Origin: Candidatus Bathyarchaeota archaeon
GTDB lineage: Archaea; Thermoproteota; Bathyarchaeia; Bathyarchaeales; Bathycorpusculaceae
Length of the DNA: 64,000 bases
Assembly: GCA_963702095.1 (NCBI GenBank)
Contig: OY969706.1
Coordinates: forward strand, 2,400,001 to 2,464,000
Direction of reading: 5' to 3'
A program made the position numbers and the translations under genes. Each line of letters begins with the position of its first letter. Within the stretch, counting starts at the first letter, position 1. Positions 1 to 64,000 of this stretch are shown here, piece after piece. The notes under the pieces were generated by a model. The model saw nothing but the letters and a program-made list of their open reading frames with translations. It was not told where the DNA came from and searched no databases.

Positions 1-1474
1 AGGTGGAGGGGTGCTTCGTCGGGGCTTCCGACTGCGTTTGCGACTTTGGTTATGGCAGCTGTTAGGTCTTTGAAGAAGGCTTCCATAAGTTTCTGTTCTT
101 CGTCAAGGCACAAGTTGCGGTCGTCTGGTAGGCTGCCGATTACGTGGGATATGCAGAGGGGTGCGCCTTTGTAGCGGGTGCAACTGACTTTGGCGCTGAG
201 CATAGAGACGACGTCGAGCATGTAGTCCCATTCGACAAAGAGGTAAATGCGGATCAAGCCATCCGTGTTATAGAGCAGTGCTGAGTCTGCGCCTGCACTT
301 GGGCTATCCTCTGGGAGTCCGCCGTATCCTGTGCCCGTGAGCCAAGGCATCCATCGGCTCTTGCTTGAGTAGAGGCTTTTGGGGCGGATGCCACCGAGCA
401 TGTATTGGGCGCGTTGGATGAGCCAATCGAGTTTGGCGCCGATGATTGGGTCAGTTGAGAGTTCATGGACTTTTTGGGGGTCTTTGGCTTGGATGGTTTT
501 GAATTCGTAGGGCCGCAAGTAGGCGGTGTCGACTACGGCTTTTAGTTTGGCGAGGTCCTCGAGTTTGGCGACTCCATAATGCCCCAGTGCCTTCTGTTCG
601 CCACGGCTCAGATTGAGCAGGGCGATGCTTTCGGACTCGACGGCGCAGACGATGCAGCATTCGTTGAAGCCGCAGTTGTCACATCCACAGCAAAGCTGGT
701 ACTCCACCTGTTCGATGGGTGTGTGGTGGATGCGGTTGAGTTCGCCGTTTTTAGCCAGCAGCCGCTCCACATCTTGGATTAGTGGGCTTAGCTTGAATTT
801 CGGCAGGTTATCAGCGCTTAGGCTGCCCAGGTTGGTTTCGCGGTTGATCACCCCGCCTTCCAACTCAACACTTGACGCCAACACACCGAGTTCTTGGGTA
901 AGTAGCAGTATGTAGATGGCGACTTGGATTCGGTGGGCAGTCTGCTCTCTCCATGAGGATTTGAGTTCAAAAATGCGGATTTTGACTTTGCCATCTTTTA
1001 GGGGCCAAACTGCGATTAAGTCGGCGATGCCTTTGACTTCCCACACGCCGATGGGCCCCTTCATGGGCACCTGGTAGAGAAGAATCGGCCTCTGGTCGGC
1101 TTTTTCTCCCTGTGAAAGCTGGTGTTCGATTACGTAGCGGAGGTTATTCATGGAGTCAACAGCTTTTTCCCATCCCCGCTTCCCATATTTGTTAGGGTCG
1201 TAAATGGTGAAGTCCACGTAGTCGGTGGCTTTCTCTTTGAGTTCCGCCACCTTTTTCTCTTCTAAGGCTTTGCCGGTGCCGTAGAGCAGTGGGCTGATGG
1301 GTTTGAAGGCTTCGGCCAAACCCGTTTTTTGACTTCTTTGCCTTCAAATTTGAGTTTGAAGAATCTGGGGCAGCAGTTGAAGCGGATGTACTCGGCGATT
1401 CCCGACGCGGTTAAGCCGCCTTCGTAATCGTCCTCTTCGTCGGGTAATTCTATGCTGAAGTCTTCGCCGCTCAC
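1..1474 (-). CDS. Cas4/Dna2/RecB-family Fe-S nuclease, large protein; 3' part outside the window, frameshift near 1316
   Basis: ORF 1262..1474 (NCCPRFF) continues after a 1-nt shift into a frame open from 1316 to base 1: GIADLI..RIFELKSS..HRIQVAIY (PD-(D/E)xK plus QxxxY) and CDNCGFNECC (Cx2Cx5C). Absent from the ORF track because no stop lies in the window. Confidence 0.75.
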
Positions 1475-1620
1475 TTTAGCCCTCCTCAGGTAAGTCCTAT
1501 GTTGTTGTCTTATTTTGGGCGGAGACTATTGTATTTACCGCTGGTATAGCCGAAAAAACGCTTTTAGAAAACAAGAGGTAGAATGGGGAAAGAGGGGTTG
1601 GAATAAAAAACTGGTTCGGG

Positions 1621-1746
1621 TCTGCTTGCGGCTTATTGCACAACCAGCCTGCAAACGCCAAAACCAGCCAAACCCAAAACACAGCCGCCCACACAGCCCA
1701 CTGGTTGTTGTTGTGTATAGGCGGTTTCCGCCAACAACAACTATAG
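1621..1746 (-). repeat. Dispersed 126-bp element, GTT subtype
   Basis: Reverse complement aligns without gaps to 25265..25390 (94/126 identical by hand count). Confidence 0.95.
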
Positions 1747-1835
1747 AGTAAAACAGTACACAGCACTTTAACATGTTTTCTAGGCATAGCAGATATAAGG
1801 AACCCCACCAAATATTTCGGCACAGAAGTGTCAGT

Positions 1836-2015
1836 ATGTCAGAAAAACTGTCATTAGTTACATGTACAAGCTGCGGTAAACCAATTCCGCCGGGCAGCGA
1901 ATCAACAAAGTTCCTCTGCCCCAACTGCGGCGAAATCCAAATTAAACGCGACGGAAAATGCCGCAAATTCGGCAGACTCTACAGATGCCCCAAATGCGGG
2001 TTCCAAGGACCATAA
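1836..2015 (+). CDS. Small double Zn-ribbon protein (DUF1610/HVO_2753-like)
   Basis: CTSCG..CPNCG..CRK..YRCPKCGFQGP; usual position upstream of EF-1beta; start moved to ATG 1836. Confidence 0.85.
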   Translation: MSEKLSLVTCTSCGKPIPPGSESTKFLCPNCGEIQIKRDGKCRKFGRLYRCPKCGFQGP

Positions 2016-2027
2016 GGCGAGTAACCC

Positions 2028-2306
2028 ATGGGCGCAATCCTAGTAGTCTACAAAGTTTTTCCCGAAGACATCGTGGAAGACTTTGAACCCCTAAAGGAAA
2101 AAATCAAAGCAGTTCTGCCACAGTTCAGCTCCATCGAAGGCTGGGGAACAGAAGAGATTGCCTTCGGACTCAAAGCACTGCTTGTCCAAGTCCGCTTCCC
2201 TGAGGACAAAACAGGCATCGTTGAAGAATTCGAAACCGCATTGGCAAAAATCCCCGGTGTAAGCCAAGCTGAAGCCTTCAACATTCGTCGAACAAGCAGA
2301 GACTAA
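2028..2306 (+). CDS. ef1b: Translation elongation factor 1-beta
   Basis: EEIAFGLKAL motif, 92 aa. Confidence 0.93.
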   Translation: MGAILVVYKVFPEDIVEDFEPLKEKIKAVLPQFSSIEGWGTEEIAFGLKALLVQVRFPEDKTGIVEEFETALAKIPGVSQAEAFNIRRTSRD

Positions 2307-2374
2307 ACCCTTTTTCAATTAAACCCAAAATTTCTTCTTTAAAGAAGCACCTGAATGTTATTGGCGCTACGCTT

Positions 2375-2389
2375 GAAAGTTTATATATT
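2375..2389 (+). promoter_or_regulatory. BRE/TATA promoter of cdc48
   Basis: GAAAGTTTATATATT about 60 bp upstream of the ATG. Confidence 0.6.
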
Positions 2390-2445
2390 AATCCGTTCTT
2401 TTTCAAACACACCTAAGTCAGAGAACTTATTTGGAGAACTTGTAG

Positions 2446-4650
2446 ATGAGTGAAGTTCAACTACGCGTCGGAGACGCACGGCAAAGAGATGTTGGCAGAG
2501 GAATCGCCCGCATAGACCAGCGTACCATGCAGAAACTCGGCATAAGCGCTGGAGACGTTATCGAAATTGTTAACAAACGCACAACAAGCGCCATCGCTTG
2601 GCCAGCTTACAGTGAAGACCAAAACCGCGACATCATCCGCATCGACGGCTTCACACGTAAAAACAGCGGAGTAGCCATCAACGAATACGTTGTGATACGC
2701 CCAGCCAAAGTTAAAACCGCGTTGGCACTCACGTTGGCGCCGGTGGATATGCGCCTAAACGTGGACGAAGACTTCACCAACTTCGTCAAAAACCGCCTTA
2801 TGGAACGCACACTCGTCGAAGGCGACACCACCCTAGTCATGATGCTAGGACACGCCATTCCATTCACAGTTTCAAAAACCCGACCCCACGGCATCATAAA
2901 AGTCACAACCGAAACCCGCCTAACAATCCTAAACGAACCCGCACCCGAAGGCAAAGGATTACCCCGCACAACCTACGAGGACATCGGCGGGCTCCACGAG
3001 GAAATACAGCGCGTACGCGAAATGGTCGAGTTGCCGCTGCGTCACCCAGAGTTGTTCCAGCGACTCGGCATCGAACCACCCAAAGGCGTCCTGCTACATG
3101 GTCCACCAGGCTGTGGCAAAACACTCTTAGCCAGAGCAGTCGCCAACGAATCCGAAGCCAACTTCTACAGCATCAACGGACCCGAAATCATGAGTAAATT
3201 CTACGGTGAATCCGAAGCACGCCTCCGAGAGATCTTCCAGCAAGCCCAACAGAACGCACCCAGCATCATATTCGTCGATGAACTCGACGCCATCGCGCCT
3301 AAACGTGAGGAAGTTACAGGTGAAGTGGAAAGACGTGTAGTCGCCCAATTACTGGCGCTTATGGACGGCTTATCTGGCAGAGGCAACGTTATCGTCATCG
3401 GCGCAACTAACCGTCCAGGCGCACTGGATCCGGCGCTTCGAAGACCCGGCAGATTTGACCGTGAAATCGAAATCAGCGTCCCTGACAAGAAGGGAAGATA
3501 CGAAGTGCTGCAAATTCACACCCGCGGCATGCCACTTCATGGGATAGACGTTCCTGAAGACCAAAAAACAGGTGCAGATGTTGACCTCAAGAAACTCGCA
3601 GGCATGACTCACGGCTACACCGGCGCAGACCTCTCCGCGCTCAGCCGAGAAACCGCCATGAAAGCCCTCCGCCGCTACCTCCCCCAGATTAACCTCGAAG
3701 AAGAACGCATCCCACCAGCGGTGCTAGAAAAAATGGAGGTTAACATGGAGGACTTCGTAGGCGCATACAAAGAAGTCACCCCGACAGCCATGCGTGAGGT
3801 CTACATCGAAGTCTCAACGGTCCACTGGGATGATGCAGGCGGATTAGAAGACGTGAAACAGCACCTCAAAGAAGCCGTGGAGTGGCCGCTTAAAAACCCT
3901 GAAATGTTCACTCGACTGGGCATCAGACCGCCTAGAGGCATCTTGCTGTATGGTCCTCCAGGCTGTGGCAAAACACTCTTAGCCAGAGCAGTGGCAACGG
4001 AGAGCGAAGCCAACTTTATCTCCATCAAAGGACCTGAAGTCTTCAGCAAATGGGTCGGCGAATCTGAGAAGGCAATCCGCGAAGTCTTCCGCAAAGCAAG
4101 AATGGCGGCGCCCGCGGTTATTTTCCTCGACGAAATCGACTCGCTCACGCCCCGTCGTGGTATGGGTATGAGTGACAGCGGCGTATCCGAACGCGTCATA
4201 AGCCAGCTTTTGACTGAAATGGACGGTTTAACGGCTTTGCAAGATATCGTTGTGATTGCTGCGACTAACCGTCCTGACATGGTGGATGGCGCAGTCATCC
4301 GCCCCGGCAGATTCGACCGTTTGATCTATGTGCCTGAACCAGATGATAAGAGCCGTCTACAAATCTTTAAGCTCTACACCAAGGGCATGCCAATCGACGC
4401 CGATGTTGATTTGAACCAGTTGACGATAATGACGAAGTACTACAGTGGCGCTGACATTGAATCGTTGTGCCGTGAAGCTGCGATGCACGCGTTACGTGCG
4501 GATGTTAACAGCAGCATTGTCAAGATGAAGGATTTCCAAGACGCTATGAAAGAGATGGGCCCATCGATTACACCTGACATGGAGAAGTGGTATAAGAGTT
4601 TCATGCAGCAACTCCGACAAGTACAAAAGCCACAAACCCCAGTTGCATAG
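2446..4650 (+). CDS. cdc48: CDC48/VAT AAA+ ATPase
   Basis: N-domain plus two GPPGCGKT Walker A motifs, DE Walker B, RPGRFDR. Confidence 0.97.
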
Positions 4651-4664
4651 GAAGGAACACTTGT

Positions 4665-4901
4665 ATGCCACAGATGAAAACTTGGAAAACCCGCCCCGCC
4701 TACTTCTTCATATTAGAGATACTGCAGAAGAAAGGCGACATGACCGACGACGACCTCTTTGAACAGCTAAAAGACGAATACGAAGATTTGGGCTTCAAAG
4801 ACTTCAACCAGTTGCTCCTCAACCTTGAAGTCAGCGGGAAAATCCGCGCTTCCTCGATGGCACGGGGCAAACGCCGCGTCGAACTCGTCCACCACCCATA
4901 G
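4665..4901 (+). CDS. Small winged-helix-like hypothetical protein
   Basis: 78 aa, 14 bp after cdc48, wHTH-like pattern (LLNLEVSGKI). Confidence 0.75.
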   Translation: MPQMKTWKTRPAYFFILEILQKKGDMTDDDLFEQLKDEYEDLGFKDFNQLLLNLEVSGKIRASSMARGKRRVELVHHP

Positions 4902-4944
4902 GGCTTTTTAACCCTTCACTTCTTGATTTTAGTTTTTTCGGTTC

Positions 4945-5126
4945 TTTTCTCTTTATGTGGGTGTGACAACCTTAGAAATGCCACAAGACCGCAATTGGGC
5001 ACGGTTGCTTTTTGCGTTTGCAACGTTTCTCAGCGCCCTTTACGGTGTGAGAAAATCGTTTTCCTCCACACCCCCAACATGCCTCCATGCAGAGCCAGGC
5101 ACGATGTGTATGTGAAACCATGTATC
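4945..5126 (+). repeat. Dispersed ~180-bp element, family 2, copy A
   Basis: Colinear with the reverse complement of 59223..59405 (TTTTCTCTTTATGTGGGTGTG, GCCACAAGAC, CGGTTGCTTTTTGCG, TTTCTCAGC), one 1-nt indel. Confidence 0.9.
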
Positions 5127-5241
5127 ATTTGCTTTCTTAGCGAGAAAGTGAACAGCGACAGAAAGCACAATAAGCGGGCACTATTCATAGAATACTTAAG
5201 GAGTTAGCCCTCTGATTAGATCAAGTAATAAAATTTAACTA

Positions 5242-5258
5242 TGTATGAGTCTCATGCA
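5242..5258. promoter_or_regulatory. Putative autoregulatory operator of the solo antitoxin
   Basis: TGTATGAG-T-CTCATGCA near-perfect dyad between AAATTTAA and the ATG. Confidence 0.5.
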
Positions 5259-5263
5259 AGGAT

Positions 5264-5490
5264 ATGGCAACTAAGACGATAAGCATTACACAGGAAGCCC
5301 ACGATGCCTTGCTGCGCGAAAGAATGGGCAAGGAACCTTCTCAGACACAATTCTGCGCTTAACGAAGGAATCAGGAAGACTGGTAGACAGCTTTGGGGTA
5401 TGGAAGATGACAGACCAAGAGGCAAAAAACATTGAAGCTGCCCTTGCCAAAGGTAGGTTGGCGGCAAACAGAAAAAAGAATAACCAGTGA
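5264..5490 (+). pseudogene. VapB-type antitoxin (DUF217/UPF0330-like), frameshifted, no adjacent toxin
   Basis: MATKTISITQEAHDALLRERMGKE, then a 1-nt shift near 5335, then TFSDTILRLTKESGRLVDSFGVWKMTD. Confidence 0.75.
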
Positions 5491-5593
5491 GATGCCGCGG
5501 ACTGATTTAGTTTTGGTAAAACAAAGACCGGTAAAAGTTTTCGCAATCCTCTTTAACTTGTTTTTTTCCTAATCTATTTCGTGGTGTTCTCCT

Positions 5594-6619
5594 TTGGGCG
5601 TTAACTTCAAAGACCTCATCCCTAAAACCCCCGTCAAACTCGAAGACCTCTCAGGCAAAGTCATAGCCATAGATGCGTACAACGCCATCTACCAGTTCCT
5701 AAGCATCATCCGCCAACCCGACGGCACCCCCCTAAAAAACAGCAAAGACCAAATCACCAGCCACCTAAGCGGCTTGTTCTACCGCACCAGCAACCTCATA
5801 GAAATGGGTATAAAACCAATCTATGTTTTTGACGGTAAAGCCCCAGTTTTAAAATCCAAAGAGGTTGAGCGGCGACGTCAGGTTAAGGTTGAGGCGGTTG
5901 TGAGTTATGCAAAGGCAGTGGCAAGCGGCGATACAGAAAAGATGCGGCAGTATGCTCAGGTTGCAACCACTATGAAGCCGTATATGGTGCCGGACAGCAA
6001 AACACTCTTAGAGTTGATGGGGTTGCCTTGGATTCAGGCACCCAGCGAAGGAGAAGCGCAGGCGGCTTACATGAACAAGAAAGGCGACTCAGACTACTGT
6101 GCCAGCCAAGACTACGATAGCCTCCTCTTCGGAGCACCCAAATTGCTCAGAAACGTCACTATCTCAGGGCGACGAAGGCGGGGGAAAGTCTTCATTGAGG
6201 TAGTGCCCGAAGTAGTTGAATTGCGCAAAACACTAAACGAATGCGGACTGAGCCATGAACAGTTGATTGATGTTGGCATCTTGATCGGGACAGACTTCAA
6301 TGACAGCATCAAAGGGCTCGGACCCAAAACTGCGCTTAAACTCATAAAGCAATACGGCACCATAGAAAACGCGTTGCCACACCTTGACGGAGTCACCTAT
6401 GCAGACCAAATAGAGCAAATCCGAAGTATTTTCCTGCATCCTGAGGTTACCGATGACTATAAAATCGAGTGGAGAGAACCCAACGAATCAGGTTTAGTTA
6501 GCTTTCTGTGTAGCGAAAAAGAGTTCGGTGAGGAACGCATCAAGAAATCGATTGAACGCATGACGGCGGGCAGCAAAAAACAGAAGGGCAAGGTTTCGCT
6601 GGAAAAATGGTTTGGCTAA
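5594..6619 (+). CDS. fen: Flap endonuclease 1
   Basis: IDAYNAIYQFL, APSEGEAQAA, SQDYDSLLFG, C-terminal PIP-like SLEKWF. Confidence 0.97.
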   Translation: MGVNFKDLIPKTPVKLEDLSGKVIAIDAYNAIYQFLSIIRQPDGTPLKNSKDQITSHLSGLFYRTSNLIEMGIKPIYVFDGKAPVLKSKEVERRRQVKVEAVVSYAKAVASGDTEKMRQYAQVATTMKPYMVPDSKTLLELMGLPWIQAPSEGEAQAAYMNKKGDSDYCASQDYDSLLFGAPKLLRNVTISGRRRRGKVFIEVVPEVVELRKTLNECGLSHEQLIDVGILIGTDFNDSIKGLGPKTALKLIKQYGTIENALPHLDGVTYADQIEQIRSIFLHPEVTDDYKIEWREPNESGLVSFLCSEKEFGEERIKKSIERMTAGSKKQKGKVSLEKWFG

Positions 6620-6810
6620 ATTATTGGCTGAACTTTTTGCAGTTGCATCCGAGTACTGTGCATTCGTTGTCGTTTCTGTGGCTGCCTCTTGGGTGGTTAC
6701 AGTTACCGCAGTTTTTGAGCACTGTTTCTGAGAGGATTGCATCTCGGGTAAGCAAGTCACTCATAACACATACACCCTGCAATGGTTAAGTAAAGTAAGG
6801 GAGAAAAAGG

Positions 6811-8640
6811 TTACTTTACTGTAACCGATTTCGCGAGGTTGCGTGGCATGTCTGGGTTTAATCCCTTCTCTATGGCAACGTGGTACGCAAGCAGTTGCAG
6901 GGGTACCGCGTAGGGGATCGGCGAGAGCACTGGCGGGATGCCTTTTGGGACTTCTATGTAGTCGTCGGCTAAGCTTTTGACTTCTTCGTCGCCTTCTTCG
7001 ACTACGGCGATTATGTGGGCGCCTCGGGCTTTCATCTCCATAATGTTGCCTATAACGGTTCTATGGGTGTCGTCTCTGGGGCACACGAAAACGACGGGGA
7101 AGCCGTCTTCGACGAGGCTGATTGGGCCGTGTTTGCTTTCGCCCGCGGGGAACGCTATGCTGGGGATGTAGGCGATTTCCATGAGTTTGAGCCTGCCTTC
7201 AAAGGCGGTGGCGGTGCTTATGCCTCTGCCTAAGAAAAAGAACACTTTGCTGCTAGCGTATTTTTTGGCGATGTCTTTGATTTTGTCTTCTTGTGTGGCA
7301 ACGATGTATTGGACGTATTCGGGGAGTTTTTCAAGTTTTTCTTCTAGGGCGTCGATTTCGTCTTGGGATACTTTGCCTCGTTTCTTAGCCAGTTTAAGCG
7401 CAAGCTGCGCCAGCACTGAAAGTTGGGAGGTGAAGGTTTTGGTTGCTGCGACGCCGATTTCTGGTCCTGCCTGAGTGCCAATGTAGACTCGGCTGACACG
7501 GGTCAAGGTGGAGCCGATTACGTTGGTTAAGCTCAAAATTGTGGCGGCGCGTTGCTGGGCACAGCTGACGGCGGCTATGGTGTCGGCGGTTTCTCCTGAT
7601 TGGCTCACGGCAAGGATGGTGCTGTCAATGTTTACGGATTTGCCGCATTGCTCCAAAAACTCTGAGGCATACACGGGGTAAGTGGGCAGAAACGCCAGTT
7701 TGCTGAACATGTATGAGGCTGCGAGGCAGGCGTGGTAGCTTGTGCCGCATGCGACGAGGAATACTTCGTTGGCGCGGTCCAAGAAGGTGGAGAGTAAATC
7801 CAAATAGTGGTCTTGTATGCGGAGTGTGTTGCGTAGGGTTTCGGGTTGCTCGTTGATTTCTTTGATCATGAAGTGTGGATAGCCTTTTTTTACCGCCATC
7901 TCCGAGGTCCATTCAATGGTGATTGGTTCACGTTCGATTGGGACGCCGTCGGGGATCCGTTTGATTTGGTAGCCGTCAGCGGTTAAGATAACAAGTTCCA
8001 TGTTGTTGATCATGACGGCTTTGTTTGTTATTTCCAGAAAAGCAGGAATGTCGCTGGCGCAGAACACTCCTCTGCCGTTTATACCCAAAACCAAAGGACT
8101 CTCGTTTCTGGCACAGACGATTTTGTGGGGTTCACGGCTGGAGAGGATGGCGAATGCGTAGGAACCCTCTATACGCCTGAGGCTATCCATAACCACCTGC
8201 TCAAAAGATAGTTTGGGATTCTGCTTCCATGTTTCCTCGATTAAGTGTGCCATGACTTCAGTGTCGGTTTTGGAGACAAAGGTGTGGCCGAGGTTTTGGA
8301 GTTCGGATTTGAGGTCGAGGAAGTTTTCGATGATGCCGTTGTGGACGACGACGATGTCGCCTTTGCAGTCGGTGTGGGGGTGACTGTTAACTTTTAGGGG
8401 GGCGCCGTGTGTGGCCCATCTGGTGTGGCCGATGCCTATGGGTCCAGGCATGTCGTCGAGGTTGAGGAGTTTGTCGACTTCGTCAATTTTGCCTTGGTCC
8501 TTTTTTATGTTGATTTTACCTTCGTTTATGGTAGCGATGCCGACTGAGTCGTAACCGCGGTATTCGAGTCGTTTAAGCAAAGAATGGATTAGGGGTGCAG
8601 CGTTGCCTTCTTTTAAAACACAACCAAATATTCCACACAT
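6811..8640 (-). CDS. glmS: Glutamine-fructose-6-phosphate aminotransferase
   Basis: MCGI, GHTRWATHG, PRNLAKSVTV. Confidence 0.98.
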   Translation of the reverse strand: MCGIFGCVLKEGNAAPLIHSLLKRLEYRGYDSVGIATINEGKINIKKDQGKIDEVDKLLNLDDMPGPIGIGHTRWATHGAPLKVNSHPHTDCKGDIVVVHNGIIENFLDLKSELQNLGHTFVSKTDTEVMAHLIEETWKQNPKLSFEQVVMDSLRRIEGSYAFAILSSREPHKIVCARNESPLVLGINGRGVFCASDIPAFLEITNKAVMINNMELVILTADGYQIKRIPDGVPIEREPITIEWTSEMAVKKGYPHFMIKEINEQPETLRNTLRIQDHYLDLLSTFLDRANEVFLVACGTSYHACLAASYMFSKLAFLPTYPVYASEFLEQCGKSVNIDSTILAVSQSGETADTIAAVSCAQQRAATILSLTNVIGSTLTRVSRVYIGTQAGPEIGVAATKTFTSQLSVLAQLALKLAKKRGKVSQDEIDALEEKLEKLPEYVQYIVATQEDKIKDIAKKYASSKVFFFLGRGISTATAFEGRLKLMEIAYIPSIAFPAGESKHGPISLVEDGFPVVFVCPRDDTHRTVIGNIMEMKARGAHIIAVVEEGDEEVKSLADDYIEVPKGIPPVLSPIPYAVPLQLLAYHVAIEKGLNPDMPRNLAKSVTVK

Positions 8641-8863
8641 TATCTATGACCTTCAACTTACTGTATATGACTAGCTTATGGAAGGCTGAATATCGGTTAT
8701 AAGCATTTTTAACATTTATGTTTGGTTGCTAACACTTTTTTTATAGCGGTATCTGCGGTGTTTATAAGCAATCGGCTGCTAAACGGCTGCTTTCCAAGCG
8801 TCACATGTAACTATTATAAACAAATTTTTTATAGTACCTCCGAGCTATTGCCATGACCACAAC

Positions 8864-9826
8864 ATGGGCAAAAAACTGCTTCTCCAAGACAACGGCACAA
8901 CCCAGCAAATCAAAGAAATCAGCATCCTAAACGACTCCCAAGAACTAAAAAATATGCTCGGCAACCTCAGCTGGAAAATCCTCACCCTTCTCTCCAAAAA
9001 AGAAATGTACCCCATAGAAATCGCCAAACACATAGGCATGCATGAACAAAAAGTCTACTACCACATCCGCAAACTCGCCAAAGCCGGCGCCATAAGCGTA
9101 GCCAAAGAAGAAAAAAAGAAAGGCGCCACAGCAAAATACTACAAAACCACTTCCCCAGCGTTCGGCATAGAGTTTCCCGGAGGATACATGCCCATCCAGA
9201 ACTTCTGCACCATAGGCATTGATGAGCAACTGCAGACGTTCTTCAAAGAATTCATCTTTGACGGCACCTTCGACGGGAAAATCGTCGTCGGCAGCCCCCA
9301 GCCTCATGGACCCTTCAAGACAAGCGCCCGAGACGGCCACTATGCTGCGCACTTGGCGTTGTTTTTGGGGCAATTTGCCAAGTTGCCTGTAGAGTTCGCG
9401 GTTAAGCTTGACGTGGACGTTAAGGTAGAGAAGGAAGAGAAGAATAATCTCATTTTAGTCGGTGGACCAGGCACCAACCTGTTAACGCAGGAAATCAACG
9501 AGTACCTTCCGATTAAATTTATCATGCAATCCTCTGAGCAGGGTTTTATGCTTGGCGGCTTATCAGCTAAGAAGACGGGGCAGGTTTACACCTCAGATGT
9601 GTCTGGGCTTGTAGCTAAAATAGTGAATCCTTGGGATCCCTCTAAACGCATAATCGTTTTAGCTGGCAACAAGGCCGTGGGAACCAAAGCATGTGTTATT
9701 GCGTTGACGAATTTGTGGCAGAAGACCCTACAGAAATATAAGGGTGAAGACACGTTTGCGGTTGTTATTGTCGGTTTTGACTTGGACGGCGACGGCAAAG
9801 TAGATTCAATCGAGGTACGAGAATAA
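8864..9826 (+). CDS. ArsR-type HTH regulator fused to a conserved archaeal C-terminal domain
   Basis: YPIEIAKHIGMHEQKVYYHIRKL HTH; NLILVGGPGTN; GFDLDGDGKVD. Confidence 0.75.
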   Translation: MGKKLLLQDNGTTQQIKEISILNDSQELKNMLGNLSWKILTLLSKKEMYPIEIAKHIGMHEQKVYYHIRKLAKAGAISVAKEEKKKGATAKYYKTTSPAFGIEFPGGYMPIQNFCTIGIDEQLQTFFKEFIFDGTFDGKIVVGSPQPHGPFKTSARDGHYAAHLALFLGQFAKLPVEFAVKLDVDVKVEKEEKNNLILVGGPGTNLLTQEINEYLPIKFIMQSSEQGFMLGGLSAKKTGQVYTSDVSGLVAKIVNPWDPSKRIIVLAGNKAVGTKACVIALTNLWQKTLQKYKGEDTFAVVIVGFDLDGDGKVDSIEVRE

Positions 9827-10260
9827 TGGCGCCAAAAAAAATGGTTGAAGTCATCCATGCGTTTGGGCACCCAAACATCCGGTCAAGTCACCCAACCACG
9901 ATTATGTTCACTAAAGAGCGGCAGGTAACCCAACGCGGCGACTGCGTGGTGGCGGTAGCAGCGGACAAGGCGGTGGCTGATTTAAGCACAGAATTCAAGG
10001 AAGCACTACGGCAGCCCAATGCTAAATTAACTATAGAACTGGAAGTGGACGGTTTAGTGGGGCAAATAAACGCTTCTGGCTCCCCTGAGTTGACGCTAAA
10101 CCACCCAGACGATTTGGTGATACGGACAAGCGAGTTTGTTTCAGACAGAACCTTAGCCGTGAAAGCGGACAAATCATCTGGCGACCTCTCAAGAGCAGTT
10201 GTGGAAAAACTGAAAAACCCAAAACAACAAGTCACCTTAACCCTAACTGTAGAAACCTAA
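9826..10260 (+). CDS. DUF371 family protein
   Basis: GHPNIRSSHPTT..RGDCVV motifs; TAATG overlap with the upstream gene. Confidence 0.88.
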   Translation: MAPKKMVEVIHAFGHPNIRSSHPTTIMFTKERQVTQRGDCVVAVAADKAVADLSTEFKEALRQPNAKLTIELEVDGLVGQINASGSPELTLNHPDDLVIRTSEFVSDRTLAVKADKSSGDLSRAVVEKLKNPKQQVTLTLTVET

Positions 10261-10293
10261 CGATTTCGGCGTAGCCCCAACCGTTAAGCCCAT

Positions 10294-10494
10294 TCAGGGT
10301 TGCGTAAGCACCATGTAGTAGGTTATTGCGGCAGCAGCAGCCGTGAAGCACAGCAAACCAGCAATTGTCACTATGTTATTGCTCAATATTTGACCTAACC
10401 CTAAAAGGGAAGCAAACAACGCGATAAAGCAGAAAATCGCCAATTTCAACTCCACTATTTGCTTACTGTTTTGCTCTTGCTGAATGATATCCAT
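10294..10494 (-). CDS. Small two-TM membrane protein
   Basis: 66 aa hydrophobic ORF, GGTGA SD upstream. Confidence 0.6.
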   Translation of the reverse strand: MDIIQQEQNSKQIVELKLAIFCFIALFASLLGLGQILSNNIVTIAGLLCFTAAAAAITYYMVLTQP

Positions 10495-10603
10495 TGATTC
10501 TCACCGTATAGCAGTACAGTGGCGTGCGGATTATAGCCCTACCATTTAGAACCACAAATCTAAACCTTAGAGCTTTTACATCTAAAACGGCGAACAGAAT
10601 TAT

Positions 10604-11671
10604 TTACCGAATTTCTGCATCTAAGACAATCTGAGATTCAAACGGCGCCGTCTCGCGGATGCTTCGGGAATAGAGGAAGGATTCGACTTTTCTGCCGTTT
10701 AGCTCAACTGCCTCAGTGAAGCGCTGCTTGAGGTTCTCGATTGTGTCAGGCATGCGGACGAACCCATAGAAATGCACCACTCCACCCACAGGCTTGATTG
10801 CATTGCAGGCTGCATCGACAAAATCAATGGCTGTCTCGGGCAAATTCATAATGACTCGGTCGGCGACGCCACAGAGTTTGTCCTTGGCAATTTCGCGTGC
10901 ATCCGCCAAGATTGGGAAAACCCGGTTGTCAACTCGGTTGACGCTCACATTGATTTTGAGCAATTCCACCGCGTTGGGGTTTAAGTCAACAGCGTAAACC
11001 TTCACCTCAGGGCACCGCTTGCCGATGAGCACCGAAAACGGGCCGACCCCCGCAAACAAATCTGCCACCACTTCCCCCGGTTGCACCAGCAAAGCCACCC
11101 GCTCATGCTCATGGCTGAGGCGAGGCGAAAAATACGCTTTAGCCACATCCACATGGTAACTGCAGCCGAATTCACGGTGGACCGTGCTGGTTTTGTCTTC
11201 ACCCGCGATAAGGGTGTAGTCGCGGATGCGGTAGATGCCGCTTATGCCTCCTGCTTTGGCTAGGACGGTTTTGATATTTGGGTGGGTTTGGAGGATGGCT
11301 TCTCCGATTTGGTTTTGGTGGGGTTTGAGTGGGGGTGGGATGTCGATTATGACTATGTCGCCTACTGTGTCGAAGGCTTGGGGCAGAACCGCAAATAACT
11401 CAGGCGGCAACTTACCGTGTAGCGCTTGCTGGAGGGTTTCTTGCGGCTGCTTCTTCTCCTCAAAATCGCCCTTTTCAACTTGGAGGTTGAGTTCCTGCTG
11501 CAACTTTTCCAGCTCCATCTGTTCTGGTTGCCTCAGCAACGGGATAAACAGATAATCGGTTTCTCTGCCAATGCCCAATCCCTTATCGAGTAAGCCGATT
11601 TTGGCTGCTAAGGCAATCGCTTTTTCCCCCTCTTTCTTGGGGACTTTGAGGCAAACCGCGGTTCTGGCCAT
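10604..11671 (-). CDS. trm5: Trm5/Met-10+ family tRNA methyltransferase
   Basis: AYFSPRLSHEHER, DLFAGVGPF, RVIMNLP. Confidence 0.88.
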   Translation of the reverse strand: MARTAVCLKVPKKEGEKAIALAAKIGLLDKGLGIGRETDYLFIPLLRQPEQMELEKLQQELNLQVEKGDFEEKKQPQETLQQALHGKLPPELFAVLPQAFDTVGDIVIIDIPPPLKPHQNQIGEAILQTHPNIKTVLAKAGGISGIYRIRDYTLIAGEDKTSTVHREFGCSYHVDVAKAYFSPRLSHEHERVALLVQPGEVVADLFAGVGPFSVLIGKRCPEVKVYAVDLNPNAVELLKINVSVNRVDNRVFPILADAREIAKDKLCGVADRVIMNLPETAIDFVDAACNAIKPVGGVVHFYGFVRMPDTIENLKQRFTEAVELNGRKVESFLYSRSIRETAPFESQIVLDAEIR

Positions 11672-11678
11672 GGCAACT

Positions 11679-12713
11679 TCAGCTTTTCTCTATTCGGTAG
11701 AGGCTGTTTACTTTGGTGACGGTGAATTTAACGTTTAACATTTTTTCCATAAGCCAAATGTTGGATTCGATGTGCTCGCTTACGGTTCTGGTGAGCAAGG
11801 AGGATTTGCCTTCTATCAGCGCCATGTAGGGGACGAGCATATCCGCCAAGAACACATCCGCCGTGGGCTGTACAGCCAACTCTGCGATGAGTGTTTGGGC
11901 GGCTTCTTTGCCCACATCCTCTGCCATCTTTCTGAGTTGCCCAATGGAGTCGGCGCCCAAAATTACACCGCTGTCGGTTTGTGCCCAAAGCGCTATGGAG
12001 CTGCCCTTCTGGATTGGGTTGGACTGGTCGTTTACGATTTCGATGTTGGCTCTGTAGCCGCTTTGGCTGAGTTGGGTTTGAGCGGCTTTGGTTTGACGCT
12101 CTGCCACCTGCCTATCTGCAAGGAAGGTACAGACAGAAACGCCCTTGATGCTTTGGAGTTTGCCGAAGCTTTCAAGCTTGACGGGTTTGAGGTTAGGGTT
12201 AGGTTTAACCGTCAGGGTTGCTTCGCCCATGCCTTTAGGGTAATACCCATACCTCTGAACTGAAATTTCCGCTTCCACACCCATTTGCCTAAGCGCAGGC
12301 AGCAGCACGTTTCGGAGGTAGTTGACGGTTGGGGCGTGGGTGGTGTCTGTTCCGCCCTTTGCCGCATGTAGGTGGACGGGTGTTTGGCCGAAAACGCAGA
12401 TTGGCAGTGTGGAGAGGAACAGCACGGGGATGCTTCCAGCGGTTTCGATGGTGGCTTCTATGTTGCCGCCGCAGATTTCCTTGGGTGTAAACCAGAGTTC
12501 CCTTGAACCCAACGCTGCGCCTTTGACTTCGGCGTTGCAGAGTTTAGCCGCCGTCAACACCGATTCCAAATGCTGGTGTTTCAAGCCTGGCTGGGGGCGG
12601 TTCTCTCGGATGTTGGTGATGTGCAGCGGTTGCCCTTTGATGGCGGCGACGGCTATTGAGAGGCGAAGTATGGTGCCGCTTCCGCTTTTCTGGCTTCCAT
12701 CGATTTCTATCAT
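11679..12713 (-). CDS. rtcA: RNA 3'-terminal phosphate cyclase
   Basis: IDGSQKSGSGTILR, RPQPGL, KGGTD, GYYPKG. Confidence 0.93.
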   Translation of the reverse strand: MIEIDGSQKSGSGTILRLSIAVAAIKGQPLHITNIRENRPQPGLKHQHLESVLTAAKLCNAEVKGAALGSRELWFTPKEICGGNIEATIETAGSIPVLFLSTLPICVFGQTPVHLHAAKGGTDTTHAPTVNYLRNVLLPALRQMGVEAEISVQRYGYYPKGMGEATLTVKPNPNLKPVKLESFGKLQSIKGVSVCTFLADRQVAERQTKAAQTQLSQSGYRANIEIVNDQSNPIQKGSSIALWAQTDSGVILGADSIGQLRKMAEDVGKEAAQTLIAELAVQPTADVFLADMLVPYMALIEGKSSLLTRTVSEHIESNIWLMEKMLNVKFTVTKVNSLYRIEKS

Positions 12714-12778
12714 ACGCTTTGGCTTATGTGAAATCCAATTTAAAAATAGGTTCTATAACCGCTCGTTTATGAAAGAGC

Positions 12779-13417
12779 TTATCGTAGCGGCGAGAGCGCC
12801 TTTTGACGTCTCCTATAGAGTAACAAGCTAACGATTATGGCAACGATGAGTATTACTGCGGCTGAAATCGCGACTACTAACAAGGTTGGAAAGGTCTCCT
12901 CAGCGGGGGAAGCTTGAACGGTGAAATTTAGCGTACTAGAGCTATTGGCAGAAGATGTGTAGTAGGTGTTGCCTCCCCATATGATTCCGCCGCCAACTAC
13001 AGTGACTTCTAACTGCTGAGAACCAGACGGTATGTCTGTGAAGTTGTAAGAAAACATTCCCTGACCGGTCGGAACATCCGTCAAGATGGCAGGAGTATCG
13101 ATTGTCGAATTGTAAAGGGTGATTGATTGGTTGCCAAGCCAACTTGCTTTGTAAGAAACTGAGGTTAGGGCAGTCATTAGTGTTTGCAGACCCGGGGGAT
13201 AACCTATTGCCGCTGAAAACCAAACTGTCATATTTGGGTTATTGGGCACTGCAGAGTTGTTTGCGGTGGAGTAGACAATTGTGGGGGAATCATTTAGATC
13301 GTGGTAGGGATAATTTCCGCCATATGAAAAAGAAAATCCCTGAGCGGCAGCAAACAGCGGCATTACTAAACAAACGATGCTCAGAGTTACGATGGCTGCT
13401 ACAAATTTCTTGTTCAC
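12779..13417 (-). CDS. Secreted protein with C-terminal membrane anchor
   Basis: Signal peptide, S/T/N-rich beta domain, ETFPT + TM + RRRQK. Confidence 0.8.
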   Translation of the reverse strand: MNKKFVAAIVTLSIVCLVMPLFAAAQGFSFSYGGNYPYHDLNDSPTIVYSTANNSAVPNNPNMTVWFSAAIGYPPGLQTLMTALTSVSYKASWLGNQSITLYNSTIDTPAILTDVPTGQGMFSYNFTDIPSGSQQLEVTVVGGGIIWGGNTYYTSSANSSSTLNFTVQASPAEETFPTLLVVAISAAVILIVAIIVSLLLYRRRQKALSPLR

Positions 13418-13600
13418 GTTTGTCGCTCCTTCTCCTGACCCATGGATATTATAAAAAGGTATAGCCGTATGCCGTTTTGAAGGAATTGATCAGGCAACAG
13501 CAACATGGTTGATTAAAGCACATACAAACGGAAAACGGGAGATTACGCGGGTTAGCTTAGGGGTAAACCCTATTATGGTCCCTTGTTATCTGGTGTTGTT

Positions 13601-14053
13601 ATGCGCATCGTCAGTGCCTGTCTACTGGGTGTTAGGTGCAATTTTGAAGGCAAATGCTGGCTCAACCCCCAACTGCTCAAAGAATTTAAGGCAGGCAAGT
13701 TGTTTCCGGTCTGCGCTGAAGTGATGGGCGGCTTGCTGGTTCCGCGGGTGCCTTCGGAAATCGTTGGCGGCGACGGCTACGGTGTTTTGGATAGCAAAGC
13801 CAAAGTGATGAACATTGAGGGCGTAGACGTTACAGCCCAGTTTCTCAAAGGCGCCCAAGATGTCCTAAACATAGCGAAAGCTGTCGGCGCAGAGGAAGCG
13901 TTGCTCATCGAGAAAAGCCCTTCGTGTGGCTGCGGCAGAATCTTCGACGGCACCTTCACCGAACGGTTCAAAGAGGGCGACGGCGTGACGGCGGCGCTGC
14001 TTAAGCGAAACGGCATAAAAGTCACCTGCATACCCGCCCACAAACAAAGCTAG
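13601..14053 (+). CDS. DUF523 family (2-thiouracil desulfurase-like Fe-S protein)
   Basis: VSACLLG, VCAEVMGGL, KSPSCG, GDGVTAALL. Confidence 0.9.
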   Translation: MRIVSACLLGVRCNFEGKCWLNPQLLKEFKAGKLFPVCAEVMGGLLVPRVPSEIVGGDGYGVLDSKAKVMNIEGVDVTAQFLKGAQDVLNIAKAVGAEEALLIEKSPSCGCGRIFDGTFTERFKEGDGVTAALLKRNGIKVTCIPAHKQS

Positions 14054-14099
14054 CCTGCTGAGACCTCCCTCTCCCATCATCAACTTGGCAGTTTCCTGT

Positions 14100-14222
14100 T
14101 CTGCTTGAAGATTACGCCACAACCAACAAGCAACTCACAGCAATTGCAGAAACAAAAAAACAGCCGCCTGCCAAACTCACAGGAAGAAGAGTAAAGGGGA
14201 CTCTGCCTTCTTCTTAAACTAG
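14100..14222 (-). repeat. Dispersed element, GAA subtype (123 bp, one triplet shorter)
   Basis: rc: CTAGTTTAAGAAGAAG..TTACTCTTCTTCC..GGCGGCTG..GTTGTGGCGTAATCTTCAAGCAGA. Confidence 0.8.
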
Positions 14223-14236
14223 AAAAACAAAACTGA

Positions 14237-14647
14237 CTACCAGTTGCGCAGTACGACCATGGTGTTGGTTTTCATTATGCCTTCGACGCGGCGGATTTTT
14301 TCTATGCATTCGTTTACTTCGGTAACATTCATGCCGGTGATGACCGCGACTATGTCGTATTCGCCTGTGACTTCGTAGATGGTTTCCACGTTGGGTATGG
14401 CTTGGATTTTCTTGGAAACTTCTAAGGTGGGTTGGGAGGGGTTGGTGGCGAGGAGGGTGATTGCTTGGGCACCTTCGGCGACGCCGACTTTTACGGTGAA
14501 TTTGCGGATGACGCCTTCGTCGGTTAGGGTTTTGATGCGTTTGCGGACTGCGCCTTCGGAGAGTCCGATTTTGCTGCCGATGTCAGCGTAGCCGGCTCGG
14601 GAGTCGTCTTTGAGGTTTTTTATGATTTGTTTATCTTTTTCGTCCAT
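14237..14647 (-). CDS. lysM: Lrp/AsnC regulator LysM
   Basis: GLSEGAVRKRI HTH, YEVTGEYD; divergent from lysW. Confidence 0.88.
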   Translation of the reverse strand: MDEKDKQIIKNLKDDSRAGYADIGSKIGLSEGAVRKRIKTLTDEGVIRKFTVKVGVAEGAQAITLLATNPSQPTLEVSKKIQAIPNVETIYEVTGEYDIVAVITGMNVTEVNECIEKIRRVEGIMKTNTMVVLRNW

Positions 14648-14892
14648 ACGTTTGCCCCGTCTTATGTTGCGGTAAAATAATTTAACGTTTTCCATACTTG
14701 AGTTTGGGAGTTGTTGCGGTTTTCGTTGTGGTGGAGTGGGCAGGATGTTGTTTTCGGTTGGGTTTTGACTGTAAAATGCGTATCAAATAGGACATTAGAA
14801 CCCCATAAAGTAACAGATAAGTCACAATGTTTAAAAACTTCTGGAAATATTCAAAATGCATTTCCTATTAAAAAAATAAGTGACGAACAAAA

Positions 14893-15102
14893 ATGATTAA
14901 ACAAGCAAATCAACCTGAAGTAAAAGCCTTCACGGCAAAATGTCCAGACTGCGACGCACAACTCGACGTACCAGCAGACACTGAAAAAGGCGAAATCCTA
15001 AGTTGCCCCAGCTGTGGACTTGAACTCGAAGTCAAACAGGTCAAAGGCGGTTGCGTAGACCTTCAAGAACTCACCATTGAAGGCGAAGACTGGGGCGAAT
15101 AA
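14893..15102 (+). CDS. lysW: Amino-group carrier protein LysW
   Basis: CPDC/CPSC zinc finger, C-terminal EDWGE. Confidence 0.97.
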   Translation: MIKQANQPEVKAFTAKCPDCDAQLDVPADTEKGEILSCPSCGLELEVKQVKGGCVDLQELTIEGEDWGE

Positions 15103-15175
15103 GCAGTATCCACCAAACTCTTCTTTTAAACCACCCTTTTAAGGATAAACCTTTTTTCACGGACGGCACCAAGCG

Positions 15176-16357
15176 ATGAGTATTGCACTTCTCTACGAAC
15201 GCTCGGAAAACGACGAAAACGGCATAAAACTCACCGCAGAGCAACTTGGCATCGACCTCACCTTTATTCCCTTCCGAAAAATCGCGCTCTCCATCAGCAA
15301 AGACGGGTTCCACGCTAAAACCAAAGGCAAAGACTACACCCAGACCTTCCAAGACACCAAAGTCGTGCTTAACCGGGCGCAGAGCAAGAACCGCCGTCTC
15401 CAAGCCTCCTACATCATGGAGATGCTGGGCAAAAAAACGCTTAACTCATCGCAAATCGAGTTTTTATGTTACAGTAAACTCCGCACACTCCTCAACCTGT
15501 ACAAAGAGGGGTTGCCGATTCCCAAAACCGTTTTTGTACCCTGCGACGCCACGGACGTCATGAAAAACGGCAGAGAAATCCACAACCAAAAAGACATCGC
15601 TGACCTCTTTGAGGCAGAGTTTCCACTCAGCGAGGGCATTGTGATTAAGGCGGATGCGGGGACACATGGCAAAATGATTATGCTCTCCAAGAACCGTGAG
15701 GAGTTGGAAGCTAACATCAAAGAAACCAAGCCGGGCATCATCAACCCCATCGGCGTAGTGGCACAGGAATTGGTGCAGAAATGGTTCTACGACCTGCGCA
15801 TAATCGTCTTTAAGGAAAAAGGCAAACAGCCCACATGTTACCACACCGCGATGGCTCGGGCAGGCTTCAAAGATTTCCGCACCAACACTTTCCTAGGCAA
15901 CCTCGTATTCCACTCAAAATTACCCACACCCATCCAAGAATTGGCGGTAAAATGCGGCGAAACCCTGGGCAAAGGCAGTGACGCCTACATATTCGCCTTA
16001 GACGCCATGGTCAATGTAGGCGACCATAAAAACGTTGACGAAGCCTATCTCAAACAGCAGCTGGATATGGCGGCGCAGGCTTGGCTCAACGTGCAGAAGG
16101 TTAAGCAGGACGAAACCCGCCTCACTGACTTCAAAGCGTGGAACAGCAAACTGGAAGCTGCCTTCAAATCTTATAAGGCGACGGCTGCATACGAGAACAT
16201 TAACCGCATAATAGAGGAGAGCGTGGCGCAGAATCAGAAGGCACTGGTGTTTCATGAATCCAACAGTTGCCCTGAATTCTGGGAAAACACGCGACTCGCA
16301 ACAGGCTTAAACGTGGCAGAGCCCCTGCTTAAAATGGCGGCAAGTTTAACACAGTAA
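15176..16357 (+). CDS. LysX/ArgX-like ATP-grasp ligase, enlarged and divergent
   Basis: SKLRT, IPKT, QELV..DLRI, FRTNT, ESNSCPEF; follows lysW. Confidence 0.8.
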   Translation: MSIALLYERSENDENGIKLTAEQLGIDLTFIPFRKIALSISKDGFHAKTKGKDYTQTFQDTKVVLNRAQSKNRRLQASYIMEMLGKKTLNSSQIEFLCYSKLRTLLNLYKEGLPIPKTVFVPCDATDVMKNGREIHNQKDIADLFEAEFPLSEGIVIKADAGTHGKMIMLSKNREELEANIKETKPGIINPIGVVAQELVQKWFYDLRIIVFKEKGKQPTCYHTAMARAGFKDFRTNTFLGNLVFHSKLPTPIQELAVKCGETLGKGSDAYIFALDAMVNVGDHKNVDEAYLKQQLDMAAQAWLNVQKVKQDETRLTDFKAWNSKLEAAFKSYKATAAYENINRIIEESVAQNQKALVFHESNSCPEFWENTRLATGLNVAEPLLKMAASLTQ

Positions 16358-16387
16358 CACTAACATAACAGAGGAGAGAAAACAGAA

Positions 16388-17437
16388 ATGCGAATTGGAA
16401 TAATCGGTGGTTCAGGATACGTTGGCAGCGAACTCTTGCGGCTGCTCCTTATGCACCCACAGGTCGAGGTAACAATGGTTACTTCACGACAGCAAGCAGG
16501 AGAATTCGTCTTCAACGCCCACCCAAACCTAAGAGGCATAACACAACTCAAATTTGTCCCCCAAGACATGACTGAACTCCAGAAAAACTGTGACCTCGTA
16601 TTCACAGCCACCCCACACGGCGGCTCACAGAACCTCGTGCCCAAACTGTTGGAGGCTGGACTCAAAGTCATTGATATGAGCGCCGATTTCCGCTTAAAAA
16701 ACCCAGTTGACTATGAGACCTACTACGGCTGGAAACACGTCCACCCCGAAATGCTAAAAGACGCTGCCTACGGCTTGCCCGAGTTGCATCGGGAAGAAAT
16801 CAAGAAGGCAAAGCTGGTCGCGTGTCCAGGATGTGAAGCAACAGCGGCGATTTTGGGCTTAGCACCCATCGTGAAAGCTGGGTTGATTGACAAAGACCAT
16901 GTCGTCGTTGACCTTAAAGTGGGTTCGTCAGGCAGCGGCAGCAAACCCACCCCCGCCAGCCACCACCCTGAACGCTCCAGCGGTGTACGCCCCTACAAAG
17001 TCGTTGGGCACCGCCACATCGCCGAAGTCGAACAGGAACTTGCTCCCCTTGGCCAACCAGTCAAAATCAGCTTCACCCCACACGCCGTAAACATAATCCG
17101 CGGCATACTCGCCACCATACACACTTTCCCCCAAAAAAAAATCGAAAACAAAGACCTCTGGAAAGCATTCCGCGGCATGTACGGCAACGAACCATTTATA
17201 CGCATAGTCAAGTACCTCAAGGGACCCTACCAGCTGCCAGACCCCAAAACTACCATGGGCACCAACTATTGTGATGTCGGCTTCGAAATCGACGAACACG
17301 CCAACCGCCTCATCCTATTCTCCGCCCTAGACAACATGGTGAAGGGCGCAGCGGGACAGGGCGTCCAATGCCTCAACTTAGTCATGGGTATCGATGAGAC
17401 CACAGGCCTCAAGAGCACCGGGTTCCACCCCATATAG
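16388..17437 (+). CDS. lysY: [LysW]-aminoadipyl/glutamyl-phosphate reductase (LysY/ArgC)
   Basis: GGSGYVG, IDMSADFRL, ACPGC, DNMVKGAAGQ. Confidence 0.93.
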   Translation: MRIGIIGGSGYVGSELLRLLLMHPQVEVTMVTSRQQAGEFVFNAHPNLRGITQLKFVPQDMTELQKNCDLVFTATPHGGSQNLVPKLLEAGLKVIDMSADFRLKNPVDYETYYGWKHVHPEMLKDAAYGLPELHREEIKKAKLVACPGCEATAAILGLAPIVKAGLIDKDHVVVDLKVGSSGSGSKPTPASHHPERSSGVRPYKVVGHRHIAEVEQELAPLGQPVKISFTPHAVNIIRGILATIHTFPQKKIENKDLWKAFRGMYGNEPFIRIVKYLKGPYQLPDPKTTMGTNYCDVGFEIDEHANRLILFSALDNMVKGAAGQGVQCLNLVMGIDETTGLKSTGFHPI

Positions 17438-18256
17438 GTGACTGATATGTTGCTCGTAATCAAAATGGGCGGATCCATCCTCAAAGAAGGCGCATCCAAC
17501 GAACTCGTAGAGGACCTCAAAGAAGTCTCCAAACAACACAAAATTGTCCTTGTCCACGGAGGCGGAGCCGAAGTCACCGAAATCGCTTCTAAATTAGGCA
17601 AAGAGCAGAAATTCATCATATCACCCGAAGGGTTCCGCAGCCGCTACACAGACAAAGAAACCATCGAAATCTACACTATGGTTATGGCGGGCAAAATGAA
17701 CAAGCAAATTGTCCTCGCCCTAGAAGCCCAGGGCATACCTGCCGTTGGACTCAGCGGATTAGACGCGGCGATTCTTAGGGCCGAGCGCAAACTAAAGCTC
17801 ATCGCGGTGGACGAGCGAGGACGAAAAAAAGTCATCGACGGCGGCTACACTGGCAAAATCACCCAAGTCAACGCCGAATTACTCAACCTGCTCCTCGAAA
17901 AAGGCTACTTGCCCATCGTTACTCCGATTGCGCTGAGCCAAGACAACGAACCGCTAAACGTGGACGGTGACCGCACCGCAGCCATCATTGCAGGTGCATT
18001 AAAAGCCGACACACTCATCATGCTCACCGACGTAGAGGGCTTAATACTTAAAGGCGAACGGGTCCCCAAAATCGCTGCTACAGAAGTCAAAGAAATCGTA
18101 TCCAAGATCGGCGGCGGCATGAGCACCAAAATTCACGCGGGCTTAGAAGCGCTCAATCAGGGCGTCGGAGAAGTCCTCGTTACATCCGGAACCGTCAAGC
18201 AACCGATAACTTCAGTGTTAAATCATCAAGTTGGGACTGTGATAACTAGTGAATGA
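17438..18256 (+). CDS. lysZ: [LysW]-aminoadipate/glutamate kinase
   Basis: VIKMGGS, VHGGG, SPEGFRSRYTD, NVDGDR. Confidence 0.93.
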   Translation: MTDMLLVIKMGGSILKEGASNELVEDLKEVSKQHKIVLVHGGGAEVTEIASKLGKEQKFIISPEGFRSRYTDKETIEIYTMVMAGKMNKQIVLALEAQGIPAVGLSGLDAAILRAERKLKLIAVDERGRKKVIDGGYTGKITQVNAELLNLLLEKGYLPIVTPIALSQDNEPLNVDGDRTAAIIAGALKADTLIMLTDVEGLILKGERVPKIAATEVKEIVSKIGGGMSTKIHAGLEALNQGVGEVLVTSGTVKQPITSVLNHQVGTVITSE

Positions 18257-19466
18257 TAAAGAAATAATGGAAGCCGAAGATCATTATTTAGCAAACGTAT
18301 TTTCCAAAAAACCAGTCGTCATCACTAACGGCAAAGGCGCTCTGGTATGGGACATCAACGGCAAAGAATACGTGGATTGCTCAAGCAGTTACGGTGTCGC
18401 AGCGTTGGGGCACTGTCACCCAAAAATTGTGGAAGCCGTCAAAGCCCAAGCTGAACAGCTTATCACCTGCCATGGCTGCTACTATAACGACAAACGCGCA
18501 GAATTCATCGATAAACTCCTTAAAATCACCCCCAAAAGCCTCAACAAAGCCTTCCTAAGCAACAGCGGAGCCGAAAGCGTCGAATGCGCACTTAAACTGG
18601 CGCGTAAAGCCACGGGCAAAACAGAAATCATCGCGTTAATGGGTGCTTACCATGGCAAAACCATGGGTGCCTTGTCGGTGACATGGGATAAAAAATACCG
18701 TGAACCCTTCATGCCGCTTATCCCCGACATCAAACATGTCTCACCTGAGGGCTCAGCGAAAGTCCGCGAAGCCATCACCGAGAAAACCGCCGCAATCATT
18801 ATGGAACCCATCCGTGGCGAAGGCGGCATCCGCGTTCCACCAGACGGTTACTTACAAGAAGTCCGCGAAATCTGCAACCGACGCGGCGTCCTTTTAATCT
18901 TTGATGAAGTACAAACCAGTTTTGGACGCACCGGCAAGGTGTTTGGCTGCGAAAACTGGGGCGTCACACCAGACATAATGTGCCTTGCTAAACCCTTTGC
19001 AGGCGGCTTGCCCATCGGCATAACCGTCGCACGAGAAGATCTCATGTCCACCCTAAAAGTCGGCGAACACTCCACCACTTTTAGCGGAAGCCCCTTAGTC
19101 TGTGCTGCAGGATGCGCCGCCATCGACGCATTGATTGATGAGAAACTGGCTGATAAAGCCGCCTCAAACGGCAAATACTTCAAAACCCAACTTGAAGGAT
19201 TAGCGGCAAAACATAGAATCGTCAAAGAAGTCCGTGGCTTAGGTTTGATGTTGGGTATGGAGTTGCGTTTTGACGTTTACGGCGTCATCAAGAAGACACT
19301 TGACAGGGGTGTGCTTATTATCGACGCAGGCAGAACCGTCGTGCGTATTCTGCCGCCGCTTGTTATTACTAGACCGCAGATTGACCGAGCCATAACCGCC
19401 TTAGATGAAGCATTGGAGGAAGAAGAAACTGAGCGAGCAAACAGCAGCGGTACGGTTCCTAACTAA
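18249..19466 (+). CDS. lysJ: [LysW]-semialdehyde aminotransferase (LysJ/ArgD)
   Basis: NSGAES, FDEVQT, class III PLP enzyme. Confidence 0.92.
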   Translation: MNDKEIMEAEDHYLANVFSKKPVVITNGKGALVWDINGKEYVDCSSSYGVAALGHCHPKIVEAVKAQAEQLITCHGCYYNDKRAEFIDKLLKITPKSLNKAFLSNSGAESVECALKLARKATGKTEIIALMGAYHGKTMGALSVTWDKKYREPFMPLIPDIKHVSPEGSAKVREAITEKTAAIIMEPIRGEGGIRVPPDGYLQEVREICNRRGVLLIFDEVQTSFGRTGKVFGCENWGVTPDIMCLAKPFAGGLPIGITVAREDLMSTLKVGEHSTTFSGSPLVCAAGCAAIDALIDEKLADKAASNGKYFKTQLEGLAAKHRIVKEVRGLGLMLGMELRFDVYGVIKKTLDRGVLIIDAGRTVVRILPPLVITRPQIDRAITALDEALEEEETERANSSGTVPN

Positions 19467-20565
19467 CCTGTTGGGTATCTATAGCCCATCGGGTCAAGAA
19501 CAGAGTATAGCCAACTTTTTAGCGCAGCGAATGGAAAAAATGGGTTTCGAAGTAGGCGTAGATGCAATAAGCAATGTCATCGGAGTCGTCGGCGAAGGCG
19601 AACCCGTAATCTTGCTCTGCGGACACATGGATACCGTTTCGGGTCATTTGCCACTGCGGATTGAGGAGGGCAAAATCTATGCTCGAGGCGCAGTAGACGC
19701 CAAAGGTCCCCTAGCAGCAATGGTCATGGCGGCGTTAGCGGCAAGCAAAGACCCCCATTTTCAAGGAAAAATCCTCGTCGCCTCCGTTGTTGAGGAAGAA
19801 GCCACCAGCAAAGGAGTACGTCACCTTATAACTCAGGGTATCAAAGCTGACTACGCCATCTTCGGGGAGCCAAGCGGCGTCGAAAACGTTACTATCGGCT
19901 ACAAAGGCCAAATCCAACTTAAAATCACCATTACAACCGAAACAGGGCATGCATCCACACCTTGGATGTACGATAACGCGTTGGAGAAGGCGTATGAGTT
20001 GTGGGAGCAAATTCGGATGCACTCGTCTTACCCGTCTTTGGATCCCTCAGTTAGTCCCTATAAAGCCGTCACCGCATGTCTTGTACGTCTCATCGGCGGG
20101 GAAGCCACCTCGGTTATTCCTTTCGAAGCGGAATTGAACCTTGACATCCGCGTTCCCATACAGTTCTCAACAGCCAAAGTCAATGAGCAACTAGACAAAA
20201 TCATCGCCAAATACCAAGAGGCTAACCCGAAAATCGGGGTCAAACACCAAGTCATGGACACGGTGGAACCATTTGAAGTTGACAAGTCCTCTCCGCTGGT
20301 GCATGTGATGTCTTCTTCAGTGCGCAAAGTCCTAGGTAAACCCGCTACACTGCTGCATAAAACTGGCACAGGAGACATGAACATCCTAGGCAAATCCATG
20401 AACCTGCCCATAGTAACCTACGGACCCGGCGACAGCCACCTTGACCACACAATCGACGAACACATAGAAATTAGCGAGTACCTCCAAGCCATCGAAGTTT
20501 ATAAAGAAACCTTACTGCGTCTATCTGAGTTGTATAACATCAAGAATGAAAAACAGGCAACCTGA
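19405..20565 (+). CDS. lysK: [LysW]-lysine/ornithine hydrolase (M20); start may be CTG 19429
   Basis: GHMDTV, RGAVDAKG, YGPGDSHLDHT. Confidence 0.92.
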   Translation: MKHWRKKKLSEQTAAVRFLTNLLGIYSPSGQEQSIANFLAQRMEKMGFEVGVDAISNVIGVVGEGEPVILLCGHMDTVSGHLPLRIEEGKIYARGAVDAKGPLAAMVMAALAASKDPHFQGKILVASVVEEEATSKGVRHLITQGIKADYAIFGEPSGVENVTIGYKGQIQLKITITTETGHASTPWMYDNALEKAYELWEQIRMHSSYPSLDPSVSPYKAVTACLVRLIGGEATSVIPFEAELNLDIRVPIQFSTAKVNEQLDKIIAKYQEANPKIGVKHQVMDTVEPFEVDKSSPLVHVMSSSVRKVLGKPATLLHKTGTGDMNILGKSMNLPIVTYGPGDSHLDHTIDEHIEISEYLQAIEVYKETLLRLSELYNIKNEKQAT

Positions 20566-20733
20566 CCTTTTCCCTGTCTTTCCTAATATTTCTCAAAGAT
20601 CAACCGTAGCTGTGCAATCAGGCTAGAATTTTGAGCTAATTTAGAGGAAAAGCTTTTCTGATTAAACCACGATTCAAAATGTCACAAGCAGTACCTCTGC
20701 ATGCAAATACTAAACTGAAATGGGGTAAAAAAG

Positions 20734-22299
20734 ACGGCAGCAAATATAGAGTTAATCATTGCTGTTTTCTTGCTAATCACTTTCGTAGCCGCCCTAATAT
20801 CAATTAGGCTAAAAACACCCTACACACTTGTGCTGGTCCTAATCGGCGTCGGCATAACCGCCATAGCCAGCCTACTAGCCGTCGGAGATACCCCCATCCA
20901 TGGCTTTGCACAGGCAATAATTGAGCAAATTAAAACATTTGACAACCTCCTGCTTGAGGGAGGCGGAAGCGGCTTTTTCGTTGGAATAGTTGTGCCTCCA
21001 CTTGTTTTCGAGTCCATGATGCATATTCGCGCTGGCGATTTACGTGCAGTCATCAGACCCTCTTTGGTATTAGCTACCGTCGGCGTAGTCATAGCTACCT
21101 TAGTCGGCGGCTTATTGCTATGGCTCGTCGGGTTACCCCCCTACGTTGCGCTACTGTTTGCGGCTTTGATAGCGCCCACCGATGTCGTTACAATTCTTGA
21201 GGTGTTTCGCAGAGTAAAAGTGCCGCCTAAACTAACCATTCTCCTAAACACTGAAGCCGCATTCAACGATGCAACCGCCATCGTGGTCTTCACAATAATC
21301 CTCTCATCCACCGCTCTAACCCAAAGCGGCTTGCTAGGTGCAACAGCAAGTTTTAGCTACACACTCTTGGGCGGTATACTGGTTGGCTTAGGCATCGGCT
21401 TCCTATCCGAACTATTACTAAGCCTAATCGAGGACAAAACATCCGAATGCATACTTACCGTCGCAGCAGTCTATGGCTCCTTTGCACTCGCCACAGGCAT
21501 AGGTGCTTCAGGAATAATCGCGGTTGCGGTGACGGGTTTGTACTTCGGCAACTTCACTATACGTACAGCGCTCGTTTCAACTACTCGGAACACCATTAGG
21601 GTGTTTTGGGAAGTAATAGCGTTTCTAGCTAACTCTATTGCTTTTCTCTTCATCGGCTTCCAAACTGACCTCCTTACTCTCTACCAGTCAGTAGGACTCA
21701 TCATTCTGGCGTTCATTGCCGTCACCATTGCCCGGGCAGCCACGGTTTTCCCGATTTTTGCCTTCTTCAGCAAACGAGGAGAGAAACTGCCCCGCAAATG
21801 GGGAAACGTTGCTTTGCTGGGGGGCGTTCGAGGTGCCCTATCGATAGTGCTTGCCGCCACAATAACTGTCTCTGCTGTTGTCAGCGCTAGTGACATAACG
21901 ATTATTCGCACGATGGCTTTAGGCGTAGCCTTCTTATCTATAATCTTCCAGGTGCCGCTCTTATCCCGCTACGTAAAACGGGTATTCAAAGGTCAAGAGA
22001 ACGCGCAGGTTGTGAAGACTGAGGAAGAATTGGCTTTGGTTACCGCGGGCATCGAAGAGTCAGTTGACTTAAAGAAAGAAAATAGGATTTCTAATCAAGA
22101 GTTTGTCAGTAAACTGGAGGGGTGCCGAGATCAGCTTGACGAAGCCATCTCTGAGACTTCGGCGATGCTTAGAACAAGACAAATAATTAAGGATCGGGCT
22201 AACATGCTTTACGCGTCTGTGAGGGTCAAAAGTAGTGTTAAGCGTTCTAAGGGCGACCAGAAGGCGAAATCAGCCCAAGATGCGGATGAAATGAAATAG
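20734..22299 (+). CDS. CPA1/NhaP-type Na+(K+)/H+ antiporter; proposed ACG start, first canonical start TTG 20770
   Basis: PPLVFES, APTDVV, TEAAFNDA, GGVRGA; multi-TM. Confidence 0.88.
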   Translation, partial: TAANIELIIAVFLLITFVAALISIRLKTPYTLVLVLIGVGITAIASLLAVGDTPIHGFAQAIIEQIKTFDNLLLEGGGSGFFVGIVVPPLVFESMMHIRAGDLRAVIRPSLVLATVGVVIATLVGGLLLWLVGLPPYVALLFAALIAPTDVVTILEVFRRVKVPPKLTILLNTEAAFNDATAIVVFTIILSSTALTQSGLLGATASFSYTLLGGILVGLGIGFLSELLLSLIEDKTSECILTVAAVYGSFALATGIGASGIIAVAVTGLYFGNFTIRTALVSTTRNTIRVFWEVIAFLANSIAFLFIGFQTDLLTLYQSVGLIILAFIAVTIARAATVFPIFAFFSKRGEKLPRKWGNVALLGGVRGALSIVLAATITVSAVVSASDITIIRTMALGVAFLSIIFQVPLLSRYVKRVFKGQENAQVVKTEEELALVTAGIEESVDLKKENRISNQEFVSKLEGCRDQLDEAISETSAMLRTRQIIKDRANMLYASVRVKSSVKRSKGDQKAKSAQDADEMK

Positions 22300-22462
22300 T
22301 AGGGCACCGCTGGTTTGTTGATGCTTAGCACTTTTAGGTGTTCAGTGTTCGAACGCTTTGAACCAGCTAAAGTATTTACTTTGTTCAAGGCATAACTTAC
22401 AAGGTTCCGCCGAATCCCGATACAATAAAAACTGGAGAAAACAGACCATTGTGCTAAAGGCA

Positions 22463-22777
22463 ATGAAGGATAATTTTGTTTCCAGCATAAAAGAGCGGGA
22501 ACTAGCCGAAGGCAAAATGCGTGCCGTGCGTGTCAAACATGAGCCTGTTTTGCTGGCAAGGGTAGGCGGCGCCGTATTCGGTGTCTCTAACCGTTGTCCA
22601 CACATGGGCTGTGAATTACAGGGTGGCATCCTTAACGGCTACATTCTGATGTGCCCCTGTCACGGCTGGAAATTCGACGTCCGTAACGGGCAATACACCG
22701 AAAATCCCTTAACCGCCCTGACCACCTACAAGTGCAAAGTAGAAGATGGACACGTCTGGGTTGAAATCAAAAAGTAA
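22463..22777 (+). CDS. Rieske-type [2Fe-2S] ferredoxin
   Basis: CPHMG..CPCHGWKFD. Confidence 0.92.
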   Translation: MKDNFVSSIKERELAEGKMRAVRVKHEPVLLARVGGAVFGVSNRCPHMGCELQGGILNGYILMCPCHGWKFDVRNGQYTENPLTALTTYKCKVEDGHVWVEIKK

Positions 22778-22780
22778 GCG

Positions 22781-22939
22781 CTATTCGCCTCGTGTGTCGT
22801 TGCGGTTGCATTCTGCTTTGGGTCGGTACTCCACTTTTTTGGTGCGGGCTTTGTGGTGCATTTCGCATTCTTTGATTCGGACAAGCATCCATTCGGTTTC
22901 TTCGTAGACGCATCCGCAGAGCAGTGTTTTTGTTGGCAT
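22781..22939 (-). CDS. Small Cys/His protein (52 aa)
   Basis: MPTKTLLCGCVYEETEWMLVRIKECEMHHKAR..; below the ORF-track cutoff. Confidence 0.55.
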   Translation of the reverse strand: MPTKTLLCGCVYEETEWMLVRIKECEMHHKARTKKVEYRPKAECNRNDTRGE

Positions 22940-23117
22940 GATATTGGATACCTATACGTTCATGGTTGCGTGGTTTGATAAGGGTTTCGAAATTGCACCG
23001 TTAAACTTGATTTGAAGAAAAAAGCCTGTAATGGGTAGATTTGGTTTTTCGGTGGCTAAGTAGGGCAAGGTTTTAGAGGAGGGTACGCTACTTTGATTCC
23101 ATCTATAGGTGCACTGT

Positions 23118-23243
23118 ATGCCTAACATGAAAAAGAAAAACATCAACACCCGCAAAGAACAAGAAAAGAAGGCTCTGCGGGAAAAAGAAGCAAAAAAGAA
23201 AGAATTGCATTCAAATCTTCCGCAGAAAGGAAAGAAAAAATAG
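23118..23243 (+). CDS. Small Lys-rich protein (41 aa)
   Basis: MPNMKKKNINTRKEQEKKALREKEAKKKELHSNLPQKGKKK; AGGTG SD; T-rich tract downstream. Confidence 0.55.
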   Translation: MPNMKKKNINTRKEQEKKALREKEAKKKELHSNLPQKGKKK

Positions 23244-23554
23244 CTGCTTCGGGATTACTGTTTACTTGATTTTCTTCCTCTTTCGTATTTTCTATCTTGG
23301 ATGCGCTTTCCCCTTGTGTTTTTTACATTTTGTTTAACGTTTTTCCGTTTTTATGAAGGAATGTTAATATAAACCTTCTTTTTACTCTACAAACGCTAAG
23401 CCAAACCCGGAAGTTGCGAATAAATGATTCCGCCTAATCCCCAAATTACCAAACCAGAATTGAAGCACACAACCATGCAACTCACTAAACATACCACTTA
23501 CATTTCAGAATTTACCTCAAAATATGGCTTCTACTCTTTAGGCGGCAAAAGTTA

Positions 23555-25221
23555 ATGTGTGGAATAGTCGGAATCTTTAACATTTCAGAGCCAATCCCTC
23601 AGGCAAGGGACAAAGCACTTCGGATGGCAGCTAAAATCAGGCACAGAGGCCCAGATTGGAGCGGCATCTACAACGACGACAAAGCCATCCTCGCCCACGA
23701 AAGACTCTCTATTGTTGACGTGGAACATGGCGCCCAACCCTTATTCGACAAGTTAAACGGCAACGCGTTAGCTGTGAACGGGGAAATCTACAACCACATT
23801 GCTCTGCGCAGCAAACTTGGAAAGGAGCATCTGTGGCAGACTAAATCGGACTGTGAATGTATTCTCTACCTCTATGACGAATATGGCGCGGACTGCCTTG
23901 ACATGTTAAACGGCATGTTCGCATTCGTGCTCTACGACAAAGCCAAAGGCATCTTCTTTGTAGCTCGCGACCACATAGGCATCATCCCACTCTACGCTGG
24001 CTGGGACGACAGGGGCACCCTCTACGTTGCCAGCGAAATGAAAGCGCTAAACGATTACTGCACAATCATCAAAGAGTTTCCCCCCGGACATTACTTGCTG
24101 GGCAACGGCAGCGAAGACTTCACAAAATGGTACAAGCCCAAATGGGCAGAAGAAATCCCGACCAAGAAACTTGAGCTCACCGAACTCCAGGAAGCACTGG
24201 AGAAATCCGTGAAGGGCGAAATGATGTCTGATGTTCCCTACGGTGTATTGATTTCGGGGGGGTTGGATTCGTCGTTGATTGCATCTATTGCTTCGAAGTA
24301 CCGCAAGAAACGGGTTGAATCCGGCGACCAAGAGGAAGCGTGGTGGCCCAGACTGCATTCGTTTGCTGTTGGCTTGGCTGATTCCCCCGATTTGAAGTAC
24401 GCAAAGAAGGTTGCAGAATACATCGGAACTGTTCACCATGAAATCATATTCACCATACAGGAAGGCTTCGACGCAATAAAAGACGTCATCTACCACCTTG
24501 AAACCTTCGACGTCACCACCATCCGTGCGGCGACGCCTATGTATCTGATGGCACGCAAAATCAAGTCCATGGGCATCAAAATGGTGCTCAGCGGCGAAGG
24601 CGCAGACGAAGTCTTCGGCGGCTACCTGTACTTCCACAAAGCCCCCAACAAACAGGAATTCTACGAGGAAACCGTGCGCAAACTCCAGATGCTAAGCAAA
24701 TACGATTGCCTGCGTGCCAACAAAGCCACCGCCGCCTGGGGTGTGGAAACTCGTGTGCCCTTTTTGGATAGGAGTTCTTGGATTTCGCCATTGGTTTTGA
24801 TCCCGAAGAGAAAATGTGCAGCGGTGACAGGATAGAGAAGTATGTGCTGCGCAAAGCGTTTGAAGGCTACATTCCTGAGGAGATTTTGTGGCGGCAGAAA
24901 GAGCAGTTCAGCGACGGTGTCGGCTACGGCTGGATAGACTACCTCAAACGCCATGCCCAAAGCACGGTCACCGACGAAATGATGAAAAAAGCCAAAACAA
25001 AGTTCCCAGTGCAGACCCCGTCCTCTAAAGAAGAATACTATTACCGCCAAATATTCGACAGTTACTTTTCCTGTCCGTCGGCGGCGTTGACGGTTCCTGT
25101 GGGTCCGACGATTGCCTGTTCGACTCCGACGGCTTTTCGCTGGAGTGAGGAGTTCAAGAAGATGGCTGATCCCTCTGGCAGGTCGGTTAAGGTGCATGAG
25201 CACGCTAAACAAGGTAGCTAG
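23555..25221 (+). CDS. asnB: Asparagine synthase B, frameshift near 24770
   Basis: MCGI, RHRGPDWSG, SGGLDSS, RVPFLD; continues in ORF 24778..25221 (WRQKEQFSDGVG). Confidence 0.93.
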
Positions 25222-25264
25222 GTTTGTTGTTCTGGGTGTTTCTGCCCTTTTTTCTGTGTTTTTT

Positions 25265-25390
25265 CTATAGTTGTTGTTGGCAAAAACCTTCTATACACAA
25301 CAACAACCAGCAGGCTGTGCTGCTGATTGCTTTTTGGCGTCTGCGTCTTTGGTGCGTTGCAGGCTGGTTGTGGCTTATTCCGCAAGCGGA
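25265..25390 (+). repeat. Dispersed 126-bp element, GTT subtype
   Basis: CTATAGTTGTTGTTG-N18-CAACAACAAC..TTGTG-N8-CGCAAGCGGA. Confidence 0.95.
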
Positions 25391-25398
25391 ACAAGGCG

Positions 25399-25797
25399 CT
25401 ATAAACCTACAACTTTTAACTCTTTAACCCTGCCAAAATGAGCATCACACGTAACCATACAATCCACTTTCTCAGCCAACGCCGTCGCCGCATGCAACGC
25501 ATCCCTCGGCGCCAAATGCAACTCCCTAATCAACCCCAGAGCAGACAACGCCAACTCCCTCGTGGCATCGATGATTTCAAGGTTGGGAAAATTCAGCATC
25601 GCCTCCGCAGTCTCCAGCGCCTTCTCCAACCCCCTATTCCGCTTAACCTCCCAGAAAACCTCATCAAAAGTCAAAGCTGACGTAACTGCCTTATCCTCGC
25701 CCGACTGGATTTTAGCCAGCAGAGCCACCGCTTTAGGGCCCTCCTTATCGGTGTTTAAGGCGGCAAAAATAAAGATGTTAGCGTCCAGATAAAGCAC
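25399..25797 (-). CDS. VapC PIN-domain toxin
   Basis: YLDANIF, TFDEV, RDALHAA, TCDAHF. Confidence 0.92.
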   Translation of the reverse strand: MLYLDANIFIFAALNTDKEGPKAVALLAKIQSGEDKAVTSALTFDEVFWEVKRNRGLEKALETAEAMLNFPNLEIIDATRELALSALGLIRELHLAPRDALHAATALAEKVDCMVTCDAHFGRVKELKVVGL

Positions 25798-26041
25798 GTT
25801 TGAATCTCTCGTCTAGTTCTTCTTCGTAAGCATGCGGGTCTACATAGGGAACAGATTTGCCGCTATTGGCGACTCTCTTGAAAACTGCGACAGCATCAAA
25901 AGCTGGCTTCTCCAACACCGCCCTATTGTCCTCCAAGGTTATCTGCACTTTCATGCCCGGCTCGATTTTAAGCGCCTTACGAATAGCCCGCGGGATAACA
26001 ACTTGCCCTTTGGGACCGACTTTCATTTCTTCCCGAATCAA
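25778..26041 (-). CDS. AbrB/MazE-type antitoxin
   Basis: KVGPKGQVVIPRAIRKAL; overlaps vapC. Confidence 0.92.
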   Translation of the reverse strand: MIREEMKVGPKGQVVIPRAIRKALKIEPGMKVQITLEDNRAVLEKPAFDAVAVFKRVANSGKSVPYVDPHAYEEELDERFKRALSGR

Positions 26042-26042
26042 A

Positions 26043-26088
26043 GTATAACCACAAGTTATACAAAAGTATAACCATCACTTATACTTTT
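26043..26088. promoter_or_regulatory. Tandem operator of the TA operon
   Basis: GTATAAC-N5-GTTATAC (26043..26061) and GTATAAC-N5-CTTATAC (26066..26084), 23-bp period, directly upstream of the antitoxin start. Confidence 0.7.
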
Positions 26089-26188
26089 CATGGAGAGAAA
26101 TACCAAAATCACATGGTTTTCTCATGTTTAAGCCAGTTACGGTTTTATATGCAACCAATAGCATAAGACTGCAAAAGAGAGAATCCTC

Positions 26189-27631
26189 ATGTCCGATACT
26201 GGTGTCACCGTCAAGAAAAACGTAGACTTCAGCGAATGGTACGTCGAAGTAGTGTTGAAAGCTGAGTTAGCTGATTACGCGCCTGTGAAGGGCTGCATGA
26301 TTATCCGCCCAGACGCCTATGCGGTTTGGGAGAAAATCCAAGAGGTTGTTAACCAAAAAATTAAAGCGACGGGGCATCGAAACGCCTATTTCCCCATGTT
26401 TATCCCAGAAGGGTTCCTCAAAAAAGAAGCAGAGCACTTTGAAGGGTTCACTCCGGAAGTTGCGTGGATCACTCAGGGCGGCAACACGCCACTAGAGGAG
26501 AAACTTGCTGTTCGCCCCACCAGCGAAACCATCATGTACAGCATGTACGCCAAGTGGATACGCAGTTGGCGCGATCTGCCCCTGAAAATCAACCAGTGGT
26601 GCAACATCGTCCGCTGGGAAACCAAAGCGACGAAGCTGTTTTTGCGTACCCGCGAGTTCCTCTGGCAGGAAGGACACACTGCGCATGCCACCGCTGAAGA
26701 AGGCGAAACCGAAGTCCAATGGGCACTCAACATGTACAAAGACATCGTCGAAAACTACCTTGCCATCCCAGTTGTCCTTGGCACCAAGAGTGAGAGCGAA
26801 AAATTCGCCGGCGCCCTCTACACCACAGCGCTCGAATCCATCATGCCTGATGGTAAAGCCTTGCAGATGGGCACCAGCCACAATTTGGGACAGCACTTCG
26901 CCAAGGTCTTTGACGTGAAATACATCGGTGAAGACAAGGCTGACCACTACGTGTGGCAGACCAGTTGGGGCATCACTACGCGGCTCATCGGCGCCATGAT
27001 TATGGTGCACGGCGACGACAAGGGCTTGATTATGCCGCCTAAAGTTGCGCCTGTGCAGGTGGTCATCGTGCCGATTCCATTCAAGGGACTGGAGGCAGAG
27101 GCGATTGCCGCTAAAACCAAGCAAATCCAAACCGACCTCCAAGGCAGAGGCATCAGCGTAGTCCTCGACGACCGCAGTGAATACACTCCGGGCTGGAAGT
27201 TTAACCAGTGGGAACTCAAAGGCATCCCGCTACGCGTTGAAGTTGGACCCCGAGACATCAAGAACGGCCAGGTAGTTATGGTGCGGCGGGACACTGGTCA
27301 AAAAGCATTCGTTAAAGATGCCGACATACTTGCCACTGCCGAGAAACTGCTCACCGACATCCAAGACAGCATGCTTGCTAAAGCCAGAGCCATCCTCGCA
27401 GACAAAACCACACTCGTCAAGAGCTACGACGAATTCAAACAGGTGCTTGAAGCCAAAGGCGGCTTCCTCAAAGCACCTTGGTGCGGCAACCCAGAGTGCG
27501 AAGCAAAAATCAAAGACGAAACAGGCGCAACCATCCGCGTCATACCCTTCCAGAAAGAGGCTCCTACTTCGGGCTGCGTGTTCTGCGGCAAAGAAGCAAA
27601 AGACGTTGCATACTTTGCTAGGTCATATTAG
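26189..27631 (+). CDS. proS: Proline-tRNA ligase (archaeal/eukaryotic type)
   Basis: RPTSET, FLRTREFLWQEGHT, C-terminal FARSY. Confidence 0.97.
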   Translation: MSDTGVTVKKNVDFSEWYVEVVLKAELADYAPVKGCMIIRPDAYAVWEKIQEVVNQKIKATGHRNAYFPMFIPEGFLKKEAEHFEGFTPEVAWITQGGNTPLEEKLAVRPTSETIMYSMYAKWIRSWRDLPLKINQWCNIVRWETKATKLFLRTREFLWQEGHTAHATAEEGETEVQWALNMYKDIVENYLAIPVVLGTKSESEKFAGALYTTALESIMPDGKALQMGTSHNLGQHFAKVFDVKYIGEDKADHYVWQTSWGITTRLIGAMIMVHGDDKGLIMPPKVAPVQVVIVPIPFKGLEAEAIAAKTKQIQTDLQGRGISVVLDDRSEYTPGWKFNQWELKGIPLRVEVGPRDIKNGQVVMVRRDTGQKAFVKDADILATAEKLLTDIQDSMLAKARAILADKTTLVKSYDEFKQVLEAKGGFLKAPWCGNPECEAKIKDETGATIRVIPFQKEAPTSGCVFCGKEAKDVAYFARSY

Positions 27632-27779
27632 ACCTAACCAAACCCTTTTTTCACTTATTTTTTGAACAATCGGCTTTTGCAAGCCCATATTTGGGGTGCA
27701 AGCGTTTGTTTTGGGGCGGTTGCTGTGGGGAACGTTTATTTTTTGGGTCAGCAAGAGTTGTTGGGTACAGGTAAGGCAA

Positions 27780-29017
27780 TTGTCAGGCATCAAAGTAACT
27801 AAGCGTGCAAGCAGCATCGAATATGCCATTCGCGATGTCATAGTCCACACTAAAGACCTGATTAAGAATGGCAAAAAAATCTACTATCTAAACATCGGTG
27901 ACCCTGCCGCATTCGACTTTAAAACTCCGCCCAGCCTCAAAGAAGCTCTCTGCAACGCCATCGCCCAAGAAGACAACTATTACTCCCCCTCAGAAGGGTT
28001 GCCAGAACTGCGGCAAGCAGTCGCCAACAAGGAGAAGAAAGTTAACGACGTCGACATCACAGCCGACGACGTGCTGGTCACTGAGGGCATCTCGGAAGGC
28101 ATCCAGATGCTACTCGGAGCCATCGTGGAGAGGGGCGACGAAATCCTCTTCCCAGGCCCACTTACCCCCCATACATCAGCTACACTAACTTTTTCGAGGG
28201 CAAACCAGTCAGCTACGAAACCATAGAAGCAGAAGGCTGGCAACCCAACATCGACGACCTACGCAAAAAAGTCACCGATAAAACACGTGCCATAGTCATA
28301 ATCAACCCCAACAACCCCACCGGCGCAGTCTACGACCGAAAAACCATCAAAGAAATCCTCGACATCGCAGGCGAACACAACCTCCCAGTTATCAGCGACG
28401 AAATCTACGACCAACTCACCTACGAAAAACAGTTCGTCAGCGCAGCAAACGTAACCAAAGACGTCCCCGTCATCGGCTTAAACGGGTTCAGCAAAGTTTA
28501 CCAGATGACCGGCTGGCGCTTAGGCTACATGTACTTTAAAGGCGAAGGTAAACAACTTGACGCGCTCAAAGATGGCGTGGAGAAGGAATGCAGAATCCGC
28601 ATCTGCGCAAACACTCCAGTCCAAATCGCTGCGACCGCAGCGCTAAACGGTCCACAGGACTTCGTCAAAGACATCGTCGAGCGACTCCGCGAAAGGCGGG
28701 ATTTCAGCCACAAACGCCTAAACGAACTCGAAGGCATATCCACCACTAAACCCGAGGGCGCCTTCTACATCTTCCCCAAAATCGAAGGCATAGGCAAACG
28801 TTGGAGAAGCGACATGGACTTCGTTGTGGAACTGCTCAAAGAAACAGGCGTTTTAATCGTCAATGGCAGCGGCTTCGACCCAGTGTATGGCAAAGACCAC
28901 GCTAGAATTGTGTTTTTGCCGCCTGTCGACGAGTTAGAGCAAGCCTACAGCGCGTTGGAAGGCTTCATGAAAAAGAAGGTTAGAAAGGACAGCCGCGGCC
29001 ATGTTGGCTACGGCTAA
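27780..29017 (+). CDS. Class I/II PLP aminotransferase (AlaA-like), frameshift near 28158
   Basis: IEYAIRD, LNIGDP; after the shift INPNNPTG, SDEIYD, FSKVYQMTGWRLG. Confidence 0.9.
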
Positions 29018-29022
29018 AAACC

Positions 29023-29907
29023 TTAGATTTTTGTTCCGCTGGCTGGGTCTTCGATTACTTTTTGGAACTCAGCCATTAACCGTTTGGTGACGGGTCCAGG
29101 TTTACCGTTGCCGATGACACGCCTGTTTACCTCGCGAATTGGCACCATCTCCATGGCTGTGCCTGTGAAGAAGGCTTCGTCAGCTGTGAAGACCATGAAG
29201 GGCGTTAGGTTTGTGGCGGTGAGTTTGACGTCGAGTTTCTGGCAGAGTTGGGCGACGACTTCTGCGGTGATGCCTGCTAATGCGCCTGTGCTGGTCGGGG
29301 GGGTGAGGAGTTCGCCGCCTTTGACGATGAATATGTTTTCGCCGACGCCTTCAGCTATGCAGCCGCTTGGTTCAAGGCAGATGGCTTCGTCGACTCCGTT
29401 TGCATTGGCTTCAATTTTTGCTAGGACACTGTTGAGGTAGTTGAGTGATTTTATCTCGTGGGTTGTGGCGTCCACGGGGTTTCGTCTGACCCAGCTGAAC
29501 ATGGTGGTTATGCCGACTTCTTTGGCGTTGCCTGCTTTGATGTTGATGGTGTCAGCGATGATTATGATGGTGGGGTTGGGGCATTTGCGGGGGTCTAAGC
29601 CTAAGTCGCCGACGCCTCTTGAGACGATGAGGCGTATGTAGCTGTCTTTCATGTTGTTCTTGCGTAGGGTTTCAACTACGGCTTGGACCATTTCTTCTTT
29701 AGAGAGGGGGATGTTTAGCATTATGGCGTGTGCACTGCGGTAGAGGCGGTCAACGTGCTCTTTGAGTTTGAAGACGACGCCGTTGTAAGCGCGGATTCCT
29801 TCGAACACGCCGTCGCCGTAGAGGAACCCGTGGTCATAGACGCTGATTTTTGCTTCCGACTTCGGATAGTATTTGCCGTCTATGTAGATTTGCAGTTCAC
29901 TGGTCAT
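29023..29907 (-). CDS. ilvE: Branched-chain amino acid aminotransferase
   Basis: DHGFLYGDGVFEGIR, KSLNYLN, TGTAME. Confidence 0.96.
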   Translation of the reverse strand: MTSELQIYIDGKYYPKSEAKISVYDHGFLYGDGVFEGIRAYNGVVFKLKEHVDRLYRSAHAIMLNIPLSKEEMVQAVVETLRKNNMKDSYIRLIVSRGVGDLGLDPRKCPNPTIIIIADTINIKAGNAKEVGITTMFSWVRRNPVDATTHEIKSLNYLNSVLAKIEANANGVDEAICLEPSGCIAEGVGENIFIVKGGELLTPPTSTGALAGITAEVVAQLCQKLDVKLTATNLTPFMVFTADEAFFTGTAMEMVPIREVNRRVIGNGKPGPVTKRLMAEFQKVIEDPASGTKI

Positions 29908-30071
29908 TTGTCAATTACTCCTTGGATGGCTGTTTCATATTGTCCAAACGTAGTTATAGGTTGCCACCGTGATACATATGATTCGTATAGAGTGTATTTA
30001 TTAATTATGAAGCTGTCGATGTCCTGTCCCTAAATTTTAGGGGTTTATGGTGTTGCCCTGATTTGCTTTTT

Positions 30072-30197
30072 CTAGATTAAGAAGAAGAAAGTATCGCCCT
30101 TACACATCATCTTCTTGGGGACTTTGTGGGCGGCTGCTTTTTTGGTTCTATGTTTGGTTTTGGTTGCAGATTGATTGTGCAATCCACCACAAGCTTT
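30072..30197 (+). repeat. Dispersed 126-bp element, GAA subtype
   Basis: CTAGATTAAGAAGAAG..TTACACATCATCTTCTT..GTGGGCGGCTG..TTGTG-N8-CACAAGC; ungapped with the GTT copies. Confidence 0.88.
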
Positions 30198-30325
30198 GCC
30201 AGCGCTCTTGTTTACCAAAAAACGTCAAAACAACAACATATTCTTGCACCCAAAAAAATGATTCAGGCAGCCTATCCGCTTGCAAAGAGAAGAGGAAATT
30301 TAGTGTCAAGCACTGTTTTTTAGCC

Positions 30326-31009
30326 CTACGTTTCCCCCGCTATTTTTCCCTCACTTAAGAACAGCCGTCGTCTCGTATGTACCGCAACCTGCTCATCATG
30401 CGTTACCATCAAGATAGTTGTGCCCTGCTCATAATTGAGGTTTGAGAGTAACTTGACGATTTCCTGCTTGTTGGCAGCATCCAAGTTGCCCGTGGGTTCA
30501 TCAGCTAAGATGATGGTGGGATCGTTTGCCAAAGCTCTGGCGATGGCAACACGCTGCTGTTCACCCTGGCTTAAATGCTGAGGCCGATGCTGCTCCCGCC
30601 CCGACAAGCCAACGGTGCCCAGTAGTTCCAGCGCCCTCAGCTTACGCTGCCCCTTAAACTTACCCGCCAACTCCATAGCCAACTCGACGTTTTCCCGGGT
30701 GTTGAGGTATGACAGGAGGTTGAAGTTTTGGAATACAAAGCCAATCTTGTCGCGTCGTATTTTGTAAAGTTCTGATTCTGGCAGACGCGCGATGTCTATG
30801 CTGTCTATGGCTATTTTGCCTTCTGTGGGTTTGTCAATGCATCCGATGAGATTTAGCAGGGTGGTTTTGCCTGAACCTGAGGGTCCCATGATGGCTGTGA
30901 ATTCGCCTCGTTTAACCTCAAGGTCTAAGCCGGTTAGGGGCTGGATTTTGCGTTTGCCAAGCGTAAACGTCTTGGTTAGGTTTTCTATTTTTAGAACTGG
31001 CTCATTCAT
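30326..31009 (-). CDS. ABC transporter ATP-binding protein (LolD/MacB type)
   Basis: [25 protein letters not shown]. Confidence 0.93.
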
Positions 31010-32372
31010 GACGCATTGCCTCCGCAGGTCGTATTTTTGCCGCTCTCCAAGCCGGGTACAGGCTGCCAAGCGCACCCAGCGCCACTGCAATGCCCAATCC
31101 AGCCAGTATAAGTTGTGGGGTTATGGTTAGAGTGAGGGGAACCGGAACCGTTTGTCCATTCTGTGAAGTTGTAAGATCAACTCCCCACTGGTTTAAGCGA
31201 GGTAGCAGTATTTGCCCTAAAGCTGATGCACCGACTGTACCGATGGCTATACCGATTATGCCAGCGATTAGACTCAGAAGTATGCCTTCAATCATGAATT
31301 GCCCCAGAATCGTTTTGTTGCTTGCGCCCATAGCTTTGAGGGTGCCGATTTCTCTAGTTCGCTCACGCACCGAATACAGCATGACAAGCAGTATTATTGC
31401 GACTTGAGCAGCCACCACAATGCCTATAATCATTATACCCGTGTTTTCTATACTACTCATTTTAGCTTGCGCCGTTTGCAATTGTTCTTCCCAAACATGT
31501 TGACCACTTAAAATGTTGTTTATCAACGCTTTATTAGTCTGAACCTGAAGCTGAGGATATTCAGTTTTGATTTTGCTCTCGACTGTATCTACGTTTTCTA
31601 CAGTGTCAGCAAAGACTATGAGTTTTAGTGCCTGTCCAGTTGTGTTAGTGATGGTTTGGGCATCCTCAAGACTCATGTATGTATCAAAAGTAAAGCCTGA
31701 TCTTCCCGTCCCCTGAATACCCACTACCGTAAAGTTTTGACCCAAAATGTTAACGGTGGCACCAACACTAGCGTTAAAGTAATATGCAGCTACCTCCGTT
31801 AAAACGACGACGCCATGGTTACCAGCCTCTAGGTTTCGACCAGCAGTAATATTCTTCGCCGTGGTTAAAGTCCAATCATTTGTAGGCAAAATTGATGGAA
31901 ACCTTTCGATATAAGAGGCTTCTAAAGGTATCCCATAAATGTACATGTCGCCCGAGTATGTGTATTCATTATAAGTGATGTTGAAAGGATTATTTTTCTC
32001 GTCCGGTAGCCAATACGACAGTATTGGTATCACGTCGGCGACTTCTGGGATAGAGGTCATGTTACTGAAGTCAGTTATGTTCAGGCGCGGCGTATCCATA
32101 ATGGTTTCATTTTTGTAGGGACCCGTATTATAGTAAAATTGTAATCCCAGAGTGCAGTCCATTTGGGTTGCAGTGATATTCATAGCCTGATTATTGGTGT
32201 TGATGGCGCCAAATATTTCATCGAGCACTTTTTGGTTGGCTTGCTGGTTTGCCATGATGTTTGGCGGAAGAGAAGTTATTATCGCTAAAGCAAGACTCAA
32301 CACTACAACTAGCAGAAGAGCTCTTGCTTTTCTTCTAGATATGTTTCTGGCGGCTCTTGTCAAGATTCCCAT
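31002..32372 (-). CDS. ABC permease (MacB/FtsX family)
   Basis: ERTREIGTLKAMGA, PAWRAAKIRPAEAMR. Confidence 0.92.
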   Translation of the reverse strand: MGILTRAARNISRRKARALLLVVVLSLALAIITSLPPNIMANQQANQKVLDEIFGAINTNNQAMNITATQMDCTLGLQFYYNTGPYKNETIMDTPRLNITDFSNMTSIPEVADVIPILSYWLPDEKNNPFNITYNEYTYSGDMYIYGIPLEASYIERFPSILPTNDWTLTTAKNITAGRNLEAGNHGVVVLTEVAAYYFNASVGATVNILGQNFTVVGIQGTGRSGFTFDTYMSLEDAQTITNTTGQALKLIVFADTVENVDTVESKIKTEYPQLQVQTNKALINNILSGQHVWEEQLQTAQAKMSSIENTGIMIIGIVVAAQVAIILLVMLYSVRERTREIGTLKAMGASNKTILGQFMIEGILLSLIAGIIGIAIGTVGASALGQILLPRLNQWGVDLTTSQNGQTVPVPLTLTITPQLILAGLGIAVALGALGSLYPAWRAAKIRPAEAMRHE

Positions 32373-32419
32373 TTTCTCTCGTTCCAAGTTTCCTATGATG
32401 CCGTGTTAAACTATTATTT

Positions 32420-32456
32420 CTACGGTGTAGGAGCATTTGTACTACGGTATAGTACA
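32420..32456. promoter_or_regulatory. Paired operator upstream of the ABC permease
   Basis: CTACGGTGTAG (32420) and CTACGGTATAG (32442, inside the dyad TGTACTA-N5-TAGTACA), 22 bp apart. Confidence 0.6.
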
Positions 32457-32510
32457 GTCACTTGGCTGGAAGAGAGGACAGTTAACGAGAGGCTGTTAGC
32501 TGCTGGCTTG

Positions 32511-32927
32511 TTATAGGCTGCCCTTACGCCAGACTTTAAGGGTTTCATAACTGAAAATCACTATGAAGATTATTGCGGCGGCGACTGAGATGGCATATGC
32601 CGTGGTGAAAAGCGGCTCAAGAACCGCAAGCTCCAACACTAAAACCCCAACGGCGAACAGAAGGTAGAAGAAATGTCGGGGAATTAGGAAACGGCTGATT
32701 TTCACACAGTTCTCCAGTTCCACGCGGTTGATTACATAGTCGCCATATTCGCGTTTGACAAGCCCCACTGCTTCCAGTTTGGCGAGGTGATGCTGAGCTA
32801 TTGAGGGACTGCTAAGTTTTAGGGTTCGCTGGATTTCTCTGATGCCGAGGGGTTTGTTGGTTTTGAGCAGTAAACGGTAGATGTCAAGGGCGGTTCCCTT
32901 CAGGGTCGCGGATTCTTTCTCAATCAT
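32511..32927 (-). CDS. Membrane-anchored wHTH regulator
   Basis: GIREIQRTLKLSSPSIAQHHLAKL plus two C-terminal TMs. Confidence 0.85.
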   Translation of the reverse strand: MIEKESATLKGTALDIYRLLLKTNKPLGIREIQRTLKLSSPSIAQHHLAKLEAVGLVKREYGDYVINRVELENCVKISRFLIPRHFFYLLFAVGVLVLELAVLEPLFTTAYAISVAAAIIFIVIFSYETLKVWRKGSL

Positions 32928-33013
32928 GCTTGTTCCCCTCTCGAAAAAGAAGTTACAGCATTATCCTTTAAGCAGTTTCCGCAGCGTTTAAACAGTGACT
33001 ACACAGACTTTCA

Positions 33014-33096
33014 GGTAAAAACCTTCTTGTGAATCTTCGCATTGGTCTTGTGACTGCATCTGGGATGCGTTGCAGATAGTTGGCGTGTACCACAAG
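33014..33096 (+). repeat. Probable decayed copy of the 126-bp element
   Basis: GGTAAAAACCTTCT and TGCGTTGCAG..GTTG..CACAAG match segments of the 25265 copy, with an internal deletion. Confidence 0.4.
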
Positions 33097-33195
33097 TACA
33101 TGGCAAGTGGCAGCATAACCCAAGCTCGCTTAAACAGAAGCAAACCGAGCGCTAAAAAGAATCAAAAAAGAAATTAAGGTTTAGTCGAGAACGGC

Positions 33196-35103
33196 CTAAC
33201 CGTGGAACTGCGGACGCTTCGACAAATACATTGGCAGCGGCAGGGGCTTGAAGGGTTTGCCAACGATTTTCTCCTCAACTTTGCTGATGAGTTGCTCTGT
33301 GGTTAATGCTACCTGTTTGCCCCTCTCTTCACGGATACGCACCGACAGTGTTCCCGATTCGACTTCTTTCTCGCCCACAACGATGATGTAGGGCACCCAT
33401 TCCTGCTCTGCCTCTCGGATTTTCTTCTGCAGGGTCGAGGAGGAATCGTCGATGTCTACGCGGATGCAGTGCGCAGCGATTTGCTGGGCTAATTCGGCGA
33501 CTTTGTCGAGGAACTTGTCGGAAATTGGGATAAGCCTAACCTGAGTCGGCGACAACCACAATGGCAGCATCGGAGCCTTACCCGTCATCTGTTCACGGTA
33601 CGCCTTCTCCAAGAGGGCGTAGATGTCACGTTCGATGGCGCCGCTTGGGCTACAGTGCAAGATGAGCGGATACTGTTTCTCGCCTTTCTCGTCTACGTAT
33701 TGGATTCCGTAGCGTTTGGCGTTTTCAACGTCGATTTGGTCTGTGCTGAGTGCTGCGGCTTTGTCTTGGTTGTCCACGAAGTTTAGGTCCCACTTCAGGG
33801 CGAAGTAGAAGAACCGCTCGTTCCAGACTTCCGCCAAAATGGGCTTGTCGAACTTAGCCGCGATTTCAGCTATGAAATCTTTATGTTCGGCATAGAAGTC
33901 TTTGGTGAAGCGCATGGCGATTTCATAGTCCTCTTTGACTAAGCCAATGTTGGCTAATACGTCGATACAGAGGTTGAAACGGATGAGGAACTCTTTTTTT
34001 GCTTGGTCGAGGTCAGTGCAGAAGGCATGGCAGTCTGGCATTGTGAATGCTCGGAGCCGTTTGAGCCCGACGACTTCGCCGCTTTTCTCCCTTCGGAAAC
34101 TGTAGCGGGTTAACTCATAGAGTTTGAGGGGCATTTGCTTGTAGCTGAACTGGGCATCGTGTGCCATCAAGAATTGACCGAAGCACGCTGCGAACCTCAA
34201 AAAAAGCTCTTTATCTTCGGATTTAAGCACGTATTGGCGTGCGGGGAAACGGTTAAGGTAGCTTGCGAGGCTGGGGTGGTTGAAGTCGTACATGATGGGT
34301 GTTTCGACTTCCATGCCGCCGTACTCTGCCACACGCAGACTCACATACTGCTCAAGAAGCGATTTAATCATGCGTCCCTTAGGGTACCAGCGGATGTTGC
34401 CCGGGTCACTTCCAGGTTCATAGTCGGCGATTTCAAGCCGCTTCATCAAGGGAACATGAGGCGGCATCTGGGTAACCGCACGGGTCTTCTTGATTTCGTA
34501 ATTACTGAATTTCTGGAGGTTGCTGTGACCTTTGAACTTGAATTCTTCTATGGGCACCAAGGAACCGTCGGTTTGTAGGATATGCCAGTAGGATTTCATG
34601 GTATCCTCAGCTTTCAGCGCTGCGGAAACAGGTTCTTCCTCTTTCTTAGCTTCGCGTGGCGCTTGACCTGCCGTTCCTGGTGGTGCCGCTTGGGCTGAAG
34701 TGTAGCTGCGCGCCATTTCAGCCAGCGGGTGCCCTTTTATGGATATGGTGAATTGCTTGTTCCATCCAAACGGTGCACGGTAAGTTTCGATACCCTTAGC
34801 TCTGGCGTAGGTTTCCATGTCCTTAATAATTGCGAACGCCTGAGAGGGCTGGCTGAGGTTGCTGCTGAGATGTGCAAAGGGGTAAATGAGTATACGATTT
34901 ACTTTGAGTCTGCCTAAAAACGCGCGTGCGTCGTCTATGGCTTTCTGCGCCAACGCCGAGTTGTCGCCTTCCTCAATGGCGGTGAATAACACCACAACTT
35001 CTTCAACGCGGGTTTCCTCTTTGGTGGCTTCTTCGGCTATGTTGATTTCTTTTTCGATGGGTTTGAAAACTACGTAGTTAGAGTGTAACTGTAAAATCCG
35101 CAT
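33196..35103 (-). CDS. thrS: Threonine-tRNA ligase (archaeal type with N-terminal editing domain)
   Basis: MRILQLH, YPFAHLS, LRFAACFG, ILHCSPSG. Confidence 0.97.
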   Translation of the reverse strand: MRILQLHSNYVVFKPIEKEINIAEEATKEETRVEEVVVLFTAIEEGDNSALAQKAIDDARAFLGRLKVNRILIYPFAHLSSNLSQPSQAFAIIKDMETYARAKGIETYRAPFGWNKQFTISIKGHPLAEMARSYTSAQAAPPGTAGQAPREAKKEEEPVSAALKAEDTMKSYWHILQTDGSLVPIEEFKFKGHSNLQKFSNYEIKKTRAVTQMPPHVPLMKRLEIADYEPGSDPGNIRWYPKGRMIKSLLEQYVSLRVAEYGGMEVETPIMYDFNHPSLASYLNRFPARQYVLKSEDKELFLRFAACFGQFLMAHDAQFSYKQMPLKLYELTRYSFRREKSGEVVGLKRLRAFTMPDCHAFCTDLDQAKKEFLIRFNLCIDVLANIGLVKEDYEIAMRFTKDFYAEHKDFIAEIAAKFDKPILAEVWNERFFYFALKWDLNFVDNQDKAAALSTDQIDVENAKRYGIQYVDEKGEKQYPLILHCSPSGAIERDIYALLEKAYREQMTGKAPMLPLWLSPTQVRLIPISDKFLDKVAELAQQIAAHCIRVDIDDSSSTLQKKIREAEQEWVPYIIVVGEKEVESGTLSVRIREERGKQVALTTEQLISKVEEKIVGKPFKPLPLPMYLSKRPQFHG

Positions 35104-35118
35104 GGGTCTTTACGCCTC

Positions 35119-35325
35119 TTAGCCATAACGCCATTTGTCAAGGGTCTTATCTTTTTTAGTTTTCTTCTTGTATTCTTTGTAGTGCTCTTTGCACAGGTAG
35201 GCACGTTTTTCGTTTCCAGCTTTTAAACCTGCAGCTTTAACTTTTTCAGCTGGCAGAGAGCGGACTGCTTCTTGACCGCAGACACTGCATTTCACGCCTT
35301 TCTCGATACGACCCAAACGAATCAC
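35119..35325 (-). CDS. Small Zn-finger protein
   Basis: CSVCG..LCKEHYK, upstream of thrS. Confidence 0.8.
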   Translation of the reverse strand: MIRLGRIEKGVKCSVCGQEAVRSLPAEKVKAAGLKAGNEKRAYLCKEHYKEYKKKTKKDKTLDKWRYG

Positions 35326-35356
35326 GCTCGATTTGTGTTACTACGCTATAATTTCA

Positions 35357-36283
35357 CTATTGCTTAAGTTCTTTTTCATACAAAACCTTGGCTCTTCGGT
35401 AGATTTCCTCTTTTTTGCCAAAGTAAGTGGGGCCGGGTCCTTCCACCACGCAGGAGGCTACGGCGGAACCTACCGCGGCACACCAAAGCGTCTCCTTCTG
35501 ACGCATATACTCGGTTAAAAAGCCGCCGATGAAGGCATCTCCTGCACCGGTGGGGTCAACCAACACCTCCGAGGGACAAGCGGCTACTTTGTATTGTGCA
35601 CCCTCCACAGAGAGCACCGAGCCTTTTTCACCCATGGTCACGATGACTGTTTCTACACCCACATCGTGAACGACTCTGATGGCGTGTTTGAGGTCAACTT
35701 CCCCTGTTAGGGCATAGAGTTCCGGTTGAGAAGACTTGTAAATGTTAATTAAACTAAAAATGTGGTTATCAACCAAAGCGTTGTCTGAGACATTGCCTGT
35801 TTCGTCGAAACTGCGCAGTAGCCCCTGCGGATCAAGCGAGACCACGTCTACGGATTTTTTGAGTTCCTCGGCAACCTCGTAGGATATTTCGTTGGCTATG
35901 GGTCCGAGATGTATGGCTTTGGCATGGAAATCTTTAGGTAAATCCTCAAGGGTCAATGGCGGACCTTTACTTTTTAGTCTAAGCGTGCGACTAGCGAAGT
36001 CTTGGCTGTAGGTTAATTCAAAACCCGTTGTGGGTTCCTCTGGATGTTGTATAACCGCTGTGAGGTCGATGCCTTCCTCTTGGAGCCACCAAAAATACGC
36101 GTGGGGGAAAGCTGCGCCTACACGGGAAACCACCTTAACCGAGGCGTCGAGGCATTTTGCGGCAAGAGAGGTGTAGGTGGTTGCGCCGCCTAGAATGTTG
36201 AGGGGTGCCTTGCGTGTTGGCAGGTGGATGGTGTCAGCTGAGAAGTGCCCAACCACTGCCAAATCGAAGCTTGATACCGCCAT
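35357..36283 (-). CDS. PfkB family carbohydrate/nucleoside kinase
   Basis: DPTGAGDAF. Confidence 0.9.
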   Translation of the reverse strand: MAVSSFDLAVVGHFSADTIHLPTRKAPLNILGGATTYTSLAAKCLDASVKVVSRVGAAFPHAYFWWLQEEGIDLTAVIQHPEEPTTGFELTYSQDFASRTLRLKSKGPPLTLEDLPKDFHAKAIHLGPIANEISYEVAEELKKSVDVVSLDPQGLLRSFDETGNVSDNALVDNHIFSLINIYKSSQPELYALTGEVDLKHAIRVVHDVGVETVIVTMGEKGSVLSVEGAQYKVAACPSEVLVDPTGAGDAFIGGFLTEYMRQKETLWCAAVGSAVASCVVEGPGPTYFGKKEEIYRRAKVLYEKELKQ

Positions 36284-36419
36284 GTCTCTATCCGTTTCAA
36301 ATATCTGAGTAGTCCTATATAGGATTAGCTTAACTCGTAAAGCAGGATTCAACGGAGAAACATTGACTTAATGTTGGGGCTGGGAAAGTTTTAAATCCGT
36401 TTTCTGCGCTTTGTGGTTA

Positions 36420-36483
36420 GGCTATGGCATTAGCTGTGGCAGACGCCAGAACCGCAACCCATTGGATGCTGATAATGCCTACC
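36420..36483 (+). ncRNA. Fluoride (crcB) riboswitch
   Basis: GGCTATGGCATTAGCT..AACCGC..GCTGATAATGCCTAC fits the crcB motif layout; GGCATT/AATGCC pseudoknot; about 10 nt before crcB; TTTTAAAT promoter near 36389. Confidence 0.9.
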
Positions 36484-36493
36484 ACAAAAACGG

Positions 36494-36895
36494 ATGGACA
36501 CTGAATTGAAGTGGATAGAGTTCGGTCTCTTAGTGGTAGGCGCAGTTGTCGGAGCTTTCTTACGGTACAAAATCGTTGAGTCTCCAGTGGCGATCTATGG
36601 GTTGCCAGTGAACGTGTTAGCCGTCAACGTCGTTGGCAGCTTCATACTGGGCTTGTTCTCAATTCTTTCAGTCGCATTGAACTTGCAACCTCAGTACTCG
36701 CTGCTTGTTGCGGTTGGCTTCTGCGGCTCCTTCACAACCATGTCCTCCTTCGCCTTGGAAACCACCAACCTAATGGAAGGCAACCAATTTATCCTCATGG
36801 CACTCAATATATTAGCAAACGTAGGCTTATCCGTGGGCGCCGTCATGGGCGGCAGAGCAGTCGGCAACGTTGTAATGGAGAGGTTTATGCGTTGA
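36494..36895 (+). CDS. crcB: Fluoride channel Fluc/CrcB
   Basis: GAFLRY, NVVGSF, GFCGSFTTMSSF. Confidence 0.95.
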   Translation: MDTELKWIEFGLLVVGAVVGAFLRYKIVESPVAIYGLPVNVLAVNVVGSFILGLFSILSVALNLQPQYSLLVAVGFCGSFTTMSSFALETTNLMEGNQFILMALNILANVGLSVGAVMGGRAVGNVVMERFMR

Positions 36896-37203
36896 AGATG
36901 AAGATGTGGCAACTTATGATTCGCATCAAAAAAAACGATGAAGTGGGCGGCAAACGCCTCGAGAAACTCATTATGGATTGCCTCCAAAAAGCTCATATTG
37001 AAGGCGCGACGGCTTGGACGGGCGTGGACGGTTTTGGTAAACGGGGCAAATCCACCCTACGGTTTGAGGGCGTCACAGTCAATATGCCCCTGATCATCGA
37101 AGTGGTTGACTCTCAAGAGAAGCTGGAGCCACTTTTGCCTGAGTTAAAGCAGATTATAGGAGACGACGGCTTAGTTACGGTGCAAGAGACCCAAGTTGTT
37201 TAA
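36892..37203 (+). CDS. DUF190 (PII-like) protein
   Basis: GATAWTGVDGFG, PLIIEVVDS; usual crcB neighbour. Confidence 0.9.
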   Translation: MKMKMWQLMIRIKKNDEVGGKRLEKLIMDCLQKAHIEGATAWTGVDGFGKRGKSTLRFEGVTVNMPLIIEVVDSQEKLEPLLPELKQIIGDDGLVTVQETQVV

Positions 37204-37210
37204 ACGTCTG

Positions 37211-37960
37211 CTACTCTGCCGACCCTATCCCCCTCTGTAATAGGCTAGACACCCTTAGCTCTGTGTTTGCGTATTTTCTTATGCCGCTTCTGCGTCCTAG
37301 TACAATAGCTGCCGTTAGCAAGCCAACCACAATTGCGACCAGAAACACAAGTATTATCCAGCCTAATGCGTCAGGTTTGCCGCTAGGCGGCGGGATGGCG
37401 GTTTGAATTATGGTTGAGGTAGATGTGGCTACGTGAGCGTCCAGGTTAACGGCTTGCGCGGGACTCCATTCGCTGGTTACGCCGACGAAAACATAGGGCA
37501 TAATCATTGTCCCGGGTTGCAGGTTGCCTCTGTCGCGGTGCCCAATCATGGCTTGCACCTCAAACTCGACAGTGCCCGACATGGGGATGGCTGGGTGGCC
37601 TTGGCTTGTCTGCTGCTGCAAATAGGCGGTTTGGCCTGTCACGTAAGTTATTACGGTGGTGGATTCGTTGGATTGCTGTGGATACCAGTCCTCCGCAGTA
37701 TAGAGCTCCGACCAGTTTTCCTCGCTAGTTCTGATGCGGACGTTGTAGAAGAGGTCGTCTCCGGGATAGTTGGCTGCGTTATATGGCTGGTTTTGTATGG
37801 TAAGCGTTATTGTGGTTACGTTGGCTTGATTCTGGGTTTGCACAGCGAATTCAGGAGCAGAGGGCGGAACCTGCGCGGATACAGTTTGTGTGAGAAGAAT
37901 AGGAGATGCCGCTAAGAAGAGGAAAAGGAGAGATAGGAAACCTCTCTTAGCAGCCTTCAT
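37211..37960 (-). CDS. Secreted membrane-anchored protein
   Basis: Signal peptide, PSAPEF..TIQNQP..FEVQAMIG..SEWS, C-terminal TM. Confidence 0.8.
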   Translation of the reverse strand: MKAAKRGFLSLLFLFLAASPILLTQTVSAQVPPSAPEFAVQTQNQANVTTITLTIQNQPYNAANYPGDDLFYNVRIRTSEENWSELYTAEDWYPQQSNESTTVITYVTGQTAYLQQQTSQGHPAIPMSGTVEFEVQAMIGHRDRGNLQPGTMIMPYVFVGVTSEWSPAQAVNLDAHVATSTSTIIQTAIPPPSGKPDALGWIILVFLVAIVVGLLTAAIVLGRRSGIRKYANTELRVSSLLQRGIGSAE

Positions 37961-38107
37961 AATTAGATTTGGATTGGGTGTGAATTAAAAGGGTTCTTGT
38001 ATAGGTTTGTGGACTAAGTTAAGTCAAGAAACCTTGACTAAATAATCCCGCCGCATCTATAGGATAATTTTATTAAAAATGCACTTCAATAAAATCTGGG
38101 ATTGAAA

Positions 38108-38665
38108 ATGAATGTTTTAATCGCTTACGGCACCCACTACGGCGCAACCCTCAGCACCGCAGAAGAAATCGCCAACATCCTACGAACAGAAAACTACACC
38201 GTAAAAGTAGTCAATCTCAAAGAAGAAAAAATCAAAGACATCTCACCCTACGAACTCGTCATCGTAGGCAGCGGCATGCAGATAGGCAAATGGACCGGCG
38301 AAGCAGAAGACTTCCTCAAAAAACACCAAAACGAACTCTCAAACAAGAAAGTTGCCATCTTCGCCTCAACCATGAAAATGGTGCCTCAAAAAGAGGGCAA
38401 ACCAGAAGAAGTGGAGAAAATCCGTAAAGCTGCACTCGACGACATAATCGCCAAGTACAACCTGCACCTTATAGCAGCCGGCTTTTTTGGCGGTGTTTTG
38501 AACTATAACAAGATGAACTTTCTTTTCCGACGAACGCTTGGGGCGCTTAAGCCTCAGCTGGAAACGGACGGCTTCAAAGAAACTGAGCCGGGTGTCTATG
38601 AACTGAGGGATTGTGATGAAATCCGCGGCTGGGCAAAGGAGTTGGCGGTTAAGGCATCATATTAG
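38108..38665 (+). CDS. Flavodoxin-domain protein (HemG-like)
   Basis: LIAYGTHYGAT..AEEIA, VIVGS, IRGWA. Confidence 0.85.
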   Translation: MNVLIAYGTHYGATLSTAEEIANILRTENYTVKVVNLKEEKIKDISPYELVIVGSGMQIGKWTGEAEDFLKKHQNELSNKKVAIFASTMKMVPQKEGKPEEVEKIRKAALDDIIAKYNLHLIAAGFFGGVLNYNKMNFLFRRTLGALKPQLETDGFKETEPGVYELRDCDEIRGWAKELAVKASY

Positions 38666-38742
38666 ATATTGCTTTTCGGTTTTTGGATAAGAGCCTTTTT
38701 ATTTTGTAAGCGCTAAGAGTGCAATTTAGAGAGGAAAATTCT

Positions 38743-39307
38743 TTGAGAAAAAGCGTTAAAATAATCTTAGCGGCATTCGCGGTGATATTCATTGTAGGCT
38801 TCGCTTGCTTTAGCCTAGTAATTTTTGATGTCCCAGGCAGCTTAGCTACTGGTACGCATCCACTGCCCAACGAAGCAGCCATAGGCAAAGCCATTGTAGT
38901 CTACGACCCTGGCTTGACAGGAGGCGCAAAGGACATCGCAACAAAAATCGGCTACGACCTCCAAGACGCAGGCTACGACGTGCTCTTGGCGGGGGTAAAA
39001 AGCTCATCCGCATCGGACCTATCAGGCTACGATGTGGTTGTTGTAGGAGGCCCCAATCTACGCTGGCAAACCCGCAAGCACCATACAAGCGTACCTCGCC
39101 AGTTTCACTCCACCAGCAGACGCAAAAGTCGGAGCATTTGGCTACGGCAGCGCAAAAATGGACAATACAAATCAAGCCGCAGTCCAACAAGACGTCGCCC
39201 GCTTACCCTCAAGCAGCACGGTAACGTTTAATGCAGTTGTCAAAGCAGTTTCAAACGAGGATGCCACGACGCAACTTCAAAGCTTCGTTAACAGCTTGCT
39301 ATCGTAA
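38743..39307 (+). CDS. Membrane-anchored flavodoxin-like protein, frameshift near 39054
   Basis: N-terminal TM, VYDPGLTG, VVGGP; continues IYAGKPAST.. to TAA at 39307. Confidence 0.7.
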
Positions 39308-39983
39308 AGTTAGTATCTAAATTTTCATTTTTCGTTTCTTGTGGCTGGCTTTGCTTTTTTGCATACGGCAAGATGAATTCAATCAGCAAGAGCACTATAA
39401 TAAGAGCAATAACCAAGGGCAACCCCCAAGCATTGTTCCTCAGAAACAGCGTGATGTGGCCAAACCATGGAATACGCATAACCACTTTGCCAATCACATA
39501 GTCCTGTGGTACACCTTGCCCTGTATGCCAAAGCGTGTTGGAATCATAGTCCTGTGGCGAAGGAGTATCGGGCCATTTTACGCTGGGATTGCCGTCGCCT
39601 TTGGTTTGGAAGTAGAGGGTGCCGTTGATTTCGTAGCTGGTAACTATGCGGTGAACTATGGGGGTAGCGTCTGGGTTGTTGGGGTTCTGGTAGACGATGA
39701 TGTCGCTGTTGGGGTAGTTGGTGTTTAAGTCTTTGGGATCCACCCCTTGGATAACGATTATGTCGCCAACGTGTAGAGTTTGCTCAAAAGTGTGGCTCCA
39801 GCCGTCGCATGCACCGTCATAGGGAACGCACATGCTGCCGCTCTCCACAACTCGCACCGGAACATCCGTATTCAATGCAAACCGCAACCCAAAAAAGAAG
39901 CCTAAAACTACAACAACGATAACTCCGATGACCATTGCAGACTTTAAGTATTCTTTGCGGCTGGTCTTCTTTGTGTCACTCAT
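39288..39983 (-). CDS. Signal peptidase I (Sec11/SipW type)
   Basis: VVESGSM, GDII, IVHRI, TKGDGN. Confidence 0.92.
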   Translation of the reverse strand: MSDTKKTSRKEYLKSAMVIGVIVVVVLGFFFGLRFALNTDVPVRVVESGSMCVPYDGACDGWSHTFEQTLHVGDIIVIQGVDPKDLNTNYPNSDIIVYQNPNNPDATPIVHRIVTSYEINGTLYFQTKGDGNPSVKWPDTPSPQDYDSNTLWHTGQGVPQDYVIGKVVMRIPWFGHITLFLRNNAWGLPLVIALIIVLLLIEFILPYAKKQSQPQETKNENLDTNFTIASC

Positions 39984-40103
39984 GCATCTTCAGCTGTTGA
40001 CTTGTAGAGAAATGCTGTTACAGTTAATAAACAACATTCTAGCTAAAAGCTATAGTAAGCAAGAAATAAAGGAGCGTAAGCTTTAGTTTTTTCAGGTTAA
40101 AGC

Positions 40104-41300
40104 ATGCTCGGCATAACCAAGACACAGAAAGCTTACTTCCTAATCATATGTGCAATGGGGTTCTTTGCGATTCTAAGCACCACAATGTCGAAGAATCCTG
40201 TGCTTAAACCCTTTGCCACTAGCCTAGGAACTCCCGACGAGTTGCTGGGCATCGTAGCTTCAGCCTCAACTATTCCGGGAATACTCGTTAGTTTACCTGC
40301 AGCTTCGCTCTCAGACATCTTTGGAAGACGAAAAATGCTGCTGGTCGCTGCCTTGGTCTTTGCCTCCGCCCCCTTCCTCTACTTAGGCGTCGACTCCTGG
40401 TGGACACTGGCGCTTGTGCGCTTCTACCATGGCTTCGCCACAGCCATCTTTGTCCCAGTCGCCGAAGCCTCCATCGCAGAGATGTTTCCGACAAAACGGG
40501 GCGAACGTATCTCAATCTTCAACTCTGCTATGGCATCAGGAAGGGCATTGGCGCCTTTTTTAGGGGGCTACATACTTTTTGCTACAGCCCAAAGCTTCTT
40601 CACCCTCTATGTCGCAGTGGGTATCGCAGGCGTAACAGCCTTCGTCGTTGCACTGCTGTTTTTAGCTGAAAAAAGAAATCAACCTCAAACGAAGCAAACA
40701 AGAGCGCCTGCCAGAAAAATGTTCAGCGGTTGGCTTACACTAATCAGAAACGTAAGCGTTGTAGGCGTCAGTTTTGTGCAGGCAATTCAATACTTCGTTT
40801 TTGGTTCTGTGGAGTTCTTTTTGGTGGGTTACTTAACTGATGTGGTGGGGCTAAATCTCTTATCAGTCGGCATCATAACAGGAAGCGAGATTGTGGCGCT
40901 TGTGGTCGCCCGTCCCTTCATCGGACGCATCTCAGACAAGATAGGGCGCACGAAACCGATCATTGCAGGCACAGCAGCAAGCGGCATACTGATAGGTGCT
41001 ATTCCGTTTACAACCGACTTTACGGTGCTATTGCTTTTAGCCATCGGATATGGCGTTTCCTTTGCAACGGTGCTGTCCTCGACCGCTCCGTTGATCAGCG
41101 AGCTTGCACCCGCCACCTTAGTGGGCGCCTCCTTGGGCTTTCTCGCAACAACCATGGATATAGGGCAAACATTAGGACCCATTGTTAGCGGCATTATTTT
41201 TGCCACCAGCCTGCGGTACCTCGGTTTATTCCTCTCGCTTGTGCTGTTCTTAGTCGTTTCAATCGCAGTGTTTGCATGGTCCCAGAAGAAACCAAAATAG
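40104..41300 (+). CDS. MFS transporter
   Basis: SDIFGRR, SDKIGR, about 12 TM. Confidence 0.92.
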   Translation: MLGITKTQKAYFLIICAMGFFAILSTTMSKNPVLKPFATSLGTPDELLGIVASASTIPGILVSLPAASLSDIFGRRKMLLVAALVFASAPFLYLGVDSWWTLALVRFYHGFATAIFVPVAEASIAEMFPTKRGERISIFNSAMASGRALAPFLGGYILFATAQSFFTLYVAVGIAGVTAFVVALLFLAEKRNQPQTKQTRAPARKMFSGWLTLIRNVSVVGVSFVQAIQYFVFGSVEFFLVGYLTDVVGLNLLSVGIITGSEIVALVVARPFIGRISDKIGRTKPIIAGTAASGILIGAIPFTTDFTVLLLLAIGYGVSFATVLSSTAPLISELAPATLVGASLGFLATTMDIGQTLGPIVSGIIFATSLRYLGLFLSLVLFLVVSIAVFAWSQKKPK

Positions 41301-41304
41301 CTAC

Positions 41305-42639
41305 TCAACGCTTCCGAAGAAAATCCGCAGCAGGCGGCAAAACTAAACATGCCACCACCAAAACCCCCGCGGCATAATGCATGGGTAACAAGACCCCGGC
41401 GGTTAAGGCGTCCGAGTTAACCATAAACCCGTAATAGGTGACTGAGTCCACGCCGAACGCCACAAACCCTGTCCAAGCATTGAGGAACAGGAGGCTTTCA
41501 AGCAACACCGCAAACAACAAAACCACCCCTACAGCAACCAGCACAGGCTTGACGAGTTCGAGTTTTCCCTTCCCAATTGACCCAAGCAAGACGGCGCCTT
41601 TGTCTGCTATTGAAGCGGCGAGTAAACAGAAAAACGGCAAAGCAGCATAATTGTACTTAAAAGCGCTGACATAGGGCACGGTTAAGTGGAACCCGAACAC
41701 CAAAAACATATCCAACCCCATAATCACCGCCACAGTCAAGAGGCATAGGGCGTCTAAACGCAGAAGTGCACCTAGCTCTTTCCTGTACAATGCCGCCAGT
41801 GCTAGCGAGAAGAAGCCAGCGAGGAATAAGAACAAACCTGCACTCTTCAAGAATGTGAGGGGCAGAAACAGGGGCGAGGGGTCAGCGACTAAGGCGGGGT
41901 GGGTGAAGTCGCTGCTTAGGTAGACGGCGAAGAAGTTCTGGTTTGCGAAGCCTCCGAACCAAACTGCCTGCATGACTACAGAGGGTAAGAGGAAAAACAG
42001 GATTTTTCTGCCGGAAAAATCGAAAGCGCCCTCTTTTTTGCCCCAAAACGCCAAAAGCAACAGCGGAACAAGGGCGAAAACTGCGAAAAGCTTTGTCAAG
42101 AAAGCCAACGCAAAAACCACCCCCGAAGCCAAAACCAGCCGTTCCGAGTTGCGTTTAACCGCCAAAACCCCCAGAGTCAGAAACATCAGGCTCAAAAAGA
42201 GGGATTGGTTGTCGATGAGGAAGATACGTGACATGTAAATGTGCCATGGAATCAACCCGAAGAGCGCCGCCGCCACCAACCCCGTCCGCTTGCCATAGAG
42301 TATCGTGCCCAACGCGTAGACGAGGACGACACAGCCCAATCCAAACGCCGCAGTCACTGCAACCCCGTTTAGGTAGGAGGCGCCAAAGACGCCCAGGATT
42401 GGGGCGGCAGTGTAGAATCCCAGCGGCGGCTGATTAATCATAAGATCGTTGGCAACGTAGGGATATCCTGTGGTGAGGATGCTGGTTGCTGCTTGGTATT
42501 CAAGTTGACTGTCCCAGTTGGTGTAGGTGCCCATTGACGCCGTGATGAGGAGGCTGCCGACTAAGACTCCGATTAGGGGGAGATGCGCAGTCAAGAACGC
42601 AAGTTTGTTTTGCAACTGTGGAGTTCCCAGCCTATGCAT
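41305..42639 (-). CDS. GT-C (ArnT/PMT-like) membrane glycosyltransferase
   Basis: NWDSQ, NQPPLGFY, LAFLTK; polytopic. Confidence 0.8.
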   Translation of the reverse strand: MHRLGTPQLQNKLAFLTAHLPLIGVLVGSLLITASMGTYTNWDSQLEYQAATSILTTGYPYVANDLMINQPPLGFYTAAPILGVFGASYLNGVAVTAAFGLGCVVLVYALGTILYGKRTGLVAAALFGLIPWHIYMSRIFLIDNQSLFLSLMFLTLGVLAVKRNSERLVLASGVVFALAFLTKLFAVFALVPLLLLAFWGKKEGAFDFSGRKILFFLLPSVVMQAVWFGGFANQNFFAVYLSSDFTHPALVADPSPLFLPLTFLKSAGLFLFLAGFFSLALAALYRKELGALLRLDALCLLTVAVIMGLDMFLVFGFHLTVPYVSAFKYNYAALPFFCLLAASIADKGAVLLGSIGKGKLELVKPVLVAVGVVLLFAVLLESLLFLNAWTGFVAFGVDSVTYYGFMVNSDALTAGVLLPMHYAAGVLVVACLVLPPAADFLRKR

Positions 42640-42735
42640 CTGTCGCTGGGCATTTTAAAATTATCCCAAACCCGCCGCCTGTCCAGAGCAACGATTATAT
42701 TCCAAATCAGCCCAAAAGTAGCATGGAGAGCAGCG

Positions 42736-43089
42736 GTGACCCAAAAACCAACCAAACCTTCCCTTGTAATCTACGGCATAGTCGCCTGGATAATCCTAAA
42801 CATCCTGTTAATGGCAGCTATACTGCTGGGCGGCGACTGGCAAGACCCTAACAACTACATCGAAGTAACCCTTTGGATAATCTCGATTCCAGCACTGGTT
42901 TCACTTAGAAAATGGGGCGTCGCCTTTGCGATTTTCACTTTCGCTTACACATTGAGCACAAGCATGGGCATACTGATTTACTACCTCGCGGTTGACTTTG
43001 CGGTTTGGCCAAACATCATCCGAGTAGTCATAAATATTCCAGTCATCCTCTACCTTTTCAAAATGCTCTTCGAAGGCAAAACCAAATAA
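42736..43089 (+). CDS. Four-TM membrane protein
   Basis: Hydrophobic ORF, GGAGA SD before GTG 42736. Confidence 0.7.
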   Translation: MTQKPTKPSLVIYGIVAWIILNILLMAAILLGGDWQDPNNYIEVTLWIISIPALVSLRKWGVAFAIFTFAYTLSTSMGILIYYLAVDFAVWPNIIRVVINIPVILYLFKMLFEGKTK

Positions 43090-43356
43090 ACCAACCTGCC
43101 GCCTGATTCCAATCGAGGCGATTTCCAACATTCAATGGGTCGCTTTCCCACCAATAGAACCTACCTCTATAGGTTTCTGCATAGATATCCTAATATGATC
43201 CAAATATGATGGCGGCGACATCTCCCTTCTATAGATGCAGTGCATAGGTTGGATATTAGGCTCCAAATAGAGTCCCAAGCCACTGACCATCCCTGTTGGG
43301 CTGCTAGAAACAAAATTCTAATATTAATCGACGTTATCTCTTAATCAAAAACACGT

Positions 43357-43434
43357 GGGCCGGTCGTCTAGCCTGGTTAGGACGTTGGCTTTACGAGCCA
43401 AAGGTCGCCGGTTCAAGTCCGGCTCGGCCCACCA
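43357..43434 (+). tRNA. tRNA-Val(UAC), encoded CCA
   Basis: GGGCCGG/TCGGCCC acceptor stem, TTGGC-TTTACGA-GCCAA anticodon arm, GTTCAAG T-loop. Confidence 0.97.
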
Positions 43435-43531
43435 CATTAGTATTGTGCGACAGTTGTTTTTCCATACTTAAATGAAGGTCAGCTAGAAAAAACTTTAAGG
43501 TAAAAGATGCCTATTCTGGGTGTGAATCAGG

Positions 43532-43768
43532 ATGGCGAACGAGGTAGTAGTGAAGAAGAATGGGGAAACTGTTATCCCAGCAGGCCTCCGTAAGAAATTC
43601 AAAATAGAAGAAGACACTAAAATGGATGTTGTCGAGACGTCCGAGGGCATACTGTTTAAGCCTAAATCTAAACGGTCAACCTGGGATTTAATGGGGGCAT
43701 ACGCGCATGTTGCTACGCCTGAAGAAGTCAAAAAAGAGATAGATAAACTCAGGGAACAAGATGAATAG
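43532..43768 (+). CDS. AbrB/MazE-type antitoxin
   Basis: KNGETVIPAGLRKKFKI. Confidence 0.88.
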   Translation: MANEVVVKKNGETVIPAGLRKKFKIEEDTKMDVVETSEGILFKPKSKRSTWDLMGAYAHVATPEEVKKEIDKLREQDE

Positions 43769-44143
43769 AGCAGTTTATGATAAAGGTTCCTTGCCGAGCT
43801 GTACTATTCTAAGGACGAAAATACCAAAAAGAAAGTAGCCCAAAAAAAGAATTGCCCTGAAAAGTTCCTCTCAACTGTCACAGTCCATGAAATATACAAG
43901 TTGGCTCTTTCTTTGGAAAGCAGGGAAACTGCAGAGTTAAAGGTGACTTTGCTTAAGAACGATTTTGAAATCGTTGTGGTGGATGAGGAAATCGCCAAGA
44001 TTTCTGCGAAGCTACGGCAGAAACATAGGTTGTCGATGGGTGACAGCATGATTGCGGCCACAGCGATTAAACTTGATGCGCCATGCATAACCGATGACCC
44101 CCATTTTGGGCTAATCAGAGAAATCAAAACAGTCTGGCTTTAA
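43761..44143 (+). pseudogene. VapC PIN toxin, frameshift near 43782
   Basis: MNRAVYD, shift, RFLAELYY..TVHEIY..GDSMIAATA..TDDPHF. Confidence 0.8.
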
Positions 44144-44274
44144 GAACGGCATAGGCTTTACGAGCCAAAGGTCGCTGGTTTAAAGATTACCTTGGTCCAC
44201 CTTAACTTGCTGCCTACCGCTTAGCCGATTAGCTTAAAAACCCAAAACACCATTATCCTCCAGAGGAGAAGATT

Positions 44275-44634
44275 TTGGACCTAATTGGATTACTGATACA
44301 AACAGTCGTTGCCATAATCGTCATCGCCCCCGTACTTTGGCTGGTAGGCAGAGCATTAGCGGGAAAACATAACGCCAAATTCACCGACGCCATCTGGATA
44401 GTTGTGCTGGGCATAGTTATCGGTTCAATCATAGGCTGGCTCATCGGCGGCATAGTCGCTTCGATAATTATGTTCTTTGTCTGGCTGGGACTCATCAAGC
44501 ACTTCTTTGACTGCGGCTGGATCAAAGCCTTCATAATCGCCGTCATCGCCGTGATCGTCTTTGTGATCATTGTCTTCATTTTGGCGTTGATCGGTATAGG
44601 CATCGGCATCGGGTTAGGCGCGCTGGGCTTCTAA
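44275..44634 (+). CDS. Four-TM membrane protein
   Basis: Hydrophobic 119 aa, GAGGAG SD. Confidence 0.8.
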   Translation: MDLIGLLIQTVVAIIVIAPVLWLVGRALAGKHNAKFTDAIWIVVLGIVIGSIIGWLIGGIVASIIMFFVWLGLIKHFFDCGWIKAFIIAVIAVIVFVIIVFILALIGIGIGIGLGALGF

Positions 44635-44722
44635 GCACAGCGTACTCACCATTTTTTTCCAATCGCAAAGGTTCCGCAGGTTATTTATTCATAGACCCTC
44701 ATAGTATTGTGGAGGGAAATGT

Positions 44723-45007
44723 GTGCCGACAGCCTTTGTTTTAGTGAATACTGATATTGGTTCCGAATTAGACGTTTTAAGAGAAATCAAGAAACTTGAC
44801 GGCGTAGAGGAGGCATTAGCAGTTTATGGCGTCTACGACATCGTTGTGCGCGTGGTTTCGGGTTCGATGGAGGCGCTTAAGCAAACCATTACTTGGGACA
44901 TTAGAAAACTCCCTAACGTCAGGGCAACGTTAACGATGATAGTGAACGAGAATAAGGCGCCAGCTGACAAACCTGCAGCGATGCCTGATCTTGTCTTAAC
45001 AGCCTAG
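44723..45007 (+). CDS. Stand-alone Lrp/AsnC ligand-binding (RAM) domain
   Basis: AFVLVN..VYGVYDIVVRV, no HTH. Confidence 0.88.
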   Translation: MPTAFVLVNTDIGSELDVLREIKKLDGVEEALAVYGVYDIVVRVVSGSMEALKQTITWDIRKLPNVRATLTMIVNENKAPADKPAAMPDLVLTA

Positions 45008-45170
45008 TTTCACCTTAAGTTAAACGACTAGATAGCTCCGAATATTCTAAAATTAGCTCTGTTAATGCAATTTCGCAAGTTAACGGTGTTTTACAAACGG
45101 TTCTTTGCAAATCAGGCAAATTAAGCTTCCCAAAAATGGTTATCTATCATGCAATCCCTGACTTCCAACC

Positions 45171-45998
45171 ATGGCTGAAGCATCAAGAAATCTGGCAACC
45201 GCCATAATCATAACGGTACTCATCTACACATCATGCTTTGCTCTCACCGCTGAATCTTCAACACAGGCTGCAGGGAACATCCAAAACGACTTCTTAGCCC
45301 TCGTAAACGCTCAACGCACCAGCCTAGGCAAAAACCCCCTGGCTGCCAACGTGCAGCTTGAAAACGCCGCTTACCTGCACTCCAAAGACATGGGCGACAA
45401 CAACTATTTTTCCCACACTTCACAGGATGGAACGCAGTTTAGCCAGAGAATCACCGCTCAAGGCTACACGTACATGGCAGCCGCAGAAAACATCGCCAAA
45501 GCCTACGACGCACTGGATGCAGCCAAAGTCTATGACATGTGGAAGAACTCGGCTGGCCACTACTCTAACATGATTGGCGACTATGTTGATGCTGGCTTAG
45601 GCGTCTACAGCATAGACGGATACACTTATTACACGTTGGATTTGGGAAAAAGCAGAAATCCTACTTCAACCTTGACGCCTAAACCAACTGTCCTACCGAC
45701 TCCTTCTCCAAATCCCACTGCTAAGCCAGCTACCACACTGTCACCGACCCCTAATCCAACCATCACACCAACTCCCACAACCACAGCCTCAACCTCACCA
45801 ACATCTCCCGCAACACCAACAGCCACTCCACCCGATTCCCCAATACCAAGCTCAACAGCCCTACCCGATTGCACGGAACAGCCCACCTCAGCACCCACCA
45901 TTCCAGAGCTAACTGTTCATTTTCTGTTACCGTTGATGCTGCTGGTTGTCTCTTTGGCGGTTACAACATTACTAAAAGAGCATAAGACCCCCAGTTAA
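45171..45998 (+). CDS. CAP/SCP-domain surface protein with P/T linker and PEF-like C-terminal anchor
   Basis: LVNAQR, HSKDM..FSH, AENIA, WKNSAGHYSNM; TIPEL + TM. Confidence 0.88.
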   Translation: MAEASRNLATAIIITVLIYTSCFALTAESSTQAAGNIQNDFLALVNAQRTSLGKNPLAANVQLENAAYLHSKDMGDNNYFSHTSQDGTQFSQRITAQGYTYMAAAENIAKAYDALDAAKVYDMWKNSAGHYSNMIGDYVDAGLGVYSIDGYTYYTLDLGKSRNPTSTLTPKPTVLPTPSPNPTAKPATTLSPTPNPTITPTPTTTASTSPTSPATPTATPPDSPIPSSTALPDCTEQPTSAPTIPELTVHFLLPLMLLVVSLAVTTLLKEHKTPS

Positions 45999-46208
45999 CA
46001 CCGATAAGTATACCGTATTTTTTGGCAGTGCTGAATTGTGAAAAAGGAACTTCTTTGTGGCTGTTGTCCCTGAATTGCCAGCAGAGTGGCTTATTGCTAT
46101 TCTAACGCTTTTTCCGTTATGGTTCCAGTTGTTGGACAACCCGTTCGCATGCTTGGTGCTAAATACCCGCCCTACTCTACCCTAGAGCAAGGAAAAAGAG
46201 GCAAGAAA

Positions 46209-46586
46209 ATGCAAAAAACCAATCTACTCCTGCTTTCGATAATGACGGCGCTTCTGTTATGTAGCGCTTTCTGTACGTTGGCAGCAGCCCAAGAAACCGG
46301 CGACACCTCCAGCGCCACAGCGCCACCAGACGCCGCAACCATCCCTGAACCAACCCACGCCGCCTCCGACAGCGACAACTCAACAACCACCACCCCCGAC
46401 GATCAAACCTACCATATCCTCGACGAAGACCAAGGTGCACCGCTCATTGCTCCAGCACCCGGTTCAGAAGCCGAAAACGGCGCCTTAGCCGCTGACTCTC
46501 CAAACTATGGCACTGTAGCTTTAGTTGTTGGAGGCGTGTTAGCGGTTACAGTGGGCTGCGTGTTAGGTCTAGTGTTTTTATCGTAA
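46209..46586 (+). CDS. Acidic low-complexity secreted/anchored protein
   Basis: Signal peptide, T/D/P-rich middle, C-terminal TM. Confidence 0.7.
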   Translation: MQKTNLLLLSIMTALLLCSAFCTLAAAQETGDTSSATAPPDAATIPEPTHAASDSDNSTTTTPDDQTYHILDEDQGAPLIAPAPGSEAENGALAADSPNYGTVALVVGGVLAVTVGCVLGLVFLS

Positions 46587-46728
46587 GCAAACAAATAAAA
46601 CCCAGGTTTAACTGCCATTTTATCCCCTCTCTTTTTTTGTTGGTGGCAGAGGACAGTCACATATTCTTAATACCGTTTACAGGGGCATGAATACTAATTA
46701 AGAAAAAGTTGAGTTGGAGGTGACCTGA

Positions 46729-46893
46729 TTGGCAAACGACGAGAACGACCTAAAACGAACCGCTCCACGCGTAACCGTACCTGAACCTGAAATGACTGCG
46801 GGCAAAAAATACAAGTGCCCCATAGACCAGCAAGTCTACGACAACAAAGAAGACTATGCGGCGCACTGTAAAGAAGAGCATGATGTGCTCTAG
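46729..46893 (+). CDS. Small C2H2-like Zn-finger protein (54 aa)
   Basis: GGAGGTGA SD, TTG start, YKCPIDQQVYDNKEDYAAHCKEEH. Confidence 0.75.
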   Translation: MANDENDLKRTAPRVTVPEPEMTAGKKYKCPIDQQVYDNKEDYAAHCKEEHDVL

Positions 46894-46965
46894 AAGCCGT
46901 AACCTAGCTTTCCTCGGCCTTCTGAACTGTTGGAGTGGTTAGCTTGCGGTTTTCTGCAGCTTTTT

Positions 46966-47127
46966 TTATCGGATGGCTTCGTCTATTCTGGAGTCACGTC
47001 TGGTTCTGGTGACTTCTTTGAATAGTTCTAAGCATTCTTCTTTGGTTGGTGCTTCGATGCCTATGCTGCCATAAGCGCCGATGTCTATACGGTATTTTCT
47101 TCTATCGCTTCTCTCTTCTTGACTCGT
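46966..47127 (-). CDS. Small hypothetical protein (53 aa), ACG start proposed
   Basis: SQEERSDRRKYRIDIGAYGSIGIEAPTKEECLELFKEV..; GGGAGAGGGG before ACG; no in-frame ATG/GTG/TTG. Confidence 0.45.
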   Translation of the reverse strand, partial: TSQEERSDRRKYRIDIGAYGSIGIEAPTKEECLELFKEVTRTRRDSRIDEAIR

Positions 47128-47207
47128 ATACCCCTCTCCCTTTCACTTAACATATTCTATTATACTAAAACGGATAACTAATTATACACAACTAATAAGC
47201 TTAATCC

Positions 47208-47957
47208 TTATTCGCCCAGAAAATCCCCGCTTCGCTTAGCATTAAACACCACAAACACCGCATAACGCATGTATCGTCCCACCCTAGGAATCAAACCGGC
47301 AGCATCTGTGCCCAACTTACAAGTCAACGCATACTCAAACAAACCAAGCGGCTCCACGTCAATGACGTCACGGTCAAGCCGAGTCCGCTCCAACGTAGTA
47401 GCTATCAACTCTTTAGAAGTGCGAAGCATAATCAACCTGTCCAATAGGGACCGCTGCCAAGAACACAACTTATCGACCTGCTCAACGGAAAATTCTGACT
47501 GCAACCCCTCGGACGATTTCGAAACTACTCTCACGCTGACGGGCAACCCTTCAGCAAGAGCGTATGTTTCAGCGATTTTTTTAAGCGTAACTTCTTTGCC
47601 GCCTGCTAACTGCGATTGTAAACTCGCCAAAGGTACGGCTGCCTGCACTACTTTGGGTTCAGAAACCCCAACATCCACCATCAACTTGGAATCCTCGACC
47701 TTAGAAATGTAGCCCTTAAGCACCGTGCCCTCTTCGACGTCTGCGAGGCTGGCGGGGCATACGCCGATTTCTTTTCGGATATAGGCAGCTGCTACGGCTT
47801 CGTCTTCGCCGCCAACAGAAACCTGCACCCACTTGTTAATTGGGTTACCTAAAAGTTTCACTTCAACATCTAAATCACCGAATTGGCTTTGCAGCAACTC
47901 GTCAATCTGTTTGAGTTGACCGCCATGGTACGCTTTAACGAGTAATGTCAAGTTCAA
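47208..47957 (-). CDS. DUF2110 family protein
   Basis: GEDE..A, LGLFE..CKLGTDAAGLI; conserved tfe neighbourhood. Confidence 0.8.
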   Translation of the reverse strand: MNLTLLVKAYHGGQLKQIDELLQSQFGDLDVEVKLLGNPINKWVQVSVGGEDEAVAAAYIRKEIGVCPASLADVEEGTVLKGYISKVEDSKLMVDVGVSEPKVVQAAVPLASLQSQLAGGKEVTLKKIAETYALAEGLPVSVRVVSKSSEGLQSEFSVEQVDKLCSWQRSLLDRLIMLRTSKELIATTLERTRLDRDVIDVEPLGLFEYALTCKLGTDAAGLIPRVGRYMRYAVFVVFNAKRSGDFLGE

Positions 47958-48484
47958 ATTGGTTCGCCTAGCATCTGTGTAATGGTGTAGTGGAGGTTTC
48001 TAACTCTTTCTGCCGCCAAAGTGAAACCGCCGTTCTCCAGTTTCAAAATCTCTGCTTCTATGGGGACGACTTTGTCCTGTTCAATGCGTTTATCGGCGTA
48101 GCAGACAACTTTTTCCTCCAAAGTCTGAGGCACATAGACATCTTTAGGCCACCCCAGACACTCTGCGTCCTGCTCAGTTATGCCTCCGCCGACATGCCGC
48201 TTAATGATGTTGACAACAGATTCAGGCAAGCCAAGGTTCTGAGCTATTTGTGCACCGACCAAAGAATGCTCGACGCCATGGGTCTTTGAGCGACCTATAT
48301 CGTGGAGAATCGCGCCTACTTCAACGAGTTCTAAATCAATCTGGCAGCCCTTAGTTTGGAGCTCTGATGCTATTTGCAAGGCTAACTCTGTTACTGCTAA
48401 GCAGTGGCGTACAACTTTGGCTGAACAACCGCTGTCCGTTAGGAGTTTTACGGCTTGCTCCCTACTCGGAAGCCCCTTATTCAC
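47954..48484 (-). CDS. HDIG-domain hydrolase (TIGR00295-like)
   Basis: LHDIGRS, RHVGGG, YADK. Confidence 0.9.
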   Translation of the reverse strand: MNKGLPSREQAVKLLTDSGCSAKVVRHCLAVTELALQIASELQTKGCQIDLELVEVGAILHDIGRSKTHGVEHSLVGAQIAQNLGLPESVVNIIKRHVGGGITEQDAECLGWPKDVYVPQTLEEKVVCYADKRIEQDKVVPIEAEILKLENGGFTLAAERVRNLHYTITQMLGEPI

Positions 48485-48989
48485 CCAGTTCCTTCCTTAA
48501 AATCTCCACTTTTACAGAGAGACGCTCAATCATGCCGTCGTTTGAAAAGTGCACCAGCGGTTTACCGCAACCGGAACAGTGAAAAACCAATTCAACGGCT
48601 TCTTCGAAGGGCACCCGTTTGCACTCTGTGCTGCCGCAGTAATAGAAATCATGGTTCTTTTCGTATTCTAGGCGTACGTTGAGTTTCTCCAGTACACGCC
48701 TTTTCTGGCTTAAAATGAAGCCTTCAAGTTGGTCGGGTTGGAGTCTCCAGTGGAAAATAAACCAGCCTGTTTTTGGGTCGCGTGTTCTGCGGAGGCTGAC
48801 TAGTGAGTGGTCGTAGAGTTTATAGAGGATTTTGCGAACAGAGTTGAGGCGTATGCCTGTTTTATTCGCGATTTCGTCGTCGGTTATTTCTTCTACGCCC
48901 TTTAAGTGTGCGATAAGTACAACGGCGTCTTGTTCGCCTAAAGCCAAAGCCACTTTATTGAGGGTTGCATCATCAATGGTTGATAACAT
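48477..48989 (-). CDS. tfe: Transcription factor E alpha
   Basis: TDDEIA..VRKILYKLY, TGWFIFHW, Zn ribbon. Confidence 0.95.
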   Translation of the reverse strand: MLSTIDDATLNKVALALGEQDAVVLIAHLKGVEEITDDEIANKTGIRLNSVRKILYKLYDHSLVSLRRTRDPKTGWFIFHWRLQPDQLEGFILSQKRRVLEKLNVRLEYEKNHDFYYCGSTECKRVPFEEAVELVFHCSGCGKPLVHFSNDGMIERLSVKVEILRKELGE

Positions 48990-49075
48990 GCTTTAAAGTT
49001 CCCTTTACTCTAACTATTACCCTAATTTATGCGACTCCGTAGAATAAAACTCTTCTTACAGCATCTATCAAAACT

Positions 49076-49654
49076 CTATATTGTCTTGATTTCTTTGCCT
49101 CGTTCTTTGGGCACAATGCTGATTTTTGCTCCATCAAATGGTTTCCCCAGTTCTTTGCCTTCGAAGTAGCGGTCCAAGAAAATCGCCAAAGCCGAACACT
49201 CAGAATGCGGCTGATTCCCCACAGCAACGTTGAAGTCAGAGATTTCCTCAGAGTAAAATTCCCCAGGCACTTTTTGGCTGCCCACAAGCAACATGACATC
49301 TTTGCCAGTCGCCCTAATCCTTGCAACTACATTGCTGGTCTGGATGTTTTCGCCGTAAGCAGTTAAGTGTACGATGATGCCGCCCCGGGTTTTCCATTCG
49401 CGGACCGCATGCTTCCACGGTGTACCCATCTCAAAACGGAAGTTGCCACCCCATGCCCTGTTGATTTTCGCTACGGTTTCTTCGATATGGGGGTCGGTGG
49501 TATCGGCTAAGATGAAGCCTGACGCGCACAATGCACGGGCAGTCAACGCCACATGCGTCGTTAACCGCACATCCCGCTGCACACGGTGCCCCCATCGGAG
49601 AACAACGATTTGGGGTGCACTGTTAGGCTGGGGGGAGGGTTTGGTATTTTCCAT
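49076..49654 (-). CDS. trm56: tRNA (cytidine56-2'-O)-methyltransferase aTrm56
   Basis: GHRVQRDVRLTTH, HLTAYG, NQPHSE. Confidence 0.95.
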   Translation of the reverse strand: MENTKPSPQPNSAPQIVVLRWGHRVQRDVRLTTHVALTARALCASGFILADTTDPHIEETVAKINRAWGGNFRFEMGTPWKHAVREWKTRGGIIVHLTAYGENIQTSNVVARIRATGKDVMLLVGSQKVPGEFYSEEISDFNVAVGNQPHSECSALAIFLDRYFEGKELGKPFDGAKISIVPKERGKEIKTI

Positions 49655-50891
49655 GAAGGTCTTCCACTTTTCGTTTAACTTGCTCAGCTATCGATGGGTT
49701 AGATTCAAAGGTTATGTTAACCGCGTCGTTGGTGAAATCTTCTTTTTCAATGTGGGTTTTTTGGTGAACCCACGAAATAAATGCCATGGCGTTGCCGGTG
49801 AGGGGAACGCTGAATTGGGCTTGCACATAGTTTTCGAGGATACGCAGGATATAGCGTCTTAGCTCGTCGAGGTTTGTTTGGCGCTTCGCCGATAGCAAAA
49901 TTGGGTTTTTAACTTTGTCCTTGAGAGCTTCGAGTTTTTGGTCTATGTCCTCTTTTTTCATGGCGTCAATTTTGTTTAATGCCGTTATGGTAGGTATGCC
50001 TGCGGCTCCGAGGCGCTCTATGGTTTCGATGCAGACGTCGTTTTTCTTCTCGATGGTTTCTAGGGGTTCGTTTAAATCTATAACTATGACTATAAGGTCG
50101 GAAAATATCGTTTCTTCCAATGTAGAATGGAACGCTTCGATGAGCGCGATGGGTAAGCGGTCAATGAAACCCACGGTGTCGGTTAAGAGGAACTTGCGGT
50201 TAGAAAACTCGATCATGCGCGTCGTCGTTGACAGCGTAGTGAATAGGGAGTTTTCAACTTTAACGGTGTCTTCCGTTAAGGCGTTAAAAAGCGAGCTTTT
50301 ACCCGCATTCGTGTAACCTGCCAAAGAAATGGTGAGAAAACCTAATTCTGTTCTCCTCTCACGCTGAAGAACCCTCTTCTCTCGGACTCTAACAAGTTTT
50401 TTCTGAATAGTTTGAACCTGCCGTTTTATGGCGTCGCGGTAAACATCTGCTTCATACGCACCCAACCCCATAAAACCCGGCTGCTCACTACCCTTTGAAA
50501 GCCTCACTTTTTCCCGGGCATGCTTGAGCTCATTGCGCACCAAGGCAAGTTGAATTTGCAGTTGAGCCTCAGTTGTGGTGGCGCGTTTGGTAAAGATTTC
50601 TAGGATAAGTTGGAATCGGTCGATTACTTCGACTTTGGTTGCTTTAGCCAAGTTGTAGGTCTGCAGAGTGCGGAGTTGATTATCGAAAATGACTTTATCG
50701 GCGCCGTTTTCCTCCACCATTCGGGCAAGTTCCTCAACCTTTCCTGGGCCAATTTGGTAGCGGCTATCAGGTGGCCTAGTCTGCTCCATAGTACCGACAA
50801 TGATGTAACCCGCGGATTTCGATAGGGCTTTGAGTTCTGGCAGACTAGATTCTTCACGGTTTAATCGGCGCTGGACTAAGATGGCTTTCGT
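49623..50891 (-). CDS. hflX: GTPase HflX; N-terminus extends in frame to ACG 50891
   Basis: GYTNAGKS, LFTTL, DTVGFI, NKID; KAILVQRR..ELKALSKSAGY lies upstream of ATG 50789. Confidence 0.93.
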   Translation of the reverse strand, partial: TKAILVQRRLNREESSLPELKALSKSAGYIIVGTMEQTRPPDSRYQIGPGKVEELARMVEENGADKVIFDNQLRTLQTYNLAKATKVEVIDRFQLILEIFTKRATTTEAQLQIQLALVRNELKHAREKVRLSKGSEQPGFMGLGAYEADVYRDAIKRQVQTIQKKLVRVREKRVLQRERRTELGFLTISLAGYTNAGKSSLFNALTEDTVKVENSLFTTLSTTTRMIEFSNRKFLLTDTVGFIDRLPIALIEAFHSTLEETIFSDLIVIVIDLNEPLETIEKKNDVCIETIERLGAAGIPTITALNKIDAMKKEDIDQKLEALKDKVKNPILLSAKRQTNLDELRRYILRILENYVQAQFSVPLTGNAMAFISWVHQKTHIEKEDFTNDAVNITFESNPSIAEQVKRKVEDLHGKYQTLPPA

Positions 50892-51421
50892 TTATTGGAA
50901 GCCTCCTCATCACCTTTACCCATCTCGATGAGGTCCCCCAAAGTTAAGCCTTCAGACGCCGCTTTCTTGGGGGCAGCTGTGACTTTTTCGTCTGCAATTG
51001 GAACCATCAACTTGATTTTTAGGGCGTGCTCCAGTTTGGTAGCAAGCTGATTGTTGGGCGAGGTTTTACCTGTTTCGATGTGGCGGAGCAGTGAGGCTTT
51101 CTCGTTGATTTTTTTGCCTAAATCCTCATGGGATAAACCAAGTTTCTCTCTGGCTGCACGGATTTTAACTGCATAGTCCTCAACGAGTTCAGTGGTTATT
51201 TGTACCTGTGGAGCCGCTGGTTTCCTCATGATAACAGGGATTTTCGCATATGACTTGGTTGGGCTGGGCGCTGTGGCTCCTTGCGCTGCTGCTCCTTGGG
51301 TATCGTCGTAGACAACTGTGCCGTGTTTGCTGCATTCGACACAAACCGTTAACCTTGCCCCTTCAATTATGGCTCGTACTGATTCAGAGTGTATTTTGCG
51401 TCCGCAAACTTCGCATCGCAT
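50876..51421 (-). CDS. mbf1: Archaeal multiprotein bridging factor 1
   Basis: CEVCG..CVEC Zn ribbon, HTH, TLGD. Confidence 0.93.
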   Translation of the reverse strand: MRCEVCGRKIHSESVRAIIEGARLTVCVECSKHGTVVYDDTQGAAAQGATAPSPTKSYAKIPVIMRKPAAPQVQITTELVEDYAVKIRAAREKLGLSHEDLGKKINEKASLLRHIETGKTSPNNQLATKLEHALKIKLMVPIADEKVTAAPKKAASEGLTLGDLIEMGKGDEEASNKRKPS

Positions 51422-51506
51422 ATGAAATAGTCACCTTTCAATGACTTTATTATGTTGTACTGTTTATACCTGTCGAATTAATGACAATTTACGCTATGGT
51501 GTAAGA

Positions 51507-51971
51507 ATGGAGAACGCAAAAACTAAAGTGCGAAGCATCGCAGACTACCAATTCGGCAAAGGCGTCGGCTCCAAACTATTCCCCGACAACATAGAAATCC
51601 AGCACTCGCCCCGCACAGGCAGAATACGCTACATCAACCTGAGTGGCGAGCGGTTGGCGACTCTGCGCCCCACCGACGGGCGTCTCTCACTTAGCATCAA
51701 AGCAGCACAAACCATGGCAACCATCCCAGAAGCAAAATGTTTTGTCACCGTCAAAAACGATGTGGCACAGTACATCGCTAAGGGCGGAGACGTCTTCGCC
51801 GTCCACGTAGTTGCCGTCGACGAGGAAGTTGGCGCTAGAGATGAAGTCATCGCCATAGACGAAGACCACCACCTGTTAGCTGTAGGCAGAACCCTGCTGT
51901 CCAGCGACGAAATCCGGGCGTTCAAAACCGGCGTCGCCGTCAAGACCCGGCATGGCAGCAGGGAAAGTTAA
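51507..51971 (+). CDS. PUA-domain protein
   Basis: IADYQFG, TGRIR, GVAVKTR. Confidence 0.88.
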   Translation: MENAKTKVRSIADYQFGKGVGSKLFPDNIEIQHSPRTGRIRYINLSGERLATLRPTDGRLSLSIKAAQTMATIPEAKCFVTVKNDVAQYIAKGGDVFAVHVVAVDEEVGARDEVIAIDEDHHLLAVGRTLLSSDEIRAFKTGVAVKTRHGSRES

Positions 51972-52015
51972 GTATATCAAGTTGTAGCGTAGAATATGGT
52001 TAAAGGTCGAGTAGT

Positions 52016-52381
52016 ATGCATAAACGTATGAATCCCAGAGAGCAGAAACGCATGATGCAGCGCATGGGCATGAACATGGACAGCGTGCCCGACGTACAGC
52101 AAGTTATCATTCGAACCGCAGAAAAAGACATAATCATCGACGAACCCGAAGTGGCGATTCTGCAGGTTCAGGGACAAAAAATGTACCAGGTAATCGGCGG
52201 ACAAGTCAGCGAACAAGCCCCTTCAGCCGGATTCGGCGCAGCGGGACCAGCGAAACCAACGTTCAGCGAGGAAGACGTGCAGCTAGTCGCGGACCAAACG
52301 GGCAAAAGTCTCGAAAAAGCCCGTGAAGCACTAAAAGAAGCCGACGGCGACTTGGCAAAAGCGATATTGCTTCTATCCTAA
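52016..52381 (+). CDS. nac: Nascent polypeptide-associated complex protein
   Basis: MNPR..MMQRMG, GDLAKAIL. Confidence 0.95.
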   Translation: MHKRMNPREQKRMMQRMGMNMDSVPDVQQVIIRTAEKDIIIDEPEVAILQVQGQKMYQVIGGQVSEQAPSAGFGAAGPAKPTFSEEDVQLVADQTGKSLEKAREALKEADGDLAKAILLLS

Positions 52382-52412
52382 AACAACTTTCTTTTTTGGT
52401 TTTTCTCCTCTT

Positions 52413-53336
52413 CTATATACGTAAAAGCAGGTAGCCGATTAAGAAACTAAGCACTGGCGCAGCAATCCAACCGGCAATCACAATCAGGAACGGTTTTAGC
52501 GAGAGAAACTTGGTTTTGTAGGAGATGCCTGCTCCGAGGACCGCGGCGGCGGTTGCCTGCGTGTTACTCAATGGAATGTTTAGCACTGAGGCGATTTCCA
52601 CCAGAATCGTAGATGCAGCAAGTGCGACTGTCGCGTTGGAGTAACGCATGAGGTAGAATTCTTCGCCTAAGCGGCGTATAGCGCCTTGACCCAGAAACAG
52701 AGAGCCGACGAAAACAGCGCCCAAAGCCGCCAAAACCGTCGCCAAATTAAAGCCCGCTACCGCCACAATCAAACCCAAAGTGTTTGCGCCTAAAGCATAC
52801 GCTGCAGTAAACGCCAACACAATGAGCAGTGCCTTGTAGAAGCGGATTCGACGCCAAATGTCAGTGACTGGACGACTGTTTATGTATCGGATGAGGTAGT
52901 ACGCGAAGGCTACTGCGGCTACTGGAGCAATAAACCACATCGCCACCACTTCAGCCACATAAGGCAAATGAGAAGTTTGGCTTTGGGCAAGTGCGTAGCC
53001 CGCCAGCAGTCCCACAAGCGTCATACTAAGGGGAAGCGGCACCCGAGCGATGTCTGCGACAAAGAAAATTGCAATAGAGATGATCAGCACTAAGGCTTGA
53101 AGCTGCATTAACGGATTGGGTATGAAAGCGTTTATGGCGTTAATCATGCCCCAGCCCTGTATAAGCAACCCCGCCGAGAAGCCAGCGGCGCCCAGCAATG
53201 CACCAGTACGTTTGCCTAGGATTCTGGCGCCTACAGCTGGTCCAACGCAGGCGGAGAGGTTGTTGCCTGCAACCAACGCTACAGCCAAGAAAACCAAGAT
53301 TACAAGCAATACTTCAAAAAACAAGGCGGAAATCAC
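52413..53336 (-). CDS. PiT family phosphate transporter
   Basis: AGNNLS, GANTLG, PLSNTQ. Confidence 0.82.
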   Translation of the reverse strand: MISALFFEVLLVILVFLAVALVAGNNLSACVGPAVGARILGKRTGALLGAAGFSAGLLIQGWGMINAINAFIPNPLMQLQALVLIISIAIFFVADIARVPLPLSMTLVGLLAGYALAQSQTSHLPYVAEVVAMWFIAPVAAVAFAYYLIRYINSRPVTDIWRRIRFYKALLIVLAFTAAYALGANTLGLIVAVAGFNLATVLAALGAVFVGSLFLGQGAIRRLGEEFYLMRYSNATVALAASTILVEIASVLNIPLSNTQATAAAVLGAGISYKTKFLSLKPFLIVIAGWIAAPVLSFLIGYLLLRI

Positions 53337-54007
53337 TTGAGAATCGAATTTATTACGGAAAGAATCAGGTCGGAGAGGTCTTCGCAGCCATCCAAGATGT
53401 CGTCGAATTTATGGAGCATTTCGCTGTAGTGGTAGAATTGGAGGTAATGTATGTCGGGGGCTTCATGGTATAGGCGGTCGAAGCCGCGGTCTTTGATTTC
53501 ATCCCCCTGATGCTCCAACGCCTCAATTTCCTTTCTTAACTGCATAATTCCGTTTAAATCGGAATTTGCCAGAATAGCTTTAACTTTTACCAGCGCTTTA
53601 TCCGCCAAATCCAGCATGCTTTTGAAGATGGCTGTCCACGCTTCAGCTTCGGGAGACTCTGAGTAGGGGAATTTGGCGTGGTACATTCGGCTTAATTCGC
53701 GAATCTGGTAGTAGTAGGTGTCTACGATGTCGTCGGCTACTTGGACGGATTCAAGAAGGCTCTCCAGTATGCTTGGGCTGATGGCGCCGCTGGTTATGTC
53801 TTCGCTGGCTTGGAAAGCTACAGAGTCAGATTTATTTTCTAACAACTTAATTTCCGCCAACCCTGCGTCTAGGCATTCTTGGTCTTTGCAGTTGTCAAGC
53901 ATGCTTAGAAGTTTAATGTTTGCTTCTGCTGCAATATCTATCATCTGGGATAACTCGGCAAAAATGTTTCTTTCCCCTAAAACCAGCACGCGCTTTAGAC
54001 TTTTCAC
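53333..54007 (-). CDS. DUF47/PhoU-like phosphate transport regulator
   Basis: LENKSD, LEHQGD, DDILDGCED; next to PiT. Confidence 0.85.
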   Translation of the reverse strand: MKSLKRVLVLGERNIFAELSQMIDIAAEANIKLLSMLDNCKDQECLDAGLAEIKLLENKSDSVAFQASEDITSGAISPSILESLLESVQVADDIVDTYYYQIRELSRMYHAKFPYSESPEAEAWTAIFKSMLDLADKALVKVKAILANSDLNGIMQLRKEIEALEHQGDEIKDRGFDRLYHEAPDIHYLQFYHYSEMLHKFDDILDGCEDLSDLILSVINSILK

Positions 54008-54145
54008 TATGCCACATCTCCCTAGAAGCCCTTGCCTGAGAGTTCTTATAAAATTATTGGGTGTATCGGAAATGAGGTTTTGGCTTTTTGGTGGGAGCGT
54101 CTTAAATAAGAAGTTTTCACTGTTGAAAAACCGATTTCCATGCGT

Positions 54146-54631
54146 ATGAAGATAAGCCATCTCTTTTGGGCTCTTGTGGTTTCGCTACTTCTGGCGCTGA
54201 GTTGTTTTGCAGCGGCGCAAACAGAGCAGCCTGAGGTAACGTTGAGCCTGTACAGGAACAGCGGTTTTGACATGGGCAACGACATAAACGGCCAATGGAC
54301 GGTTAACGCGGCTGTTTCCCAAAACGTCACCCATGTGGAGTTCTATTTAGACGGTGAGTTGCAACACAATGATACTGTTGCCCCTTTCAGTTGGGCGTTT
54401 GACTCCTCAAGTTACCCTGAAGGCAATCATGTTATCCGAGCCGTTGCATGGGACGTTTACGGCGGATCTGCTGCGGCGTCGGTTGAACGCAACTTTGTGG
54501 GGTTCCCCATTCTTATTGTGGTGGGTGTGGTGGCGGTTGCGGTTGTGGGGTTTGTGGTTTCGCTTGTTGTTAGTTGGTTTTGGATTAAGAAGAAAGCGGT
54601 TCAGAGACAGCGGCTGAAGAAGGCAGCATAA
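54146..54631 (+). CDS. Secreted Ig-like-domain protein with C-terminal TM
   Basis: VEFYLDG..APFSW..GNHVIRAVAWD. Confidence 0.8.
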   Translation: MKISHLFWALVVSLLLALSCFAAAQTEQPEVTLSLYRNSGFDMGNDINGQWTVNAAVSQNVTHVEFYLDGELQHNDTVAPFSWAFDSSSYPEGNHVIRAVAWDVYGGSAAASVERNFVGFPILIVVGVVAVAVVGFVVSLVVSWFWIKKKAVQRQRLKKAA

Positions 54632-54712
54632 AAACAAAATTAGCCCAAGCAAGCGCTCACAAATCTTTTATACACCCTCAACAGAGCTTCTGTTAAGGAG
54701 TAAAGGGAAAAA

Positions 54713-55211
54713 ATGGCAAATCAAGTTCAAAACCCACCAACAGCGGCATATTGGGTATCGATGATCGGCGGAATTCTTGGATTACTCGGCGGCTTAGCGC
54801 TAATCGTTTTAGGCGCATTAATCGGGATAATCTCCTTAGGGTTCGGTCTTAGTATTCATAGGCGGCTTAGGTTTTTGGATAATGGTATGCTCCATTATCG
54901 TGATGGTGGCAGCTTCGAAACTAAAAGCAAACCCCCTTGAGCACACGAAGTGGGGTGCAATCATTCTTGTGTTCTCCATAATCGGCGGCTGGTCAATCTT
55001 GGACTTCATCGGCGGCATCCTCGCATTAATCTACAACCCCATACCCGCAAATGCAGCGCCAACGCAATACGCACCGCCACAGCAACCCTACTATGGACCA
55101 CCAGCCCAACAAGTAGCTTACCAGCCACAGGCACATGCATGTCCCCAATGCGGAAATATGGTGCAGTCAGGCGTACGTTTCTGCCCCAACTGCGGTAGAC
55201 AACAAAACTAA
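54713..55211 (+). CDS. Membrane protein with C-terminal zinc ribbon, frameshift near 54849
   Basis: Two partial ORFs join; P/Q-rich linker, CPQCG..FCPNCG. Confidence 0.75.
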
Positions 55212-55272
55212 ACCAAAAAGTACCCTGCTTTTTGGGAAACCAAATTTTTTCTTTCAATAAAAAGAGAGAAGA

Positions 55273-56508
55273 CTATATTTTTTTGGTGGCAGTCGCTGTC
55301 TCCAACGCGGCAACACCGGGCAGTTTTTTACCCATCAAAAACTCGATTAAGGCGCCCCCGGCGGTGCTGATGTAGCCGATTTTTTGGGTTAAACCGTATT
55401 CTGCTATGGCTGCGATGGTGTTGCCGCCTCCTGCGAGGCTGAAGGCTTTGCTGTCTGCGATGGCTTCTAAAACAGCTTTGGTGCCGTAGTTGAATTCTTT
55501 GTTCTCGTAGACGCCCATGGGTCCGCTGACAACTATGGATTTGGCATCTGCGATGATTTTTGTGTAGTTCTCTACGGTTTGGTGGCCGATGTCAAAGATT
55601 TGGTAGTCAGTGGGTAAAGTGCTGATTGTGACTTCTTTGCGGCTGCCCCCAAAATCCAGGGCGACATCCACTGGAACCACGACTTTGCTGCCATATTGCT
55701 CCATCAACGCCTTGATGCCGGGTACAAACTGCAACAACTCCTTTTTAGCCAAAAACTCCACAACTTGCTTTCCTAAGCTGACGCCTTTAGCCGTTAAAAA
55801 CAGCTGCGACGTAACGCCGCCCACTAACACGTAGTCGGCTACGCTGTTGCCCAGCACGTACTTGCTGATTTCGAGGCTGTCGTCGGCTTTGGCGCCGCCC
55901 ATCACGTACACACAAGGATGTTCAGGCGTCTCTACTATACGGCTAAGCGATGTTAGTTCCCGCTGCATTATACGTCCGGCAGCTGAGGGCAAAACAGCCG
56001 TAAACCCAACCATGGAAACATGCCCCCGGTGAGCAGCGGAGAATGCGTCGTTGACAAAGAGGTCTGCTAGCGGCGCGAGGTTCTGCACCAACGCAGTCTT
56101 TGATTGCTGCTCTGGTGCCCCGTTTTTGGTTTCTCCATCCCAACTGCGCACGTTCTCAAGCACCAAGATTTCGCCGCTCTGCAGGTTCTTGATGGCTGCT
56201 TTGGCTTTGTCGCCGAATACGTCGTCGACATATTTGACGGGGGTTTGGGGTAAAAGCTTCTGGAGAATAGCGGCGTGATCCTTTAGGGGGGTGTAGTCTG
56301 GGTCGCCTTTTCTGCCTTGATGGGCAAGTACAACGGTTTTGGCGCCCTTTTCCGCCAGCTCTTTGAGCGTTGTTTCTGCGTGGGCTTTTATGCGCACGTC
56401 GCTTGAAACTTTTTTTGTGTCGGGGTCAATTTCTGAGTTGAAATCTACGCGGACAAGCACTACCTTGTTTTTTACGTCAAAATCGTCAAGAGTTTTATAC
56501 TTTGCCAA
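55273..56508 (-). CDS. pgk: Phosphoglycerate kinase
   Basis: RVDFN, AHQGR, NDAFSAAHR, STAGGA. Confidence 0.97.
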   Translation of the reverse strand: MAKYKTLDDFDVKNKVVLVRVDFNSEIDPDTKKVSSDVRIKAHAETTLKELAEKGAKTVVLAHQGRKGDPDYTPLKDHAAILQKLLPQTPVKYVDDVFGDKAKAAIKNLQSGEILVLENVRSWDGETKNGAPEQQSKTALVQNLAPLADLFVNDAFSAAHRGHVSMVGFTAVLPSAAGRIMQRELTSLSRIVETPEHPCVYVMGGAKADDSLEISKYVLGNSVADYVLVGGVTSQLFLTAKGVSLGKQVVEFLAKKELLQFVPGIKALMEQYGSKVVVPVDVALDFGGSRKEVTISTLPTDYQIFDIGHQTVENYTKIIADAKSIVVSGPMGVYENKEFNYGTKAVLEAIADSKAFSLAGGGNTIAAIAEYGLTQKIGYISTAGGALIEFLMGKKLPGVAALETATATKKI

Positions 56509-56584
56509 GTTAATCGCCTAACCACTTTTGCCTTATTGAACAGAAAAGAAAAAGGAAAGATAATTAAAGCTTACCAGTCAGCGC

Positions 56585-57604
56585 TTATAAGCCTACTTTT
56601 TTGCCGACCATCTCTATGAAGTCAACCATGCGGTTGCTGAAACCCCACTCGTTGTCATACCAAGAGAAGACCTTGACGAAATTGCCCTTGTCGCCCAGCA
56701 CCATGGTTAAGCTGGCGTCGAATACACTGCTGTAAGTGGTGTGCAACACGTCGGTGGAGACGATGGGGTCCTCGGTATACTGGAGAATGCCTTTGAGTGG
56801 CCCTTCCGCGGCTTGTTTCATAGCAGCGTTGATTTCTGCTTTGGTGACGTCTTTGCCTAGCACAGCGGTTAAGTCGACGATGGAGACATCTGGTGTGGGT
56901 ACACGGAGCGAGATGCCGTTCATTTTGCCGCTGCATGCGGGGAGGACTTCGCCGATGGCTTTGGCGGCTCCAGTGCTTGTTGGGATGATGTTGATTGCTG
57001 CTGCACGTGCGCGTCTTGGGTCTTTGTGGACTAGGTCGAGGACTTTTTGGTCGTTGGTGTAGCTGTGGCAGGTGGTCATGAACGCTTTTTCTAATCCGAA
57101 GTTATCGGCGAGGACTTTGCTGATGGGAGCTAAGGCGTTGGTGGTGCAACTGGCGTTTGAGAGGATGTTGTCTTTTTCTGGGTCGTAGGTGTCGTCGTTG
57201 ACTCCTAACACGATTGTTTTGTCGGGGTTGGTTGCGGGTGCGGATATGAGGACTTTTTTGGCTCCGGCTTGGAGGTGTTTCTGTGCGCCTTCGCGGTGAG
57301 TGAATAAGCCGGTGCTTTCAACTGCCAGGTAAACGCCAAGTTGATTCCAAGGCAGATTCGCGGGGTCTCTTTCTTGGACACATTTGAGCATTTTGCCGTT
57401 GACGATTAGGTCATTACCTTCAACGTCAACTGTCCCGGGGAAGCGACCATGAACGGAGTCATACTTTAACAGGATCGCGTTCGTCTTCGCGTCTGCTAAG
57501 TCGTTAACTGCTACAAAATCGATGTTCGCGTTTTTCTCGATTGCGGCTCGATAAATGAGCCTGCCGATTCTTCCAAAACCGTTAATTCCTACTTTAATCG
57601 CCAC
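56585..57604 (-). CDS. gap: Class I glyceraldehyde-3-phosphate dehydrogenase
   Basis: [25 protein letters not shown]. Confidence 0.97.
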
Positions 57605-57745
57605 TAAAGTTCACCATTCTACAAAGTTATTTCTGTAAAAGTTCAAAGTCTTCTATGTTTATTAGTTTTTCCGAAACAGCCAAACCATGGATATGGACAA
57701 GCCACCGGTAGCTTGATAGGACTATTGTAGCTACTCAAAAAAAGA

Positions 57746-59092
57746 TCACCCTGCGAAAGTTATAGACCCTGATTTTGGGCTACGCTTTTTATAATAAATT
57801 AAGACGCCAGTTATTACCACACTTACACTAACTATTACGACGGCGATAATGGCAACAATAAAGGAATTATCTGAATTATTGGATGGACCAGTTGTGGATT
57901 CTTGGGTGGGTACATTCAACTTAGCAAGCCAAACATCACCGTTTAATGAACCAAGAACAACAGCTGCGCCGTCACTTGTTTTAATAATGGATGAAGCTTC
58001 GGCTAAATCAACCGAACTATCGAAAGTTTGGTTCCACACAAGATTGCCGTCTGCATCCATTTCAACAATTAACGCTTTGAAGTTGCCCGTGTCTGGGTAA
58101 CCCCCGACAGCAACGTATCCGCCATCAACGGTTTGGATGATGGAGCTAAATGACGCACGGGTTGTAACTCCATCTGGATACGACCGATTCCACTGCCAAT
58201 CGCCGTTCGAAGCCAACTTTACAAGGAATGGAAAACCAACCGTTCCGTCAAGAATGCAGCCGCCATCATCGGTTGGAGCGACAAATATTGTGCCGATTGC
58301 AGCGGGATTTGGGTCTATGCCAGCGTTTGGGTCGTAGCTGTAGCTTTTGCTAAACAAGAGATTACCGTCTGAATCAACTTTTAGCAGCCAGAGATTGGGG
58401 TCACCTTTCCCTATAGCACTGCTAAAGGTTGAGCTCCAGCCTGCTATGTAGTAGCTTCCGCCGCTTGCAGGGGCTATATTGGAGATTTTGATGTCGTCCA
58501 AGAAGGGATTTTGAAAAGAGTATAAGGTCTTATTCCAGAGCAGGTTGCCGTCGGCATCGGTTTTGGCCATTATTGCGGTTTTGCCGCTGGTAGCAACAAA
58601 AATGTAGTCGCCATCGCGGGTCTGCTCAGCCCCAGACAGTACCATGCCTAATGTCTTGTTCCAAACAAGGTTTCCTTCAGAATCCAACTTTATCAGGAAA
58701 AAACGGCTGGGAATCAAAAGGTAACCTGAATCGTTTGTTTGGAAAATCGCCATATCAGAAAAACCTGAGTTATTCTGCCATTGCACATTTCCCGCTGCGT
58801 CGGTTTTTATGAAAAGCGATGAATAGTTATGGTACCATGCTCCGTGGGGACCAACGTAGAGGTAGTCGTCTGTTCTGCCAACGATGGCGTAGCCGCCGTC
58901 TGAGGTTTGGACAAAACAGGAGCCGCTGTCGTAGTGGGTTGTGTTTCTGTCAAACATAGTGGTGGGCGGTCGAGGGTAGGTTTTGCTCCACTGTAGGGTA
59001 GGAGTTGCAGGTTCAGCCTCTGTCATGTTGATGAGTACTGGCAGAAGTAACAGGGGCAGCAGTATTGCGGTTATTATGTGCTTTCTCTGCAT
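57746..59092 (-). CDS. Secreted beta-propeller-repeat protein with C-terminal TM
   Basis: Repeated QTSDGGY / KxDxxGNxxW units. Confidence 0.85.
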   Translation of the reverse strand: MQRKHIITAILLPLLLLPVLINMTEAEPATPTLQWSKTYPRPPTTMFDRNTTHYDSGSCFVQTSDGGYAIVGRTDDYLYVGPHGAWYHNYSSLFIKTDAAGNVQWQNNSGFSDMAIFQTNDSGYLLIPSRFFLIKLDSEGNLVWNKTLGMVLSGAEQTRDGDYIFVATSGKTAIMAKTDADGNLLWNKTLYSFQNPFLDDIKISNIAPASGGSYYIAGWSSTFSSAIGKGDPNLWLLKVDSDGNLLFSKSYSYDPNAGIDPNPAAIGTIFVAPTDDGGCILDGTVGFPFLVKLASNGDWQWNRSYPDGVTTRASFSSIIQTVDGGYVAVGGYPDTGNFKALIVEMDADGNLVWNQTFDSSVDLAEASSIIKTSDGAAVVLGSLNGDVWLAKLNVPTQESTTGPSNNSDNSFIVAIIAVVIVSVSVVITGVLIYYKKRSPKSGSITFAG

Positions 59093-59222
59093 TACTTAGA
59101 ACGGTAAGCTGTAGCCTATTATTGTTTACTCAATCTCTAATCTGTCAGCCTCTACGGGTAAGTTTGCTGATTGGTTGGCACCATGTTGATTATACCGAGA
59201 GGGCGCACAAATTTATGCTTCT

Positions 59223-59405
59223 CCAACATGCTTCCACACCCACAAGAAACCGAACCCAACATGAAGCCATGTATCTCGTGTGAAGAAAATCGGCTTATCC
59301 CACATCGAAACAGATGCTGAGAAATGCTGCAGCCGCAAAAAGCAACCGCCTTCACTTGCCGTCTTGTGGCACCCCACAAACCGCCACACCCACATAAAGA
59401 GAAAA
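59223..59405 (-). repeat. Dispersed ~180-bp element, family 2, copy B
   Basis: Colinear with 4945..5126. Confidence 0.9.
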
Positions 59406-59559
59406 AGACAAGCCACCGCCACTTCAGCCCTAAAAACTAAGGAATAGTAAGAATCGCAACTGCCTTAATGCTTGCAAAATAAGCCATCCAAGACAATAGC
59501 AGCTATAGAAACAATTTTATTAAGTGTCCCTCTATTTAGGAGCTTGAGAGGGAGTATAG

Positions 59560-60024
59560 GTGAGCGCTGACAAAGAAAAACTCAACCAGTTAGCAGCCAA
59601 AGTTGAAGAAATAACCATCAACCTAAACAGGGTTCAAGAAGAGCTACGTTCTGTTTCCGCTTCACTTAAAATTCTCGCGGTTAGCCAAGTGACACCGCCT
59701 AAACCAGCCGCCGCTTCACCTCCGCCATCGACTCCCAAGGCACCCGCTCCTACCCCTGCATCACCCAAACCGGCGCCTACACAAGGAGTCACAGCCTTCG
59801 AATCTCCAAACCAACGCACATTAGAAGACATCCGCATGTCGTTCCCAGAAGACCTCGAGTCCCGCCTGAGCTTTGAGGAAAAAGGCGAGTACATAATAGT
59901 CAAACCCACCGCGTTTTTAGGCACCAACTTCGCCAAGGTCGCTTCAGCCGTTCGCGGCATGGGCGGCGAATACATAAGCGCAGGCAAAGACAGCCACTTC
60001 CGCGTACCCAAAAAGAAAGCATAA
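59560..60024 (+). CDS. Hypothetical protein: coiled coil, Pro-rich linker, small alpha/beta domain
   Basis: 154 aa, GAGGGAG SD. Confidence 0.8.
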   Translation: MSADKEKLNQLAAKVEEITINLNRVQEELRSVSASLKILAVSQVTPPKPAAASPPPSTPKAPAPTPASPKPAPTQGVTAFESPNQRTLEDIRMSFPEDLESRLSFEEKGEYIIVKPTAFLGTNFAKVASAVRGMGGEYISAGKDSHFRVPKKKA

Positions 60025-60031
60025 CGCCGTC

Positions 60032-60568
60032 TCATTTCAGGTGTTTGCCAATCGCATAGGCTTGACGGAGCGTTTCCGGCTGCGTTTTCACTTCAACCTT
60101 CTCAGAAGCCTTAGGCAACAGCACACTCACCAACTCCATTTCCAAATACTTGAATGACAAACTAAACATGCCCACGGCGTGGTTGCAGGCGTCCGCGCCC
60201 TCCTCGGATGGAACCACCAGCACCGCCTGTTTGCCGTGCAGTTTCTTAGAGGCGACGAAGGGTCGCAGGCGGTCGATGAGAAGCTTCGTTTTGGCTGAGG
60301 GACCATACCAGTAAAGAGGCGTCCCAAAAACGATGACATCAGCCTCTTGCAGGTTGGGGTAGAGGGTTTGCATGTCGTCTTTTAGGGCACATTGGAAGCT
60401 GCCTTTTCTGCATGCTCTGCAATCCACACAGGGGTCAATCTTGAAGCTGTACAGGTAGATTTTTTCGGTTGCATACCCGTTTTCAGCGGCGCCCCTGAGA
60501 ATTTCAGTGACAAGTAAGTCGGTGTTGCCGCCTTTTCTGGGGCTCCCGACCAAACCGAGGACTTTCAT
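60032..60568 (-). CDS. Iron-sulfur flavoprotein (flavodoxin family)
   Basis: GSPRKGGNT, CVDCRAC..C, GTPLYW. Confidence 0.9.
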   Translation of the reverse strand: MKVLGLVGSPRKGGNTDLLVTEILRGAAENGYATEKIYLYSFKIDPCVDCRACRKGSFQCALKDDMQTLYPNLQEADVIVFGTPLYWYGPSAKTKLLIDRLRPFVASKKLHGKQAVLVVPSEEGADACNHAVGMFSLSFKYLEMELVSVLLPKASEKVEVKTQPETLRQAYAIGKHLK

Positions 60569-60614
60569 GTAGCCATCTTATTGGATGATTAAGATTTTAA
60601 TTTAACTGGATATG

Positions 60615-60893
60615 CTAGTAAATAATGCTAAAGTTTTGGAATTCTCCCCTGAAAGGCTCCCAATCGACCAAAACCTTCGCCACCAAAGCACCTTTCGGCC
60701 CATGATGGCAGTACTCCACCAGCGTCTTAACCGCGGCTTCCTCGCCTTCAAAAACCGCTTCGACCCCGTCGTCTTCGACGTTGCGCATCCAGCCGGTTAA
60801 GCCTTGGTTTTGGGCTTGGTTTTTAGTGGTTTGCCTAAAATAGACTCCTTGGACTCTTCCGCTTATGTGGACGTGCGCTCTGGCTTTTGGCAT
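60615..60893 (-). CDS. acyP: Acylphosphatase
   Basis: GRVQGVYFR, GWMRN. Confidence 0.93.
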   Translation of the reverse strand: MPKARAHVHISGRVQGVYFRQTTKNQAQNQGLTGWMRNVEDDGVEAVFEGEEAAVKTLVEYCHHGPKGALVAKVLVDWEPFRGEFQNFSIIY

Positions 60894-60919
60894 GCAGTAG
60901 TTTTTGTCATACCCGCTTT

Positions 60920-61393
60920 TTAGTGTTCCCACACATCAATGTTTTCGCCGACAGCGTAGAGAAACGTTTCCGCCGAGGAAAGCCCCAGCCACTTGAACTT
61001 GGCAATCAAGTCTTTGACGACCTTGCCGTAGTTGTTGGATTTGTCGAGGCTGCCCAGGTACTTTGGGAAGGAACCGTAGGCTTTTTCGATGGCTTGGAAG
61101 TTTCGGGCGTTTTGGATTACGGCTTGGATTTTGCCTCTGTGTCGGATGATTTGGGGGTTCTTTAGCATCGCCTCTACGTCGGCGTCGGTTAGGCGGACCA
61201 CCTTTTTTATGTCGAACCCGCAGAAGGCTTCGCGTATTGCCTGCCATTTTTTGTCGACTACCCGCCAGTTTAAGCCTGCCTGAAAGATAACGCGGCTCAT
61301 GTTCTCGAAGTAGGCGTCGTCGTTTGGAGGTTGTTTCTCCCGGTACCACCAAGGCGGCATCTGCCACTCTTCGTGGGCTACAGAAGTTGCCAT
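60920..61393 (-). CDS. DNA-3-methyladenine glycosylase I family
   Basis: FQAGLNW, AFCGFD, IIRHRGKI. Confidence 0.85.
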   Translation of the reverse strand: MATSVAHEEWQMPPWWYREKQPPNDDAYFENMSRVIFQAGLNWRVVDKKWQAIREAFCGFDIKKVVRLTDADVEAMLKNPQIIRHRGKIQAVIQNARNFQAIEKAYGSFPKYLGSLDKSNNYGKVVKDLIAKFKWLGLSSAETFLYAVGENIDVWEH

Positions 61394-61560
61394 GTTATGT
61401 CACAGTGAATAGGGGCTTTACGGGTTGATTTAAGCACTTGTGGTAGCACCGACACAGCAACGTGCTTCACTTTCAGCCACCCCTCCCTACTTCGGCAGTG
61501 TCGCATGCGGCGTCCCCTTAAAAGGCAACTCAGCCAATTGGTTGGCGGAGAAAAGCGGGT

Positions 61561-61896
61561 ATGTTTAAGGGTAACAGTGGAAAACTGATGGTTTACGCTT
61601 CAGAGGGGCGTCCATGCAAGGAACGCTTAGCATCCGTGCGGAACGCCGCCAGAGAAACCGCGAAGCGGTTCAACCTTGATTTTGAGTTGGTGCGTTTCGA
61701 ACGTTCGGGCACACCCATCTACGTGTACTATGAAGACAGCGATGGAGAGCCCATTCCGCTGTATTGCGATGAAGGAAAAATCTCGGGGTTAGAGGAAATA
61801 AGCAATACACTTAGGCGCATGATGTTTGTGCTCTCGTTCCACCCTAAGCACCCGGCTTTGGCGCAGATGCGGAGCGAACTGCTTAAATTTTCCTGA
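61561..61896 (+). CDS. Hypothetical protein
   Basis: 111 aa; 3' end overlaps the convergent arcadin gene. Confidence 0.7.
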   Translation: MFKGNSGKLMVYASEGRPCKERLASVRNAARETAKRFNLDFELVRFERSGTPIYVYYEDSDGEPIPLYCDEGKISGLEEISNTLRRMMFVLSFHPKHPALAQMRSELLKFS

Positions 61897-62206
61897 AGCG
61901 GATGCCTTGGTTTTCAAGCATGACTTCGTAGACTTGGTTAACGTCGAAGGTGATGCCTAAGCTGTCGTATTCCTGCTCGGTTAGGAACAGGATGATTTTG
62001 GGTGTAGCGAGTTGTTGGCGTTGGGGCAGAAACGGCATCTGTGTTTGGAGTGCCTGCATGATGTCCTGTGCCATTTTTGCTTCGTCAGTTTGTGGGCGGA
62101 CAATGTAGGGGTTGACTTCTCTCTCTTCGAGTAGTTCGATTCGTTTTCCTAGGTTGCCGTCTAAGTCGCGGGTGGATTCGATTTTGTTGACTCGTACGCG
62201 GAACAA
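61883..62206 (-). CDS. Arcadin-1 family protein
   Basis: FRVRVNKI..DGNLGKRIEL..ILFLTEQEYDSLG..VNQVYEV, recalled similarity to arcadin-1. Confidence 0.7.
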   Translation of the reverse strand: MFRVRVNKIESTRDLDGNLGKRIELLEEREVNPYIVRPQTDEAKMAQDIMQALQTQMPFLPQRQQLATPKIILFLTEQEYDSLGITFDVNQVYEVMLENQGIRFRKI

Positions 62207-62300
62207 GCTTTTTCACTCTCGCAGATAATTAGGCTGCTCACGCATTTAAACTATTTAGGCAGACGAAACGGCGGTTCATGGCTTTGCGCCTTTTGTTTTT

Positions 62301-62426
62301 CTATTGTTTGAAGAATAGAATGCCGCCCTTACTCATCATCTTCCAGCGGACTAGGTGGGCGGCTCTGTTTTGCTTTATGAGATGAAAATGAACTGCTGAC
62401 TTGTTGAGGCGGATTCCTCAAGAGGA
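62301..62426 (+). repeat. Dispersed 126-bp element, GAA subtype
   Basis: CTATTGTTTGAAGAA..CGCCCTTACTCATCATCTTCC..GTGGGCGGCT..TTGAG-N8-CTCAAG. Confidence 0.85.
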
Positions 62427-62500
62427 ACAGGTTTCAACATGAAGACCCTTTGCTGCTCTGCCATAGACCCCTCCCCATATACAGTGGATTAAAATTTTTT

Positions 62501-62626
62501 CTTTAGTTGTTGTTGCAGAGAATCCTCTATACACAACAACAACCAAACGCAGGTGCAAGCGGTTCCGTTTTGGGTTCGGCGTTGTTCTGCGGTTGAAGGC
62601 TGGTTGTGGCTGAGTCTACAAGCAGA
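62501..62626 (+). repeat. Dispersed 126-bp element, GTT subtype
   Basis: Ungapped, 90/126 identical to 25265..25390 by hand count. Confidence 0.95.
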
Positions 62627-62691
62627 ATCCAAGTTATGCCAGCTGCAAACAGCCCTTTTCCTTAAATACAATTCAGCAACATTCCATAACT

Positions 62692-63942
62692 ATGACACCC
62701 CAGCCATCCGCCAGCCCAAACAGCAACCCCGAGGTAGTGGTCATCGGCGGCGGACCAGTCGGCAGCTACGCAGCCCTCCAACTGGCAAAACGCGGCATCA
62801 AAGCCACCGTTTTTGAGGATCACCCCGAAATCGGCGTCCCCAGCCACTGCGCCGGCCACATAAGCATCCGCAGCCTCAAGCGCATGGGACTCTACCCCCT
62901 GCCAACGGGAATTGTGGAGAACACTTTTTGCGCCGCCAACTTTTACTCGCCTCAGGGCACGAAGTTCACGCTGCACCTAAGTTGCCCCGTCACCTGCGCC
63001 TTGAACAGGGCACGGTTTGACCAGATGCTGGCTAAGCAGGCAGCGGCAGCGGGTGCAGAGTTTAAGATGAATTCGCCTGTGCAATCGCTTTGGATTCAAG
63101 ATGGCTCTGTGAAGGGCGTCAAGGTTAAGCAGACGGACGGCACAGAAGTGCAGGTTAACTCCAAAGTCGTCTTTGACTGCGAAGGCATCTCTTCACGGCT
63201 GCTACATCAGGCAGGCTTACCCACGCTGAAGCCCAAAGGCTTAGTCTACGCGGTGGAAACCGAAATCGAAGGCGTCCAAGACGTCGAAATGGATGCGGTG
63301 GAGGTTTACTTCGGCAGGGGTTATGCGCCGGGTTTCTACGGGTGGCTCATCCCCAGACCCGACGGCACTGCCAAACTCGGTTTAGCCACCAACAAAGGCG
63401 ACCCCAGAGCCTATCTCAAACGCCTCATAACCAAGCACCCCGTCGCCAAAAAACAACTCGCCAAAGCCAAAATCATCTCGGCAGGCTACCACGCCATCAC
63501 CCTAGGCGGACCCATACGGCAAGCGTACACAGACGGGTTTTTGGCAATCGGCGACTGCGCGTCGCAGGTGAAGCCCACCACGGGGGGAGGAGTAATCTTC
63601 GGTTTAACGGCGGCGAAGGAGGCAGCGGAAGTGACATCAGAAGCCATCAAAAACGGCAACGTATCCGCCCATGCATTGCAGGCGTATCAGAGACACTGCA
63701 ACGACATCTTCAACTTCGACTTCAGAGTTATGCTTCGGCTTCGGCGTTTTTTGAACTCGCTTTCAGACGAAAAACTCGACGAAATGTTCCGAGTGATCGG
63801 CAAACTCGGCGTCGACAAAGCACTGCACAACGTGGAGGAAATCGATTTTCAGGGAAAAATGATAATGAGCGTAGCCACCAAACCCTCCATGATGGCGGCG
63901 CTGGCGTATTTTGGGCTGCTCTACCTCTCTGCAAACCCTTAA
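62692..63942 (+). CDS. Geranylgeranyl reductase family flavoprotein
   Basis: IGGGPVG, YGWLIP, GDCASQVKPTTGGG. Confidence 0.9.
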   Translation: MTPQPSASPNSNPEVVVIGGGPVGSYAALQLAKRGIKATVFEDHPEIGVPSHCAGHISIRSLKRMGLYPLPTGIVENTFCAANFYSPQGTKFTLHLSCPVTCALNRARFDQMLAKQAAAAGAEFKMNSPVQSLWIQDGSVKGVKVKQTDGTEVQVNSKVVFDCEGISSRLLHQAGLPTLKPKGLVYAVETEIEGVQDVEMDAVEVYFGRGYAPGFYGWLIPRPDGTAKLGLATNKGDPRAYLKRLITKHPVAKKQLAKAKIISAGYHAITLGGPIRQAYTDGFLAIGDCASQVKPTTGGGVIFGLTAAKEAAEVTSEAIKNGNVSAHALQAYQRHCNDIFNFDFRVMLRLRRFLNSLSDEKLDEMFRVIGKLGVDKALHNVEEIDFQGKMIMSVATKPSMMAALAYFGLLYLSANP

Positions 63943-64000
63943 AATCTCGGATGCAGACATAGAAGCGGGAACCCCCGATGTCAGACCAATTCGATTACAA

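Follow-up and report, generated by a model that had tools for sequence, protein, structure and literature searches.

A dispersed non-coding repeat of about 134 bp is a strong determinant of genome plasticity in its bathyarchaeal lineage, and its polar behavior is unusual for a non-autonomous dispersed repeat. We find that this element is a double-stranded DNA site composed of several boxes, with a length that hardly varies, and that, together with a sister repeat, it accounts for most of the large rearrangements between two species. Core genes remain with its left flank, while the right one changes over and contains lineage-specific DNA. The element stays at the same gene ends from one species to the next even as its interior is exchanged for other alleles or for the sister repeat. 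Since the element marks most reshuffling points and foreign genes accumulate at just one of its sides, it looks like a site of gene acquisition that has not been described. Our preferred reading, to which we assign a probability of roughly 55%, is a non-coding, non-autonomous polar recombination element that would be bound by protein, cut by a trans-acting nuclease, repaired by copying and used by accessory genes as a dock on one side. The genome plasticity of Bathyarchaeia, which are abundant archaea of sediments, is unexplained; the element marks the chromosomal entry points of genes for surface proteins, toxin-antitoxin systems and restriction, acts in plasticity without the hallmarks of transposons or integrons, and offers a defined 134-bp substrate for finding the enzyme.

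The window (the whole stretch of 64,000 nucleotides that was analyzed) carries genes of archaeal type and belongs to a genome, labeled G000 here, that consists of a 2.94-Mb single contig and is 90% complete by markers. Six copies of a fixed-length 126-bp element had been predicted in the window, and all six align where they were placed, five of them without gaps and the 14100 copy one triplet short. A profile built from these six copies and iterated extends the family to 182 matches in G000, 170 of them near full length; chance is ruled out by this number, since most matches reach an E-value of 1e-20 or better. The length proved tightly held, as predicted, but not absolute. The core from CT to CAAG spans 119–124 nt in 166 of the 170 copies (122 nt in 112), and the conserved stretch covers about 134 bp, from a T-run about six bases ahead of the start given earlier to CAAGCAG(AAC). 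Core length is at most 1 nt off the mode in 138/158 copies in G000, 104/120 in its relative G007, 20/21 in G005 and 11/13 in low-copy genomes. Length is thus near-constant even though the median identity among the 170 copies is 61%; the 70–75% first reported applies to the closest pairs only, the six window copies being 51–75% identical to one another.

From left to right, the element consists of a T-run followed by CT, a left inverted repeat of GWW/CWW triplets, a middle box ending in a T-run, a TGCWG motif, and a right core in which two 10-bp inverted arms enclose a variable 6-nt spacer (Table 1). The listed motifs keep their fixed offsets, and TAC at positions 30–32 is found in most copies, with the genome-wide rule being TAC or TGC (A in 123, G in 43 of 170). 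Instead of the free sequence drift of the original prediction, we find two linked left-half alleles (110 and 60 of 170 copies), whose repeat arms are inherited jointly (A-A in 106, G-G in 59). Small allele modules to the right of the left repeat are nearly unlinked, and the copies are therefore mosaics. The right core retains a G.G mismatch in 139/170 copies. We read the left and right inverted repeats as probable binding sites on double-stranded DNA. The consensus ends over 170 copies (T-run-CT; CAAGCAGAAC) match as inverted repeats over 4 bases only, in agreement with the predicted lack of terminal inverted repeats. Inspection by eye likewise revealed no target-site duplication at 11 candidate empty sites or in 12 near-identical pairs, at a genome identity of 87%. 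As also foreseen, copies lie between convergent, divergent and tandem genes, with all four flanking-gene orientations about equally frequent (48/45/41/36 of 170). We note nested copies at L180 and L186, where a left half is directly followed by a full copy.

Table 1. Features of the element, its sister repeat and an adjoining gene cargo in the window.
Feature	Position	Strand	Remarks
Element copy, left allele G	25259..25392	+	Orthologous G007 site occupied
Left end, T-run then CT	25259..25266	+	Fixed boundary of copying tracts; common to sister repeat
Left inverted repeat: (GWW)n arm, 18-nt spacer, (CWW)n arm	25270..25307	+	Two alleles, arms co-inherited
Middle box with T-run	25324..25337	+	Present in sister repeat; right-half remnants start at or just ahead of it
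33-bp stretch	25354..25386	+	Best non-element match of its profile in the genome lies inside proviral terminase gene (may be chance)
Right core: 10-bp arm, variable 6-nt spacer, 10-bp inverted arm, fixed G.G mismatch	25364..25389	+	Without compensatory change
PIN toxin and AbrB/MazE antitoxin genes	25399..26041	-	Example of accessory cargo at a right end
Element copy, allele G	1619..1752	-	G007 orthologue 94.8% identical to G007 orthologue of 25259 copy; 75% for the two in G000
Element copy, allele A, one triplet short	14098..14228	-	Orthologous G007 site occupied
Element copy, allele A	30066..30199	+	3' of class IV aminotransferase gene; ABC/FtsX module on right
Element copy, allele A, first of tandem pair	62295..62428	+	
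Element copy, allele G, second of tandem pair	62495..62628	+	
Sister repeat, ~230 bp	4948..5172	+	T-rich left end and middle box like those of element; swaps with element at orthologous sites
Sister repeat, second window copy	59212..59402	-	

The rearrangements were mapped against G007, a relative of G000 at about 87% identity, over 1.5 of its ~2.8 Mb, in regions chosen partly because they hold copies, a choice that can inflate test and control breakpoint counts alike. The compared DNA contains 128 distinct element copies. Of 67 rearrangement breakpoints, 59 fall within 400 bp of the element (44) or of the sister repeat alone (15), compared with 45 of 98 collinear indels in the same DNA that served as control (Fisher p 1.5e-8). 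The element family and its sister thus mark most rearrangement breakpoints between the two species. Ten G007 copies were classed as combining the left flank of one G000 copy with the right flank of another. Opposite the G007 left flanks, G000 has an element in 67 cases and a sister repeat in 13; for the right flanks, these numbers are 47 and 9. We scored 11 possibly empty G000 sites, of which two hold the sister repeat and about five are clean with ragged borders. A few sites are empty in the relative, and the element is therefore also gained or lost. The 15 junctions at the far ends of right-side islands revealed no motif; together with the ragged borders of the empty sites, this fits both insertion and deletion. 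In the window, synteny with four genomes of greater distance (G005, G008, G024 and G001) breaks off at the left end of the 30066 copy.

The two flanks of the element behave differently. Among 108 G007 copies, the flank without a G000 homologue is the right one in 37 and the left one in 9 (discordant 35:7, p 1.5e-5), and homologue coverage over 3 kb is 0.84–0.89 on the left and 0.52–0.71 on the right. The asymmetry recurs at 10:1 in 31 copies from 29 of 80 named public-record loci, a set that excludes loci possibly duplicating genomes already sampled, and at 13:1 in 18 copies from low-copy genomes (coverage 0.65 left, 0.10 right). In these sets, housekeeping genes such as those for thermosome, LysRS, ribosomal proteins and IlvD are among the left neighbors, and the right neighbors are surface proteins (kelch, PQQ, NosD), an antitoxin, a methylase and unknowns. 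The earlier statement that most copies border accessory genes is therefore correct for the right side and incorrect for the left. Of the 108 accessory segments in G007, 39 adjoin a right end and 7 a left end, 1 adjoins both, and the other 61 adjoin neither. G000 contains six right-half remnants, which start at model positions 51–74; each has a copy in the same direction as its nearest upstream neighbor, within 4.5 kb in five cases and with genes in between in five. High-identity tracts are not in excess on the right flank (at least 93% identity in 7/432 versus 18/554 windows), and there is therefore no sign of recent cross-species transfer starting at the element. One two-gene cassette recurs at L021 and L022 (G000 197.9–200.7 kb and 988–991 kb), in both cases with a full copy on one side and a right-half remnant on the other; it encodes a secreted protein and a membrane-anchored one, and one of the two cassette copies is decayed.

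Resident copies are also overwritten by other copies. In G000, 15 pairs reach at least 87% identity; 8 of these are no more than 60 kb apart, every one of them inverted (background 2.1%). An identity of at least 85% is reached by 8/301 near inverted pairs versus 0/274 near direct pairs. One direct G007 pair (95.5% identity, 8.5 kb apart) is an exception to this bias. The G007 orthologues of the 1619 and 25259 copies are 94.8% alike, compared with 75% for the pair in G000, with which the two sites are collinear; the G007 pair therefore reflects conversion of a resident copy and not a new insertion. At one orthologous site, G007 carries allele G and G000 allele A. In near-identical pairs, identity mostly begins at the T-run and stops at variable points, from mid-element to 20 bases past it; two such pairs share 12–20 bp of co-carried right flank, and one diverges at the right-core spacer. 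Overwriting is partial, since orthologous copies (~0.76 alike) are still more alike than random paralogues (~0.64).

The element is restricted in its distribution. The exact right-end motif occurs in 27/120 genomes of the genus and, when two mismatches are allowed, 20/120 genomes have at least 8 matches, with a maximum of 157. Outside the genus, a single match was found, in 1/286 genomes sampled from the class, and viral contigs contained none. Public records carrying the motif (at least 80) are labeled Bathyarchaeia, uncultured archaeon or Thermoproteota. Copy number is independent of ProRS identity (G061, at 90%, has 1 match; G050, at 80%, has 37). In four genomes, the element sits just 3' of the 16S rRNA gene, T-run first (G000 2047901–2048022; L029, L205, L230), and this is an old conserved site. 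A 2-kb stretch with 91–94% identity in three relatives, thought to be horizontally transferred, turned out to be the 16S rRNA gene.

The sister repeat, of about 230 bp and with 116 matches in G000, resembles the element in its genus, its T-rich left end, its middle box and the sites it occupies, and also in flank asymmetry (0.85 left, 0.65 right; 38 copies). It differs from the element by its left module and by two TGTGG...CCACA pairs with longer spacers, and the copy numbers of the two repeats vary independently.

Breakpoint enrichment, one-sided accessory DNA and allele overwriting all support the original proposal of a geometry-constrained nucleoprotein site for recombination or cassettes, and we infer protein binding, cutting and an enzyme behind the element. 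In the mechanism we favor, proteins would bind the boxes at fixed spacing and a trans-acting nuclease would nick or cut there. The left end would stay and prime copying from another copy, starting at the T-run and stopping variably in or past the right core, while the right end would be resected or rejoined by short homology, giving one-sided deletions and entry of foreign DNA. Repair would be left to host recombination; exchange between inverted copies would survive as conversion or inversion, and exchange between direct copies would delete the interval and be purged.

The best lead for the cutting enzyme, suggestive at this stage, is a candidate capsid-less terminase pair that stands alone in G000 (2735002–2736837; L242 5003–6838), flanked by a full copy and a right-half remnant. 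In G000, the small-subunit gene (terS) of this solitary pair reads as frameshifted, as does the solitary terL of G007; assembly error may be the cause. Orthologues (~85% identity or more) are present in ten other genomes, all of which carry the motif. In 8/9 genomes, a copy aims its right end at the 3' end of the solitary terL, 0.9–5.2 kb off, with four left contexts and different cargo; in the ninth, the contig ends 2.2 kb past the gene. This linkage may go back to one inherited event, at a site where accessory genes gather in any case. Terminase homologues (TerL) are found in 94/120 genomes of the genus, often several per genome, and in 20/20 genomes with at least 8 motif matches; G060 and G110 (43 and 81 matches) are without the close orthologue. 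Should a terminase prove to be the enzyme, a viral packaging nuclease would have found a new use, and archaea would have a route to directional gene transfer.

A second line of evidence concerns sequence similarity to terminase genes. A 33-bp right-end profile, derived solely from copies of the element, places a site within a proviral terL at the top of 5.78 million non-element windows, the 33-bp window having been chosen after weak matches there had been seen; the site ranks 1–22 for eight of nine right-end windows tried and ~265 for the ninth. A 33-bp look-alike is located inside terL at 34–36 of 80 viral loci and is the sole standout among 44 profile windows, and the estimate for a chance match in terL is 0.03–0.4. 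A synonymous bias toward the element at the terL site (10.3 versus 6.7 bits) failed a gene-wide control (rank 112 of 440). The solitary terminase clade has lost the right-end match, and neither the 80 viral loci nor a pattern search of viral contigs yielded a full element. In the terS promoter, the middle box is found again in 4/11 members of the solitary clade versus 0/17 others. Just 5' of the solitary terS, the promoter region at L246, L247 and L248 contains an element-like box as well as AT-rich 14-bp repeats in tandem.

These findings allow a more specific scenario, which we hold tentatively and regard as rather unlikely: the element may be a host-amplified pac-like site read by the domesticated capsid-less terminase pair (or by proviral terminases), with cuts at ~180 sites that would drive copying, rearrangement and one-sided turnover and may start directional packaging of host DNA. 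The pac site of phage P22 lies inside a terminase gene, and about nine 22-bp look-alikes are described as chromosomal pac-like sites (PMC11260489, PMC9611059). Like the element, these are polar chromosomal sites that could direct a terminase and one-way mobilization of neighboring DNA, whereas the element comprises ~180 copies of a 134-bp multi-box unit. Also unlike the P22 case, the element resembles the large-subunit gene, to a degree that is modest in statistical terms, and its packaging is a prediction. If true, archaea would possess a distributed system of gene transfer or of virus decoys.

Against the nuclease model, breakpoints and inverted pairs alike could result from passive recombination of old repeats. 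The element would then be an old selfish repeat, a relic of MITE or REP type whose only remaining part is to supply short homologies to host recombination, without a dedicated cutting enzyme. Patchy copy number unrelated to ProRS identity, random spacing along G000 (CV 0.96) and mosaic alleles are consistent with such a relic, as is the failure to find a cognate enzyme in G000: Y1 HUH transposase (PF01797), TnpB (PF07282), IS110 DEDD recombinase (PF02371), reverse transcriptase (PF00078) and serine resolvase/recombinase each gave 0 matches, with positive controls (in 3 for reverse transcriptase). Similarly, an autonomous copy, with element ends around a gene, was not found in 12 partial copies, 80 named loci and 20 low-copy loci. 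However, accessory DNA on one side is not what symmetric homology would predict, more than long homology is needed for the element to replace the sister repeat, copies are just 61% alike at the median, and length and boxes are held across distant species. We therefore consider this explanation unlikely.

The right core suggests another possibility, an attI/attB-like dock of a tyrosine recombinase with the 10-6-10 core as crossover and point of cassette entry. Core sites of tyrosine recombinases have an arm-spacer-arm layout, as does the right core; new DNA lies on the far side of this core, G000 encodes seven tyrosine recombinases, and one near-identical pair diverges at the spacer, as noted above. 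Yet tract ends are scattered and not fixed at the spacer, and the remnants start far to the left of the core. Of three tyrosine recombinases checked as the enzyme, two end at tRNA genes, and another recombinase is present in 4/120 genomes and in none of the other high-copy ones. The integron integrase model TIGR02249 gave no match above cut-off, and its control never exceeded the cut-off either. Taken with these points, a tyrosine-recombinase dock appears improbable.

Much the same low standing applies to a non-autonomous rolling-circle element of the IS91/ISCR or Helitron type, in which a nick at the left end would be followed by copying through a leaky right hairpin, with right-hand DNA carried along. 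IS91/ISCR elements and Helitrons have one fixed and one variable end, make no target duplication and capture adjacent DNA. The element resembles them in its one fixed and one variable end, its lack of terminal repeats and visible duplication, its T-rich target and the right flank carried along in two pairs. It differs in that copies are replaced in place and near pairs show a strong inverted bias, which rolling-circle copying leaves unexplained. The right hairpin, moreover, folds weakly and without covariation (pair probability as DNA up to 0.5). The original prediction had included a REP-like HUH substrate, which finds no support in G000: the Y1 transposase gave 0 matches, as did Y2 HUH (PF04986), whose control was without matches anywhere as well.

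Least probable of all is a structured non-coding RNA or chromosome-organization site with rearrangement as a side effect, both of which had been among the first proposals: inverted repeats at both ends and the persistence of some sites in distant species, such as that 3' of 16S rRNA in four genomes, are in its favor, but the RNA is ruled against by Rfam (a tRNA only in the window, nothing at the element), an empty consensus fold of the element alignment, mutual information between neighboring columns only, weak mean folding z-scores (-0.25 to -1.31) and one variable right-stem pair that is complementary 73 times versus 73.6 expected, and organization as the main role by the random spacing, no strand bias of copies along the skew in G000, no 10.5-bp periodicity of conservation (p 0.9) and the absence of the motif from most of the genus.

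The polar recombination element that we favor behaves as a dispersed, one-sided integration platform, yet falls outside MITEs, REP/PATE repeats, IS110/IS1111 derivatives, attC/CALIN sites and structured RNAs. A SINE-like retroelement would call for a reverse transcriptase, for which G000 gave no match, and an IS110/IS1111 derivative for a bridge RNA with covarying stems, where no covariation was seen. Prokaryotic MITEs and related intergenic repeats (ERIC, Correia, RUP, SPRITE, REP), reviewed in PMC10969869, are short, non-coding, multicopy, intergenic, lineage-restricted and tied to genome plasticity, as is the element. Unlike them, the element lacks terminal inverted repeats, shows no target duplication and has no cognate transposase that we could find; it also combines 61% median identity with near-fixed length, overwritten resident copies and one-sided flank turnover. 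Integron attI/attC sites, archaeal ones included, are likewise recombination sites with accessory genes on one side and variable sequence with conserved geometry (10.1101/2022.02.06.479319). In contrast to these, the element is dispersed singly, in any gene orientation, with no cassette arrays, no covarying hairpin, no fixed crossover point and no IntI match over the TIGR02249 cut-off, under which the control also remains. As far as searched, with supplements and subscription journals outside the search, the element is undescribed, and no description of such a repeat was found. The main text of PMC11697101 is without "repeat", "rearrang" or "transpos", and the accessible text of PMC13343696 is without "Bathyarchae".

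Several further features were noted. The two intact IS6-like DDE genes in G000 (1161792–1162949 and 1962817–1963947) have flanks unlike the element; they encode N-terminal zinc fingers, have no evident terminal repeats and are accompanied by fragments elsewhere. In the window, an asparagine synthase gene (23555–25221) and a class I/II aminotransferase gene (27696–29017) are each split over two frames, possibly through assembly errors, and a gene of the Arcadin-1 family (61883–62206) adjoins the tandem copy pair.
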